Below, in pieces: positions 1 through 64,000 of a DNA stretch of 64,000 nucleotides. A program made the position numbers and the translations under genes. The stretch comes from Octopus vulgaris (taxonomy: Eukaryota), in the NCBI GenBank assembly GCA_951406725.2, contig OX597837.1, positions 44,206,001 to 44,270,000 of the forward strand, given 5' to 3'. Position 1 is the stretch's first letter. Each line of letters begins with the position of its first letter. Under the pieces are notes generated by a model, which was not told the origin of the DNA, made no database searches, and saw only the letters and a program-made list of their open reading frames with translations.

Positions 1-1807
1 AAGGCCAACCGTGTAATTGAAGAGCAAATGATATGCGTATTTGTGTGTATGTGAGGGCGAGTGAATGAGGGGCATGTGACAGAAAAGGGGGAAGGCTCTG
101 AAGAAGTTCTTTCTTTTGTTTTTTTTGCCGAGTTTGAGTGAAAGAAAGTGAATGAAGGAGATAGTAATAAAGAAGGAGAGAAGGAGAGAGAGAACAAGTG
201 AAATGCAGAGATGAGCAAGTGGGGGGGGGGGAAGTAGAGGCACGTGAAAGATACGATAGCGAAAGCAGTAAGGGGATGTGTGAGTAAGAGGGGGAGAAAT
301 GAAAGAGTAAGAAGGAAAGGGGTAAATAATGTAACGAGAAGAATGTGACGAAGAAGATATGAGTGTAAAAGAGATGGGGGGGGGGGAGTGAAAGGGAAAA
401 AAGGTAAAGAGAAGACGATATAGGACACTTAAAGAGAAGAATGTTTGAGAGAATAAGAAGATATGGCGATGAATGGGAGAAAGAATGTGTGTAGGGAAGA
501 GAGAGAGGAAGAACAAAGAGAGAAAAGATGTTGAGAGAGAGAAAGAAAGAGAGTGAGAGACAATGTGTTGGAATAGATATAAAAGGCAAAGAGAGGAGGA
601 TGAGGGAAATGAAGAAAGCTAGAGAGGGAGAAAGAGTAAAAAGAAAGCAAGAAACTGAGTGAGAGAGAGAAAGAAAGAGACAATGTGTTGAAATAGATAT
701 AAAGGCAGAGAGAGAGAGAGAGAGGAGGAGGAAAATAAAGAAAGCTAGAGAGGGAGAAAGAGTAAAAAGAAAGCAAGAAGTTGAGAAAGAGAGAGAGAGA
801 GGGAGAAGGAAAGACGGTGGAGGTTAAAATGCAGACACACACTAAAGGTGAGAAGAAAAGAAATTGAAGAGAAGAAAAGAAGAATCAGACAACGAAAATA
901 TAATGAATCAAAGTCAAGAACAAAAGCTGCGCTGCTGCAGCCATAAGACTTGTAGATTGTGGTAAATAGCAGAGACGGAGATTAGAGGTGTTTGTTGCTA
1001 GTTTAGACCCAGGTCGTTTACCGACCAAACAGACCTTAGAATTAAACGCATTAGCCATCGTTTTGGTATCGAGGAAACTGCATTACATTATCTGATGTCT
1101 TATTATTTTTTTTTTTAATCCGATGGGGTAAGATTTGAGGGAGATTGACTGCTATTTCTAGTACATCAAGCGACCACGTTGACACGCCTGAGGAAAATAT
1201 TGATGGTGGCCGAAACGTTAGTCGCCTGAGGAAAATTTTGATGGTATATGTCCTTTCGGGGTCGATAAATTAAGTACCAGTTACGCACTGGGGTCGATAT
1301 AATCGACTTAATCCCTTTGTCTGTCCTTGTTTGTCCCCTTGTGGGTAGTAAAGAAATGGGTTTAAGTTCACTGATCCAACGAAGGAGCCTGGACGTGGTT
1401 GTTAAATCTGCTAGAAATAGCAGTCAAATCACATTCAAACCATATAGCTACCATTTTAAAGGTCGCTCACATTGGATGATGTCATAGATACAGTATAAAA
1501 ATAATATGTGATGGTCACGGCGATATAGTTTTTGGTCATAGGCCCACTCCATCCAGGCTGACCTGGAGCGACCCCGAAAGGACGAAATGCAAATTTAACA
1601 GAAGAGGGATTTAAATTCAGAATGTAAAGAGCCGGAAGAAATACCGCAAAGTGTTTGGTCCGACGCTCTAACGGTTCTGCCAATCTATAAGCCTTGTTGA
1701 TGACGATGATTAGGAAATTGACAGAATCATTATTAGAATTCTTTACTCACCAAACGTGCCCAAAGGAAAGAAGGACCGTAGAAAAGATAATTCAAATTAG
1801 TGAATTA

Positions 1808-2196
1808 GGCGCAGGGGTGGCTGTGTGGTAAATAGCTTGCTTACGAACCACATGGTTCTGGGTTCAGTCCCACTGCGTGGCACTTTGGGCAAGTGTCTTC
1901 AACTATAGCCTCGTGCCAACCAAAGCCTTGTGAGTGGATTTGGTGATGGAAACTGAAAGAAGCCCGTCATATATATGTATATGTAGATATGTGTTTGTGT
2001 GTTATTGTTTGTCCCCCCCCCAACATCGCTTGACAACTGATGCTGGTGTTTACGTCCCCGTAACTTAGCGGTTCGGCAAAAGTGACTGATAGAATAAGTA
2101 CTAGGCTTACAAGGAATAACTCCTGGGGTCGATTTGCTCGACTAAAGGCGGCGCTCCAGCATGGCCACAGTCAAATGACTGAAACAAGTAAAAGAG
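1808..2196 (+). mobile_element. SINE family A (tRNA head, CORE-like domain), full-length
   Basis: A box TGGCTGTGTGG, B box GGTTCAGTCCC, TTGGGCAAGTGTCTT CORE-like block, internal (TA/TG)n, tail GGCGGCGCTCCAGCATGGCCACAGTCAAATGACTGAAACAAGTAAAAGAG. More than 20 full or partial copies are in the window. Confidence 0.9.
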
Positions 2197-2737
2197 TTAA
2201 ACGAGGGAAAATTCCAACAAAAAATTTCCCGACGAAAGAGAGGGACAGCTTCCTCGGGCCTGATTGAGGAAACTCCACAAAACGCTGATAACTGACCATC
2301 AATGGTAAATGCCTCCACCCACCTGTCGTTTCGCGTAGGACCATTTGATTATTTGTACCATGCTCCCCAATTTCATCTACCTTCCAAAGATTTTTACTGA
2401 GAAGCAGTACCTTTTTCTCCCCACTCTCACTTCACTTTACTCTCCAAGTAAGGGTTTGGCCGAAGAGAAAAGTGTCACTTATCAGGTCCTTTCAGCCTTG
2501 ACCACGACGCAACATATTTCGCCATAGAAAGAAAACTTATTTATTTATCCTTCTCAGCTTAACAGAAGGGAGTGGGGTTTTTTTTGGGGTTTTTTTTTTT
2601 TTAAATATAGGTACAAGGCCAGGATTGTACATATCGATTATAGCGACTTGAATTTGATTTATTGAATTCGGAAAGAAGAAAGGTAAAGTCAACTTCGGTA
2701 AGATCCGAACTCAACACGTAGAGTGAAGCAATTAAAT

Positions 2738-2955
2738 ACCTATTTCTTTATTACCCACAAGGGGCTAAACACAGAGGGGACAAACAAGGACGATTACATC
2801 GACCCCAGTGCGTAACTTGTACTTAATTTATCGACCCCGAAAGGATGAAAGGCAAAGTCGACCTCGGCGGAATTTGAACTCAGAACGTAACGACAGACGA
2901 AATACAGCTAAGCATTTCGCCCGGCGCACTAACGTTTCTGCCAGCTCGCCGCCTA
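2738..2955 (-). mobile_element. SINE family B
   Basis: Reverse complement of the family B consensus; other copies at about 37377, 52520, 56725 and 61855. Confidence 0.85.
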
Positions 2956-3244
2956 CGAAGCAATTAAATACCGCAAAGTATTTTGTCCGATGCTCTTATT
3001 GATTCTGGCTACTCATTACGTCATCTGCCACAAGGGTGTTAAAAGGACAAACAAATACAGTAGGTGGGTTACAGAAAACGAGTATGAAAACACAAGCATG
3101 AAAAAGGAAAAAAAATGGGGACAGACAGACAAAGAAAATGTAAAACATACAAAGAGAGCAATCAAAAATCACCATAGATCTCGGATTAAAATTAACTACC
3201 ATGGACAAGTACTCTTCCCGAACTATGTTAACCAGTACACAGAA

Positions 3245-4125
3245 GCATGCTGAGTAGGGCCCCCACTATTCATACTCGCCACTCTTAGCATTTTACCGGA
3301 GGATTGCGACTATATCTCCACCATCACCGCATCTTCAAATGGAGCTAGAAGTTGTTGAGGGCTTGGTCGATAAAGAAAGTGTTTGTTCTCGATATTGTCC
3401 TTCATACCTTTTTCGCAGTCACCACCGAGCAGAGGAAAACTGTCAGCCCTTCCCGAGTGGACGATCTTTATGGACTCGGTTGATAGCCGGATCCGTCCTA
3501 CATGCAATCACAGTTAATCGACATAACCCCCACATGTCAGAGATGCCCGACAGTAGCACAGCTAGCAGAAGATCCGCTCCGAGGGGCGCGTTTATGGGAG
3601 TGACACATCTGGGCCTGCACTCATCAGCCTTCCACCTCATAGCCATCTATTGCATGCATTTGTACGGACATGTCCTCTGCTTCCTGCCAAATCATCCTAC
3701 CAGGACCTTACCCTCGTTCGACACAGCAGCTGCGGGCTGGAAGAGGTCCCGTACCAGATGGCTGGACGTAACGAAGGAAGACCTCCAAAGGCTCGACGTC
3801 ATCTAGCAGGATGCAGAGGGAATGGCATGGGACCGCCAGCGATGGAGGGCACTAGAGGACCTGGTCAGTTATAAACATGACGACGCCTCTGGGGCCGATA
3901 ACCTGGAATGACCCCAGCCTCATGAAGCAAGAGCATGGGCGAATGTGAGTGACTACAATGAACCTGATGCAAAGGGAATGGGATGGGACCACCAGCGATG
4001 GAGGGCACAAGAGGACCTGGTCAGTTATAAACACGACGACGCCTCTGGGGCCGATAACCTGGGATGACCCCAGCCTCATCAAGCAAAAGCATGGGCGAAT
4101 GTGAGTGACTATAATGAGCCTGCAT
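3245..4125 (+). mobile_element. 5'-truncated RTE-like LINE remnant with tandemly duplicated 3' end
   Basis: Frameshifted post-RT motifs (YGSDT, LYGHVL, RSRTRWLDVTKEDL, RQRWRAL); a unit of about 156 bp is repeated at 3810 and 3966. Confidence 0.75.
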
Positions 4126-4892
4126 ACGTTTAAGGGTCCAGAGATAAGGGTTGCAAACTCAAGGACTAGTTCGGGCGGCACACACTCCAGCTAGCTTCGC
4201 CACGGATGCTCGGGGACTCTAAATCATGGTTACAAAACGGTTACATCGTTCTGCAACGCCACTTCAGAGCTTGTAGAGTTTATCCCAAATCAGTAAGGGT
4301 CAGGCGTTACTGGTATTGACGGTGTTGGCAGACCCCTACCCACATAACTAAACTCAAATAAAAATTTCGAACAAATTAAAAAAGCAGGGGTAACTTTGCC
4401 GTCCGTCCTTCAAGACCCTAAGTGCCGCTTACGCACACAACCCCAGATTCTTGACACTGAAAATGCAGTTATTTTTAGACTTTGCAATTATCAGGAAGAG
4501 CTTTAAAGAATTTCTTCTGTTTTCTACTTTTCATTCCTAAGATATTAAAAAAACTTTAAAAACAATTTCTATGTTAGCGACATCAATTACAACGACATTG
4601 TCCGAACGTACGAAACTAAAATAGTTGAATTTTTTTATTTTTTCATAAAGGGGAAACTACTCTTATTTATTTATTTTATGGAAGGGAGGCTTCTCAACAA
4701 GGTCGCATCAATTCCTAGAAACAGCAGGTAAAAAAACTCCGGCAAATCACATCCGAAAAAAAGGAGAGAGACATTTTATACGATGCAATCCTAATACACT
4801 TGATGGTCACGGCTAGAATGTTGTTCATTTATAAGGTCTTACTGCTGACTTGGAGTTGTCGGATCAGAGCTGTCTTTTTCTTCAATTATTAT

Positions 4893-5301
4893 TACTCTTT
4901 TACTTGTTTCAGTCATTTGACTGTGGCCATGCTGGAGCAGCGCCTTTAGTCGAGCAACTCGACCCCAGGACTTATTCTTTGTAAGCCTAGTACTTATTCT
5001 ATCGGTGTATTTTGTCGAACCGCTAAGTTACGGGGACGTAAACACACCAGCATCGGTTGTCAAGCGATGTTGGGGAGACAAACATAGACACACAAACATA
5101 TACACACACATACATATATATATAGATAGATATACATATTATACGACTTGCTTCTTTCAGTTTCCGTCTACCAAGTCCACTCACAATGCTTTGGTCGGCC
5201 CGAGGCTATAGTAGAAGACACTTGCCCAAGGTGCCACGCAGTGGAACTGAACCCGGAACCATGTGGTTGGTAGGCAAGCTACTTACCACACAGCCACTCC
5301 T
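4893..5301 (-). mobile_element. SINE family A, full-length
   Basis: Reverse complement of the 1808-2196 consensus. Confidence 0.9.
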
Positions 5302-6012
5302 ATGTCTATCTGGTTAACTTTGTTTTAAGGATTTGTCTAGCGCCGTGTTCCTCAACCACATAACTGTACAGTATGGTTCTATGCTGGACAGCAGAGGTGT
5401 TGTATATCTACAAGTTTAGAACAATGGACCTTTGGATTGTACCCAGTGATTCAAACACCTCCTTATGTTGCATCCACCTGTACCTCTGCTCACTCAGGGC
5501 TGACCTGGAGCTATATAATAACTGAAACGTGATACGGTCTTTAGTGGACCATTGAAGTTAGTAAAGTGACAGTAGTGTTTGCGACAGGATATGAAGTGGC
5601 TGGTGACAACAAGGGCTGACTGGTACAGACACCATATAATCTTTCAATTCAGTCAACCATACTCAGCACGAGTGCACGCATTTGAATGTGTGTGTGTCTA
5701 AGTAATCATATCATTATATAGTATTGTTATGTAACATATTGACTGGAACCTATACCAGATATTCATTCAGTTCAGCCATCCATACTCAACACATTTGTGT
5801 GTGTGCGTGAACCTATATATATATATGTGTGTGTGTGTGAACCTAGATTTGTGTGTGTCAGATTAATCAAATAATTATATAGTATTGTTATGTAAGGTAT
5901 TATTGTCTTCTTCAAGTGTTATTAGGGTAATTTAATATAAAAATTTTAATTGATACCACTTAATGGCTAATAAGGCTTTTATTGTTCAGTTTTATTCTAA
6001 ATTTTTTTTTCA

Positions 6013-6414
6013 GGTGCAGGAGTGGCTGTGTGGTAAGTAGCTTGCTTACCAACCACATGGATCCGGGTCCAATCCTACAGCGTGGCACCTTGGGCAAGTG
6101 TCTTCTACTATAGCCTTGGGCCGACCTAAGCCTTGTGAATGGATTTGGTAGACGGAAACTGAAAGAAGCCTGTGATATATATGTATATATATATATATAT
6201 GTGTGTGTGTATGTGTTTGTGTGTCTGTGTTCGTCCCCCTAGCATTGCTTGACAACCAATGCTTGTGTTTACATCCCTGTAACTTAGCAGTTCAGCAAAA
6301 GAGACCAATAAAATAAATACTAGGTTTACAAAGAATAAATCCTGGGGTCGATTTGCTCGACTAAAGGCGGTGCTCCAGCATGGCCGCAGTCAAATGACTG
6401 AAACAAGTAAAAGA
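6013..6414 (+). mobile_element. SINE family A, full-length
   Basis: Same head, CORE-like block and tail. Confidence 0.9.
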
Positions 6415-6956
6415 GAAAACAGACACTATCTCATTACAGAAATAATTCACTTTGCAATGATATCGTTTCAGGTTCAAATCCTACAGCATGCCACCTTAGG
6501 TAAAGGTCTTCCACTATAGTCCTGGGCTGACCAATGACTCGTGAGTGAATTTGGTAGATGGAAACAGTACAGAAGCCCATTGTGTATATGTGTGCATGTG
6601 TGTGTGCATGAATATATATGTACATATAGTGCAGGAGTGGCTGTGTGGTAAGAAGCCACATGGTTCTGGGGTTCAGTCTCATTGCGTGGCATCCTGGGCA
6701 AGTGTCTTATAGCCTCAGGCTAAAAGCCTGGTACTTGGTTCTATTGGTCTCTTTTGGTGAACTGCTAAGTTACAAGGATGTAAATACACCAACATTGGTA
6801 GTAGTGGGGGACAGACGGACACATAAATATATATAATATTATTATTAATATATGAAATGCTAACTGGCTAATCACAACACCAGCTCCTGTTTTGGTAGTT
6901 TTTCTATATATCGCTGGCAGGGAGATGAGTCACTGCTATCTTTAGTGGTTGAGTGT

Positions 6957-7003
6957 CCATCACTGATGAGACCAAGGAAGGTCGAAATCATGTGATCTGG
7001 TGG
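6957..7003 (+). ncRNA. Type I hammerhead ribozyme motif (intact core)
   Basis: ccatca-CTGATGA-GACC-aaggaa-GGTC-GAA-ATCA-tg-TGAT-C-tggtgg. Stem I ccatca/tggtgg, stem II GACC/GGTC, stem III ATCA/TGAT; predicted cleavage after AUC (C6997). Confidence 0.85.
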
Positions 7004-7639
7004 TCTCAGAGCTGGAGATGGCAGGGTTTTATCTCCCTGTTAGTGATATAAACAAGAATGCATTTTGCACCAAAAGCCAATATGAGAATTTCTCTCAGCG
7101 CATCTACCACAGTATAGTTTGTTCCAACAGAACATCCATGGTTAAGTGAGGATATATATGTGTGTGTATGTGTGTGGGGTGGTGGCGACCCCTGTTGTAC
7201 TATTTCGCCACAACTTTCTCTCACTCTCTCTTCCTGTTTCTTGAGTAACGCTAAGATGGACTGGCATCCCGTCCAGCTGGGGGGGGGGGACACATACGCC
7301 ACAGAAATCGGGTCTATGAGCCTGGCTAGGCTTGAAAAGGGTGCATAAATAAAAAAATTATATATATATATATCTACACACACAACGTGCTTCTTTCAGT
7401 TTCCAACCACCAAAGCCACTCACAAGGTTTTGGTTAGCCACAGGCTACAGTAGAAGACATTTGCCCAAGATGCCATGCAGCAGGACTGAACCCAGAACCA
7501 TGTGGTTGGTAAACAAGTTTCTTACTACACAGCCACGTCTGTAATTTTACATATTTCACAAACAAGGAAAGGATGTTGTTTCTTTTTTCCATCCTCATCA
7601 CTGATTCTTTGATACCGTTAATGTAAACAGTCAAGGTGA

Positions 7640-7920
7640 CTCATTAGTAGTTGTAGCACAAGAGGTGGTGGCGGTGGTAGTGATGGTGGTGGTTGTACTT
7701 GTAGTGGTGTGTACGATGATAGTGATGCTGGTAGTGATGGTGTTAATAATGGGAGCGATGGTATTGGTGATGGTGGTTGTAGTGCTGATGGAGGCAGTGG
7801 TGGTGGTCGTGGTGGTTCTGATTATAGCAGAGGCTGCAGTTGTAGACATGGGGTGGTGGTGATAGCTGAAGCTGTAGTCATAGAACTAGATGTAACAGTA
7901 GTAGTAGTAGCAGCAGCAAC

Positions 7921-7958
<38 letters not shown>

Positions 7959-8040
7959 CAGCAGCAGTAGTAGCAGCAGCAACAGTAGTAGTAGTAGTAG
8001 TAGTTTTTTGAAGTGGTGGTGGTGGTAGTAATGATTGTGG
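7640..8040. repeat. (GTG/GTA/GCA)n trinucleotide low-complexity tract
   Basis: Directly visible; a second tract lies at 8590-8920. Confidence 0.95.
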
Positions 8041-8619
8041 TATTGGCAGGTGTTGTTTAACCCCAGGTCAACCCAAGTGGACCACACCAACGATCAACGA
8101 AATTCCATCCATGATCAACCAGCCTCTCTTCAACTTCATCTACCTTGCAACATCAGGCATAGTGTACCATGGACTACATCACCAAATGAAGTCGTTTCGG
8201 GTTGTTTTTTTTTTTTTTTTTTAAAAAGCCCTTTTACCTGTCCTGTGTATCACCTGCGATTCTCAGAACGTGTTTGCTTACCGTCCATACACCAAGCATG
8301 ATACACGGTCCCCGTGTTTTCTTCAACCATAAAAAGCAACTTACGAAAGCAAAGCTTTATATTTATAATCCATAAACGTATGAAAGAAGGGTTAAGAAAA
8401 AAAAAAAAGGTCTGAAGACAATCGTGGATAGAGTTTGGAACAACTTATGGAAACGGTCTGGATAGGAAAAGGGTTAAAAAACGTTATTAGCTGCGAGGGT
8501 CGAGGGATATTTTGGCTACTGTTTCTAGCAAGTCGAGGAAGTACATAGAAACCATCACTTTAGAAGTGCTGACGGGTGTATTTGCAATATCAGCAGCAGC
8601 AGCAGTAGTAGTAGTAATG

Positions 8620-8661
<42 letters not shown>

Positions 8662-8972
8662 ATGGTGGTAGTAGTAGTAGTAGTAGTAATAGTAGTAGTA
8701 GTAGTAGTAATGGTGGTGGTAGTAGTAGTAATGGTGGTGGTAGTAGTAGTAGTAATGGTGGTGGTAGTAGAGTAGTAGTAGTAATATTAGTAGTAGTAGT
8801 AGTAATGGTGGTGGTAGTAGTAGTAGTAATGGTGGTAGAAATAGCAACATTAGTAGTAGTAGTGGTGGTAGATGAAAAATAGAAGCAGTGAAAGTAGTAG
8901 TAGTAGCAGCAGCAGCAGCATTTCTGAAAGTATCAATTACTCAAGAATCGGTACATACGCCCCAACAGACAG

Positions 8973-9017
<45 letters not shown>

Positions 9018-9336
9018 TACATACATACACACACACGAACGTCATAAACGTACATAACACACGCATACACAGAAACATACCTGTACAGACACACTAACGT
9101 CAAAAAGGCCCAACGACGTCATAAACACACACCAAACGTCAGAGATTTATTAAGATTTATAAATACACCTGTACTATTGCCGCAGCCGCCACCGCCGCCA
9201 GCTTCATTCATTCATTCTGCCGAAGCCGGATTATCAAATTACATGCAAACACAGCAATACAAGGAACCAAAGTTTGTCTGACATGCTAGAAATAGCAACC
9301 AAAATCTATCCTTACACTGGACAGACACAACGAGGG

Positions 9337-9737
9337 GGATCTTTTCGGTTTGAACGGCAGTTTTTAACATAATTTTAAACTTCGTATACTGGTAGAATGT
9401 GTTTATAGAATATCTTTTTCTCTTGGCTTTATTGAGAAAATTCTATGGTTTGTAAGATATTTGTTGTTTTTTTTCCTCAATTTCTGCAATTTCAACCAAT
9501 CAATGACGTCCATTGAGGTAAAAAAAAACAACATTCTGTGCCGTATGAATATGTCCCTCGTTTAAGAAACAGATTGGGTTTATTTACATTTGTGAAGGAC
9601 AGACGATACCCTTCCCCCCGCCCCTAACCCTAAAACATTGAAATGCAATAGATCGATACTAGGGTCATAATTATGGGTGACAATTTCATATGACACCGCT
9701 AGAAAAAAAATAACTGCCGTTCAAACCGAAAAGATCC
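9337..9737. mobile_element. MULE-like MITE with 9-bp target-site duplication
   Basis: TIRs GGATCTTTTCGGTTTGAACGGCAGTT / AACTGCCGTTCAAACCGAAAAGATCC; flanks caacgaggg and taacgaggg. It contains CCCTAACCCTAA; a partial copy lies at about 39261-39362. Confidence 0.8.
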
Positions 9738-12072
9738 TAACGAGGGAGTCTCAACTCGAGCATCCATGCAAATTGAGAGTAAATTTGGATGCTATTTTGA
9801 TAAAAACCAAATTTACTCTCAAACTGCAATTAACTATTTTAGAAAAACCAAGGGAAAAAAATAGGTTTGGCTGCAGAAGGCGAGTAATTATTTCCGTTGC
9901 TGTTTATTTTTAAAATTTTCGCCGATATTAGCTTCTAGAAAACTTTTTAGCGAAGTAAAAACAGGCGCAAAGTTACAAGTAAACAAAACACACACAAACA
10001 CAATATAACTTTTACTTACTTCAGTCATTAGGCTGTGGCCGTGCTGGGGCACAACCTTGAAGAATTTTAGTCGAATGAATTGACCCTCGCACTTTCTTTT
10101 TTTTTTTTTAAAGTCTGTTACTTATTTTATTGATTTCTTTTGCTGAACTGCTAAGTTACGGAGACGTCAGCACAAAGACTCTCACGCGCGCTCAACGGTT
10201 TCTTATTTCATTATTGCCCACAAGGGGCTAAACAGAGGGGACAAACAAGGAGAGAAAAAGGGATTAAGTCGATTACATTGACCCCAGTGTGTAACTGGTA
10301 CTTATCTACTCACAAGGTTTTGGTCGGCCAGAGGCTATAGTGGAAGACACTTTCTCAAGGTGTCACGCAGTGGGACCGAACCCGGAACCATGTGGTTGGG
10401 AAGCGAAAACAAGATGAACAGAACTTAGACTATAAGTGTGTATTTTTGATCACTTTTAATTGGGAGCAGTTACAAAGGTGACTCAAGAACTGAAAGTTTC
10501 GTCCATCGAACTTTTTTATACACGAAACTCTCGGCCTTCGAGTCACTTTTGTAACTTTTGACAATAATAATAATAATTCTTTCTACTATAGGCACAACAC
10601 CTGAATTTTTTTTTGGGGGGGGGGAGTGGGAGTCGATTACAACGACCCCAGTGCCCAAATGATATCTATATTATGGACCCTGTAAGGACGAAGGACAAAG
10701 TTGACCTCGGCGAAATTTGAACTCAGGATCATCATCATCATCATCATCATTATTATTAGTTCTTTCTACTAAAGGCGCAACACCTAAAATTTTGGAGTGA
10801 GTGTTAGTCGTTTACATCGACCCTAGTGCTCAACTATTATTTAATTTATCAACACTGGAAGGACGAAAGCGCAAAGTCGACCGCTGAGTAATTTGAACTC
10901 AACGTAAAGACGGACGAAATGCTGCTAAGCGTTTTATCCGGCATGCTAAAGATTCTACTGGTACCCAAATAATATTAATGATATGTGCGTGTTTACGTAT
11001 ATACGCACGGCTGTGTTATTTCTGTTGAAAAAATTATGTAAACAACAAATTCGATATTGCTTAAAACAAATCCGATTAATCACATCTTTATATCATTGAT
11101 CACCAAACGCCTAAACTTTTATCTGCGTATCTACTGAAAAACAACAAAGTTAATACATTTGTCAACACGACAATATTTGGGTGCATTGATATCGATCTCG
11201 AAAATCATCAACATGCTGACAAAACCGTTCTGCCCAATAGAACTTTCCCGCCTAAATACCAAACTCGGTAACGGAAAAGATAAAACTGACTAATGCAACA
11301 GAGACAACTTCAATATATGGACCGCATAACTAAAGAATAGTGATTAATGGTTGCTAGGTACAACGTTCGAAAGGCGGCGAAATGCCTAGTCGTATTTCCT
11401 CTGCTGCTACGTTCTGAGTTCACATCCTGCTGTTTCATAAGAGGAAGTACAATGGGATGATAACCGGATCATTTCTGATAATAGATTAATTCGATCAGAG
11501 CTGACCTGTGGTGATCAACACCACCACCAATCTTACGTCGCTAGCTTGCTAGAAACAGCAGACTAATGCACTTCTCCCTCAAATCATACACTATCATAGG
11601 CTCTTTAAAGGCACAGAACTTCTTCATTTATAAAATAACCCACCGACCCCCGCAAAAAAGTACTGATTTTCCTAATTAACACGAAATACATGTGAGCGAA
11701 AATTTTCAAAAGATCTTTATCAATATAGTAGATACTGCATTTCTTGTATTTTCCAAAATTTCAACTGATTTTAATAGAATATTCTCCCTTGTTATGGGGC
11801 GTAGATGTGCGTGCGTTATATTTTCTAATTTTAAATATCATTAAAAGAAAATAAAAAAGAACTTTTCAAACTAGACCGAGAAAGCAATTGTATAGAGAAA
11901 CTAAAATGATACCCTGAGAGGGGGGGGAAGGGTAGCAAAGCGCCCTAAAACCACATGACGAAGGGACTATTGACAAGGAAAGGAGACGAGAAGGGTGGAG
12001 AAACTAGAATGAGACCAGAACAGAGACAGAAAGAGACACGAGCAGTCTCGTGTGTCTCATGGTACTAACTTA

Positions 12073-12300
12073 AGGCGGCGAGCTGGCAGAATCGTTAGCA
12101 CGCCGGTCGAAATGCTTAGCGATATTTCGTCTGCCGCTACGTTCTGAGTTCAAATCCCGCCGAGGCCGACTTTGCCTTTCATCCTTTCGGGGGTCGATTA
12201 AATAAGTACCAGTTACGCACTGGGGTCGATATAATCGACTTAATCCGTTTGTCTGTCCTCTCTGTGTTTAGCCCATCGTGGGTAGTATAGAAATAGGTAT
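12073..12300 (+). mobile_element. SINE family B (Meta/Sauria-like central domain)
   Basis: AAGGCGGCGAGCTGGCAGAATCGTTAGCAC head, GAGTTCAAAT B box, GACTTTGCCTTTCATCCTTTCGGGGGTCGAT..AAGTACC domain resembling the MetaSINE conserved block, AAATAGGTATT tail. Confidence 0.85.
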
Positions 12301-13044
12301 TATCTAACTAAAGTGAAAAGTTCTAAGTTTCCACTTTCTTTGGTTGAGATTGAAGTTATAAACCAGAGTTATTCCCCTTGAATCTCAATATTTTCTTACT
12401 ACAAACTAAAGCGCGATTGACAAAGATATAAAAGAGCCTGCGGCCCGCGGGACTTTCATAATAACATGCTTAACAAAAAAAAAATTACATTTAATCACTA
12501 TTGTTTAGTAATGCGGCCCGTATATTGATGAACCATGTCTCGTACGGCCCGATTAGCTCAACACACTAAATATAACAGCCAAATCTCTTATTAAACCACA
12601 CTCTTCCATCTTTTAAAATACATCGTAAGAAACGTCGGATAATGTAGTCTGGACATAGATTTGTTCGATTCCACCTGTCCTGAGTGTAAAGAACGGAAGT
12701 AATTTTGTATTGAGTAGAGTTCTCTCTCTTATTTCATTCTCGTTCTCTCCCAAGTAAATGCCACGCACCTGACAACGGCTTTAGAATAAGATGCCGGTGT
12801 ATATAACGTGTATAATGCGTATAACGACGTGGAATGGACCGAGCTGTTATACGTTGTCTCGAAGACACACACTGCCAAGTTACCCCACATATATATAAAA
12901 AAGACACTTTCTTGAAATGTATCCGGTACTTGCGGTACCTATACCGAAGTTTCGCCTATAACGTGTATAATGCATATAACGACGTGGAATAGACCGAGCT
13001 GTTATACGTTGTCTCGAAGACATACACTGGTATCTCATCTCTTA

Positions 13045-13227
13045 TAGACTGCGGCCATGCTGTGGCACCGCTTGAAGAATATATTGACTCCATCCACTAT
13101 ATATTTTTTAAAGCTTGGTACTTATTCTATCAAACTCCTTTACCGAACTGCTACGTTACGCGGACGTAAGCACACTAACACCGGTTGTCAAGCGATGTTG
13201 GGGGACAAACACAGACATAAAAAGACG

Positions 13228-13276
<49 letters not shown>

Positions 13277-13612
13277 GACGGGCTTCTTTCAGTTTCCATC
13301 TACCAAATCCACTCACAAGGCTTTGGTCGGCCTGAGGCTATAATAGAAGACACTTGCCCAAGGTGCCACGCAGTGGGACTGAACCCGGGACCATGTGGTT
13401 GGTAAGCAAGCTACTTACCACACAGCCACTCCTGCGCCTATATATATATATATATATATATACACGACGGCCTCTTTCAGTTTCCATCTATCAAATCCAC
13501 TCAGAAGGCTTTGATTGGCCTGAGGTTATAGTAGAAAACACTTGCCCAAGGTGCCATTCTGTAGGACTGAACCTGGAACCATGTGGTTGGGAAGAAAGCT
13601 TCTTCCCACACA
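13045..13612 (-). mobile_element. SINE family A, one near-full copy plus an adjacent 5' half
   Basis: Two consecutive minus-strand heads separated by (TA)n. Confidence 0.85.
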
Positions 13613-13623
13613 CCCATATACAC

Positions 13624-13679
<56 letters not shown>

Positions 13680-14907
13680 GCATGTATGTATAGAACTCTA
13701 TAAGAGGCTTCCTCACAGTTTCCATCTGAAGAAAAAGACTGATGGCCATAGATGGTATGATTTTGATCATAGGCCTACTTGATCTGAGCTGACCTGGGGC
13801 TAAACAGCGATCAGCCACTCATGGTAATCGGAGGTTTGTATAGGTTTAATTACGTGTGCACACTCTAGCCTAATTACTCCAGGGTCATCAATTTTCTCGT
13901 TATTTGTCAGTTTACTAATATTTTGACTGATTAACTTGTGAAGATAAAATTAGAAACAAAAAAATATTTGTCAAATTTGAGTGAGAAGAGAGGATGTCAT
14001 ATTTGATGATGTGTTGTCAATAAAGTATTTCCTTGATAAGTGAGTGATTAGTGGTTCAAATTCCATCTGTTGGCCCTGTTTTTCTTTTTCTTTTTTAAGT
14101 TGGTGCAATTGGTGTTTATAATGTCTAAAATATCATATTTTACTATTGTAACTTAGTGGTTCAGCAAAAAGAGTCCAATGGAATAAGTACAAGGTTTAAA
14201 AAAAATTTTAAAAAAAAGTACAGGGGTTGATTCATTCGACTAAAAATCCTTCAAGGTGGTGCCCCAGCAAGGCCACAGTCTAACGACAAAAATCAGGTAA
14301 AGGATGAAAACATTATTTTTTAGATAATCCATCTACAAAGCTTCAATAGGTCTGGGCCATAGAAAACACCTGCGCAAGGTTCCACGCCCTGGGATTGAAC
14401 CCCAGGCCACAAGGTTGGAAAACAAGTTTGCTAACCACAGAGCCGTGCCTGGCATAATGGATTTTTAAGGTAATTAAATCTACAAAGTTGCTCCTAATTT
14501 ACCTTGAGTAATTTAATTAAAATGTCATTGATTGTTCCCTCTTCTTGCAAAAGTTTCTTTGAACATAGGCACAGACGAGGTTGCGTGGTAAGAAGTTTGC
14601 TTCTCAACCACATGGTTCTGGGTTCAGTCCCACTGTGTGGGTACTCTGGGGAAAGTGGATTTGGTAGACTAAAACTGAAAGAAACCAGTCGTGCGTACAA
14701 CTTAACCGGTGTTGGTTTGTTTACGTCTCCGAACCTAGTGGTTCAGTAAATAAGCCTGAAATTTGCAGGGAAAGGATTGGTTTACTACATTAACCCCAGT
14801 GTTTCACTAGTACTTTATTTCATCGACTCCAAAAGGATGAAAGGCGAAGTCAACCTAGGGGGAATTTGAACTCAGAACATAGCGTCAGACAAATAATAAG
14901 AATGCCT

Positions 14908-15220
14908 TACTAGCACTTGTGCTGGTGGCATGTGCAACATTCGAGTGAGGTTGTTGCCAGTGCCGCTGGACTGGCTCATGTGCAGGTGGCACATAAAAAG
15001 CACCATTTGGGCGTGGCCGTTGGCAGTACCACCAAACTGGCCCTCGTGCCGGTGGCATGTAAAAGCACCCACTACACTCACGGAGTGGTTGGTGTTAGGA
15101 AGGGCATCCAGCTGTAAAAACTCTGCGAGATCAGATTGGAGTGTGGTTTGCCAGACCTCAGTCAAATCGTCCAACCCATGCTAGCATGGAAAGCGGACGT
15201 TAAATGATGATGATGATGAT
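14908..15220 (+). mobile_element. SINE-like family C with internal GGTGGCACGTAAAAAGCACC repeats and (GAT)n tail
   Basis: Repeated units, then TTAGGAAGGGCATCCAGCTGTA..ACCCATGCTAGCATGGAAAGCGGACGTTAAA(TGA)n; copies at about 17130-17575 (+), 24371-24812 (-), 31560-31900 (-) and 33440-33760 (+). Confidence 0.8.
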
Positions 15221-15697
15221 GAATAATGATTGTAAAATAAAATGTGTGGGCCATGAAGAGAGATGAGTTTTGATGTTCCAGGCAGGGTCATTCTACTAAT
15301 TATACCATGTAATTAGTCTAATTAGTATCATTGCAAATTGCTTTGCCCTCATTCTCCCTAAATAGTACCACAGTAATAGAAATATCCATATCCAACCAAA
15401 CCAAGATTGGGTTCCATCAAGGATGTGTTTTAACATCCACTTTTCCATGCTTGCATGGGTTAGACTGAGGCAGATTTTCTATGGCTGGATGTTGTTCTTG
15501 TTGTCAATCCTCACCCGTTTTCCATGCAAAGTCATGCTTCTCTATTGCCAGACATGTTCTCACAGAACATTGGAAATAAATGATATGGCTTGTATGACAG
15601 CGACACTCATTAAACAACTATCACATGATGTCAAAACACACACACACACACACTCACTTATTTCTGTCTATCAAATCCATTCAGAAAAGTTTGGAAA

Positions 15698-15750
<53 letters not shown>

Positions 15751-15757
<7 letters not shown>

Positions 15758-15990
15758 AAATTAGAAAAAAAAGCCACCTTTTATTAATTCAAAATGAACA
15801 ATTAAATTACACTATCTAGAAAATTACAATAAAATGTTATATACGTTTTTATTATTATTTTTTGCAATTTACTTAATCTTTGACATTTTATTGTTGTTTT
15901 AATTTTTCTATTATATGTAATTTTCTAGATGGTGTAATTTAATTGTTCATTTTGAATTGATAAAAGGTGGGTTTTTTCTAATATTTTATA
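15751..15990. repeat. AT-rich inverted repeat (about 80-bp arms) abutting (TA)n
   Basis: TTAGAAAAAAAAGCCACCTTTTATTAATTCAAAATGAACAATTAAATTACACTATCTAGAAAATTACA versus TGTAATTTTCTAGATGGTGTAATTTAATTGTTCATTTTGAATTGATAAAAGGTGGGTTTTTTCTAA. Confidence 0.85.
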
Positions 15991-16190
15991 TATATATTAT
16001 ATTGTGTGAAATTTGATTTAGCATTTCTAAATTGAAATTTTTTTCCTTGTAAGTTTGGATTTTATTCCCTCAAATAATAATTATATATATATACACACGA
16101 AAATATGTAGTTATTAAAAAAATATATATATCAGAAAAAAGCACACTCTAAAGTATAGGGCAGTAATTGTTACAAAATTTTATATCTTGG

Positions 16191-16255
16191 ACAAAGTGAC
16201 CCAACGTTTCGCATCCACAAAGCCAAAGCCTTGAGGACAACTTGTCAGACTATAT
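16191..16255 (-). ncRNA. Degenerate hammerhead motif (core CTGACAA, G8 mutated)
   Basis: Minus strand: atatagt-CTGACAA-gttgtcc...ggatgc-GAAAC-gttgg-GTC-actttgt; homologous to the copy at 16752-16815. Confidence 0.65.
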
Positions 16256-16751
16256 AAAGACAAAAATTTAAAATTTGATGGTTGGGCCTCTTTTGGTCCA
16301 TAAGAATTGTTTTCCTTTTCCTTCGGGGAAGATAACCTATCCTCATAAACATTTTCTTTTTTTCGTTTTTGGATTTGGTTTGCAAGAGTCTTTATATGAG
16401 TTTGTGTGTTGAAGCATGTTCTGTTGTGTCTGGGGAGAGTTATTTTCTTTTTGTGCCTTATAATTTAACACACTCACCGGTAAAATTTCCACTTGTTTCT
16501 TATTTTTATTTCCCTAAAATTTTCATTGCGTCTTGTAACCTTTTCAGTAGTCTTGACTCTGTCCGTTATTTACACTGCGTTCCCTTTTGTTTGTTTGTGC
16601 GCATGTGTGTTGGTCAGTGTGTGTGTGTGTGTGTGTGCCTATGCATGCATGCATGTACATATGTAGGTTTTCTTTTTTGCTAAGACGTATTTCTCGATTT
16701 CTGAGCGTTTTCTCATGTCCACAATGTAAAAATTTAAATTTTCTGTCTTTA

Positions 16752-16815
16752 TATAGAGTCTGACGAGCTGTCCACAAGGTTTTGGATTTGTGAATGTGAA
16801 ACCTTGGGTACCTAA
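16752..16815 (+). ncRNA. Degenerate hammerhead motif (core intact, stem I disrupted)
   Basis: agagt-CTGACGA-gctgtccacaa...ttgtgaatgt-GAAAC-cttgg-GTA-cct; inverted homologue of 16191-16255. Confidence 0.65.
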
Positions 16816-18899
16816 TATCCAAGATATAAAATATTGCAACAATACACACACACACAATAGGAATCCACATTCCCTCTTACTAAATTTAATTCACAAAGGG
16901 TTAGTAGTCAGGCAGTGGCTACAATAGAAGACACTTGCTCAAGGAGTTATGCAGTGGGATTGATACAAAGGTCATGTGATTCGGAAATGAACTTCCTTAT
17001 ATAGCCATTCTTGAGTCCTCCACTTATAACACTTCAACACACTACAAATGCACACCAAAAGTATCACATATACAATACCACAACTAACAACAGCAGACAT
17101 CTTAATCCTTTAGCACTCAGATTATTCTGTCAACTGGCTTCCATGCTGGTGGCACGTAAAAAATGCACCATTCGAGCGTGATCATTACCAGCGTTGCCTT
17201 ACTGGCACTTGTGCCGGCGGCACGTAAAAAAAACATTTGAGTGAGGTCATTGCACATGCCACTGGACTGGCTCCTGTGCAGGTGGCATGCAAAAAGCACC
17301 ATTCGAGCGTGATCGTTAGCAGTGTCGCCTTACTGGCACGTAAAAAAAACATTCGAGCAAGGTCGTTGCCAGTGCCGCTGGACTGGCTCCTGTGCAGGTG
17401 GCACGTAAAAAACACCATTTGAGCGTGGTCATTACCAGTACTGCCTGACTGGCTCTTGTGCCGGTGGCACATAAAAGCACCCACTACACTCTTGAAGTGG
17501 TTGGCATTAGGAAGGGCATCCAGCTGTAGAAACTCTGCCAGATCTGACTGGGCCTGGTGCAGCCATCTGGTTCACCAAGGTGTCATGCAATATGACTGGA
17601 CCCAAGACCACATGGTTGGGAACCAAGCTTTTCAACCACACAGCTACACCTGTCACCTTGAATATATTTCAGATCACAACTGAGAATACCAGACATGCTG
17701 CTATTCTCACTAGCAACAATAACCTAATGAATGAAGATTCTATGTAGTGACTTGAATTAATAGAAACAGGAGGATCAGTTAATTATGATTCTATTTAACA
17801 TATTCCCCTCTCAGATTCACACATTTATTGCAGTAGTCCTTCAGTTTTTCTAAGCCCTGTAAAATAACTCGGAAGATTGGGCCTCCCAACCTGGCTCTTT
17901 TGAGATACAATTAAAGCCAGGAACTTTTCAGCACCCCTTCATATATATATATATATATATACAAGTCTTTTACGTTTATATATACGCAAAAAAAAATAAG
18001 GAGAGAAAAAAATATATATATATATATACATATATATACATATATATATATATATATATTGTGTGTGTGTGTGCATAATGAGGATTTTCTATCTTTATAG
18101 GTATTAACCTTTAAGTGCAGGCATGGCTTTGTGGTTAAGCAGATTGCTTTGCAATGACATGGTTTCAGGTTCAGTCCCACTGTATTGCACCATGGGCAAG
18201 TCTCTTCTACTACAGCCCTGGACCAACAAATGCTTTGTGAGTGGATTTGATAGATGGAAATTGAGAAGTCCATTTTGTGTGAGTGTATGCATGTATATAC
18301 ATACACATTATACATAGAAAAATATTTAAACACATAAGAGGTTTGTAGTTTAACTGCTCTTTCTAGTGAGTCAGATGTCCTGTTATGGTCATCTCTTATG
18401 TGTTTAAATGTACACAGTATTTTTATATGAATAATATATAGTCTATTCACTAATTTTTCCTTCTCGCTAGACCAACAGTAGCAAAGAATTAAAAAAAAAA
18501 TTTTTTTTGCTACCCAAAGATTTATTAATTAATACATACACATTATATATATGAGTGTGTGTGTGTGTGTGTAAGGGTAAAGGTAAATGACAATTGGATT
18601 GCACCTAGAAATTTCCCCTCCAAGGCACAAGTCCGGGCAAGGTTGTTTTTATGGAAGACCAGCAGTCACCCATGCATTACCAGCCTCTCCTTTACACGCC
18701 ACCAGTGTTATCCAAGGGAAAGGCAAAAGGGGCTGATACAGCTTGGCACTAGCGACGTTGCAACTCACTTTCACAGCGAACAGGAGCAACATGAAGTGAA
18801 GTGTCTTGCCCAAGAAAACAACACACAGATCAGACCTGGAAATCGAACTCACTACCTCATAATTGTGAGCCCGACACACTAACCACTGAGCCATGTGCC

Positions 18900-18943
<44 letters not shown>

Positions 18944-19424
18944 TGTATGCTGAGAGAATGTTACATAGGCAGCCTTTGATTTTCTCTTAGCCAAAGGAAT
19001 TTTTCAACCAAATATTTACATGTTATCCCTTATCACTTTTTTGTGCCTGCTTCGTTATTTCAAAACAAAATTTTAAATACGTATATAAATACACAAGCAC
19101 ACACAAACATTATATTATATATATATTGATATATATATATATATATCATGTGATCATGTGACCGACCAGACCATCAGATGTTGTTACACATCGCTGGTCA
19201 CAATGCGTTCGCATTGTTTTAGCCTTCGAATGACGCCACCCTGCTGGCTAAGCGAGCAGGCCAATAGAAGAAAGAGTGGTGAAAGAGTACAGCAGGGATC
19301 ACCACCCCCTGCCGGAGCAACATGGAGCTTTTTTAGGTGTTTTCGCTCAATAAACACTCACAACGCCCGGTCTAGGAATCGAAACCGCGAGTCCGCTGCC
19401 CTAACCACTAGGCCATTGCGCCTC

Positions 19425-19488
<64 letters not shown>

Positions 19489-20169
19489 TACATATATATT
19501 TATATATATATCTTTAGTTAAATATATACAATGATAATATTATATACTGAATTTATATTGAGTGCTCATTTGTATCAAAGTATTAATAATATTAAAGTTT
19601 TTATATATTTAATATGAGCGATTATATACATATATATTTTTTAATAACATTATCATTAATATTAGGAAATCAATATCAAAAATATAGGCTTTCATTATAG
19701 AGACAACTCCCCTGTGAAACAATCATAAGATGCTGTAATTAATTAATTCAAAACTTTTAAACTGTCATATACATTATATATTTATACTTATACATATTTG
19801 CATATATTTTTATACATATTTATATTTATTTATTTATATATTTTTAATACAACAATTATTTTTCACACATGTATATCTTTCTGAGCAGTTTTGATATTGA
19901 TTTCCTAATATTAATAATAACATATTATAAATATATATATACATGTGTAGTGACTCATGTTTTAATTTATCCAGACTTATGACGTTGGCCTATTTGAGAT
20001 ATTTCCGGTAATTAGTTTTATTTTAAACTAGACAAGTTATTCTGGTCAAATAAATACGCAGACTGGTGCCATTCAAATACATTAAAACAGTTGCTGGAGT
20101 TGTTCCTTGACTGCAAACAGAGATAAGACTTTCCCTGATCCTGTAAATTTGTTTCAGAAATTTATTCCT

Positions 20170-21313
20170 AACTAGACTACCCGTGACCCACCGGGTCCCA
20201 ATAGTTCAAGGTACCTGAAAAAACTGCCTATCTTGGGAACCCATGATCCAGTTTAAGCCAAACTTGTTTTATTCTGTACGTATTCACATTTCAATGGTAC
20301 CATACTTTCAGAGTATTTTCCCACTATGTGCTGGTTTGGCGATTTATAAAGGTACCAAAAAAATCCGTGTACTTCAGGAACCCGTGATCTGATTCACGCA
20401 AAACTTGTTTTATGCTGTTTGAATTCACATTTCAATGGTATCTTACTTTCAAAGCATTTTCCCCATTATGTGCCGGTTTGGTTAATTACAAAGGTATCCC
20501 AAAAACCACGTATCTCAGGAACCTGTGGTCCGATTTACGCAAAACTTGTTATATTCCGTTTGAACTCGCATTTCAATGGTACCTTTCAAAGTAATTTCCC
20601 ATTATGCATGAGTTTGGCTGTATTAAATTACAGACAAGCAAACTGCATATCTCAGGAACCCATGGTCCGATTTACGCAAAATGTGTCACTTCATTTGTAT
20701 TCCCATTTCAGGAGCATCTTACTTCCAGAGTATTTTCCCATTATGCACCGGTTTGGCTGTATTAAATTACAAACAAGCCTGCAAAAAATCTATCCAGGTG
20801 TTCACAGTAAAGGGCAATAACTCCAGGTTTCACTGCTTAAATTTGTGGAAACCCCAAAAAACCACGTTTCTCAGGAATCCATGGTCCAATTTATGTGAAA
20901 CTGGTTTTATTCTGTCTGTAGTCACATACACAAGGGGTACCTTACTTTCAGAGTATTTTCCCATTATGCACTAGTTTGGCTGCATTAAATTACAGACAAA
21001 CACACAAGCAAGCAATCACAGACTTTTAGTATTATAAAAATAATAAATGCGCCCTTTTCAAAGCCTAGCCAGGCTGATGGGCCCAGTTTCCCCAGTTTCT
21101 ATGGCGTATGTGTTCCCCAGCTGGACGGGACGCCAGTCCATCGCAGCGTTACTCATTTTTGCCAGCTGAGTGGACTGGAGCAACGTGAAATGAAGCGTTT
21201 TGCTCAAGAACACAACGCGTCGCCTGGTCCAGGAATTGAAACCACAATCTTACCATCATGATGCTGACACCCTAACCACTAAGCTATGCACCTCCACTTA
21301 GTATTACATAGAC
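20170..21313 (+). mobile_element. Helentron/HINE (DINE-1-like) non-autonomous element with an internal tandem array of about 140 bp; SINE inserted near its end
   Basis: Starts AACTAGA followed by a short ACCCG..CGGGT hairpin; about 5 repeats of (T)CAGGAACCCATGGTCCGATTTACGCAAAA..TTTCAGAGTATTTTCCCA; ACAGACA/ACAC microsatellite then TTTAGTATTA(C/T)ATAGA end. Confidence 0.6.
21035..21297 (-). mobile_element. SINE family D (GTGGAGGCGCATGGCCTAGTGGTTAG head), flanked by TSD TTAGTATTA
   Basis: tRNA-like A and B boxes; TTAGTATTA at 21026-21034 and 21298-21306; related heads at about 18900 (-), 19427 (-) and 63305 (+). Confidence 0.75.
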
Positions 21314-21671
21314 ATTGAAAAATTATCTCCCCTTTTCACAGAGTTGCTGGCAACAGCTGCTAGGCTTTTGTTTTCTTTAATTAGGATAGAAATTAATTAA
21401 GTGAAATATGCTACAACACACTTTTAACTCTTTCTTTCTATTACACATATCTTTTACTTGTTGCAGTGAGTGGGCTGTGGCCATGCTGGGGCACCACCTT
21501 GAAGTTTTTAGCTGAACAAATCAATACCAAGACTTATTTTGTTTTTAAAGCCTGGTACTTATTTTTTCAGTCTCTTTTTGCCCCACTGCTAAGTTACAGG
21601 AATGTAAACAACCAAGACAGGTTGTCAACTGGTGGTGGAGTAGGAACACAAATACAGACAGATGTGTGTGT

Positions 21672-21885
21672 ATGAAAAGGGGGTGCTGAAAAGTTCCTGG
21701 TTTTCAGGGTATTGCGAAAAGCCTGGTTGGAGGCCCAACCATCCCAGTTCTTTTACAGGGCTTAGAAAAACTGAAGGACTGCTGCAATAAGTTTGTGAAT
21801 CTGAGAGGGGAATATGTCGAATAAAACCATAATTAATTGGTCCTCCTGTATTTTATTTCACCCAAAGCTAGGAACTTTTCATGGC
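21672..21885 (+). mobile_element. Mariner-derived MITE (second, partial copy at about 17770-17942 on the minus strand)
   Basis: Inverted ends AAAAGTTCCTGG / CTAGGAACTTTT; the interior translates GLEKLKDCCNKFVNLRGEYVE*, which resembles a mariner transposase C-terminus. Confidence 0.7.
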
Positions 21886-22685
21886 CATGACACGTTTATG
21901 TCAGTTTCCATCTACCAGATCCAGTAGAGGACACTTGCCCAAAGTGCCGCACAGTGGGTCTGAACCTGGAACCATGTGGTTAGGAAACAAGTTTCTTACC
22001 ATCCATGAAACCATGCACATATAAATAATGTATGCATATATACCTATCTCTCTCTCTCTACATATATATATATATATATATATATACTCTTTTACTTGTT
22101 TCAGTCCTTTGACTGTGGCCATGCTGGAGCACCGCCTTTAGTCAAGCAAATCGACCCCGGGACTTATTCTTTGTAAGCCCAGTACTTATTCTAGCGGTCT
22201 CTTTTGCCGAATCGCTAAGTGACGGCAACGTAAACACACCAGCATTGGTTGTCATGCAATGCTAAGGGGACAAACACAGACACACAAACATATATATATA
22301 TATATACATATATACGACGGGCTATTTCAGTTTCCGTCTACCAAATCCACTTGTTTGAAGTAGTGCATACGTTTTTGCCTTTTTTTTTTAAATAAAGAAA
22401 AAATAGGCAGAGTTTCAGATAATTATTTTAGTGCTTTCATCTCCAAAACAAGATGAAAGCACTAAATAATTATCCAAAATTCTGATTGCCTCCTTTTTCT
22501 CAACGTGTGTATGTACAACCATCATTGACCATTCATCTTCCATTCCATGGGTTGGACAGTTTCAACAAGCCAGACAAGACAACCAGTGGATGGTCAGACA
22601 GATGGACTGATGGTTAGGTTTGTTTGATATAGACAGGTACATATACAAAGATGGAGACAGAGAAAGAGTGGGATAGACAGAAGGG

Positions 22686-23175
22686 GAATTCTAGTTTAAA
22701 AGCACCATATAACCCCTCATAACTATTTTGTAGAATTTTCACACAATTTTTGCAAATTTATGTTCTACACACAGGAATTCATATGATTATGCAAAAAAAA
22801 AACTTTCTTAAATGCCTCCTCCCTGCTTTAATCCTTAAAGTTCCATCCTTTTTCTAATTTATTTGCTTAAATCCCAGCAATGGACCATTCTTTGGTGAAT
22901 CGTCATTCCATTAAATGTGCCAATGGGGGCAAAAATATTGAAAAACACCAATACATGTCAGAGAGACAAAAACACAAGGAAGGTTTCAGGTGGTCATGAG
23001 ATGCGCTAAAGACAACAGCTAAAGCACCTGTAAATCACAAATAACTACTTTTTTTTGTTTTTGCATAATCATATGCATTCCAGTGTGTAGAATATAAATT
23101 TGCAAAACTTTTGTAAAAATTTCAAAAAATAAAAAAGTTATGAGGGGTTACATGGGGTGCTTAAAGCAGAATTCT
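22686..23175. mobile_element. MITE with long (about 110 bp) imperfect TIRs
   Basis: GAATTC..TAACCCCTCATAACT..TGCAAATTTAT..CATATGATTATGCAAAAA is mirrored by TTTTTGCATAATCATATG..ATAAATTTGCA..AGTTATGAGGGGTTA..GAATTC. Confidence 0.75.
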
Positions 23176-23529
23176 ACGAGAGAGCATCCAAATGTATTTG
23201 GTACTAGAAATGTGTCTCGTGTAATGAGTGGAAGCATATTTGATGTCCTCTGTCTGTCTGTCTGTCTCTGAGTGAGTGTGTCTGTGTGTGTGTGTGTGTG
23301 TGTGTTCCTACAGAGACGGAACTAAGAGAGAAAAGCTAAAGTTAAATGCTGGTTGTATCCTAAAACACTCCACCATTTAACCTCTGACCGACCTGGCTTG
23401 ACCTTACTTTGTCTTTCAAATTGTAACATTTAACGCAAGCAGACAGAGTAACTTGAGGTCACAATCTGGATTTTTCTTCTTTTTTTTTTACTGTAGCAAC
23501 AACAACAACAACAACAGCAATAACAACAC

Positions 23530-23561
<32 letters not shown>

Positions 23562-24834
23562 ATTAGCTGGCACTAGGTCACCTCAGATAGAGGGTATGTT
23601 CTTGAAAGAATTCTAACTACACACACAAACATCTATATATCTATACACATACACACACGAAAGAATTTCAGCTTCACATATACACACATATATATATATA
23701 TACAGTTGTGCATATAGAGGCATATACATGAACGTACACATACATAGTTGTGGCCTAGTGAGCCAAACTTCTCTATTTTCTTTTTTTTACTCTCCTGACT
23801 ATGAGGTGAATGAGAGAACCAGAGAGAGAGAGAGAGAATGAGAAAGCCAGACAGAAAGGGTGAAAGAACCATATGAAGAGGAAGAGAGAGAAAAAAAGAA
23901 GCAGAAAACCTCATGATGAGAGGGAGTTACTGAATGTGTGTGTGTGAGAGAGAGAGTAAGGGAGAGGGAGAGAGAGAGAAAGTGAGAGAGAGTGAGGGAG
24001 AGAGAGTAAGGGAGAGAAAGAGAATGAGAGAGAGAGAGAATGAGAGAGAGAGAGAGTGTAAGAGGGTGTGAGAGAGTGAGAGAGAGTGTAAGAGGGTGTG
24101 AGAGAGTGAGAGAGAGAGAGTGTAAGAGAGTGTGTGTGTGAGAGAGAGAGAGAGAGATAGTAATGTGTAATTCCTTTATTTCGAAATGTTGGACTTGACA
24201 GAAATGATAAAAGGCAAATGGAAAAATTTCTATGTGAAATAGCAGCAGAATCACCTTCAACTCTATACCCTACCCTGTTAAAGATGAAAGGTTACATTGG
24301 ATAATGTATTCCCAGATATACTAGGTCTGACATAAATATTCGTTATAGAACAAGGTGTAAGCATACCTGTCATCATCATCATCATCGTTTGTCTGTTTTC
24401 CATGCTAGCATGGGTTGGACGATTTGACTGAGGACTGGCGAACCAAACGGCTGCACCAGGCTCCAATCTGATCTGGCAGTTTCTACAGCTGGATGCCCTT
24501 TCTAATGCCAACCACTCAGAGTGTAGTGGGTGCTTTTTATGTGCCACCAGCACGAGGCCCAGTCAGGCGGTACTGGCAACGGCCACGCTCAAATGGTGTT
24601 TTTTATGTGCCACCTGCACAGGAGCCAGTCCAGCGGCACTGGCAATGACGTCGCTTGAATGTTTCTTCACGTGCCAGTAAGGCGACGCTGGTAACAATGA
24701 CGCTCGAATGGTGCTTTTTACGTGCCACCAGCACGGAAACCAGTCTGCTGCTCTGGCAATGATCGCACTCGAATGGTGATCTTAGTGCTCCACTAGCACG
24801 GATGCCAGTCATTGAATTTGATTTCGACCATCCA

Positions 24835-26066
24835 TATGGTTCTGGGTTCAGTCCCACTGCATGTCACCTTGGGTAAGTGTCTTCTAATATAGCCTCGGGC
24901 CGACCAAAGCCTTGTGAGTGGATTTGGAAGATGGAAACTGAAAGAAGCTTGGCATGTGCGTGTGTGTATATCAGTTTTCCTCCACCACCACCTGACAGCT
25001 GATGTTGGTTTGTTTACATCCCTCTTACTTAGCAGTTCAGCAAAAGAGCCTGATAGAATAAGTACCAGGCTTTTATAAGAAAGTTAGTATACTGGGATTG
25101 ATTTGTTCAACAAAATCCTTCAATGTGATGCTCCAGCATGGTCACAGCCCAATGACAAAGAAGTAAAAGAGAAAAGAGTGTGTGCGAAAGAGAGTGTGTT
25201 TGAGTCTCTCTGTCTTGATATAATGCAACATAGACGCAGGAGTGGCTGTGTGGTAAGAAGCTTGCTTACCAGCCACATGGTTCCGGGTTCAGTCCCACTG
25301 CATGGCACCTAACTGGACTCACATCTCTTTTTCTCAAGCATAAATATGAATCTCCTACAGGAGTGGCTGTGTGGTAAGTAGCTTGTTTACCAACCACATG
25401 GTTCCGGGTTCAGTCCCACTGCGTGGCATCTTGGGCAAGTGTCTTCTACTATAGCCTCAGGCCGACCAAAGCCTTGTGAGTGGATTTGGTAGACGGAAAC
25501 TGAAAGAAACCCATCATTTATATGGGTGTGTGTGTGTGTGTGTGTGTGTGCGTGCATGTGTGTATTTTTGTGTCTGTATCCACCCCACCTCACCACCTGA
25601 CAACCAGTGTTGGTGTGTTTGTGTCCCTGTAAAAGAATAAGTACTAGGCTTTAAGTCCCAGAGTCAATTTGTTCAACTAAAATCCTTCAAGGTTGTGTGC
25701 CGTAGAAAAACCTACCTCAATAAATTCTCTCTGACCCATGCAAGAGAGTTAAAGTTCACATTAAAATGATGATAGGCGTAGGAGTGGCTGTGTGGTAAGT
25801 AGATTGCTTACGACCCACATGGTTCTGGGTTCAGTCCAAATGCATGGCACCTTGGGCAAGTGTCTTCTACTATAGCCTCGGTCCGACCAAAGCCTTGTAA
25901 GTGGATTTGGTAGATGGAAACTGAAAGAAGCCTGTCGTATATATGTATATGTATGTGTGTCTGTCCCCCTTAACATTGCTTGACAACCGATACTGGTGTG
26001 TTTACGTCCCCATAACTTAGCGGTCCGGCAAAAAGAGACTGATAGAATAAGTACTAGGCTTACAAA
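24835..26066 (+). mobile_element. Cluster of 3-4 SINE family A copies
   Basis: Heads at about 24835 (truncated), 25233, 25357 and 25774. Confidence 0.85.
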
Positions 26067-26469
26067 GTTCTTATCTTAATGTAAAATTAACGAAGCAAAT
26101 GTCATTTATCTCTGCCTTGATCTCTGGCATCATTTGACAAATGCCAACCAAGATGGCGTGAATTAGCCAAGCTTTACCTGCTAGAAATAGCAAACCCAAA
26201 TGCTTTTAAATAAGATCTCAATGCTGGATGTACAACAACCGAATGAAGGGCAGATTTTCAATCCTGGGATCATCCCAATTCCAAAAAGGTACAGGTCTAT
26301 ATAAAGCAAATGCAAACTGAAATAAAGGGGTCCCAGATGGAAAGAATTCCATATTATTATTATTATTATTATTGATGAATGACATTGCTTGTATGATAGT
26401 GACAATGATTTACATCTACACCTAATGTCAAGCGAAGGATTCACATACATACATACACACACATATATA

Positions 26470-27055
26470 TAGAGAGAGAGAGCAAGAGAGAGAGCGAGAG
26501 AGACCGATTGAGAGAGAGAAAGAGAGTGAGAGAGAGCAAGAGAGTGAGAGAGAGAGCAAGAGAGTGAGAGAGAGAGCAAGAGAGTGAGAGAGAGAGCAAG
26601 AGAGAGAGCAAGAGAGAGAGAGCAAGAGAGAGAGAGAGCAAGAGAGAGAGAGAGAACAAGAGAGAGAGAGAACAAGAGAGAGAGAGAGAGCAAGAGAGAG
26701 AGAGAGAGCAAGAGAGAGAGAGAGAGCAAGAGAGAGAGAGAGAGCAAGAGAGAGAGAGAGAACAAGAGAGAGAGAGAACAAGAGAGAGAGAGAACAAGAG
26801 AGAGAGAGAGAACAAGAGAGAGAGAGAGAGAGAGAGAGAACAGAGAGAGAGAGACAAGAGAGAGAGAGAACAAGAGAGAGAGAGCAAGAGAGAGAGAGAA
26901 CAAGAGAGAGAGAGCAAGAGAGAGTGAGCGAGCACGAAAGAGAGAGTGACTGAGCAAGGGAGAGAGAGTGAGCGAGGGAGAGACAGAGAGAGTGAGCAAG
27001 AGAGAGTGACAGAGAGCGAGACAGAGGGATAGAGAGCGAGAGAGAGCGAGAGAAA
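26470..27055. repeat. Compound (AG)n microsatellite punctuated by CAA
   Basis: Directly visible; explains the 272, 221 and 164 aa spurious ORFs. Confidence 0.95.
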
Positions 27056-29289
27056 ATGCTAAGTAATGAGAGATATTCTGAAGGAAGGGTCATTGTGATT
27101 TTTGCTTTTTTTTTTGGAAAGTGATATTTGAAGAATGTTTTTTGTCTTTCACAAGGTTAGGACAGGTAAAGGGTGATGTGTGTGTGTGTGTGTGTGTGTG
27201 TGTTTGTGTATACACACACAAGCACAGACAATCTAAACACACAAAACTAAATGAAAATGAGAAAGTAAGAGCGAGGGAGAGGAAGTAACCCGAAGAAGGT
27301 GGGGCAGGGGGGCGGGAGAGGTTGGAATAATTCTGGTAAATGTCTCAAAGACTCCCACAAGTATCATTGATTGTGCAGTAGTACCAAGCAGCCTGAGATC
27401 TGCTATGTCAGTAGAAGTGATGCCAAGTTACGTATCTGTACCATTATAGAGGCACAGGTAGAGGTGTTTGGCAGCGTCTGCAGGAATGGTAAACTTCTCA
27501 GCTAAAGATATCAGCAAAAACTTAGCAGAGACTCCAAATACCCATCACACACACACACACACACACACGCCTGAGCATCTAAATATACACATACACCTAA
27601 CTATAGCATACACCATGTACATAAACACACACACACACACACACATTGCAACAACACCTAAATACACACGCACACATACACATACAATAAGACTCAATTA
27701 CACACACACACACACGTGAAAGCAACAACACCTGAATATGCATACACACACACACACACACACTACAACAACCATCAGTTACACATACACACACTAACTA
27801 TATAGCATGCTCCATGCAACACACACACACACACAACTCCCAAATATATACACACAAGACTACAGCCCTATTCAGATATATATACACACACTAACAACAT
27901 ACACCATGCATACACACACACACACACACACACAGCATGCATCAAATATACACACACACAGATAACAGCATACACAAACACGCAGACACACACACACACA
28001 TAAGCACACACACACACACACACACAGTAACACACTAATTAGGCTATACATCAAAGACTCAGACTATAGCATACAACAAACCTACACACACACACACTAC
28101 ATAAACACATATCCAGCGCACCACATACACACACACCCTAAATTAGCAGCAGCACTCATTAATACTGGTCGAATTTGACCACTAATTAGATTAACGATTT
28201 CTTATATAAATACGAAAGATGAAACGCTGAGGCATCAGAGAAACAGGACTTGTTGTGAAGTTCAGTAGTAAAGATCCTTCCCAAGGACAATAATGACCCT
28301 AGCCCATTGCTCCAGCTGGGAACTGAAGCTTTATAAACAATTTCTCGTTAGCCAAAACGAACAACAATATCAATTCTTTATACTGTTGTTTTCATTTTTG
28401 TTTACTTGTATTTAGTTTAGCTTTCTTTTATTATCATCATGATGTTGGTGGTGATGGTGATGGTAGTGATGGTAGTGGTGGTAGTGGTGGTAGTGGTGGT
28501 AGTGATGATGATTGTGATAATGGTAAAATCAGAGGCAGAGAAGCAGTTCAAGACTTACGGCAGAGGGTAAAAGAGATACTTGCTCAAGGGCATTACTGAT
28601 GTAATCACAGTAAAGTTGCTGATTAGTTACCAGATGAACCATAATTAGCCACACTAATAATGGTTTCAAGTTTTGGCACAAGGCCAGCAATTTCGGGAGA
28701 AGAGGTAAGCCGATTACATTGCCCCAAGTACACAACTGGTACGAATTTTAATGACCCTGAAAGGATGAAATACTAAGTTGACCTTGGTGGAATTTGAACT
28801 CAGAACGTAGAGATAAAACAAAATATTGCTAAGTATTTTGCTCACATGGTAATGATTCTGACAGCTCACCACCTTAACAACAACAACAACAATCCTTTCT
28901 ACTATAGGCACAAGGCCTGAAATTTGAGGGGAAGTGGGTTAGTCGATTACATCGACCCCAGTGTTCAACTAGTACTTGTTTTATTGATGTGAAAAGGATG
29001 AAAGGCAAAGTCAACCATGGCAGAATTTGAACCCAGAATGTGAAGATGGACGAAATACCCCCTAAACATTTCTGCCAGTGTGCCACCCTTGATGATGATA
29101 ATGGTTTCAAATTTTGCCACAAGGGCAGCAGTTTTTGGCAGGAGGGGATGAGTTGATTACATCAACCCTCCTGTGTTCAACTGGTACTTATTTTATCAAC
29201 ACTGAAAACATTAAGGTAAAGTCAACCTCGGCAGAATTTGAACTCAGAACATAACAAGTGAAATACAGCTAAGCATTTCGTCCACCACA

Positions 29290-29700
29290 CTGCGTCCATC
29301 AATTGTCTGTACCTGCTCAAGTCAACCCTGTGAGCAGTGTCCCAATCAATTCTTACCTCTACAAGATTCTTTCTCATATACTGTGACCATATGACATGTG
29401 GCCACCCAACATGAGCCATCACCCTAGCTGGATTTTCAGAGAAGAGAACACAATACACCGGATCCCAACATGACCAAACAGCCTAAGCTGATGAACCATG
29501 AAAGAAACAGAACACAAAGTTCGTGAGTTGTTGATTGGATACAAAATCCAGTCAATGGTAATCCATAATCCTGTGAAATGTCCTGGTACCAAAGAAGTTC
29601 AGGTGGCTCCTAAGGTCTCTGGACAGTGTCCATGTCCAAGTCTCACAGCTAAAACACAAGACTGGGTCAGATATGAGGGCATCCTCTCAATGATTTAACA
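29290..29700 (-). mobile_element. Highly decayed RTE-like LINE 3' fragment
   Basis: Minus-strand translation GWPHVIWSQYMRKNL resembles the GRP..TW...V.KDL motif at RTE ORF ends. Confidence 0.45.
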
Positions 29701-29907
29701 TTTTACATACCTCCATCCCATATCCTACTTAATCCAGTACATCATCATCTTCGTTTTAACATCCACATCAATCAGACAATTCAATGAGGCAGATTTTCTA
29801 TGGCAGAGCGAAAGAGACTGATACAATAAGTACTAAGCTTACAAAGAATAAGTCCTTGGGCCGATTTGTTCGAATAAAGGTAGTGCTCCAGCATGGCCAC
29901 AGTCAAA

Positions 29908-29941
<34 letters not shown>

Positions 29942-32689
29942 GTGCCCCCTTTAGTGTCTGTCCTCCAAATCCAATCACAAGGATTTGGTCAACCCAGAGC
30001 CATGCAACACCTGCCCAAGGTACCACAGTGGGATAGAACTTGAAACCACATGCTTAGGAAGCAAACTTCAAACATACGGCCGTGCCTGTATCTAGAGCAA
30101 GTGGTTAATGCTATTTGATTATATCCTTGCACAATCACTGAAATTGATTAATTAGCCAATAGATGAGGATTAAACTGGATTAGAAATAGGAAGAGGAAAG
30201 CACTATCTTTTTCTGCAAAACTCATCATTTTTACATTTGACCCCAATCCAGAATGACAAAAGGCAAAAAAGACTCCAACAGAATTTGAACTTGGAATGTA
30301 TTGGGACACAACTGCCATTTTCATCATTTACATCCACTTTTTCACACTAGAATGGACCGGATGAACTATCACAAACAAAGTCACTTCTTATTCAAAGTTA
30401 CCACTTCAAGTCTATTGCTGGTTGTCGTTCCTATTAGCAACCATCTGACATAGTGTCTTGGGTGTATTTTATCCTGGCACCAACACTGGAGACGTTGCCA
30501 TATCCACAGCAATCCTAAAGAGTTCACTCTAACCTACATTGTGTCTCGTTTCCATTGACTCACCATCAACACCAGAGGGTTGTTATGACACCAACAGATA
30601 GGAGTAAAAGAAAAGAAAGACGAAGTAAAAGAATAAGAGAGGAGAGAGGGAAATAGAAGAGAGACTACAGCAGAGGCAAGAGAGAGAGAGAGAGAGAGAG
30701 AGCAATAGGGGAGAGGCTAGAGTAGGAGAAAGAGAGAGAGAAAGAGCAATAGGGGAGAGGCTAGAGTAGGTGAAAGAGAGAGTGGTCGACAGTTCATAAA
30801 AACAAATGGTTCATTAATAGCTTAATCAGGTTGCTAGATGTTGGATTTCTGGCATGTTGGCTTCTGTCCCACTTCAATTCATTTCCCAATAACACAAGAG
30901 ATAAGCTTAATTAAGGATTATCTAACACCTGCATCAGATAGGCAAGCAGTATTGAACTGTGTATTTGTGTGTGTATGCACATGTCTGCGCATCATCATTT
31001 AAAGCATGTTTTCCATGTTAGCACTGGTCGGATGACTTGACAGGATCTGGCAAGCTGCGAGTCCAGACCGATTTCCAATGTCAGCTTTAGCATGGATTCT
31101 ACAGCTGGATGCCCTTCCTGATGCCCACCACTCTAAAGTGGGTGGCATTGAGAAACATACACAGTGCGGTACTCAATCTATGAATGATTCTCTAAATGCG
31201 TAAACTGATTAATGAATGGGTTTTTTCTGAAGAAAATTAAACTCACATAACGAACCACAAGCAGACTACATGTGTGTATGCAAGTGACTTGGAATCCATT
31301 CATTTAAGAATTTGAAATCTGAACGACAAACCACAAGTGGGGTACATGAGTGTGTAAGTGCTAGGAGAGTGTTTGTGTATGATATGGTTATATTGAAAAA
31401 TTGTGTTGTGAACAGTTTTTCTGAAGAAAATCATATTCAGCTAATGAGCAGAAATTTGAACAATGAACAAGTAAACTGTAGGAATAAATAATGATATTGT
31501 ACTCAGATACTGATTTTATGAATGAACGAAAAATATTGCAATAATTCCAAAATGAAATCATTATCACCATCGTTTTATGTCCATTTTCCATGCTAGCATG
31601 TGTAGGACGGTTTGACCGGGGTCTGGGAAGCGAGGAGGCTGCGCCAGGCTCCAGTCTGATCTGGCAGTGTTTCTACAGCTGGATGCCCTTCCTAATGCCA
31701 ACCATTCCATGAATGTAGTGGGTGCCTTTTACGTGCCACCGGCACAGGGGAGGCTGGCAAATGGCCATGATCGGTTGGTGCTTTTACATGTTACCGACAC
31801 GGACGCCAGTCAGGCGGCGCTGGCAACTGTCACGTTTGGACGGTGCTTTTCACGTGTCACCGGCACAGGTGTCTTAACTACAATTTCCATTTGATTTTTA
31901 TTTTGATGTTGGTGTTGACATACTTGACTCAAAAGGTCTACTCAAGAACAGCAGGTCACCCTACGATCCGAGGTTAACACAGCAGATCGTCCTGCAAGCC
32001 ATGAACTCACTTCATTTGTCGGGTCTTTACAGTCACAGCATATCTCCAGAGGTCTCAGTCTTTTGTTGTAGCCTCTGAAATTGGTAAACTGTAATTCCAG
32101 CTGTCCATAATGTGAATTAATAAGATTGTACTAAAAACAAGTGCCACATGGTGGGGGAAAAGAGTAAATCCATAAAATCAATTAATGTATAAGAAACTGC
32201 CACCTGGTAGAGTCAAAATGTCACACAATTGGATGAATAAGCATAAGCTACATGAGAATGTGAAAGTAGATAAACATTACACCATAGAATCATGTCAAAT
32301 TATTTGGATGAATAAAAATAGACAATTAAAATACAATGTTTTGTGTCAAATCAACTGTGGATGCTCATAGACCATGTCCACATTTAATTGGTTGGAAGAG
32401 CATAAACGAGCAATTTGTTAATGTTGCTTTTCAATCAGCTTTTGAATGTTTATATATATTATAGAGAAAAATAGAGAAAAACGTGTACTTTTTGTGGCGG
32501 GAAGAAAACCTACCACAGATACAGCTAATGTAGGAACATGTACAAACACATGGAAACTGAGATACATGTGTGTGTGTGTGTTGCTTTCATCATCACTGAA
32601 CCAAGGTAGAACACTTTACTCTGTCAAACACTGGTATAATAACCTATCCCGCTAGTGCTAAGTAACTGATAAATTATCATGAGAAGGAA

Positions 32690-32846
32690 AAAGGCTGTGT
32701 GGTAAGTAGCTTGCTTACGAACCACATGATTGCGGGTTCAGTCCCACTGCGTGGCACCTTGGGCAAGTGTCTTCTACTATAGCCTCGGGTCGACCAAAGT
32801 CTTGTGAGTGGATTTGGTAGACGGAAACTGAAAGAAGCCCATCGTA

Positions 32847-32899
<53 letters not shown>

Positions 32900-32962
32900 A
32901 TGTTCGTGTGTTTGTCCTCCCAACATCGCTTGACAACCAATGCTGGTGTTTACATCCCTGTA

Positions 32963-32963
<1 letters not shown>
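32690..32963 (+). mobile_element. SINE family A, 3'-truncated
   Basis: Head and CORE-like block, ending in (TA)n. Confidence 0.85.
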
Positions 32964-33038
<75 letters not shown>

Positions 33039-33348
33039 CTGTATGTATGAGTATAAAAGAAAGGGAAGCAGTGAAGAGGAGAGCAACATAGGTAGTGGAG
33101 TGGGCAAAGAGAGAGATTTGATGAAGGAGTGAGAAAGTGAATGAGTGGATATAATATAATGGAAACACACAGAGACAGGCATATAGCACTGTGGTCTTTT
33201 GTTTTCCTTCTGTCCATTTAGTCAGACTGAGCTTATAATTAATTGTTATGAACTGATAACATTGTTAGAAACTAACAAACTCACACACACACACACGTAT
33301 ACAGCTAATGTAGGAACATGTACAAACACATACTGAGATACATGTGTG

Positions 33349-33393
<45 letters not shown>

Positions 33394-34837
33394 AGTCAAG
33401 TACATCAACATCAAGATAAAAATCAAATGGAAATCCGTAGTTGTGATCCCTGTGCTGGTGGCACGTAAAAAGCACCATCCAAATGTGGCCAATGCCAGTG
33501 CCGCCTTGACTGGCTTCTGTGCCGGTGGCATGTAAAAAGCACCAATCAATCGTGACCACTGCCAGTCTTCCCTGGCACCTGTGCAAGTGGCACGTAAAAA
33601 GCACCCACTACACTCACGGAGTGGTTGGCGTTAGGAAGGGCATCCAGCTGTAGAAACACTGCCAGATCAAGATTGGAGCCTGGTGCAGCCTCCTGGCTTC
33701 CCAGACTGTCCAACCCATGCTAGCATGGAAAACGGATGTTAAACGATGATGATGATGATCATGAGGTATATTTTCCACCTAAATGTGGCTGATCCCTAAG
33801 GGTCAGTGCTACTGTAGCTTGCAGCCCCAGGAAGACATCTCCTCCAGCTGGCTATTGACATGCTATCTGTGCCCTACCAGTATTTGCAAAGGGAAGTCCT
33901 TGTTCCCATCTCCAGCCTGGCGTGATACACACAGACCTGAGTTTCTGGGTATTGACCTGTCATCAGCATGTGACAACCACCAGTTGGTGATGGGAAGTGG
34001 TTCTCAATGCGAATATATATATAAACTTTTTCCAGTGATGAAAAGTCACTGATCTCGAAAAAATGGCAACAAGCATTAATACATCTCTGAGCAAGTTATA
34101 AACAGTGGTCGTGCAGCTACTGTTTATAATTCACTCAGATTTATTATTATACACGCACACACACAGGCATACCTCACCCTATGACCTTAATTGGTTCCAG
34201 GAGACACGACTTAAGTCGAATTAACTTGTCTCTAGGCTAGGTTAGACCGAATTTACTCATCTCCAGGTTAAACCAATAATAACTATTCCCAGTTCTGATG
34301 ATGATGAATGTTTGTTTACAAATATCACACAAAGACCAAGAAAAGAACACACGCACACACATATGAAAGGCTTCTGAGAGTTCAATAATGTGATTGTTAC
34401 ATCTTTGGAATGACATTGTAGGGTAGGTGTGAGAGATCAGTTCTGGCTGGTTTGAACATATTTGGGTCAGGTGTGGCCAGTTTAAATGCTAAAGGGTTAA
34501 AGAGTGAATCCCTATAGAAAATTCAGAGGGGATCCAAAGAAAGATATGCATGGTTATACTTAATCTATATCTGGCAGCCACTGTGAATTCATGGATGCTG
34601 TGAATGCACAGACTCCTCTTTCTTTTGTGGTGTGCCCACGAGTGGAAAGGCGGTAAGCATACTTGAGGTTAGACACTTGTACTGGAAACAGTATAGGCAC
34701 AGCAGAAGTTCCAAGTTACTGTCTCTGCAATACCACCAATGACAACAAAAAAAAAACCCAACCAATAAATACGAGGAAGGTTGGGTACAGCTGCTGCTTT
34801 TAAATATTTGAGCAACTATTAATAGAAAAAAAATATA

Positions 34838-35398
34838 TTGGGTTGTCCGGAAAGTTTGTGCCAATTTATAGTAGCTTACCTTTCGACTTATTTTAGAACA
34901 TTGTTGAGTCCATAAAATAGGATATGACTACACCTCCATTTAGAGAACAGTTTAAGCTATCTTTTCGTGGAAGAAGGTTTATGTTCCTATAACCTGTGTT
35001 AATTCTGTAACCCTTTAAAATGGAAGATAAGAAAGTTCATTTTCTTGATGCTTTGGGAACCAGACAAAAATTGCTGCAGCTCAGCTGGGATGTGTTACCC
35101 CACCCTCCATATTCACCAGATATTGATCCTTCGGATTTCCACTTATTCAGGTCTCTGCAGAATAGTCTTAATGGTAAAAATTTCAATTCCTTGGATGACG
35201 TAAAAGGATACCCTGATGAATTCTTTGCCATGAAACCACCTCAATTCTGTGAAGAGGGTATTTTCAAGTTAAAGGAAAGATGGAGACGCATTGTGCAACA
35301 AAATGGTTCATATTTGGTTGATTGAAAATGTAATGGCAAGAATTTATTAACCTTTTTCTTCCCTTTAAAAATCAGCACAAACTTTCCGGACAACCCAA
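34838..35398 (+). mobile_element. Internally deleted mariner (Tc1/mariner) DNA transposon
   Basis: TIRs TTGGGTTGTCCGGAAAGTTTGTGC / GCACAAACTTTCCGGACAACCCAA, with TA on the left flank. ORF 35020-35325 carries LPHPPYSPDIDPSDFHLFRSLQN (YSPDLAPSD motif) and a GIFKLKERWRRIVQQNGSY C-terminus. Confidence 0.93.
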
Positions 35399-35901
35399 AG
35401 CAAATGTCACTAAAATTTGAACCTTTGAGGAACAAGTTAAAGTTTCATGAAGCTTAAGCACTTCATCAGGACAAAATGCTAGTCAATAAATATACTGGGG
35501 TCGATTCATTTGAGTAAAATTCTTCAAGGCGGTGCCCCAGAATGGCCTCAATCTAATGACTGAAACATATAAAAGAGTAAAGTAAATTTAATTTTGGTAT
35601 AAATTAGTGCAAGAGATTCATCAGGGCAAAATTCTATTCTGTCTAAAGAATGGAACAGGAAAATTTTTAAGACCCAGAGCTGCTGAACATTATATAGTCA
35701 GTAAGACAACATATTCAGCTTCACATGTGAGATTAAGCATGTCAAAAAACACAGGGTTAAAAACCCCTATTTTTTTTCTGCCAGAATTAGTCATGCAGAT
35801 AAATGACATTGTTTATCTGTAATTTTAAGAGGGATCTTCTTTGCCCCTCCACATCACATATGCTTGCATTTACCTCACTACTAAGTAGAATACTATTACA
35901 G

Positions 35902-35976
35902 AAAAAAAAAACTGATTTTCCGGACGCTGGTAGTATGACACCAGCGTAGCTACAGTGTGTGCCACTCGGGCCAGCC
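35902..35976 (-). ncRNA. Candidate Pol III small RNA with a Y-RNA-like 5' end
   Basis: Starts GGCTGGCCCGAGTG; TTTTATA at about -30 to -24; internal 8-bp perfect hairpin; ends in a T10 run. Confidence 0.3.
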
Positions 35977-36534
35977 CTTCCGTTTGCCTTATGGAACTCT
36001 ATAAAACTATGTCTAAAATTGACCATAGCAAAACTTGCGTTGCATATTTTAAAACTAAATTATGTTGTAGTTAATATCCGTTTTCCTTTTGTTTGTTTTT
36101 TTATCCTTAGTCATTTGAAGCTAGTGATATTGGGTTATGTGTACGAATGGTAATAACAGCTTGTACAGTAGTGACAACGAAAGACGGTTTTGCTGTCCCG
36201 GCAAATGAGGTTTACACACGTGGTGCCGAGTCACGAGAGAGAGTGAGCGAGTTACAAGAGTATGAGAGGGGAAAGTTACAAAGACGGAGAGAAAGAGAGG
36301 AGAGAACACGAAAACTATGAGGGGGGGGTATAAAGAAAAGAGACAACGGGGGAAAAGAAAATTGGGTGGCAGAATTGTCAGACCGTCCGATAAAATGCTT
36401 AGCAGTATTTTCGATATGGTCCTTTAATATATTTTGAGTTCAAAGCTCGCCGAGGTCGTCGCTCAGCTTTGCCTTTTATTCTATCGATGTTGGCAAAATA
36501 AAGTACGGGAAAGTAATTTACGGGATGGATTTAG

Positions 36535-36915
36535 GTAGATAGACACATAGATAGATAGATAGACAGAGATAGATAGATAGACAGACAGAGATAGATAGAC
36601 AAACAGAGATAGACAGATAGATAGATAGATATAGATAGACAGATAGATGGATAGACAGAGATAGATGGATAGACAGACAGAGATAGATAGATAGATAGAC
36701 AGAGATAGATAGATAGATAGATAGACAGAGATAGATAGATAGATAGACAGAGATAGATAGATAGATAGACAGAGATAGATAGATAGACAGACAGAGATAG
36801 ATAGATAGACAGACAGAGATAGATAGATGATAGATAGATAGATAGATAGACAGATAGATAGACAGAGACAGACAGACAGACAGATAGATAGATAGATAGA
36901 GATAGATAGACAGAT
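36535..36915. repeat. (AGAT/AGAC)n tetranucleotide microsatellite
   Basis: Directly visible. Confidence 0.95.
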
Positions 36916-38370
36916 CAAGAGAGAACTTGTCATAGACGTAAACCATAAGAGCCACATAGACAGGCCAGAAGTCTGCAAACAATGCGTCGCGATAACGTGT
37001 GAGATGTGAAATTATGTCAAATACGGTAAATTTTTTAGCAATATTTTAACTGTGAAGTATATTTAAAATCTGACAGACAGCTTCTACGTTACAGTTTAAT
37101 ACCTGGCTGGTGTTGACAAGCTATGTGCTATTTATTTAATTGCCAACAAAAACAAAAAAAAAACAAACTGAAGTAATAAATGTGTCACTGAAAAATTTAT
37201 TTAAAAATAGAGTTTTGTCACTTCTGTGTATCATATGGAAATCTTTGAAAAAAGACAGTAACATTCATACAAACATGTGAAGAATTAATGTGATATAAAA
37301 CACGGAATATGGAGAAACAGGGGATGATTCGTGTGTTCTCAATAAGTTAAAACTGCTGTTTAGGAAATGTAAATCTAAATACCTATTTCTTTACTACCCA
37401 CAAGGGGCTAAACACAGAGAGGACAAACAAGGACAGACAAAGGGATTAAGTCGATTATATCGACCCTAGTGCGTAACTGGTACTTAATTTATCGACCCCG
37501 AAAGGATGAAAGGCAAAGTCGACCTCGGCCGAATTTGAACTCAGAACGTAGCGGCAGACGAAATACGCTAAGCATTTCGCCCGGCGTGCTAACGTTTCTG
37601 CCTATCACCGGTCTCCACCACCACCTGTCAGGTGTTGAGGGGTTGCAGTGGTTCTCAACTGGGGTCCACATGGCCCTTGTTAAAAGTTATCTGCGATAAA
37701 TTGGGGTTCTTTCCTGTTTGGCTGAATTGCTCATATTTCTTACAAAAAAATTCAAATCGGACCTGTTAACCCCAAAAATTATTTACATCAAAAAGGTGCT
37801 TTTTCTTTTGTATGAAAATCCCTATTTTTTTAACGATTTTTTTTACTGCTGTGTCGCCATTTTTCGGTGTATTTCAACCAGAAAAAATGTTCACTTAAAG
37901 AGAATAACAAGCTACATAATGCAAAATTTTTACTTTTCAAAAATTCCAATTCTAAAGGGTCGAAACAAACCCCGTTAGTAAGTTATATTTACATTATCAA
38001 GTCCACCCCCTCTCTCCACTGGCACCAACTTCAAGTTCCCTTGCCACATGATTCCGAGTTCACATCCCACCGATCCCAACATTGATATTTAACCCTCCAT
38101 CCTTCAACAAAAACAAGGAGTGCTGCCAGATATGTATAAGGTTGCAGTTCTAAGTTAAGAGTCGTTAAGTGCCATATTTGATGACATATAAAACTCATCC
38201 CAATTTCAGCATCCAAAATATTAGAGAGAAAAAAAGTTTTTGAGTGTATTAAAGCATACAATATATAAGGCTCAAGTTCGTACATAGGGGCCCAGAGTGA
38301 TTTTTTGAAACTTTTTTGAAACTTTTTTGAAAGAAAAATTATGACAAATAAAAAAGCGCGTCTTATAATC

Positions 38371-38766
38371 TAGGAGTGGCTGTGTGGTAAGTAGCTTGTC
38401 TACCAACCACATGGTAACGGGTTCAGTCCCACTGCGTGGCACCTTGGCTAAGTGTCTTCTACTATAGCCTCGGGCCGACCAAAGCCTTGTGAGTGGATTT
38501 GGTAGACGGAAACTGAAAGAAGCCCGTCGTATATATATATATGCATGTGTGTGTTTGTGTGTCTGTGTTTGTCCCCTAGCATTGCTTGACAACCGATGCT
38601 GATGTGTTTACGTCCCCGTCACCTAGCGGTTCGGCAAAAGAGACCGATAGAATAAGTACTGGGCTTACAAAAGAATAAGTCCCGGGGTCGAGTTGCTCGA
38701 CTGATAAAGGCGATACTCCAGCATGGCCGCAGTCAAAATGACTGAAACAAGTAAAAGAGTAAAAGA
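38371..38766 (+). mobile_element. SINE family A, full-length, low divergence
   Basis: Complete head to AAGTAAAAGAGTAAAAGAG tail. Confidence 0.9.
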
Positions 38767-39415
38767 GAGTATGAGTATCAAATGCGGTAATTCTTTGAGA
38801 GATCAATGCACAAATCACCCGAAGTCAAACCAATCGATTTCCATGGAAATATAATTACAACGCTTCCTAACATCGATACAAGATCATATATTTTGGGACG
38901 GGGGGAAAGTATAATCGACTATTTAACTAACTAGTATTTGTTTATCGTCTCCCGGCTGAATTTGAACTCAGTTCGTAACCCAAACACTGCAAGACATTTT
39001 GGTCGACCGTTTTACGAATTCTACAATTCACCGCTGTCATATTATTAATTAAATCAATTAAAAGATAATACGAATTAAAAGAATGCCTCATAGAAAAATT
39101 AAAATCAGAAAAAAAAAACCAAAACATTCAATGCCATGTTTCGAGTTTTTAGTTTAGCTTGACCTAGAAAGAAGCCTGGTTGTGTGATTAAGAAGCTGGT
39201 TTTGCAACCCACGTGGGTTCTGGTTCAGTCCCACAGGGCAGCACCTTTCACAAGTATCACACCCTAACCCTAACCCTAAAACAGATTAAAATGCAATAGA
39301 TCGATATTAGGGTCATAATTATGGGTGACAATTTCATATGACACTGCTAGAAAAAACTGCCGATATATATATATATATATATATATAGGAAAAAAGCAAC
39401 AAGAATGGATTAAAA

Positions 39416-39503
39416 TCTCGGTACAATTGTTTCGTACGAGGACATCTTTAATAAGCTACAAAAAATGCAGTAAATACAGATGGCTCGTACTCGTCAGCCG
39501 AAA
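39416..39503 (-). ncRNA. Type I hammerhead ribozyme motif (intact core, long stem II)
   Basis: Minus strand: tttcgg-CTGACGA-GTACGAG...CTCGTAC-GAA-ACAATTGT-A-ccgaga. Stem I has 6 bp; stem II is 7 bp perfect plus catct/agatg; stem III is the palindrome ACAATTGT; cleavage triplet is GUA. Confidence 0.88.
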
Positions 39504-40198
39504 AAACATCAGAGAATTCCCAAACATCAAAAGGGGTAGATACAAAAGAGGGTGTAAGATTAACTATATATATACTCTCTCACTTGTTGCCAAAATGAGA
39601 GGGTCAACACAATCCATATCTTATTTTTTTTTCTCAAACTAATTTTTGGTTTTAAGTTTTAATTAACTTGAAGAAAACAGTTTTTTTCCGTGACGTAATC
39701 GGTTTATTCATCAACAAAAGAAAAAAAACACGTCTGAAACAGCTGTAGTGAAGCCAGAACTTACACCTTACATATTAACATAGCTATATACATTTACATA
39801 GATTGGCTGCTAAGAAGAACGAAGGGTGAATACAGCAGGGAGAAGTGAGTACTAGATAACCATGTATTCTTAGAATATGTCTTATCTCTTGTAGTACTCT
39901 TATAGTCGAGCAGCTGGAATGGTCTACATCTACCACCAGCACCACCGCCGCCGTTATTCCTCAAAATCGTGGACTGACGATCACGTTAGGAATTATTATA
40001 ATTATTATTATTAAAATATGTGTGAATCGATAGGATCTACTGTAACCTTCTAAGGCGGTGCCCCAGCATGGCCACAGTCCAGTGAGGCAAACCAGTAGAA
40101 AGATATGTTGTGCGTGTTAATAACGAAATTCCATCCACACAGCATCTAAGTATGTCTCCTTGCAAACACACAAGATACACGTGCATGTGCGCGTGTAT

Positions 40199-40520
40199 GG
40201 GTACTACTAGTGAACAGTGGTCCCGGTGCGCGCACTCGCGCATCCGCGCTAGCTAGTCGTGACTAATCGATCCTAAAACGACTACCTAGCAAAGTAAATA
40301 AAACACAAAATAAATAAATTTTTTTACACAAAGTAAATAATGTTTGTTAAACAGCGGTGGTGCCCCAGCATGGCCGCGGCCTTCGGGCTAAAACATTTTA
40401 AGGGATTTTAAGGAAAGTAAATAAAAACACAAAAACACAAAGTAAGGATCGACTAGTCACGACTAGCTAGCGCGGATGCGCGAGTGCGCGCACCGGGACC
40501 ACTGTTCGCTAGTAGTACCC
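40199..40520. repeat. CpG-rich inverted repeat (76-bp arms, 2 mismatches) followed by a tandem duplication of about 121 bp to about 40715
   Basis: 40199-40274 is the reverse complement of 40445-40520. Confidence 0.9.
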
Positions 40521-41919
40521 GTGTATGTATGTATGCACGCATGCACACACTATCCTCTGTGTATACGTATACATGCCTCTGTATTTAGTGAGTGTAGTAC
40601 GCGAGTGCGCGCACCGGGACCACTGTTAGCTAGTAGTACCCGTGTATGTATGCATGCATACACACACTATCCTCTGTGTATACGTATACACGCCTCTGTA
40701 TTTAGTATGAGTGTATAGGTCCTGATATACACATAAATGAACAGACTCACACATACAGGTATTATTTATATACACACACGTATTTATACAAGTTGATTAG
40801 CTAAACGTTAACTATATTGCAAGCCATAAACATCATAAAATCTCAGTTTTCCTCTCAACACACACAGAAAAATATATAAATATATATACATACATACATA
40901 CACAACATGGACACATGAACAGTCAGGTTGTGTTAACTGACATTCCGACACTTTCTCTCTCACACATACACACACCTATGCAAACACAAGACTATATAAA
41001 ATGTAAATGCTAACACATCACTTGTTAATAAAGGTCAAACTTCATATTTTTATGTAACCTCCTGTTTCTCATATTACAAACACACATACAAACATACAGC
41101 TATGCAGATATTTTCACATATAACCACACATATATACACATGGCTTATAACAATTACAGGGTGATTCAAAAATTCTTTGCTTCATATCTATGTGTGGTGT
41201 AATCGTAATCCGAATTTATCTAATCGTTCTATCGTTATCTGCCAGCCTCTTCATCCGCCACCATCGCAAACACCAACCTAGTGTATTATAATTCCATCCA
41301 TTTCTTCAGAATAGGGAAGCTGCCACGTAGTCGTTACATATGCTAGAAAAAGCAGTCAAATCTATAAAATTAGCCCTACCATCTGGGTTTTTTTTTAAGA
41401 AAGGAAATATAAGCATTTGAATAGATAGGATGGTCATGGCTAGAATGCCTGTCTGTTTCATCAACAATGACCTGGGTCAAACAACAACAGTAACTGGGAG
41501 CATGCATGGTTGCTTCACTTGCTAGATATAGCGACCAAATCGCCCTCAGATCACACACCGCCGTTTTAAAAACGGAGACGCATTTGTTACAGAAAACATA
41601 ACAAAATAAAATATAGACTGTTTGGTCATGATTGGAACGTCTCTGATCATAGACCTGCTTCATCAGAGTAACTCGGAGCCTCTGCGTGGTCGCTAGACCT
41701 GCTAGAAAAAGGCAATCAAATGTCCTTCAAATTATATACCAACAGTCTGAGAAAAGGGGTCATATCAATGTAACCCTTAGATATCTATCCGAAAGTTGGG
41801 ATGGCCACGACTGGATTATCTCTTGAGCAGAGCTGATCTGTGGTTAAATGACAACATCAATGCAATCATTATCATACCGCAATGTCACAGTGATCCCATA
41901 AGGACACTTTGGTGCTCCA

Positions 41920-42455
41920 ACACGACCCCCCGACTTTATTTCCTCATAACTTTCAGAAAAATGAATATTTTTTTTTAATGAAATTTAGCAGAATTATGGT
42001 TTCCGAGAATGCAGATTATAATTATATTGTTAAAATGTTTTTAGAAAACAATATTTTTGACGGAATTTCGGATCGTCCTGAAACCCACATTCGTCCCTCC
42101 GCCTTTTGTTATCAATTTCCATAACTCCGGCATTATTATTATTATTTTTTTTTTGCAAATTTTCATAATTTCCACACTCCAGTATGTATTTGTGTCAAAA
42201 TATTATTTAAACAATACGAATTTTGAAGAGATTTATGAAAAAGGAAACAAAATTCGGCAGGTGTTTATAAAAATAATCTGAAACTCATTCACAAAATATT
42301 AAAAAAAAAATTCAAATTCTTTCCAAATTTTGTCAACAGAATCATAATTTACATCCTCGAAAACATATCTTTGAAAAATTCCGCCATAAAATATGTATTT
42401 TTCTGAAAATATGTATTTTTACGAGGAAACAATGTCAGTGATCGGGGTGGGGCAT
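41920..42455. mobile_element. Decayed MITE related to fragments at about 11635-11720, 43700-43850 and 48170-48270
   Basis: CGACTTTATTTCCTCATAACTTTCAGAAAA at the left end versus TTTTACGAGGAAACAATGTCAG at the right end, with additional inner inverted segments. Confidence 0.5.
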
Positions 42456-43371
42456 CAAACTATAGTTTTGCCCTATAACTATTACCAACATCACCGTGTG
42501 AATCTCTACAAGGTCACTCGAACTGCGAGAAATAGCATTGAGATGTCCCCTAAAGCACCTGCACCCACGTACTAATTACACCATCATCATCATTAATTGC
42601 TATCAGTATCACATTTACTATCAGCCCCAGGTCTGCCCAATCGGGGGGGGGGGGGTCTGGTTCTAAACATCATACCAGCTAAAAGCTATATCCATCATCA
42701 TCACTATCACCAACATCATCTTAAGCACCGCCGCCACCACCACCAAAACAATAACAGTCGCAGAACCTTCTACGTGGTAGCTCGAACAGCTAGAAATAGC
42801 AGCCAAATTTATCGCAAACCACTTCCCAACATTTTTAGGACACAATTTGAATAATACGTCTTAGATGCGTAATCTGAGATGGTCATGGTTGGAACGCTTC
42901 AAGTCAAAGCAATAAAACAAGGGACTCGATCGATCTATCGATCAGTTTCTTAAAATACCCTATTGTTTATGAAAGTCAACCTAAATGACATTCGGCTGGA
43001 TGTGGTATTGCTAGAAATAGCAGCCGGTCGTATTCGAGAGCCGCAGACACTACACTGTTGTAGTGAACAGAATTATATTTACTTATTGATAATTAATATC
43101 CCTGATTAGATAAGAAGAACGACAAAAAGAAAAATAAATAAAAGACTAACTTAATTGATAAGATATAAGGATGCGATCAAATGCAAATAATGATCTATAG
43201 ATATATATATCAAAGGGTTTGAAACAGAGGCATAACTACAGAAGTGTGCCCATTACGAAAGACTGTCACATTTAAAAAATAAAATATATATATATATTAT
43301 TATAAAATATATATATTATTCGTTCGACAAATTACAGAAGACAAAGAGTAAAAAAAGTTCTTAATTCTTTT

Positions 43372-43635
43372 GGCATTCTTTCGATATAACTCGACAAAAT
43401 CAAAACATTCCACATCGGGTATTTCCGTGGAAGCAAATGACAGTTCGAGATTCTGTTTTCTGCTTGGAATTTTTCGGATTTTACATACACACACATGAAA
43501 CGGGTAAGAATAAATATGCAAGGCTTTTTGCCTTCAAGTTTAAAATGAGACATTTGTTATATCTATACTCCACAACCCACGGAAATACTCTAAGTGAAAT
43601 GGTTTGATTTTGTCGAGTTATATCGAAAGAATGCC
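43372..43635. mobile_element. MITE with about 60-bp TIRs (copy 1)
   Basis: GGCATTCTTTCGATATAACTCGACAAAATCAAA... / ...TTTGATTTTGTCGAGTTATATCGAAAGAATGCC; flanks attctttt and attcttgt. Confidence 0.8.
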
Positions 43636-44571
43636 ATTCTTGTAATTTGCATCATGAAAACAAATGAGGAAGCAAAGACAAGGTGTGTGAATTATCTGAA
43701 ACTCCTCATCCACCCCGCCCTCTGTTGAAAAAAAAATTCCCATCAAATTCTGATATTGTAATCTGAAAGGTATTTGTAGAAAATTTCTCGGAAAAAAAAT
43801 GTTAATTTCTCAGAAAGTTAGGAGGAAACAAAGTCGGTGGGGTGGGGCACAATTGTGTAGTTATGCCCTCAGATCATCCGCAAATCAGTAGATATTCCCA
43901 CGGTGTAATTTCGCAATTATTAAGAAAAGAACACCAGGTCTTCGATTCGGTGTTCCAGTGAGAATCGTCTTGCATGGAGTGTGGCATCATATCTCAGTTT
44001 TCATGAACGAAAAACAATGAGAAATAGATGACATTATGTCGTTTTCAGACGGAAATAATAATTTTTAAAGAATAGGTCAGCCTCATTCTTGGGACAATAC
44101 GTTTTACAAGCCACACATGTCGACTGATTTCATTTTTGATAATAAACATGTAAAAATTCATGCAACACAAAAGCATTCATTCATTTATTTTATAAACCCA
44201 TTTCCATTAGTGTTAATTAACAGTGTATACATCTCAACAGGTGAAGATTAATTCGCAGCTGAGTAGACAATTAGATGAAAAGAATGAAAGCTAATCTAAT
44301 TATCTCTCAGCATTGTTTAGGACTGACACTTGCAGCATTGCTAGAAATACAGACACATGTACTATTTTGAAGAAGATTCTTATGAAGTACAACAACCACT
44401 ATAATTGAAAGAGGTTAGCAGTGATGTGTTGGCAAGACACGATTCAAGTGAAGAGGCAAGAACTAGTTGGCCCTCAAACAATGTTTTTTTTCTTCTCTAT
44501 ATATAACATGAGCGCTAAATGAGGGACTTATCCTTTTTCTATCCCAAATTGGCTCTTATGTCATATCTTAG

Positions 44572-44609
<38 letters not shown>

Positions 44610-46083
44610 GTGCACACGTGCATACACGTGTTCTAGTTGTGGCTGCACAATTAAACGATAGCAACTAAAACGAATGTAGACTCGTAGACTCGTGAAATTA
44701 GGCTCTCGCAGAAGCCCTGGAATCAACTAGGGAGTCAAACTGAGTGGTACACGGACGAAGGTGCACACCAAACAGCCAGTATATTCCTATAAAACATCAA
44801 AGATGCAAGCCATTGGAAATATATCATTCGCATTTTATGAAGAATTGTTTTTTCACACGAGATTCTGAACAATTAAGGTCGCCCCTTTCGAGACGAATCA
44901 AAGAATTTAGGCTTATTCATTTATTTCTAAATAGTTGGATGTATTATTCATGATTATTATTGTTATAAGTTTAGAATCATTGATGGCCAAATTCATTTTT
45001 TAACATACGACCCACACAGCAATCGATTCCCCATTCGTTAACAGGTACGACGTCCGTCAAATTATTCCCTTAGTTAATACGAACGAAGATCGAAGTTTGA
45101 TCTTGGGGATATTCATGACGTTTAAGGCACCCTTTCGGCACACCATGTCGTCCCAAGACATTGACCGCTTGTTCAGAGGTGAAGTAAGAGAGAGAAGCAG
45201 TCACCCTCGGGTGCAACGTTTCCTCTGAGCTACCAAGTTTTAATTAACGTACGGGGCGCCAAAATTGTCATTGCAATCGGGCACTGACAACCCTGGTTGC
45301 GTAATTGCCATTTACCCAGCATATCAGTACATACAAGACAGGGCAAAACCTCTTCTCGATGACGAGTAACATAACCCTAAGTTGAAGAAACCGGGTGGCA
45401 GATTTTCCGCTCTTTATAGATTTAAAAATCACAACAGCTACAACGATCTCTATTGCCAGGAATAAAGAAACCCTTGCCCATTCTGCAAGGATTTTTTCTT
45501 CCATCTTTCTGTACCCTTTCCCTTCCCAACGGGGTATGAGACTTCGAGGGGTAGAGCTATTCTAAAACTTCGCCCAAATCTCAAACCGTTGACGCGGTCA
45601 GTAGTAGGCGGTTTCGAATTGCATGGGAGAAAAAAAATGAAAGCAGCGAGTTAATTTAGATATTTATGAATTTGTAAAATTAAAGATTCATTATTTCTCT
45701 CAGAACAGATGCATCACTCACTAAATTTAATAAATAATTCGATCCTGGTGTTAAAAAAAAAAAAAAAGTTTCCCCCGGCAGTGCTTTATGTGGCTGCTCA
45801 TAATGCTAGAAATAGCAGCTAAATCTCTCTCAAATTACACCCTACCGTCTTAAAAAATAAAGCAGGGGACAATGTAATCAAAACTGGAAAAATGTAATAG
45901 AAAATGGAAAAATAAAAGAAGGAAAACAAGAACAATCACACCTAAGGTACCTTTAATTATAGGGCCTGCTCGATCAGAGCCGGCCTGGTGGGACACAACA
46001 TCCGAAACTACCATTAGTATTAATATATATTTTTTTTATTCCCAAAAGCTCTCAGGTTTATTTAAACGAAATAGGAATCGAGA

Positions 46084-46174
46084 GGTGTTGACCTGTTCAT
46101 GCTTTGGAAATTATCATCCCGTCTTAAGGGGGATGTGGGTTCGAGTCCCACGGGTAGACTTCGACTTTTTTTTT
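46084..46174 (+). ncRNA. tRNA-Lys(CTT)-like or vault-like Pol III element (non-canonical, possibly a tRNA pseudogene)
   Basis: Perfect T-arm/B-box GTGGG-TTCGAGT-CCCAC; upstream hairpin ATCCC..GGGAT around TCTTAA; T9 terminator at 46166-46174. The D-arm and acceptor stem are not canonical. Confidence 0.45.
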
Positions 46175-46494
46175 ATCCAAAAATAGGTTTTTTTCACTCC
46201 AACAATTACATGCTATTATTTATAGCCTTATGTGCTTCGAGAAGGATTATTCCATAACTTTTTTTCGTTAGCATAAGGCCGGCATTTCTACGCGAGGACC
46301 AAGGATGTGGAACAGAAAGGGGAGACATAGAGAGAGGAGGGAAAGTAGAGAGAGAAGGAGAGAGACGGAGAGAGATAGAGTTAATGAGAGAGGGGGAGGG
46401 CACACACGAATCAATTAAGAGCATTTGTATTCATTGATTAATTAAGTAAATATTATTTAAGGCTAGACTTTTGAATAGGCGTTGAATTACTTAC

Positions 46495-46515
46495 TTTGAA
46501 TTCCGACTTTGGCAT
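46495..46515 (-). CDS. Possible first coding exon (MPKSEFK) of an unidentified gene divergent from IDH2
   Basis: Minus strand reads ATG CCA AAG TCG GAA TTC AAA then a consensus GTAAGT donor. It is preceded by a CT-rich leader (46635-46860, minus strand) that mirrors the CT-rich leader before IDH2. No downstream exon was identified. Confidence 0.3.
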
Positions 46516-47436
46516 TCGTGTCAAGAAAACGAATAACAAGAAAATATCTAGAAAGGAAAGCGAAGGATCGGTGCCACTAACCAGCGACACAAGCAGAGTC
46601 TGGTAAAGGAAGAACTGCACATGTAATGGAAGACGAGAGAGAGAGAGAGACAGAGACAGATAGAGAGAGAGATATAGGTAGATAGATACAGAGAGAGAGA
46701 GAGAAAGTAAGGCAGACAAAGAAAGAAAGAGAGTAATATACAAAGAGAGAGAAATGAATATAGAGAGGATAAGAGTACAATGAAAAGAGAAAGAGAATGA
46801 TTCGTAAGTCGAAGGAGAGGGGGAAAGTAGGAGAAGGAAGAGGCAAGAAGTGAGAGGAAATATTAAAGCCAGATAAACTAACCAATTAGAAGCGTTTATT
46901 TAATCATGTGACGAGCAAAGCTGCGACTCGTTTAAAAAAAATCTACAATGATGGCAAAAGAGAAAATACACCGCTATGTGCATTATGACAAGACAATGGG
47001 GGATGTATGGTTGGTGAATAGGAAATGTCGGTAAGAAATTATATCGAGAAGATCTTGCCAAACATTTTGTTTTCTGTATTTTAATAGTTTAATCATAATT
47101 TGAATACTTTGTGAGCAATCATATCCTTTGTCAGTCACAATTATAGAGCATTTTTAGCCACGAGCAACAACCTGTCACCCCTTCCCGCCATGTGGGCGAA
47201 TAGCATAATCCCATGCTGTAGTGTGGCCCGGAGCCTGTTTAAAGAGAAACCTTCTCTCTGTCCGCCTCTGGTTCTCTCTCTCCATTCATCTACCTTTCCC
47301 TCCCTATATCTGGTTCTCTCTCTCTCTATTTATTCACCTTTCACTCCCTCTATCTGGTTGTCTCTCTCTATTTATTTCTCCTCTTTCTTTCCAAACCAAT
47401 TCGCCACTTCTTTCAGTCGGTTCTTGCTAACGCACC

Positions 47437-47548
47437 ATGGCCAAGGTTGTCGCATCTGTAGCTTCGAAATTACTTGTTCGCAACACATCATCTTCTCTAC
47501 ACAATCTAGTTGCACCGGCAACATTAAATGTGCAGCAAAAGCGCAACT
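47437..47548 (+). CDS. IDH2: IDH2 (mitochondrial NADP-dependent isocitrate dehydrogenase) coding exon 1, mitochondrial targeting peptide
   Basis: Kozak-context CACCATGG start; encodes MAKVVASVASKLLVRNTSSSLHNLVAPATLNVQQKRN (basic and hydroxylated residues, no acidic ones, typical of a presequence) plus one base T, then a GTGAGT donor at 47549. The phase-1 junction joins exon 2 in frame (T+AT = Tyr). Confidence 0.88.
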
Positions 47549-49369
47549 GTGAGTATATATTTCTTTTAATAGGAAAGATAAAAGCAAAAAAAACACTAAT
47601 AGAAACCATGAGAATCTCTTACATATCAAAGCCATAGTGTAAGGGAGGAGGGACAGCGAATGTCCGTATAGTGACATTTATTCCTTTCTTTTAGAATTAA
47701 TCCACGTGCCTGAATTAAATCTGTTACCTACTGGGAATTGAAACCGGATCGCAGACCTGATTAGAAAAGATAAACCTTATAATTCCTCCGGCACGACTCG
47801 CTATAACCGTGTCCAAGAATCATTACAGAAACCATCCGAATAATTTTTCCGCTTATTTTGCTAAATAATATCTCTTTTAGAAATCCTGGATATCATAATC
47901 TCATTTAATTCCTGTTCTGGCAATTTAAATCTTTTATACGTATACCATTGTTCATTAATTAAAATTTACTGTATATATTTTACATATAATTATAAATTAA
48001 TACCCATTATCGCAATTGCCAAGGAGAAATACCGCTTCTTTTACCATCTAACATTCTCGTAGCCTTTTATTCTTCAATAATAGTTAAATCTTAGTATATA
48101 TATATGTGTGTATATTTATACTCCTTTTGTATTGTGGAACTTCTACAGTTTAATGCCCCTTCTGCCCGGCTTTTTCTCCATAACTTTTTGGAAAATAGGT
48201 TTGTTTTGTTTTTTTAAACGAAATTTTTACTGAGATATATTTTCAAGAGTGTAAATGATTATAGTCACGAAATCTGTTTTTTTTTTAGCGGCTCTCTATC
48301 ACGCTGAGTTTTGTTAGCACTAATTTCCGTAACTTCATTTGTACGTGTGAATTCCGTATGTTTGAAGCGTCAACCTTGCATATTTGTTCGAAATATATAC
48401 AGTTTAAAGAATTATGAGGAATTAATCAGGAGGGTCAAAATGATAAACGGTGTCTCCCCCTACCCTAAAAATAAATTAATCTTAATATATTTGTATTCTA
48501 CACGATCGAAAACACATCTGAAAAAAAATTTGACATAAAAATGAAATATTTCTGTAAAATACAACAAAACAAAAGTTAGGAGGCACTAAACTGTATATAT
48601 GCCATATAGAGAATCTCTTACATTCATTTTTAGTGTGCGATTGTAATTGTTTTATTAAAATATTAATAAAATATACGTCTATCAGTCCCTTTCCACTCTT
48701 AGTATTGATTTAGTAAGAGGAAATTAGGTGAATACAACTGAAATTACATAATTTCTGACGAAACGAACGTACTGGTGAAATTCGGAAAATTACCAGAAAA
48801 CGGCGCCAGTTAAATTTTTTCTTTTTTGTTTTTTTAAACTTTGATTCATTTTCTCTTTTCCTTCGTTTTTCTTTTTATATACTTTTCCCTTTCGTTCGCA
48901 ACAACCTTAACGTTTGGTATATACTTTGTCCTTCGCAAACAAACCCTAATTAATGCTGGTGGAGATGGTATTAAAGGTGCTGGGTGCTGTGGAGTGATTT
49001 GTGGGGATTTAAGTTTTGTTAAAATTAGTCGGTCAAAATTATTTGGGCCGCGTGCTTCCTCATAGTCTGTTATATTTAAAATAAGGAAAAAAAAAAAAAA
49101 AAAGGTTTCGACCTCCTGTTTCATGACATATTTTTTCTGTTCCTCAATATTGTAGATGGAGATAACAAACACCTTTATAGATAGACAGGTAGACAAATAT
49201 ATAAATAAACATTACAGATTTATTCGTAGTGATTGTACATAATAATGCTTCCAGGTTTCCTTAATACATGTACACACGAAACCGGTTTATATATTTCGTT
49301 GGACGTAGGGACAAAGAAAGAAACCAAATAGAATTCATATTGTTCCGAAAATCCGCCAAATTTATTTAA

Positions 49370-49747
49370 CACTAGCAGTATCGCCCGGCGTTGCTCGGGT
49401 TTGTAAGGGAAATAACTATAAAGCATTTTTAGAGTGTTATATCCAAAAAAATGGAAAAAAAATTATGGTAAATTTTTTTTTGAGAGTTAAAACGGTCGAT
49501 TTGCGTCCCCTAGACAGTCTGTGGTTTGTGTTTCTGATTCTCGACCCCATGTCGAATTTATCGATTTTTTTCAGAACTGGGGAAACTTTTCAAAATTTTC
49601 TCTGCGTTAGTTTTGAATTATGACATTGGGCTATATGTGTGTTAAGTTTCATCAGAATCGGTTGAAAGCCGTGGTCAGGGTGAGGGTACAAGCAAACAGA
49701 CACACAGAAACACGCACAGACAAACTGCCGTTTATATATAGAGAGAT
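49370..49747 (+). mobile_element. Helentron/HINE-like element
   Basis: ACTAGCAGTATCGCCCGGCGTTGCTCGGG start; AAGTTTCATCAGAATCGG; ACAGACAC microsatellite; TTTATATATAGAGAGAT end. Confidence 0.65.
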
Positions 49748-50119
49748 CAAACGAAGATGGGTCGTGATTTTTTTTTTTTTTTTTTTTTTTTCTTCTTGTT
49801 TAAGTGGTTTTCTCACGCCCTCCCCATTAATTAAGGGTATCTCCTCGAGTTATTTTGAGCATCGTTAATTTAGACTCAGCAAATATATTATTTAAATCAC
49901 AAGCTGATTAGAGCTAGTATTAACAAATTAGTAATTACAGCTGTTAGTAATACTATTTAGTACATATCTACCCGTGTATAAGTCGCACTGTTTTATAGAG
50001 AAAATTGATTTATGGATATAAATCGTTCGTTGATTATATATATGTATGTATATTTATATTGTTTGCAGTTGTAATTATATTTTCTTTTTAAATATACATT
50101 TATATTCAAAGTTCTTGTG

Positions 50120-50389
50120 GGCATTCCTTCGATATAGCTCGACAAGGTCGAGACATTTCACTTCGGGGTATCTTCGTGGGTTGTGGGGTATAATGAAATT
50201 ATGCCAGCAATATCTCGTTTTAAACTTGAAGGAAAAAAGCCTTGTCTATTTTATTCTTATCTGTTTCATGTATCTATGTAAAATCCGTGAATTTCCAAGC
50301 AGAAAACAGAATCGAAGTGTCATTTGCTTCCACGGAAATACCTGGAGTGAAGTGTTTTGATTTTTGTCGAGTTATATCGAAAGAATACC
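50120..50389. mobile_element. MITE with about 60-bp TIRs (copy 2, opposite orientation), perfect 9-bp TSD
   Basis: Same TIR family as 43372-43635; GTTCTTGTG occurs at both 50111-50119 and 50390-50398. Confidence 0.85.
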
Positions 50390-53300
50390 GTTCTTGTGTA
50401 TATAAAAGTATTTATATAATTCTTCTAAGAATTAAGTTCTTATTTATATAATATATATGGAATTATTGTATAGATATAATTCCATTTTTTTTTTATTTTT
50501 TTTTTATTTTTTTGTATATAAATGGAATTTGCAGCTGCTGATAGAAATAAATGCTTGTGTGTGTGTGTACAAAAGGTAAAAAAAAAAAAATCAGAACCCT
50601 TTAACCCTAATCAAATTCTTTTTGAAATAAATTCAAACTTTTTTGCTGATTGTGAATGATTGATGTACTTAACAAAAGTCAGGGTTTAAAAAATTGAAAA
50701 AGAAAAAGCGAAGCGTAATCGTATAAGTGCCAAGAATTGTCTGTCCAGCCAGGAACCCTTAATTCGTATTGATTCCATTTCCTTGCATCCAATTTCCGTT
50801 TTTTCAATGGTTTCTCTATTGTATTATTTCCTCCTCTCTTTCCTTCTTGTGATGAATTTCTTTACTCAGAACTAATAAATATATCATCACCTCACTTTCG
50901 TCTCTCACGCATCCGCACTTTTTCAATTCAATTTTTCTAGACAGGCAATCGAAGAATCCTCGCATGTATCGACCTGATTTATCGGATGTTATAAACCGCT
51001 GGTCACAGTGCCCTTCTCTGCATAATTATAGCCAGAATTGGGAAAGACCCACCCCCCATTTTCTCCCAAATTTTTTTCATTTTTGCTTAAAAAAAAATCC
51101 CCGTTTTCGGATACGGAGGTTCCGGAAAATTGCTAAAAATCGGCATTGTGAAATCCCCCCCCCCCCAACTTCAATTTTGACTGAAGACCGTACGATGTAA
51201 TTTTGGGGTTTTGCCTATTCTTTCTAGTAGGTGAATGACCACGTAGAGGTCCTCTCGTTGGTTCTAGCTTAGTAGTTAGTTAGTAACACGTACACCTTGT
51301 ATGTGAAACTGTGTAGACGGAAACTGTAGAAGTCTCGACGTATGGGTCGTATCTGTGATTTTAAAATGCATAACCTTATTACATTGCGTCACGCTGATTC
51401 CACCTGAAGGTGATTACGTCGAGGGTACACGTGTCCACGTTTTACTGTCACTTTCGGTTTCTCGGAGGGTTTTTAGTCAGAGGAACAATTAACAGAACTC
51501 TCGCGGTCAGAGTGACCGATATCCATGTAATGTGCTTTTTTGTGGAAAGTTACATCAATGGAATCTAGCTACTCTGTGCTTCTGAAGGGCATAAAAATAC
51601 AAATTGAACAGTTTGTCAAACTCCTTTGCTTGTTGCCTGTTACTAAAGGTTCGGTTCAAGCCCGTCATATACATACGTTCCTATATAAGTGGTTAAGCTC
51701 ATCTCGCTTTTCTAATTAGGCGGTAACAAGCTGGAGATAGCCAAAGCAACATCAAAGTGGATGCTTAATTAATAAATATCGTCCAGAAAACTCATTCAGT
51801 TAAATACAACGAAGTATTCGCCAGTGTATTTGATTACCTGTATTCTGCTTTCTCAAAGTATTAATTTCAAAGTTCTGACACTAGGCCAACAATTTTAGTG
51901 GTGGTTGTGGGTGGTAAGTCGATTGCATCGACCCTGAAGGGTAAAGTCGACCTGGGCGGAATTTGAATTCAGAACGTTAAAAGCTGAACGAAATACTGCT
52001 AAATATTTTATCCGATTCGCTGAAAATTCCTCCAGCTCGCCGCCGTAATCATTCTATTTTAGGGACAAGACCAGCAGTTTCAATGGATGGATGGGTGTGC
52101 TAGACGTTTACCTTAACGGCGGAGTTTCGGATCAACGACCTCGGTGCTCGACTGATGCTTATTTAATCGACCGAGAAAGGATAAAAGGCCAAGTCGACCT
52201 CGGCGGAACGTAAAGAGCCGGAAGATATGCCATTAAGCAGAACAGCTGCAACATAAATGTCAGTTATTGACTCTGAATTTTCGAGTGTGATTTTTTTTTC
52301 ACGACTCGCATTGCTTTTTAATATCCTTGAAAAAGGCGTGAAACTCACGAATTCATATCTTTTATCATTGACGAAGCCAAATGAGTTCGATTTTGTTTCG
52401 ATTTTGCCAGCAGAAATTTGTAATTTCACATTTGAACACCTTTCACTGACAATTTCTTTTTTGAAAAATATTGTGAAAAAATTAAGATAGACAAAGAAAG
52501 ATAGTAGTTAAATATAAATATATTTCTTTATTACCCACAAGGGGCTAAACATAGGGGGGACAGACAAAGGGATTAAATCGATTACATCGACCCCGAAAGG
52601 ATGAAAGGCAAAGTCGACCTCGGCGGAATTTTAACTCAGAACGTAACGGCAGACGAAATACCTCTAAAGCAATTCGCCCGACGTGCTAACGTAATTAAAT
52701 ATAAATAATTAATACTTTTGAATTTGTACACTTAATTGGTTCCTTATTTTTCTAAGCACGGATTCTAATCATGCGCTTGTGGTTTCCTTCTCGCCAACCG
52801 GTTGATGCGGTCGCTGGACCTGCTAGACATAGATGCCAAATAAAACCTTTATCGCCTTTTTAAAATAGAAGACGTGTAAAGCAGATGGATTGGAACTAGA
52901 ATACCTTTGATCATAGGGTTATTCAGTTTAAACTTACCTTGACTCAACGGTAACCCCTGGCAAGAATATTTTTCACCAAATAGTAACAAATGCTTGGTAA
53001 AATACACATTAGTTTAGTGGGCCAAAGCTCTTTCTATTTTCTCCTCTTTTTCTCGTGGTCACCTCCAAAAAGAAATAAAGGAATATTTCTGTATCATTTT
53101 GCTGCACCGAAAATCGCTGGCTATTCTCAGCGACATTGCCATCGCGGTCATTGCGGCGTGGCGCGGCTGAACACACCTTTTGTTCCGAGATGTGTGGTCC
53201 ATCTGGTACTGCTTTGCCCTACTCTTTTTTACTGTTTCTTTGTATTTGAATATCATAATTTAAAATGTGATCTGTTGTATAATTGATAGCAGAAATAAAG

Positions 53301-55404
53301 CGTTTTTTTTTTTTAATTAAAAAAAATTTATTGGAGTGGTGTTGAATTAAAATCCATCGCTAGCAGCCTTTTAGATGTGTTTCTCGTGTGGTAGTGGTGG
53401 AGTCTGTGCTGACTGTAGAAGGGGACTGTCGAATTAAGGTGGTTTTAAATAGCAGGATGAGATTGGGAGGAAAAATACAAAAAATAAATCTGAAGTGCCT
53501 TTCAATTAATTGTAAGGCTAGGAGAAAGGGGACGCAAATATGTAGGGTTGCCCTAGGGGTTCTGAATACCCTGGCGCCAGCTCTTTTTGTACTTCGTGAT
53601 ATTTGAGCAAAAATGTGCTGAAGTCCAGTCTTTTCATCTTTAAATATACTCCTCTGTTGGTTTACAGGAAACATGCTGACGTTCGTTAGACTGCATTTTA
53701 AAAGCGATATCCTGAAACCTGCTGTGGTTTCCTTTTTATTACACGCCTTAAAATAAAAATAACCACATGAAACCTTACACCGAATATTATTTAAACAGTT
53801 TAGCCATCAATCAACCCTTTTATTCATACAATAAGACATTTTTCCCTTTCGTTTTGGTGGTGACATGACTGACCTCTTCCGCATTTTTAAGTCCCGTTTT
53901 ATTTTCTTTAGACTATTTACCGGCTTTTATTTGTGCTTGAGAGTTGGGTCAATGAAATTGTTCTTCTAACAGTTGTTTAAGGCCTATTAACAAAGGTAAA
54001 CCAGTCGGCCTTCTCTATCTTTTCGTGATGTGCTTCCTATATATTTTCAATACGGTTAGGCGTGATTTAAACCGTTCGATGCCAACACGCCGGAGACCAC
54101 CCCTGGTTGTATAATCAACTTCCAGTTTTAAATTGAATTACATTAAAACTTTCCACTAAAATTTCATGTCAGTTAGGTTCCAAACATCTTAAAATCGAAT
54201 CCTTTTACTGAATTCATTACCTTCAAAACTGATTGGAGCAAAGGCAGTGTACCTTTACATATATAGTAACAAAAGGATCAAAGATTTGGCTGTTGTTTCT
54301 AGCAGTTGGAGAGATCAACTAGATTCGCAGGTTCTAACACGATATATTGTGTTGGGCCTTCGTATATTTGTTTTATGAAGACAGAAAAATGAACCTTATA
54401 TCGCCTTCCTTGGCAACGAAGAAGTGTCTGACGGTCGCTCAGCATGCTAGAGTTAGCAGCCAAATCTCTCCTAAACTACAATCATAAAAAGGGGCATATT
54501 GCACAATGCCTACCGTTCCAGATACATGAAGGTTTTTTCTTATAGGACTGAAATAGTAACAGCTGGAATACTTTTAAGTATATATCAGCTCTATCAGAGC
54601 TAGTTTTGGCCCAAGTTCGTTTTTTTTTTTTTTTTTTAAGAATTAGGGTAGTTATTACCGCTCGGCCCCTTATAAAGTTAGGCAAGCTGATACAAGCAAT
54701 GAGTGCATCTGTGCTTAAAACTGTTACATAAGCCACATACATCTCTCTTTCTCTCCTCCCCCACCACGCACATGTTTGTGTGGATGTGTGTATACATTAT
54801 TTTCGAAAGAATTTTTTATTTTTAATCTTGTCATTGAAGACTTCTAATTAAAAAAATTAAAACAAAATACCGGTTACTATCTAATTACCGATACATTTAA
54901 GCTAAAAGTTCTGGGCCGGATACCTCCTAGCTACGTGTCGGGTACGTTCGGAGTGAGTAGTGTAATGTTCGCCGATGTACACGTGTAGTTAAAGCTGACT
55001 GCTTCAATAATTGTATATATGGATGTAGCTGGTCCTACCATTCTTCACGTTTGTTCAAGCGACAGTTTTCAAAGATCGTTGGTTTACTCCGAGTAACTGC
55101 GGTTGTTGGATAGTATTAATCGCATAATACCCTCGATGTATTCAATACTTTTTTTTCTCCCTTTTATTGGGGGGCAGTGTGCTATATATATATATATATA
55201 TATAGATAAAAGTTCCGCATTGGATACCTCTGGTTCTGTGTGTCCCCGGTCATAGTGACCAATATTTTCGCATCCATAAATCGCTTGGTCTCTCTTTGCA
55301 TTTATATTTAACTTGTACATTACTGCTCTTTTTAGGGGTGTGCTTATTTTTCGGATACATGGTCCACTGACTATATATATATATACACACATAACCACAC
55401 ACAT

Positions 55405-55536
55405 AGTTGTGTGGTAAGATGCTTGCTTCCCAACCACATGGTTCCGGGTTCGTTCCCACTGCGTGGCACCTTGGGCAAGTGTCTTCCATAGCTTTGTGAG
55501 TGGATTATGGTTGGCGGATAATGAAAGAAGCCCGTC

Positions 55537-55567
<31 letters not shown>

Positions 55568-55760
55568 ATACACACGACTGGCTTTTTTCATTTGTGTGTA
55601 TTATATGTCTGTCCACCACCATCGCTTGATAACCGATGCTGGTGTGTTTACGTCCCCGTAAACTAGCGGTTCGGCAAAAGAGACCAATAGAATAAGTACT
55701 AGGCTTACGAAGAATAAGTCCTGGGATCGATTTGTTCCACTAAAGGCGGTGCTCCGGCAT
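55405..55760 (+). mobile_element. SINE family A in IDH2 intron 1 (others at about 57480, 59820, 61033 minus, 62445)
   Basis: Matches the family consensus. Confidence 0.85.
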
Positions 55761-55958
55761 TGAAATATGATATGATATGATATATATATATAATACAAAT
55801 AAGAAAATGGAGAAGCAAATTTGGTTTGTTCATCAACTTACGGATATTCTAATGCTGGATTATATATTTATTTTACAAGTGAGAACATCAAAAGCATACA
55901 AAAATATTATATAAAACGATCCCATAGTGGGTTTCACCCCATGACCCCTATCTTACTT

Positions 55959-56001
<43 letters not shown>

Positions 56002-56688
56002 CATAATTAAATGTGCAGGTGAGACTGTGTTCTCAGTATCGGATTCCTTTCTGCATTGCTATAAGCCAGGTTCTTTTTTTACATATTCCTTTCAACATGT
56101 AAACTGAGTCTGTGGTACTCTGTGATGTTGATTAGAAACTCTTCTTCCCTCCCCCCACTTTTCGTCTGTTTCTGTCTTGATTTTTTTTTTTTCTTTTAAC
56201 CTTCTCACCTGCCTATTTTCATTGTATGTTTAACCAAATGAATTAATCCTTCCGTTAGCAGTGAGGTCATCAAGACTGCTTGATAGCTCGAAATAGCAGC
56301 CTAGTCTTCCTCAACTCCCTTTAGTACAAAAACTAAAATTCCTATGTGATCTTAATACACCGTATCTGGAAAAAAAAACAAAAACAAAATCTGGATGGTC
56401 ACAGTTTAACTATCATCGGAGCTGACCGAGGGCTATTCAACGGATACCTGCTGGCTGCTTTTGTTCACCTATGTCGGCTGTGACATCTCGTTTGTGCTCG
56501 CTGGTGGTGGATGGGAATGGATTTTTACAACAGTTACTCTCTTCTACTTCATCCATCGTATATCCTCTTGCTTCTCGCCTCCATCGCGTGTGTGTATGTA
56601 TATATATATGTATATATATACACACACATACACACATACATACACACACACACACATACACACACACACACATACACATACACACACA

Positions 56689-56728
<40 letters not shown>

Positions 56729-57799
56729 AGTACGCCGGGCGAAGTGTGTAGCCGTATTTCGTCTGCCGTTACGTTCCAAGTTCAAATTCCGCCGAGGTCG
56801 ACTTTGCCTTTCATCCTTTCGGGGTCGATAAATTAAGTACCATTTACGCACTGGGGTCGATGTAATCGACTTAATCCCTTTGTCTGTCCTTGTTTGTCCC
56901 CTCTGTGTTTAGCCCTTTGTGAGTAGTAAAGATATGTATGTATGTATATATATATATGTATGTATATATGATGATGTATATATATGAGACACACCTTTAT
57001 TAAGCTCATCTTCTTACTACTAATCATTGCTTCCAATAACCTTCCGTCAGAAGGGCATTTATAAATATTTTCATCTTGCTTTATTCTATTTTTATCTTTC
57101 CTCCTCTCAAGATTTTCTTCCACATAGCTGAGCTAATATGAATTCCTGTCTACAGATATCTACACAGGCTTACAGTATATTACCTGAAGTTTTTTGTCTA
57201 AGCCAGGTGTGTGTGTGTGTGTGTGCGTGTGTGTAAACAAACAGTTGTGCAAAGTTGCACTTTCTTTTTATTTCTTCCCAGCTGTTGTCTTTCGGTTTTG
57301 ATTTTCTCAGTTAAAATCTGTGAACAACTCTTACAATCAAATGGATGGGTGGACCCATGGCCTCTTTTTCTTTTTCCAGAGCCCCGGAAAGAAGTGATCC
57401 TCAAACGAGAATCCTAACCATGAAGCCTTTTACATCAGTGGACTCTGTTCAATACACTGGGCAATGGATTAAATCTGTTACTTCATTACCACATGGTTCT
57501 GGGTTCAGTCCCACTGTCTGGCACCTTGGACAAGTGTCGCCGACCAAGGCAGTGTAAATATAGTGGGTAGACGGAAACTGAAAGAAGCCCGTCCCCCACC
57601 AGCTGGTGTTGGTGTGTTAACGTGTTCATAACTTAACAGTTTGGCAAAAGAGATCAATAGAATAAATATATTAAAATGTATTGATCAATTCATTTGACTA
57701 AAATTCCTCAAGGTGGTGCCCCAGCATGGCCACAGTCTGAGTGACACGAGATCAGGTATAAATACTGCAAAGCATCTTGTTTCAAGCTCTGCTAATTCT

Positions 57800-58172
57800 T
57801 ATTTCTTTATTGCCCCCAAGGGGCTAAACATAGAGGGGACAGACAAAAGGATTAGGTCGATTGCATCAACCCCGAAAGGATGAAAGCAAAGTTGACCTCG
57901 GCGAAATTTGAACTCTGAACGTAGCGGCAAACAAAATACCTATTTCTTTACTACCCACAAAGGGCTAAACATAGAGGGAACAAACAAGGACAGACAGGCG
58001 GATTAAGTCGATTGTATCGACCCCAGTGCGTAACTGGTACTTAATTTATTGACTCCGAAAGGATGAAAGGCAAAGTCGACCTCGGCGGAATTTGAACTCG
58101 GAACATAACGGCAGTCAAAACATTGCTAAGCATTTCGCCCGGCATGCTAACGTTTCTGTCGGCTCGCTGCCT
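57800..58172 (-). mobile_element. SINE family B, tandem dimer
   Basis: Two abutting copies; the junction uses the shared (GG)TATTT sequence. Confidence 0.8.
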
Positions 58173-58635
58173 TAATTCTGCCAACCTGCCGTTCTTCCTC
58201 TGGTACTTTATGTAATGACCTTGAAAGGGTGAATGCTAAGGTTTTGTCCTGGGGAATTGAGCACAGATCTGTTGAACAAACATCACAATTCTTTTTTGTT
58301 TTGTGCTTTTATGTCTCCCATTTGACCTGTAAAGGAATATTTCATACACACTGGTATTTATATGCATGTTTGTGCACATGCATACCTGTTTATATACACA
58401 CACACGTACATCTACCGTGAGTTGATAAGAACAGATAACAGAAACTAAAGTGGAAGACAGTTATGCAAATATTTACTTAAAAAAACAGGCACTCCCAACC
58501 ACATAGTTCCGGGTTCAGTCCCACCCACTGCATGGCACCTTGAGCAAGTGTCTTTTATAACCTCAGGGCCTTGAGTGGAAACTGAAAGAAGCCTGTCATG
58601 CGTGTGTGTACATGTTATATACGTGGCACTCTGTT

Positions 58636-59120
58636 GGTTACGACGACGAGGGTTCCAGTTGATCTGATCAACGGAACAACCTGCTCGTGAAATTAGTGTG
58701 CAAGTGGCCGAGTACTCCACAGACACGCGTACCCTTAACATAGTTCTCAAGGCATTCCATTGGTTATGATGAGGGTTCCAGTTGATGTGATCAACGGAAC
58801 AACTTGCTCGTGAAATTAGTGTGCAAGTGGCCGAGTACTCCAGACACGCGTACTCTTAACATAGTTCTCAAGGCATTCCATTGGTTATGATGATGAGGGT
58901 TCCAGTTGATCTGATCAACGGAACAACCTGCTCGTGAAATTAGTGTGCAAGTGGCCGAGTACTCCACAGACACGCGTACCCTTAACATAGTTCTCAAGGC
59001 ATTCCATTGGTTATGATGATGAGGGTTCCAGTTGATCCGATCAACGGAACAGCCTGCTCGTGAAATTAGCATGCAAGTGACTGAGTACTCCACAGATACG
59101 TGTACCCTTAATGTAGTTCT
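58636..59120 (+). repeat. Tandem array of 4 units of 121-126 bp
   Basis: Units start GGTTA(C/T)GA at 58636, 58762, 58883 and 59009; each has a GTTCCAGTTGAT.(T/C)GATCAACGGAAC hairpin. Confidence 0.9.
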
Positions 59121-59388
59121 TGGTTGAGATTCACCGTGACAAGGCTGGCTGCTTTTTTTGTATTAAGGTTGTCAAGTACTTCTCGAGACGAATTGATTGA
59201 GGGAAGTACCTTACACCTGGTGATGAGAGGCAAGAGTATGACAGGTAGGAACAGGTGTTTTGCTGCAGAGGTACCGTGTCCTGTCCAGCTGGAAAAGGGG
59301 AGAAGATGGTGAAAGCAGTAAATTTTTATTCAGCTCAAGGGTATAACAACCTGATGGCTTCTGAATGTTTGTGTTTGTTTTATATCTA

Positions 59389-59760
59389 TACTAGCAGTAT
59401 CGCCCGGCGTTGCTCGGGTTTGTAAGGGAAATAACTATATAAGCATTTTTAGAGAGTTATAGCCAAAAAATATGCATTAAAAATGGAAAAAAAATTATGG
59501 TAAATTTCTAAAATCGTAGACATTTTTAGAGAGTTACTTCCCTTATATAATAGCGAAAAAATGCATTAAAAGGGAAAAAAATGATGGCAGTTTTTTTTTT
59601 AAATCGTAGACTCATTGTAGACGCGCGCTAATACCCAGAAGGGCTCGATATGAATCACGACTATAAGATACCTGCTTTTGGTTACACTGCACTGCAAAAT
59701 GTGGGAGTAAGGAATCTAAATTGTAGGAGACACACAACTTCAATTTTATGTATAAAGATT
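59389..59760 (+). mobile_element. Helentron/HINE-like element (same 5' end as the 49370 copy)
   Basis: Near-identical ACTAGCAGTATCGCCCGGCGTTGCTCGGGTTTGTAAGGGAAATAAC start; ends TTTTATGTATAAAGAT. Confidence 0.65.
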
Positions 59761-60095
59761 TCTCTGCTAGCAAGAGTGGGTGAGGGCTTGAGGGAAGAAT
59801 TTACCATTAGATGCACTTTTTGCAGGACTGGCTATGTGGTAAGAGGTTGGCTTGCCACCCATATGGGAAAGGGTTCAGTCCCACTGCATGGCATCTTGGG
59901 CTAATGCCTTCTATAGCCTCTGGTTGATCAAAGCCTTAGTGGATTTGGTAGATGGAAACTGAAAGAAGCCTGTCTTGTGTATCTGTGTTTATAGCCCTGT
60001 AACTTAGCAGTTCAGCAAAAGATACCAACTGAATAAGTACCGGGCATTATTTATTGGTCTTTGTTATATTTATGATATTGATATTCAAGTTAATA

Positions 60096-60508
60096 AAGGC
60101 GGCGATCTGGCAGAAACGTTAGCACGCCGGGCGAAATGCTTAGCGGTATTTTGTCTGCCATTACGTTCTGAGTTCAAATTCCTCCGAAGTTGACTTTGCC
60201 TTTCATCCTTTCGGGGTCGATAAATTAAGTACCAGTTATGCACTGGGGTCGATGTAATTGACTTAATCCCTTTGTCTGTCCTTGTTTGTCCTCTCTGTGT
60301 TTAACCCCTTGAGAGTAGTAATGAAATAAGTATTTCGTCTGCCGCTACGTTCTGGGTTCAAATTCCGCCGAGGTCGACTTTGCCTTTCATCCTTTCAGGG
60401 TTGATAAATTAAGTACCAGTTACGCACTGGGGTCGATGTAATCGACTTAATCCCTTTGTTTTTGTTTGTCCCATCTGTTTAGCCCCTTGTGGGTAATAAA
60501 GAAATAGA
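60096..60508 (+). mobile_element. SINE family B, tandem dimer
   Basis: Full copy followed directly by a second body starting at GTATTTCGTCTGCC. Confidence 0.85.
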
Positions 60509-62917
60509 TATTGATATTCATGTTAAAAGATTTTGATCAATGTTTTAATTTAGCTATGAAGAAATATTACAAACTTAGCAGTTTCTATGGTGTGTGGGTG
60601 TGTGTAGGGGGTGTTGAAGTAGGGGAGAAGTAAGTAGACAGACCTATCTAAGCACTAAGAAACTTGCTAGTCACTTCACTGATAAAATTTATCTCTTTAG
60701 TATTTGACTTTGCATATTATGAGACTCACTTGAGCTTGTCTTGTGCCTAGTTTAAGTACACGGTGGTGGTGGTGGTGATGGGGGAATTTAAGGGTGTGAG
60801 ATTGAAGGATTTCTTCGGGTTAGTTGCCCCTGAAGCAGATATTAAGTGTTAAGAACTACTACTACTACTACTACTGTATAGAGAAATGCACTGCTTGAAC
60901 TTAAGGCACCATGACCCAGGTCAATCTAGAGCTGAAACCTCTGTACTCCCACCCCCTTTTTTCTCTATTTAATCTATTTTCATAAACTGTTTCAATGGAT
61001 ATTTCGGGGAAATACTGTTTGTGTATAATAACTTACTCTTTTACTTGTTTAAGTCATTTGACTGCGGCCATGCTGGAGCACCACCTTTTAGTTGAGCAAA
61101 TCAACCCCAGGGCTTATTCCTTGTAAGCCTGGTACTTATTCTATTGGTCTCTTTTGCTGAAGCACTAGGTTACAGGGATGTAAACACACCAGTATCGGTT
61201 GTCAAACAATGTTGGGGGGGGGGGGCACACACTCACACATACATACATACATACATACATACACACTACATACATACATACATAAATAAATACCCACCCA
61301 TCCATCCATACGTTGGGCGCAATATTTTAAATAGCGGTGCCCCAGCATGGCCACAGCTCATGAGCTGAAACTAGAATCAATCAATCAACCGTACATACAC
61401 ACGATGGGCTTCTTTCAGTTTCCGTCTACCAAATCCACTGACAAGGCTTTGGTCGGCTCAAGGCTACAGTAGAGGACACTTATTGAATTTCTCTTCCTTT
61501 ATAATATCTAAATAGTCGATATTTGGAAAAATGATTCTTTTGCAGTTTATTGAAGTCAAGAGAATGTCTGACTAAGATAATGTGTGGGGTGGGGTGGGAT
61601 TTTGTGTGTAGTGGTGTTGTGCATATGGCATCCGTGGTACCTGGGGCAAGCATCTTCTATTATATCAGGTGGGTTTGACCAGTGGAAACTGAAAGAAGCT
61701 CTGTGTGTGTGTATACCATTGTAAAGGCTAAGTGGTTAGTGTCAGGCTTGTAATCAGACAGGGGTTTCAATTCCTGGTTCAGGCTGTGTTGTTCTTGGGC
61801 AAGGCACTTTATTTCATGTTGCTCCAGTTCATTCATCCGTAGAAATGAGTTGCAATACCTATTTCTTTACTACTCACAAGGGGCTAAACACAGAGAGGAC
61901 AAACAAGGACAGACAAATGGATTAAGTCGATTACATCGACCCCAGTGCGTAACTGGTACTTATTTAATCGACCCCGAAAGGATGAAAGGCAAAGTCAACT
62001 TCGGCGGAATGTGAACTCAGAACGTAACAGCAGACGAAATACAGCTTCGCATTCTGCCCAGCGTGCTAACATTTCTGCCAGCTCACCACAGTGGTGCCAA
62101 GTTGTATCGGACTTTACCTTTCTCTTAGATAACATCAGTGGCATGGTATGCATGGGCGGCTGCTGGTCTTCCATAAACCACCTTGCCTGGGCTTGTACCT
62201 CAGAGGGGAACTTTTTAGGGACAATCCCATGACCGTCTGTGACCTAAGTGGGACTTGACCCTTGTCTAGGCTTCACATGATGGTTGTAAATGAGCATCTA
62301 TCATACCAGCAGTCGTTCATGCTCAGTATTGTGTGAAATTATGGTTGGCAACAGGAAGGGCAGTTGACCCTTTAAAATCTGCCTCAATAAAACTCTATTT
62401 TACCCCTTACAAGCATGTAAAAGTGGATGTTAAAAAAAATATATAGGCATGGCTGTGTGGAAAGGAGCTTACTTTCCAACCACATGGTTCCAGGTTCAGT
62501 CCCACTGCATTGCATCTTGGGCAAGTGTCTTCTATAGCCTCGAGCCAACCAAAGCCATGAGTGGATTTGGTAAGCGGAAACTGAAAAGAAGCCCATTGTG
62601 TGCATGTTTTTGACTGCCACTATCATCAAGGCTTGACAACTGGTGTCGGTGTGTTCTCATCACTGTGACTTAGCAGTTGGGCAAGAGAGGCTGATAAAAT
62701 AAGTGCTAGGCTTAAGTTCTGGGGTCGATTTTGTTTGAAGTCCTTCGTGTGGTGGTGCTCCAGCATGGCCACAGTCAAAAGAATGTCCTTGGGTGGCTTT
62801 TTACGATTCTCTCTCATTCTCTCTTTTTTTTTTTTTTTTTTTTTTTTCGTTACGCCAGACTTCTCCATGTCTGCCTTTTTTTAAATTTTTCTTTTTGTTT
62901 CTTTCGTTTTACTTCAG

Positions 62918-63009
62918 ATGCAAAGAAAAGAATTGAAGTGGCTAACCCCGTGGTGGAGTTGGACGGTGATGAAATGACCAGAATCATTTGGGACAAGATA
63001 AAGGAAAGA
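62918..63009 (+). CDS. IDH2: IDH2 coding exon 2
   Basis: Polypyrimidine tract and TTCAG acceptor ending at 62917; encodes (Y)[30 protein letters not shown], the N-terminal signature of eukaryotic NADP-IDH ([13 protein letters not shown]); GTAAGT donor at 63010. Confidence 0.96.
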
Positions 63010-64000
63010 GTAAGTTGGTCTTTGAGAAAGCATCTCACTCAGCTTGTGTTTCTTACCAAATTAATTATTGTTTTTATCAGAAATCATCGTCATTGTTGCT
63101 TTAACCCTTTCGTATTCAAACTAACCGCATCAGACCCAAATATTCTACCCATTTTATGTTCAGACTGGACAGATCAGGCCTCTCACACCTACCCTACAAT
63201 GTCAAGCATGGCTGTGTAGTAAGAAGTTTGCTTCCCAACCACATAGTTTCAAGCTCAGTTCCATTGCAGGGCACCTTGAGCAAGTGTCATCTACTATAAG
63301 CCTAGTGGAGGCACATGGCCTAGTGGTTAGAGCAGCGGACTCGTGGGTTCGAATCTCAGACCGGGCGATGTGTGTGTGTTTATGAGCGAAACACCTAAAC
63401 TCCACGCAGCTCCAGCAGAAGGTAATGGTGAAACTTCTGCTGACTCTTTCGCCACAACTTTCTCTCACTCTTTCCTCCCGCGTCTTGCAGCTCACCTGCG
63501 ATGGACCAGCGCCCCGTCCAGGTGGGGAACCTATACGCCAAGGAAACCGGCCCTAATGAGCCAGGCATGGCTCGAGAAGAAACAAACAACAAACTGTAAG
63601 CCTCTAGTTGACAAGCCTTGTGAGTGGAAACTGAAAGAAGCCTAATATCTGTGTTGTTGTCTCTGTCTTGACATTGCATGATGGTTGTAAACAAGCATCA
63701 ATGGTCATACTAGATGTGCACATCGTTTCCAGTCTTTTGTGAAGATATGTCATGCAGTGGTGGGGGGGGGGTCGATATTACCATTACTTGGAAATGGGTG
63801 AGGGTTGGCACATCTGGAAAGGTATCTAGCCAAGAAAAATGTATCTCAACAAATTCCATCTCTATGACAACAGGCTTCTAACAGTTTCCATCTGCCAAAT
63901 CTACTAACAGTTTTCGTCATCATGAAGCTACAGCTGAAGGCTCTTGCTCCAAATGCCATACAGTGGGATTGAACCTGTGACAACCTGGTTGGGAAGTGAA

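Follow-up and report, generated by a model that had tools for sequence, protein, structure and literature searches.

A complete hammerhead motif with a palindromic stem III at the 3' end of a high-copy, probably Penelope-like repeat of Octopus vulgaris

The minus strand of positions 39388-39565 of the window, the whole 64,000-nt stretch of DNA that was analysed, contains a complete type I hammerhead ribozyme motif with every core letter present, as established by sequence reading and by a descriptor scan. The 178 nt that carry it are a 5'-truncated copy of a high-copy repeat with a (TA)n tract on either side. The copy is likely derived from the 3' end of a Penelope-like retroelement (PLE) or of a non-coding derivative, and its ribozyme is predicted to be active only as a dimer. 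The parts of the copy and of the motif are as follows.

39388-39565, minus strand: 5'-truncated repeat copy of 178 nt, the 3' end of the element with the hammerhead (from contig depth and the shared departure at 39565)
39363-39387, no strand: (TA)12.5 adjoining the element's 3' end, likely the target site (repeat reading)
39565-39574, no strand: (TA)5 where the copy is truncated on its 5' side, probably the second half of the target tract (the family departs at 39565)
39503-39498, minus strand: 5' strand of stem I, with a U run before it and pairing with 39421-39416
39497-39491, minus strand: core C3-A9, CUGACGA (descriptor scan)
39490-39434, minus strand: stem II arm of 57 nt, with a basal helix of 39490-39484 and 39440-39434
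39433-39431, minus strand: core G12-A14, GAA (descriptor scan)
39430-39423, minus strand: palindromic stem III of 8 nt, A15.1 to U16.1, the predicted dimer interface
39422/39421, minus strand: predicted cleavage site after H17 (A39422), placed by the hammerhead consensus
39421-39416, minus strand: stem I, 3' strand, 6 bp in total with one G-U
39421-39388, minus strand: 3' tail of 34 nt from the predicted cut to (TA)n, with family depth still high at 39393

The CUGANGA, GAAA and UH elements that define a type I hammerhead are all present, and three helices surround the core with stem I open. Stems I and II are predicted to form with pair probabilities above 0.5 (0.53–0.99 in stem I and 0.95–1.0 in the basal pairs of stem II), and stem III comprises 2 bp in the monomer and 8 bp in the dimer. 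Basal stem II starts with G10.1-C11.1 and its 7 bp exceed 4 bp; beyond it the arm continues through a 1x2 loop, a 5-bp helix, a 7x8 loop and a second 5-bp helix to a U5 loop. A complete minus-strand core, a stem II region of about 57 nt and a perfectly palindromic stem III had all been described in an earlier note made from the sequence, and the descriptor scan confirmed each of them; the cut that the note had placed between 39422 and 39421 falls at the same position by the hammerhead consensus.

The descriptor scan covered both strands of the window with stem II allowed to reach 120 nt. It returned three matches, two of them with stem I of at least 4 bp and stem II of at least 3 bp, namely the present motif and one at 6963. 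When the window was shuffled block-wise with dinucleotides preserved, any match at stem I ≥6, stem II ≥4 and stem III ≥2 bp appeared in one of 300 shuffles and an equally good one in none of 300, and the 93-nt hammerhead fold has a z of -3.6. The motif searches anticipated in the note recover the motif by descriptor but not by Rfam: at gathering thresholds there was no Rfam match anywhere in the window, and none of the hammerhead models of clan CL00010, with which the element has the catalytic core in common, matched the motif at E≤10. Since this miss is probably due to the long stem II arm, it does not count against the fold. The hammerhead motif at 39388-39565 is real and beyond chance.

To follow the sequence in public data, contigs of four runs (X1, 713 contigs; X3, 374; X5, 414; X10, 22) were placed on 39374-39940 at 80% likeness. 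In three of these runs (X1, X3 and X5) the interval 39385-39565 is approximately 2,000–3,800 times deeper than the flank. Summed contig depth, which is no copy number, was 216,889 at 39425 against 57.7 in the flank beyond 39830 in X1, 13,070 against 6.55 in X3 and 47,012 against 19.9 in X5; across six bins from 39393 to 39544 it ranged from 1.5e5 to 4.4e5 in X1, again against 57.7. A depth contrast of this size indicates a large family. The sequence 39388-39760 is present in part in 20 of the 24 runs listed, under six organism labels, and half or more of its words are present in none of them. No run recorded as RNA is listed with it, which carries no information about expression. Pattern scans of metagenome, viral and prokaryote genome contigs gave no match in any of the three, as expected for an animal repeat, and within the 64-kb window the element has no second copy.

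Past 39565 the contigs of all four runs share an identical continuation. Because family copies continue there with other letters, the window copy is 5'-truncated at this point, 5' being taken in the sense of the ribozyme strand. The unit thus runs from 39388 to 39565 and not to 39610 as first described. The 8-bp complementary pair (39396-39403 and 39583-39590) that had been proposed to bracket the ribozyme exists, but a pair of this kind occurs in 182 of 1000 shuffles and its far arm lies beyond the 39565 boundary, in a different repeat. At the other end, the earlier note had the hammerhead begin right after (TA)n where a neighbouring repeat is truncated. The neighbour does stop at ~39362, while its window copy from 9622 continues, and the (TA)n does adjoin it; the tract, however, lies beyond the 3' end of the ribozyme strand, separated from the cut by 34 nt. 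In 7 of the 32 pieces listed, beside which there were 1,546 others, contigs begin at 39374-39385, inside the TA tract, and X10 record 9 has other DNA beyond it, which indicates that other copies also end in TA. Among the contigs listed, none spans the insertion junctions of the window copy. Contigs of X1 and X10 also depart from the window sequence at 39537 and share another continuation there; this departure marks a subfamily with a different upstream part and the same ribozyme end.

Family DNA upstream of 39565 covers only about 30 letters. No reverse transcriptase or endonuclease gene came within reach, and PLE membership is accordingly an inference. A stop-free plus-strand frame across the element has no relative among longer proteins, which is a weak test. 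Pfam matched none of 79 window ORFs, with reverse transcriptase and GIY-YIG domains absent among them; these ORFs comprised all 71 high-complexity frames of at least 55 aa starting in 33-48 kb and eight others, out of 312 such frames in the window. The Pfam scan is likewise a weak test because it missed even a stretch, at ~63030-63130 on the plus strand within ORF 62716-63219, whose motif resembles an exon of an NADP isocitrate dehydrogenase; neither Pfam nor a protein search matched this ORF. Similarly, the plus-strand ORF 35011-35325 resembles, by a motif, the C-terminal part of a mariner transposase and had no Pfam match at E 0.01. Overall, the window is DNA of animal type and rich in repeats, one of which is SINE-like and recurs many times.

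The differences between family copies and the window bear on how the ribozyme may work. Of 71 difference rows 40 were visible, five of which fall in the element. Two of the five, A39425G and T39428C on the plus strand, turn stem III from ACAAUUGU, the window form, into ACGAUCGU with the palindrome preserved, in all four runs. Their linkage is taken from matching depths rather than haplotypes (75,965 and 77,875 in X1, 3,693.7 and 3,693.7 in X3, 15,674 and 15,868 in X5, 24.1 and 24.1 in X10), and the paired change amounts to 14–36% of depth. Within the monomer, 39425 and 39428 sit in the 4-nt loop of stem III, flanking 2 nt, and do not pair, whereas in the dimer they pair. Self-duplex energies are -6.4 kcal/mol for ACAAUUGU and -10.0 kcal/mol for ACGAUCGU, with the single changes at -5.8 and +0.3 kcal/mol. 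This covariation represents a single subfamily event, for which template-switch repair of the palindrome might account with no selection needed. Palindromic stem III variants were noted in repeat-type motifs of Aedes in the portion available of Perreault et al. (PMC3088659), and palindrome-keeping variation thus has precedent.

Folding of one and two copies of both stem III forms was performed with ViennaRNA, using energy models without Mg2+ or tertiary contacts. In the predicted monomer, the palindrome's 3' half pairs with core residues A6-A9 (A6 is paired with probability 0.75 in the window form and 0.87 in the variant), and the probability of the A15.1-U16.1 pair falls to 0.016 and 0.001, respectively. 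When two copies were co-folded unconstrained, the minimum was a double hammerhead with an 8-bp common stem III and swapped stem I strands, lying 6.6 kcal/mol (window form) and 6.0 kcal/mol (variant) below two folded monomers. The monomer is therefore predicted to be inactive, and two copies to be active as a double hammerhead. A ribozyme that acts as a monomer, with a tertiary contact of the long stem II arm rescuing the 2-bp stem III, appears improbable. For the window form, the active monomer fold is just 2.3 kcal/mol less stable than the minimum, and invertebrate retrozymes with a short helix III cleave as monomers according to the available part of PMC7229834, but the variant increases this gap to 4.4 kcal/mol, and no convincing loop-loop pairing was identified in a search that was not systematic. 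Monomer action also leaves unexplained why both loop changes keep the palindrome.

The remaining three changes are at 39472, within an internal loop, at 39507, upstream of stem I, and at 39480, within a distal stem II helix. A39480G, at 1–27% of depth, disrupts a base pair of this helix, and no partner change is visible among the 40 of 71 rows; the core 39491-39497 shows no change among the same rows. That all five visible changes spare the 39 letters of core, stem I and basal stem II has a chance of ~0.3 by our own arithmetic. Core conservation that is visible only in part (40 of 71 rows), a single covarying event and a ribozyme activity that is only predicted would also suit a hammerhead carried as a dead passenger, the repeat being SINE-like or derived from a DNA transposon and the palindrome change a mutational accident. 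This is the least probable of the alternatives, since a complete motif beyond chance stands at the very 3' end of the family in runs of several organism labels, and both common stem III forms co-fold to the double hammerhead.

A dimer-type ribozyme accords with the hammerheads described in PLEs. In the accessible part of Cervera and de la Pena 2014 (PMC4209133), these have a longer helix II, G10.1-C11.1 and a palindromic helix III, occur mostly as solo copies and cleave weakly as dimers, and the consensus given in the supplement reads, in order, U-rich, NNN, CUGANGA, G..C, GAAAN, palindrome, NUH, NNN and AU-rich. The present motif fits this consensus, and its closest counterparts are the variants with a small palindromic helix III (e.g. 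Drosophila willistoni, Aedes aegypti and Saccoglossus kowalevskii (2); Fig. S3 of the same source). Common to both are the type I topology, flanks rich in U on the 5' side and in AU on the 3' side, G10.1-C11.1, the long basal stem II (7 bp here), the palindromic helix III and the mostly solo, truncated copies. The letter between A9 and 10.1 that the PLE consensus leads one to expect is absent here, as it is from 2 of the 56 published rows in that supplement. By eye the nearest row is Saccoglossus (2), without the extra letter after A9 and with an 8-bp stem II, a palindrome and H17 = A, although this row carries no PLE-linked mark. The arm differs: among the same 56 rows loop II spans 3–9 nt and the whole arm at most ~23 nt, against 57 nt and three helices here. 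No row of the 56 is from a cephalopod. The motif likely works like a PLE-type dimer hammerhead, and the dimer-type, PLE-like reading of the earlier note is upheld by the linked palindrome-keeping change, the predicted double-hammerhead fold and the fit to the published consensus.

The position of the motif is also PLE-like. The hammerhead lies near the 3' end, with its cut 34 nt from it, the copy is 5'-truncated at 39565, and the tail is within 30–40 bp. PLEs are mostly 5'-truncated with a 30–40-bp tail, and the Neptune and Naiad clades have a microsatellite bias, directed in Naiad to (TA)n, in the part of Craig et al. 2021 (PMC8557442) available, so the element resembles both. Unlike the element, Naiads are described there as without canonical hammerheads, and three octopus Naiad consensuses read in the supplement have 3' ends unlike the element by eye. 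Of seven short element motifs compared with the available supplement, six had no match and the seventh, of 9 letters, occurred only in an unrelated context. In the Terminons, a target-matching repeat directly follows the hammerhead (PMC6431247, as far as available), an arrangement that possibly parallels the TA end of the element.

Under a PLE origin, a sequence of events can be proposed in which the first two steps rest on predicted folds and the rest on published PLE models. In a lone RNA copy, pairing of core A6-A9 with the palindrome's 3' half would switch the ribozyme off, and two copies would pair via the 8-nt palindrome and exchange stem I strands to form the double hammerhead. A master copy between two such ends would be transcribed, its two ribozymes would excise a unit-length RNA, and this RNA, re-joined, or else one that remained uncut, would serve as a single-ribozyme template. 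A PLE reverse transcriptase/GIY-YIG protein would then nick (TA)n and copy from ~34 nt beyond the cut, and halting after 178 nt would leave the 39388-39565 copy. As this copy extends 34 nt beyond the cut site, its DNA must have been made from an RNA template that was either uncut or re-joined; a switched-off monomer would permit an uncut template. Going by the predicted folds, the lone copy itself is probably inert as long as its RNA does not encounter a second one.

Within the element no head-to-tail joint was found in the contigs, nor any tandem or terminal-repeat arrangement, although a longer unit would not show. This bears on whether the copy could be a piece of a non-LTR retrozyme. Retrozymes are short tandem repeats of 150–450 bp, non-coding and without an ORF, that form small circular RNAs via their hammerhead with the same dimer chemistry. 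Such repeats have been proposed to derive from PLE ends (PMC7229834 and bioRxiv 10.64898/2026.07.22.740005, each as available), which brings this account close to the preferred one, and they resemble the element in their type I hammerhead, in being high-copy, AT-rich and apparently non-coding, and in dimer activation, as in axolotl repeats. Retrozymes also exist as solo monomers in the accessible text of the preprint, in which only 1 of 9 retrozyme dimers cleaved, a point against the dimer activity predicted here. The ORF scans of element and window without a match would suit a retrozyme, as would the X10 contigs, which contain the element but not the flank, X10 being guessed to be an RNA run that may however be DNA. 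Nonetheless a retrozyme fragment is judged unlikely. The listed pieces pass from the 3' end into (TA)n and not into another unit, no joint falls within 39388-39565, and in the canonical hammerhead of retrozymes stem II is 4 bp long and takes part in loop-loop contacts (PMC4209133, in the part available), unlike the 57-nt arm. No tandem array was seen for the element, which lies in (TA)n and is 5'-truncated, in contrast to the retrozymes described in the available parts of the two sources named above.

The truncated end of a PLE or of its non-coding derivative thus remains the preferred reading, and the known link between hammerheads and PLEs is unchanged by it. New here is the long stem II arm; the dimer-type, PLE-like hammerhead design was already known. 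Dimer cleavage by PLE hammerheads has so far been based largely on the look of a palindromic helix III and on weak in vitro activity, and this family adds two naturally occurring, mutually compensating changes in an element of high copy number, along with a concrete predicted off-switch. The two natural stem III alleles and the off-switch make the dimer model testable, homodimer against heterodimer. An abundant family missed by Rfam, probably owing to its long stem II, also suggests undercounting in invertebrate genomes. In the available text, PLEs are reported to cover 6.83% of O. vulgaris in 190 families with ribozymes unmentioned (PMC13282606), and 235 Rfam hammerhead-1 matches are given for the giant squid (PMC6962438). 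A literature search on cephalopod hammerhead families, which covered few subscription papers and neither Repbase nor Dfam, found no description of this element.

A bolder and rather doubtful proposal is that the family is a (TA)n-targeting retroelement whose long-armed hammerhead locks itself, core on its own palindrome, with the 57-nt arm perhaps a binding site for the element's protein and concealing the ribozyme from Rfam and standard descriptors. Were this true and such arms common, some 'hammerhead-less' or 'half-core' PLE lineages would have working ribozymes, the core halves of the half-core cases lying 35–50 nt apart in the accessible part of PMC8557442. The two natural palindrome forms would then define subfamilies, with cleavage confined to dimers of copies of the same form.

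The second hammerhead, at 6957-7004 on the plus strand, is single in the window and of canonical design, with a 6-bp stem I, a 4-bp stem II and a near-palindromic stem III with G-U pairs. It matches Rfam HH9 (E 2e-4, below gathering), which the long-armed motif does not, and its best local match to the 39388-39565 element is 8 nt. On sequence comparison it is a different design unrelated to the long-armed hammerhead, in agreement with the distinction first drawn between the two. The coexistence of several ribozyme-bearing retroelement lineages, as the note had proposed, is supported in part by this, the 6957 motif being a candidate for a second such family.

Several other repeats surround the element. 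The left neighbour, at 9600-9990 and 39268-39362, opens with telomere-like CCCTAA units and has a hairpin with 29-bp arms at 9767-9828 inside the longer copy; no terminal inverted repeat, the feature expected from the label 'MITE', stood out in it. To the right, 39574-39752 (plus strand) is a separate lower-copy repeat with kept blocks at ~39575-39612 and ~39722-39752 and a variable middle, and contigs connect both blocks across other letters, the right block reaching ~200 times flank depth in X1. This block contains a palindromic GAAAC-AGCT-GTA half core (39736) without an upstream CUGANGA in this copy, and other members of the repeat might have a full hammerhead core. The stretch 39680-39752 (plus strand) was considered as an inverted relative of the element and rejected: scores as high were reached by 975 of 2000 shuffles and by 886 of 2109 tiles of the window, the tail comparison was matched by 279 of 2000 shuffles, and no CUGANGA lies upstream. 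Further right, a CpG-rich region at 40199-40715 consists of an inverted pair (40199-40274 and 40445-40520, 97%) followed by a 117-bp tandem duplication, and looks like a fold-back or MITE insertion.
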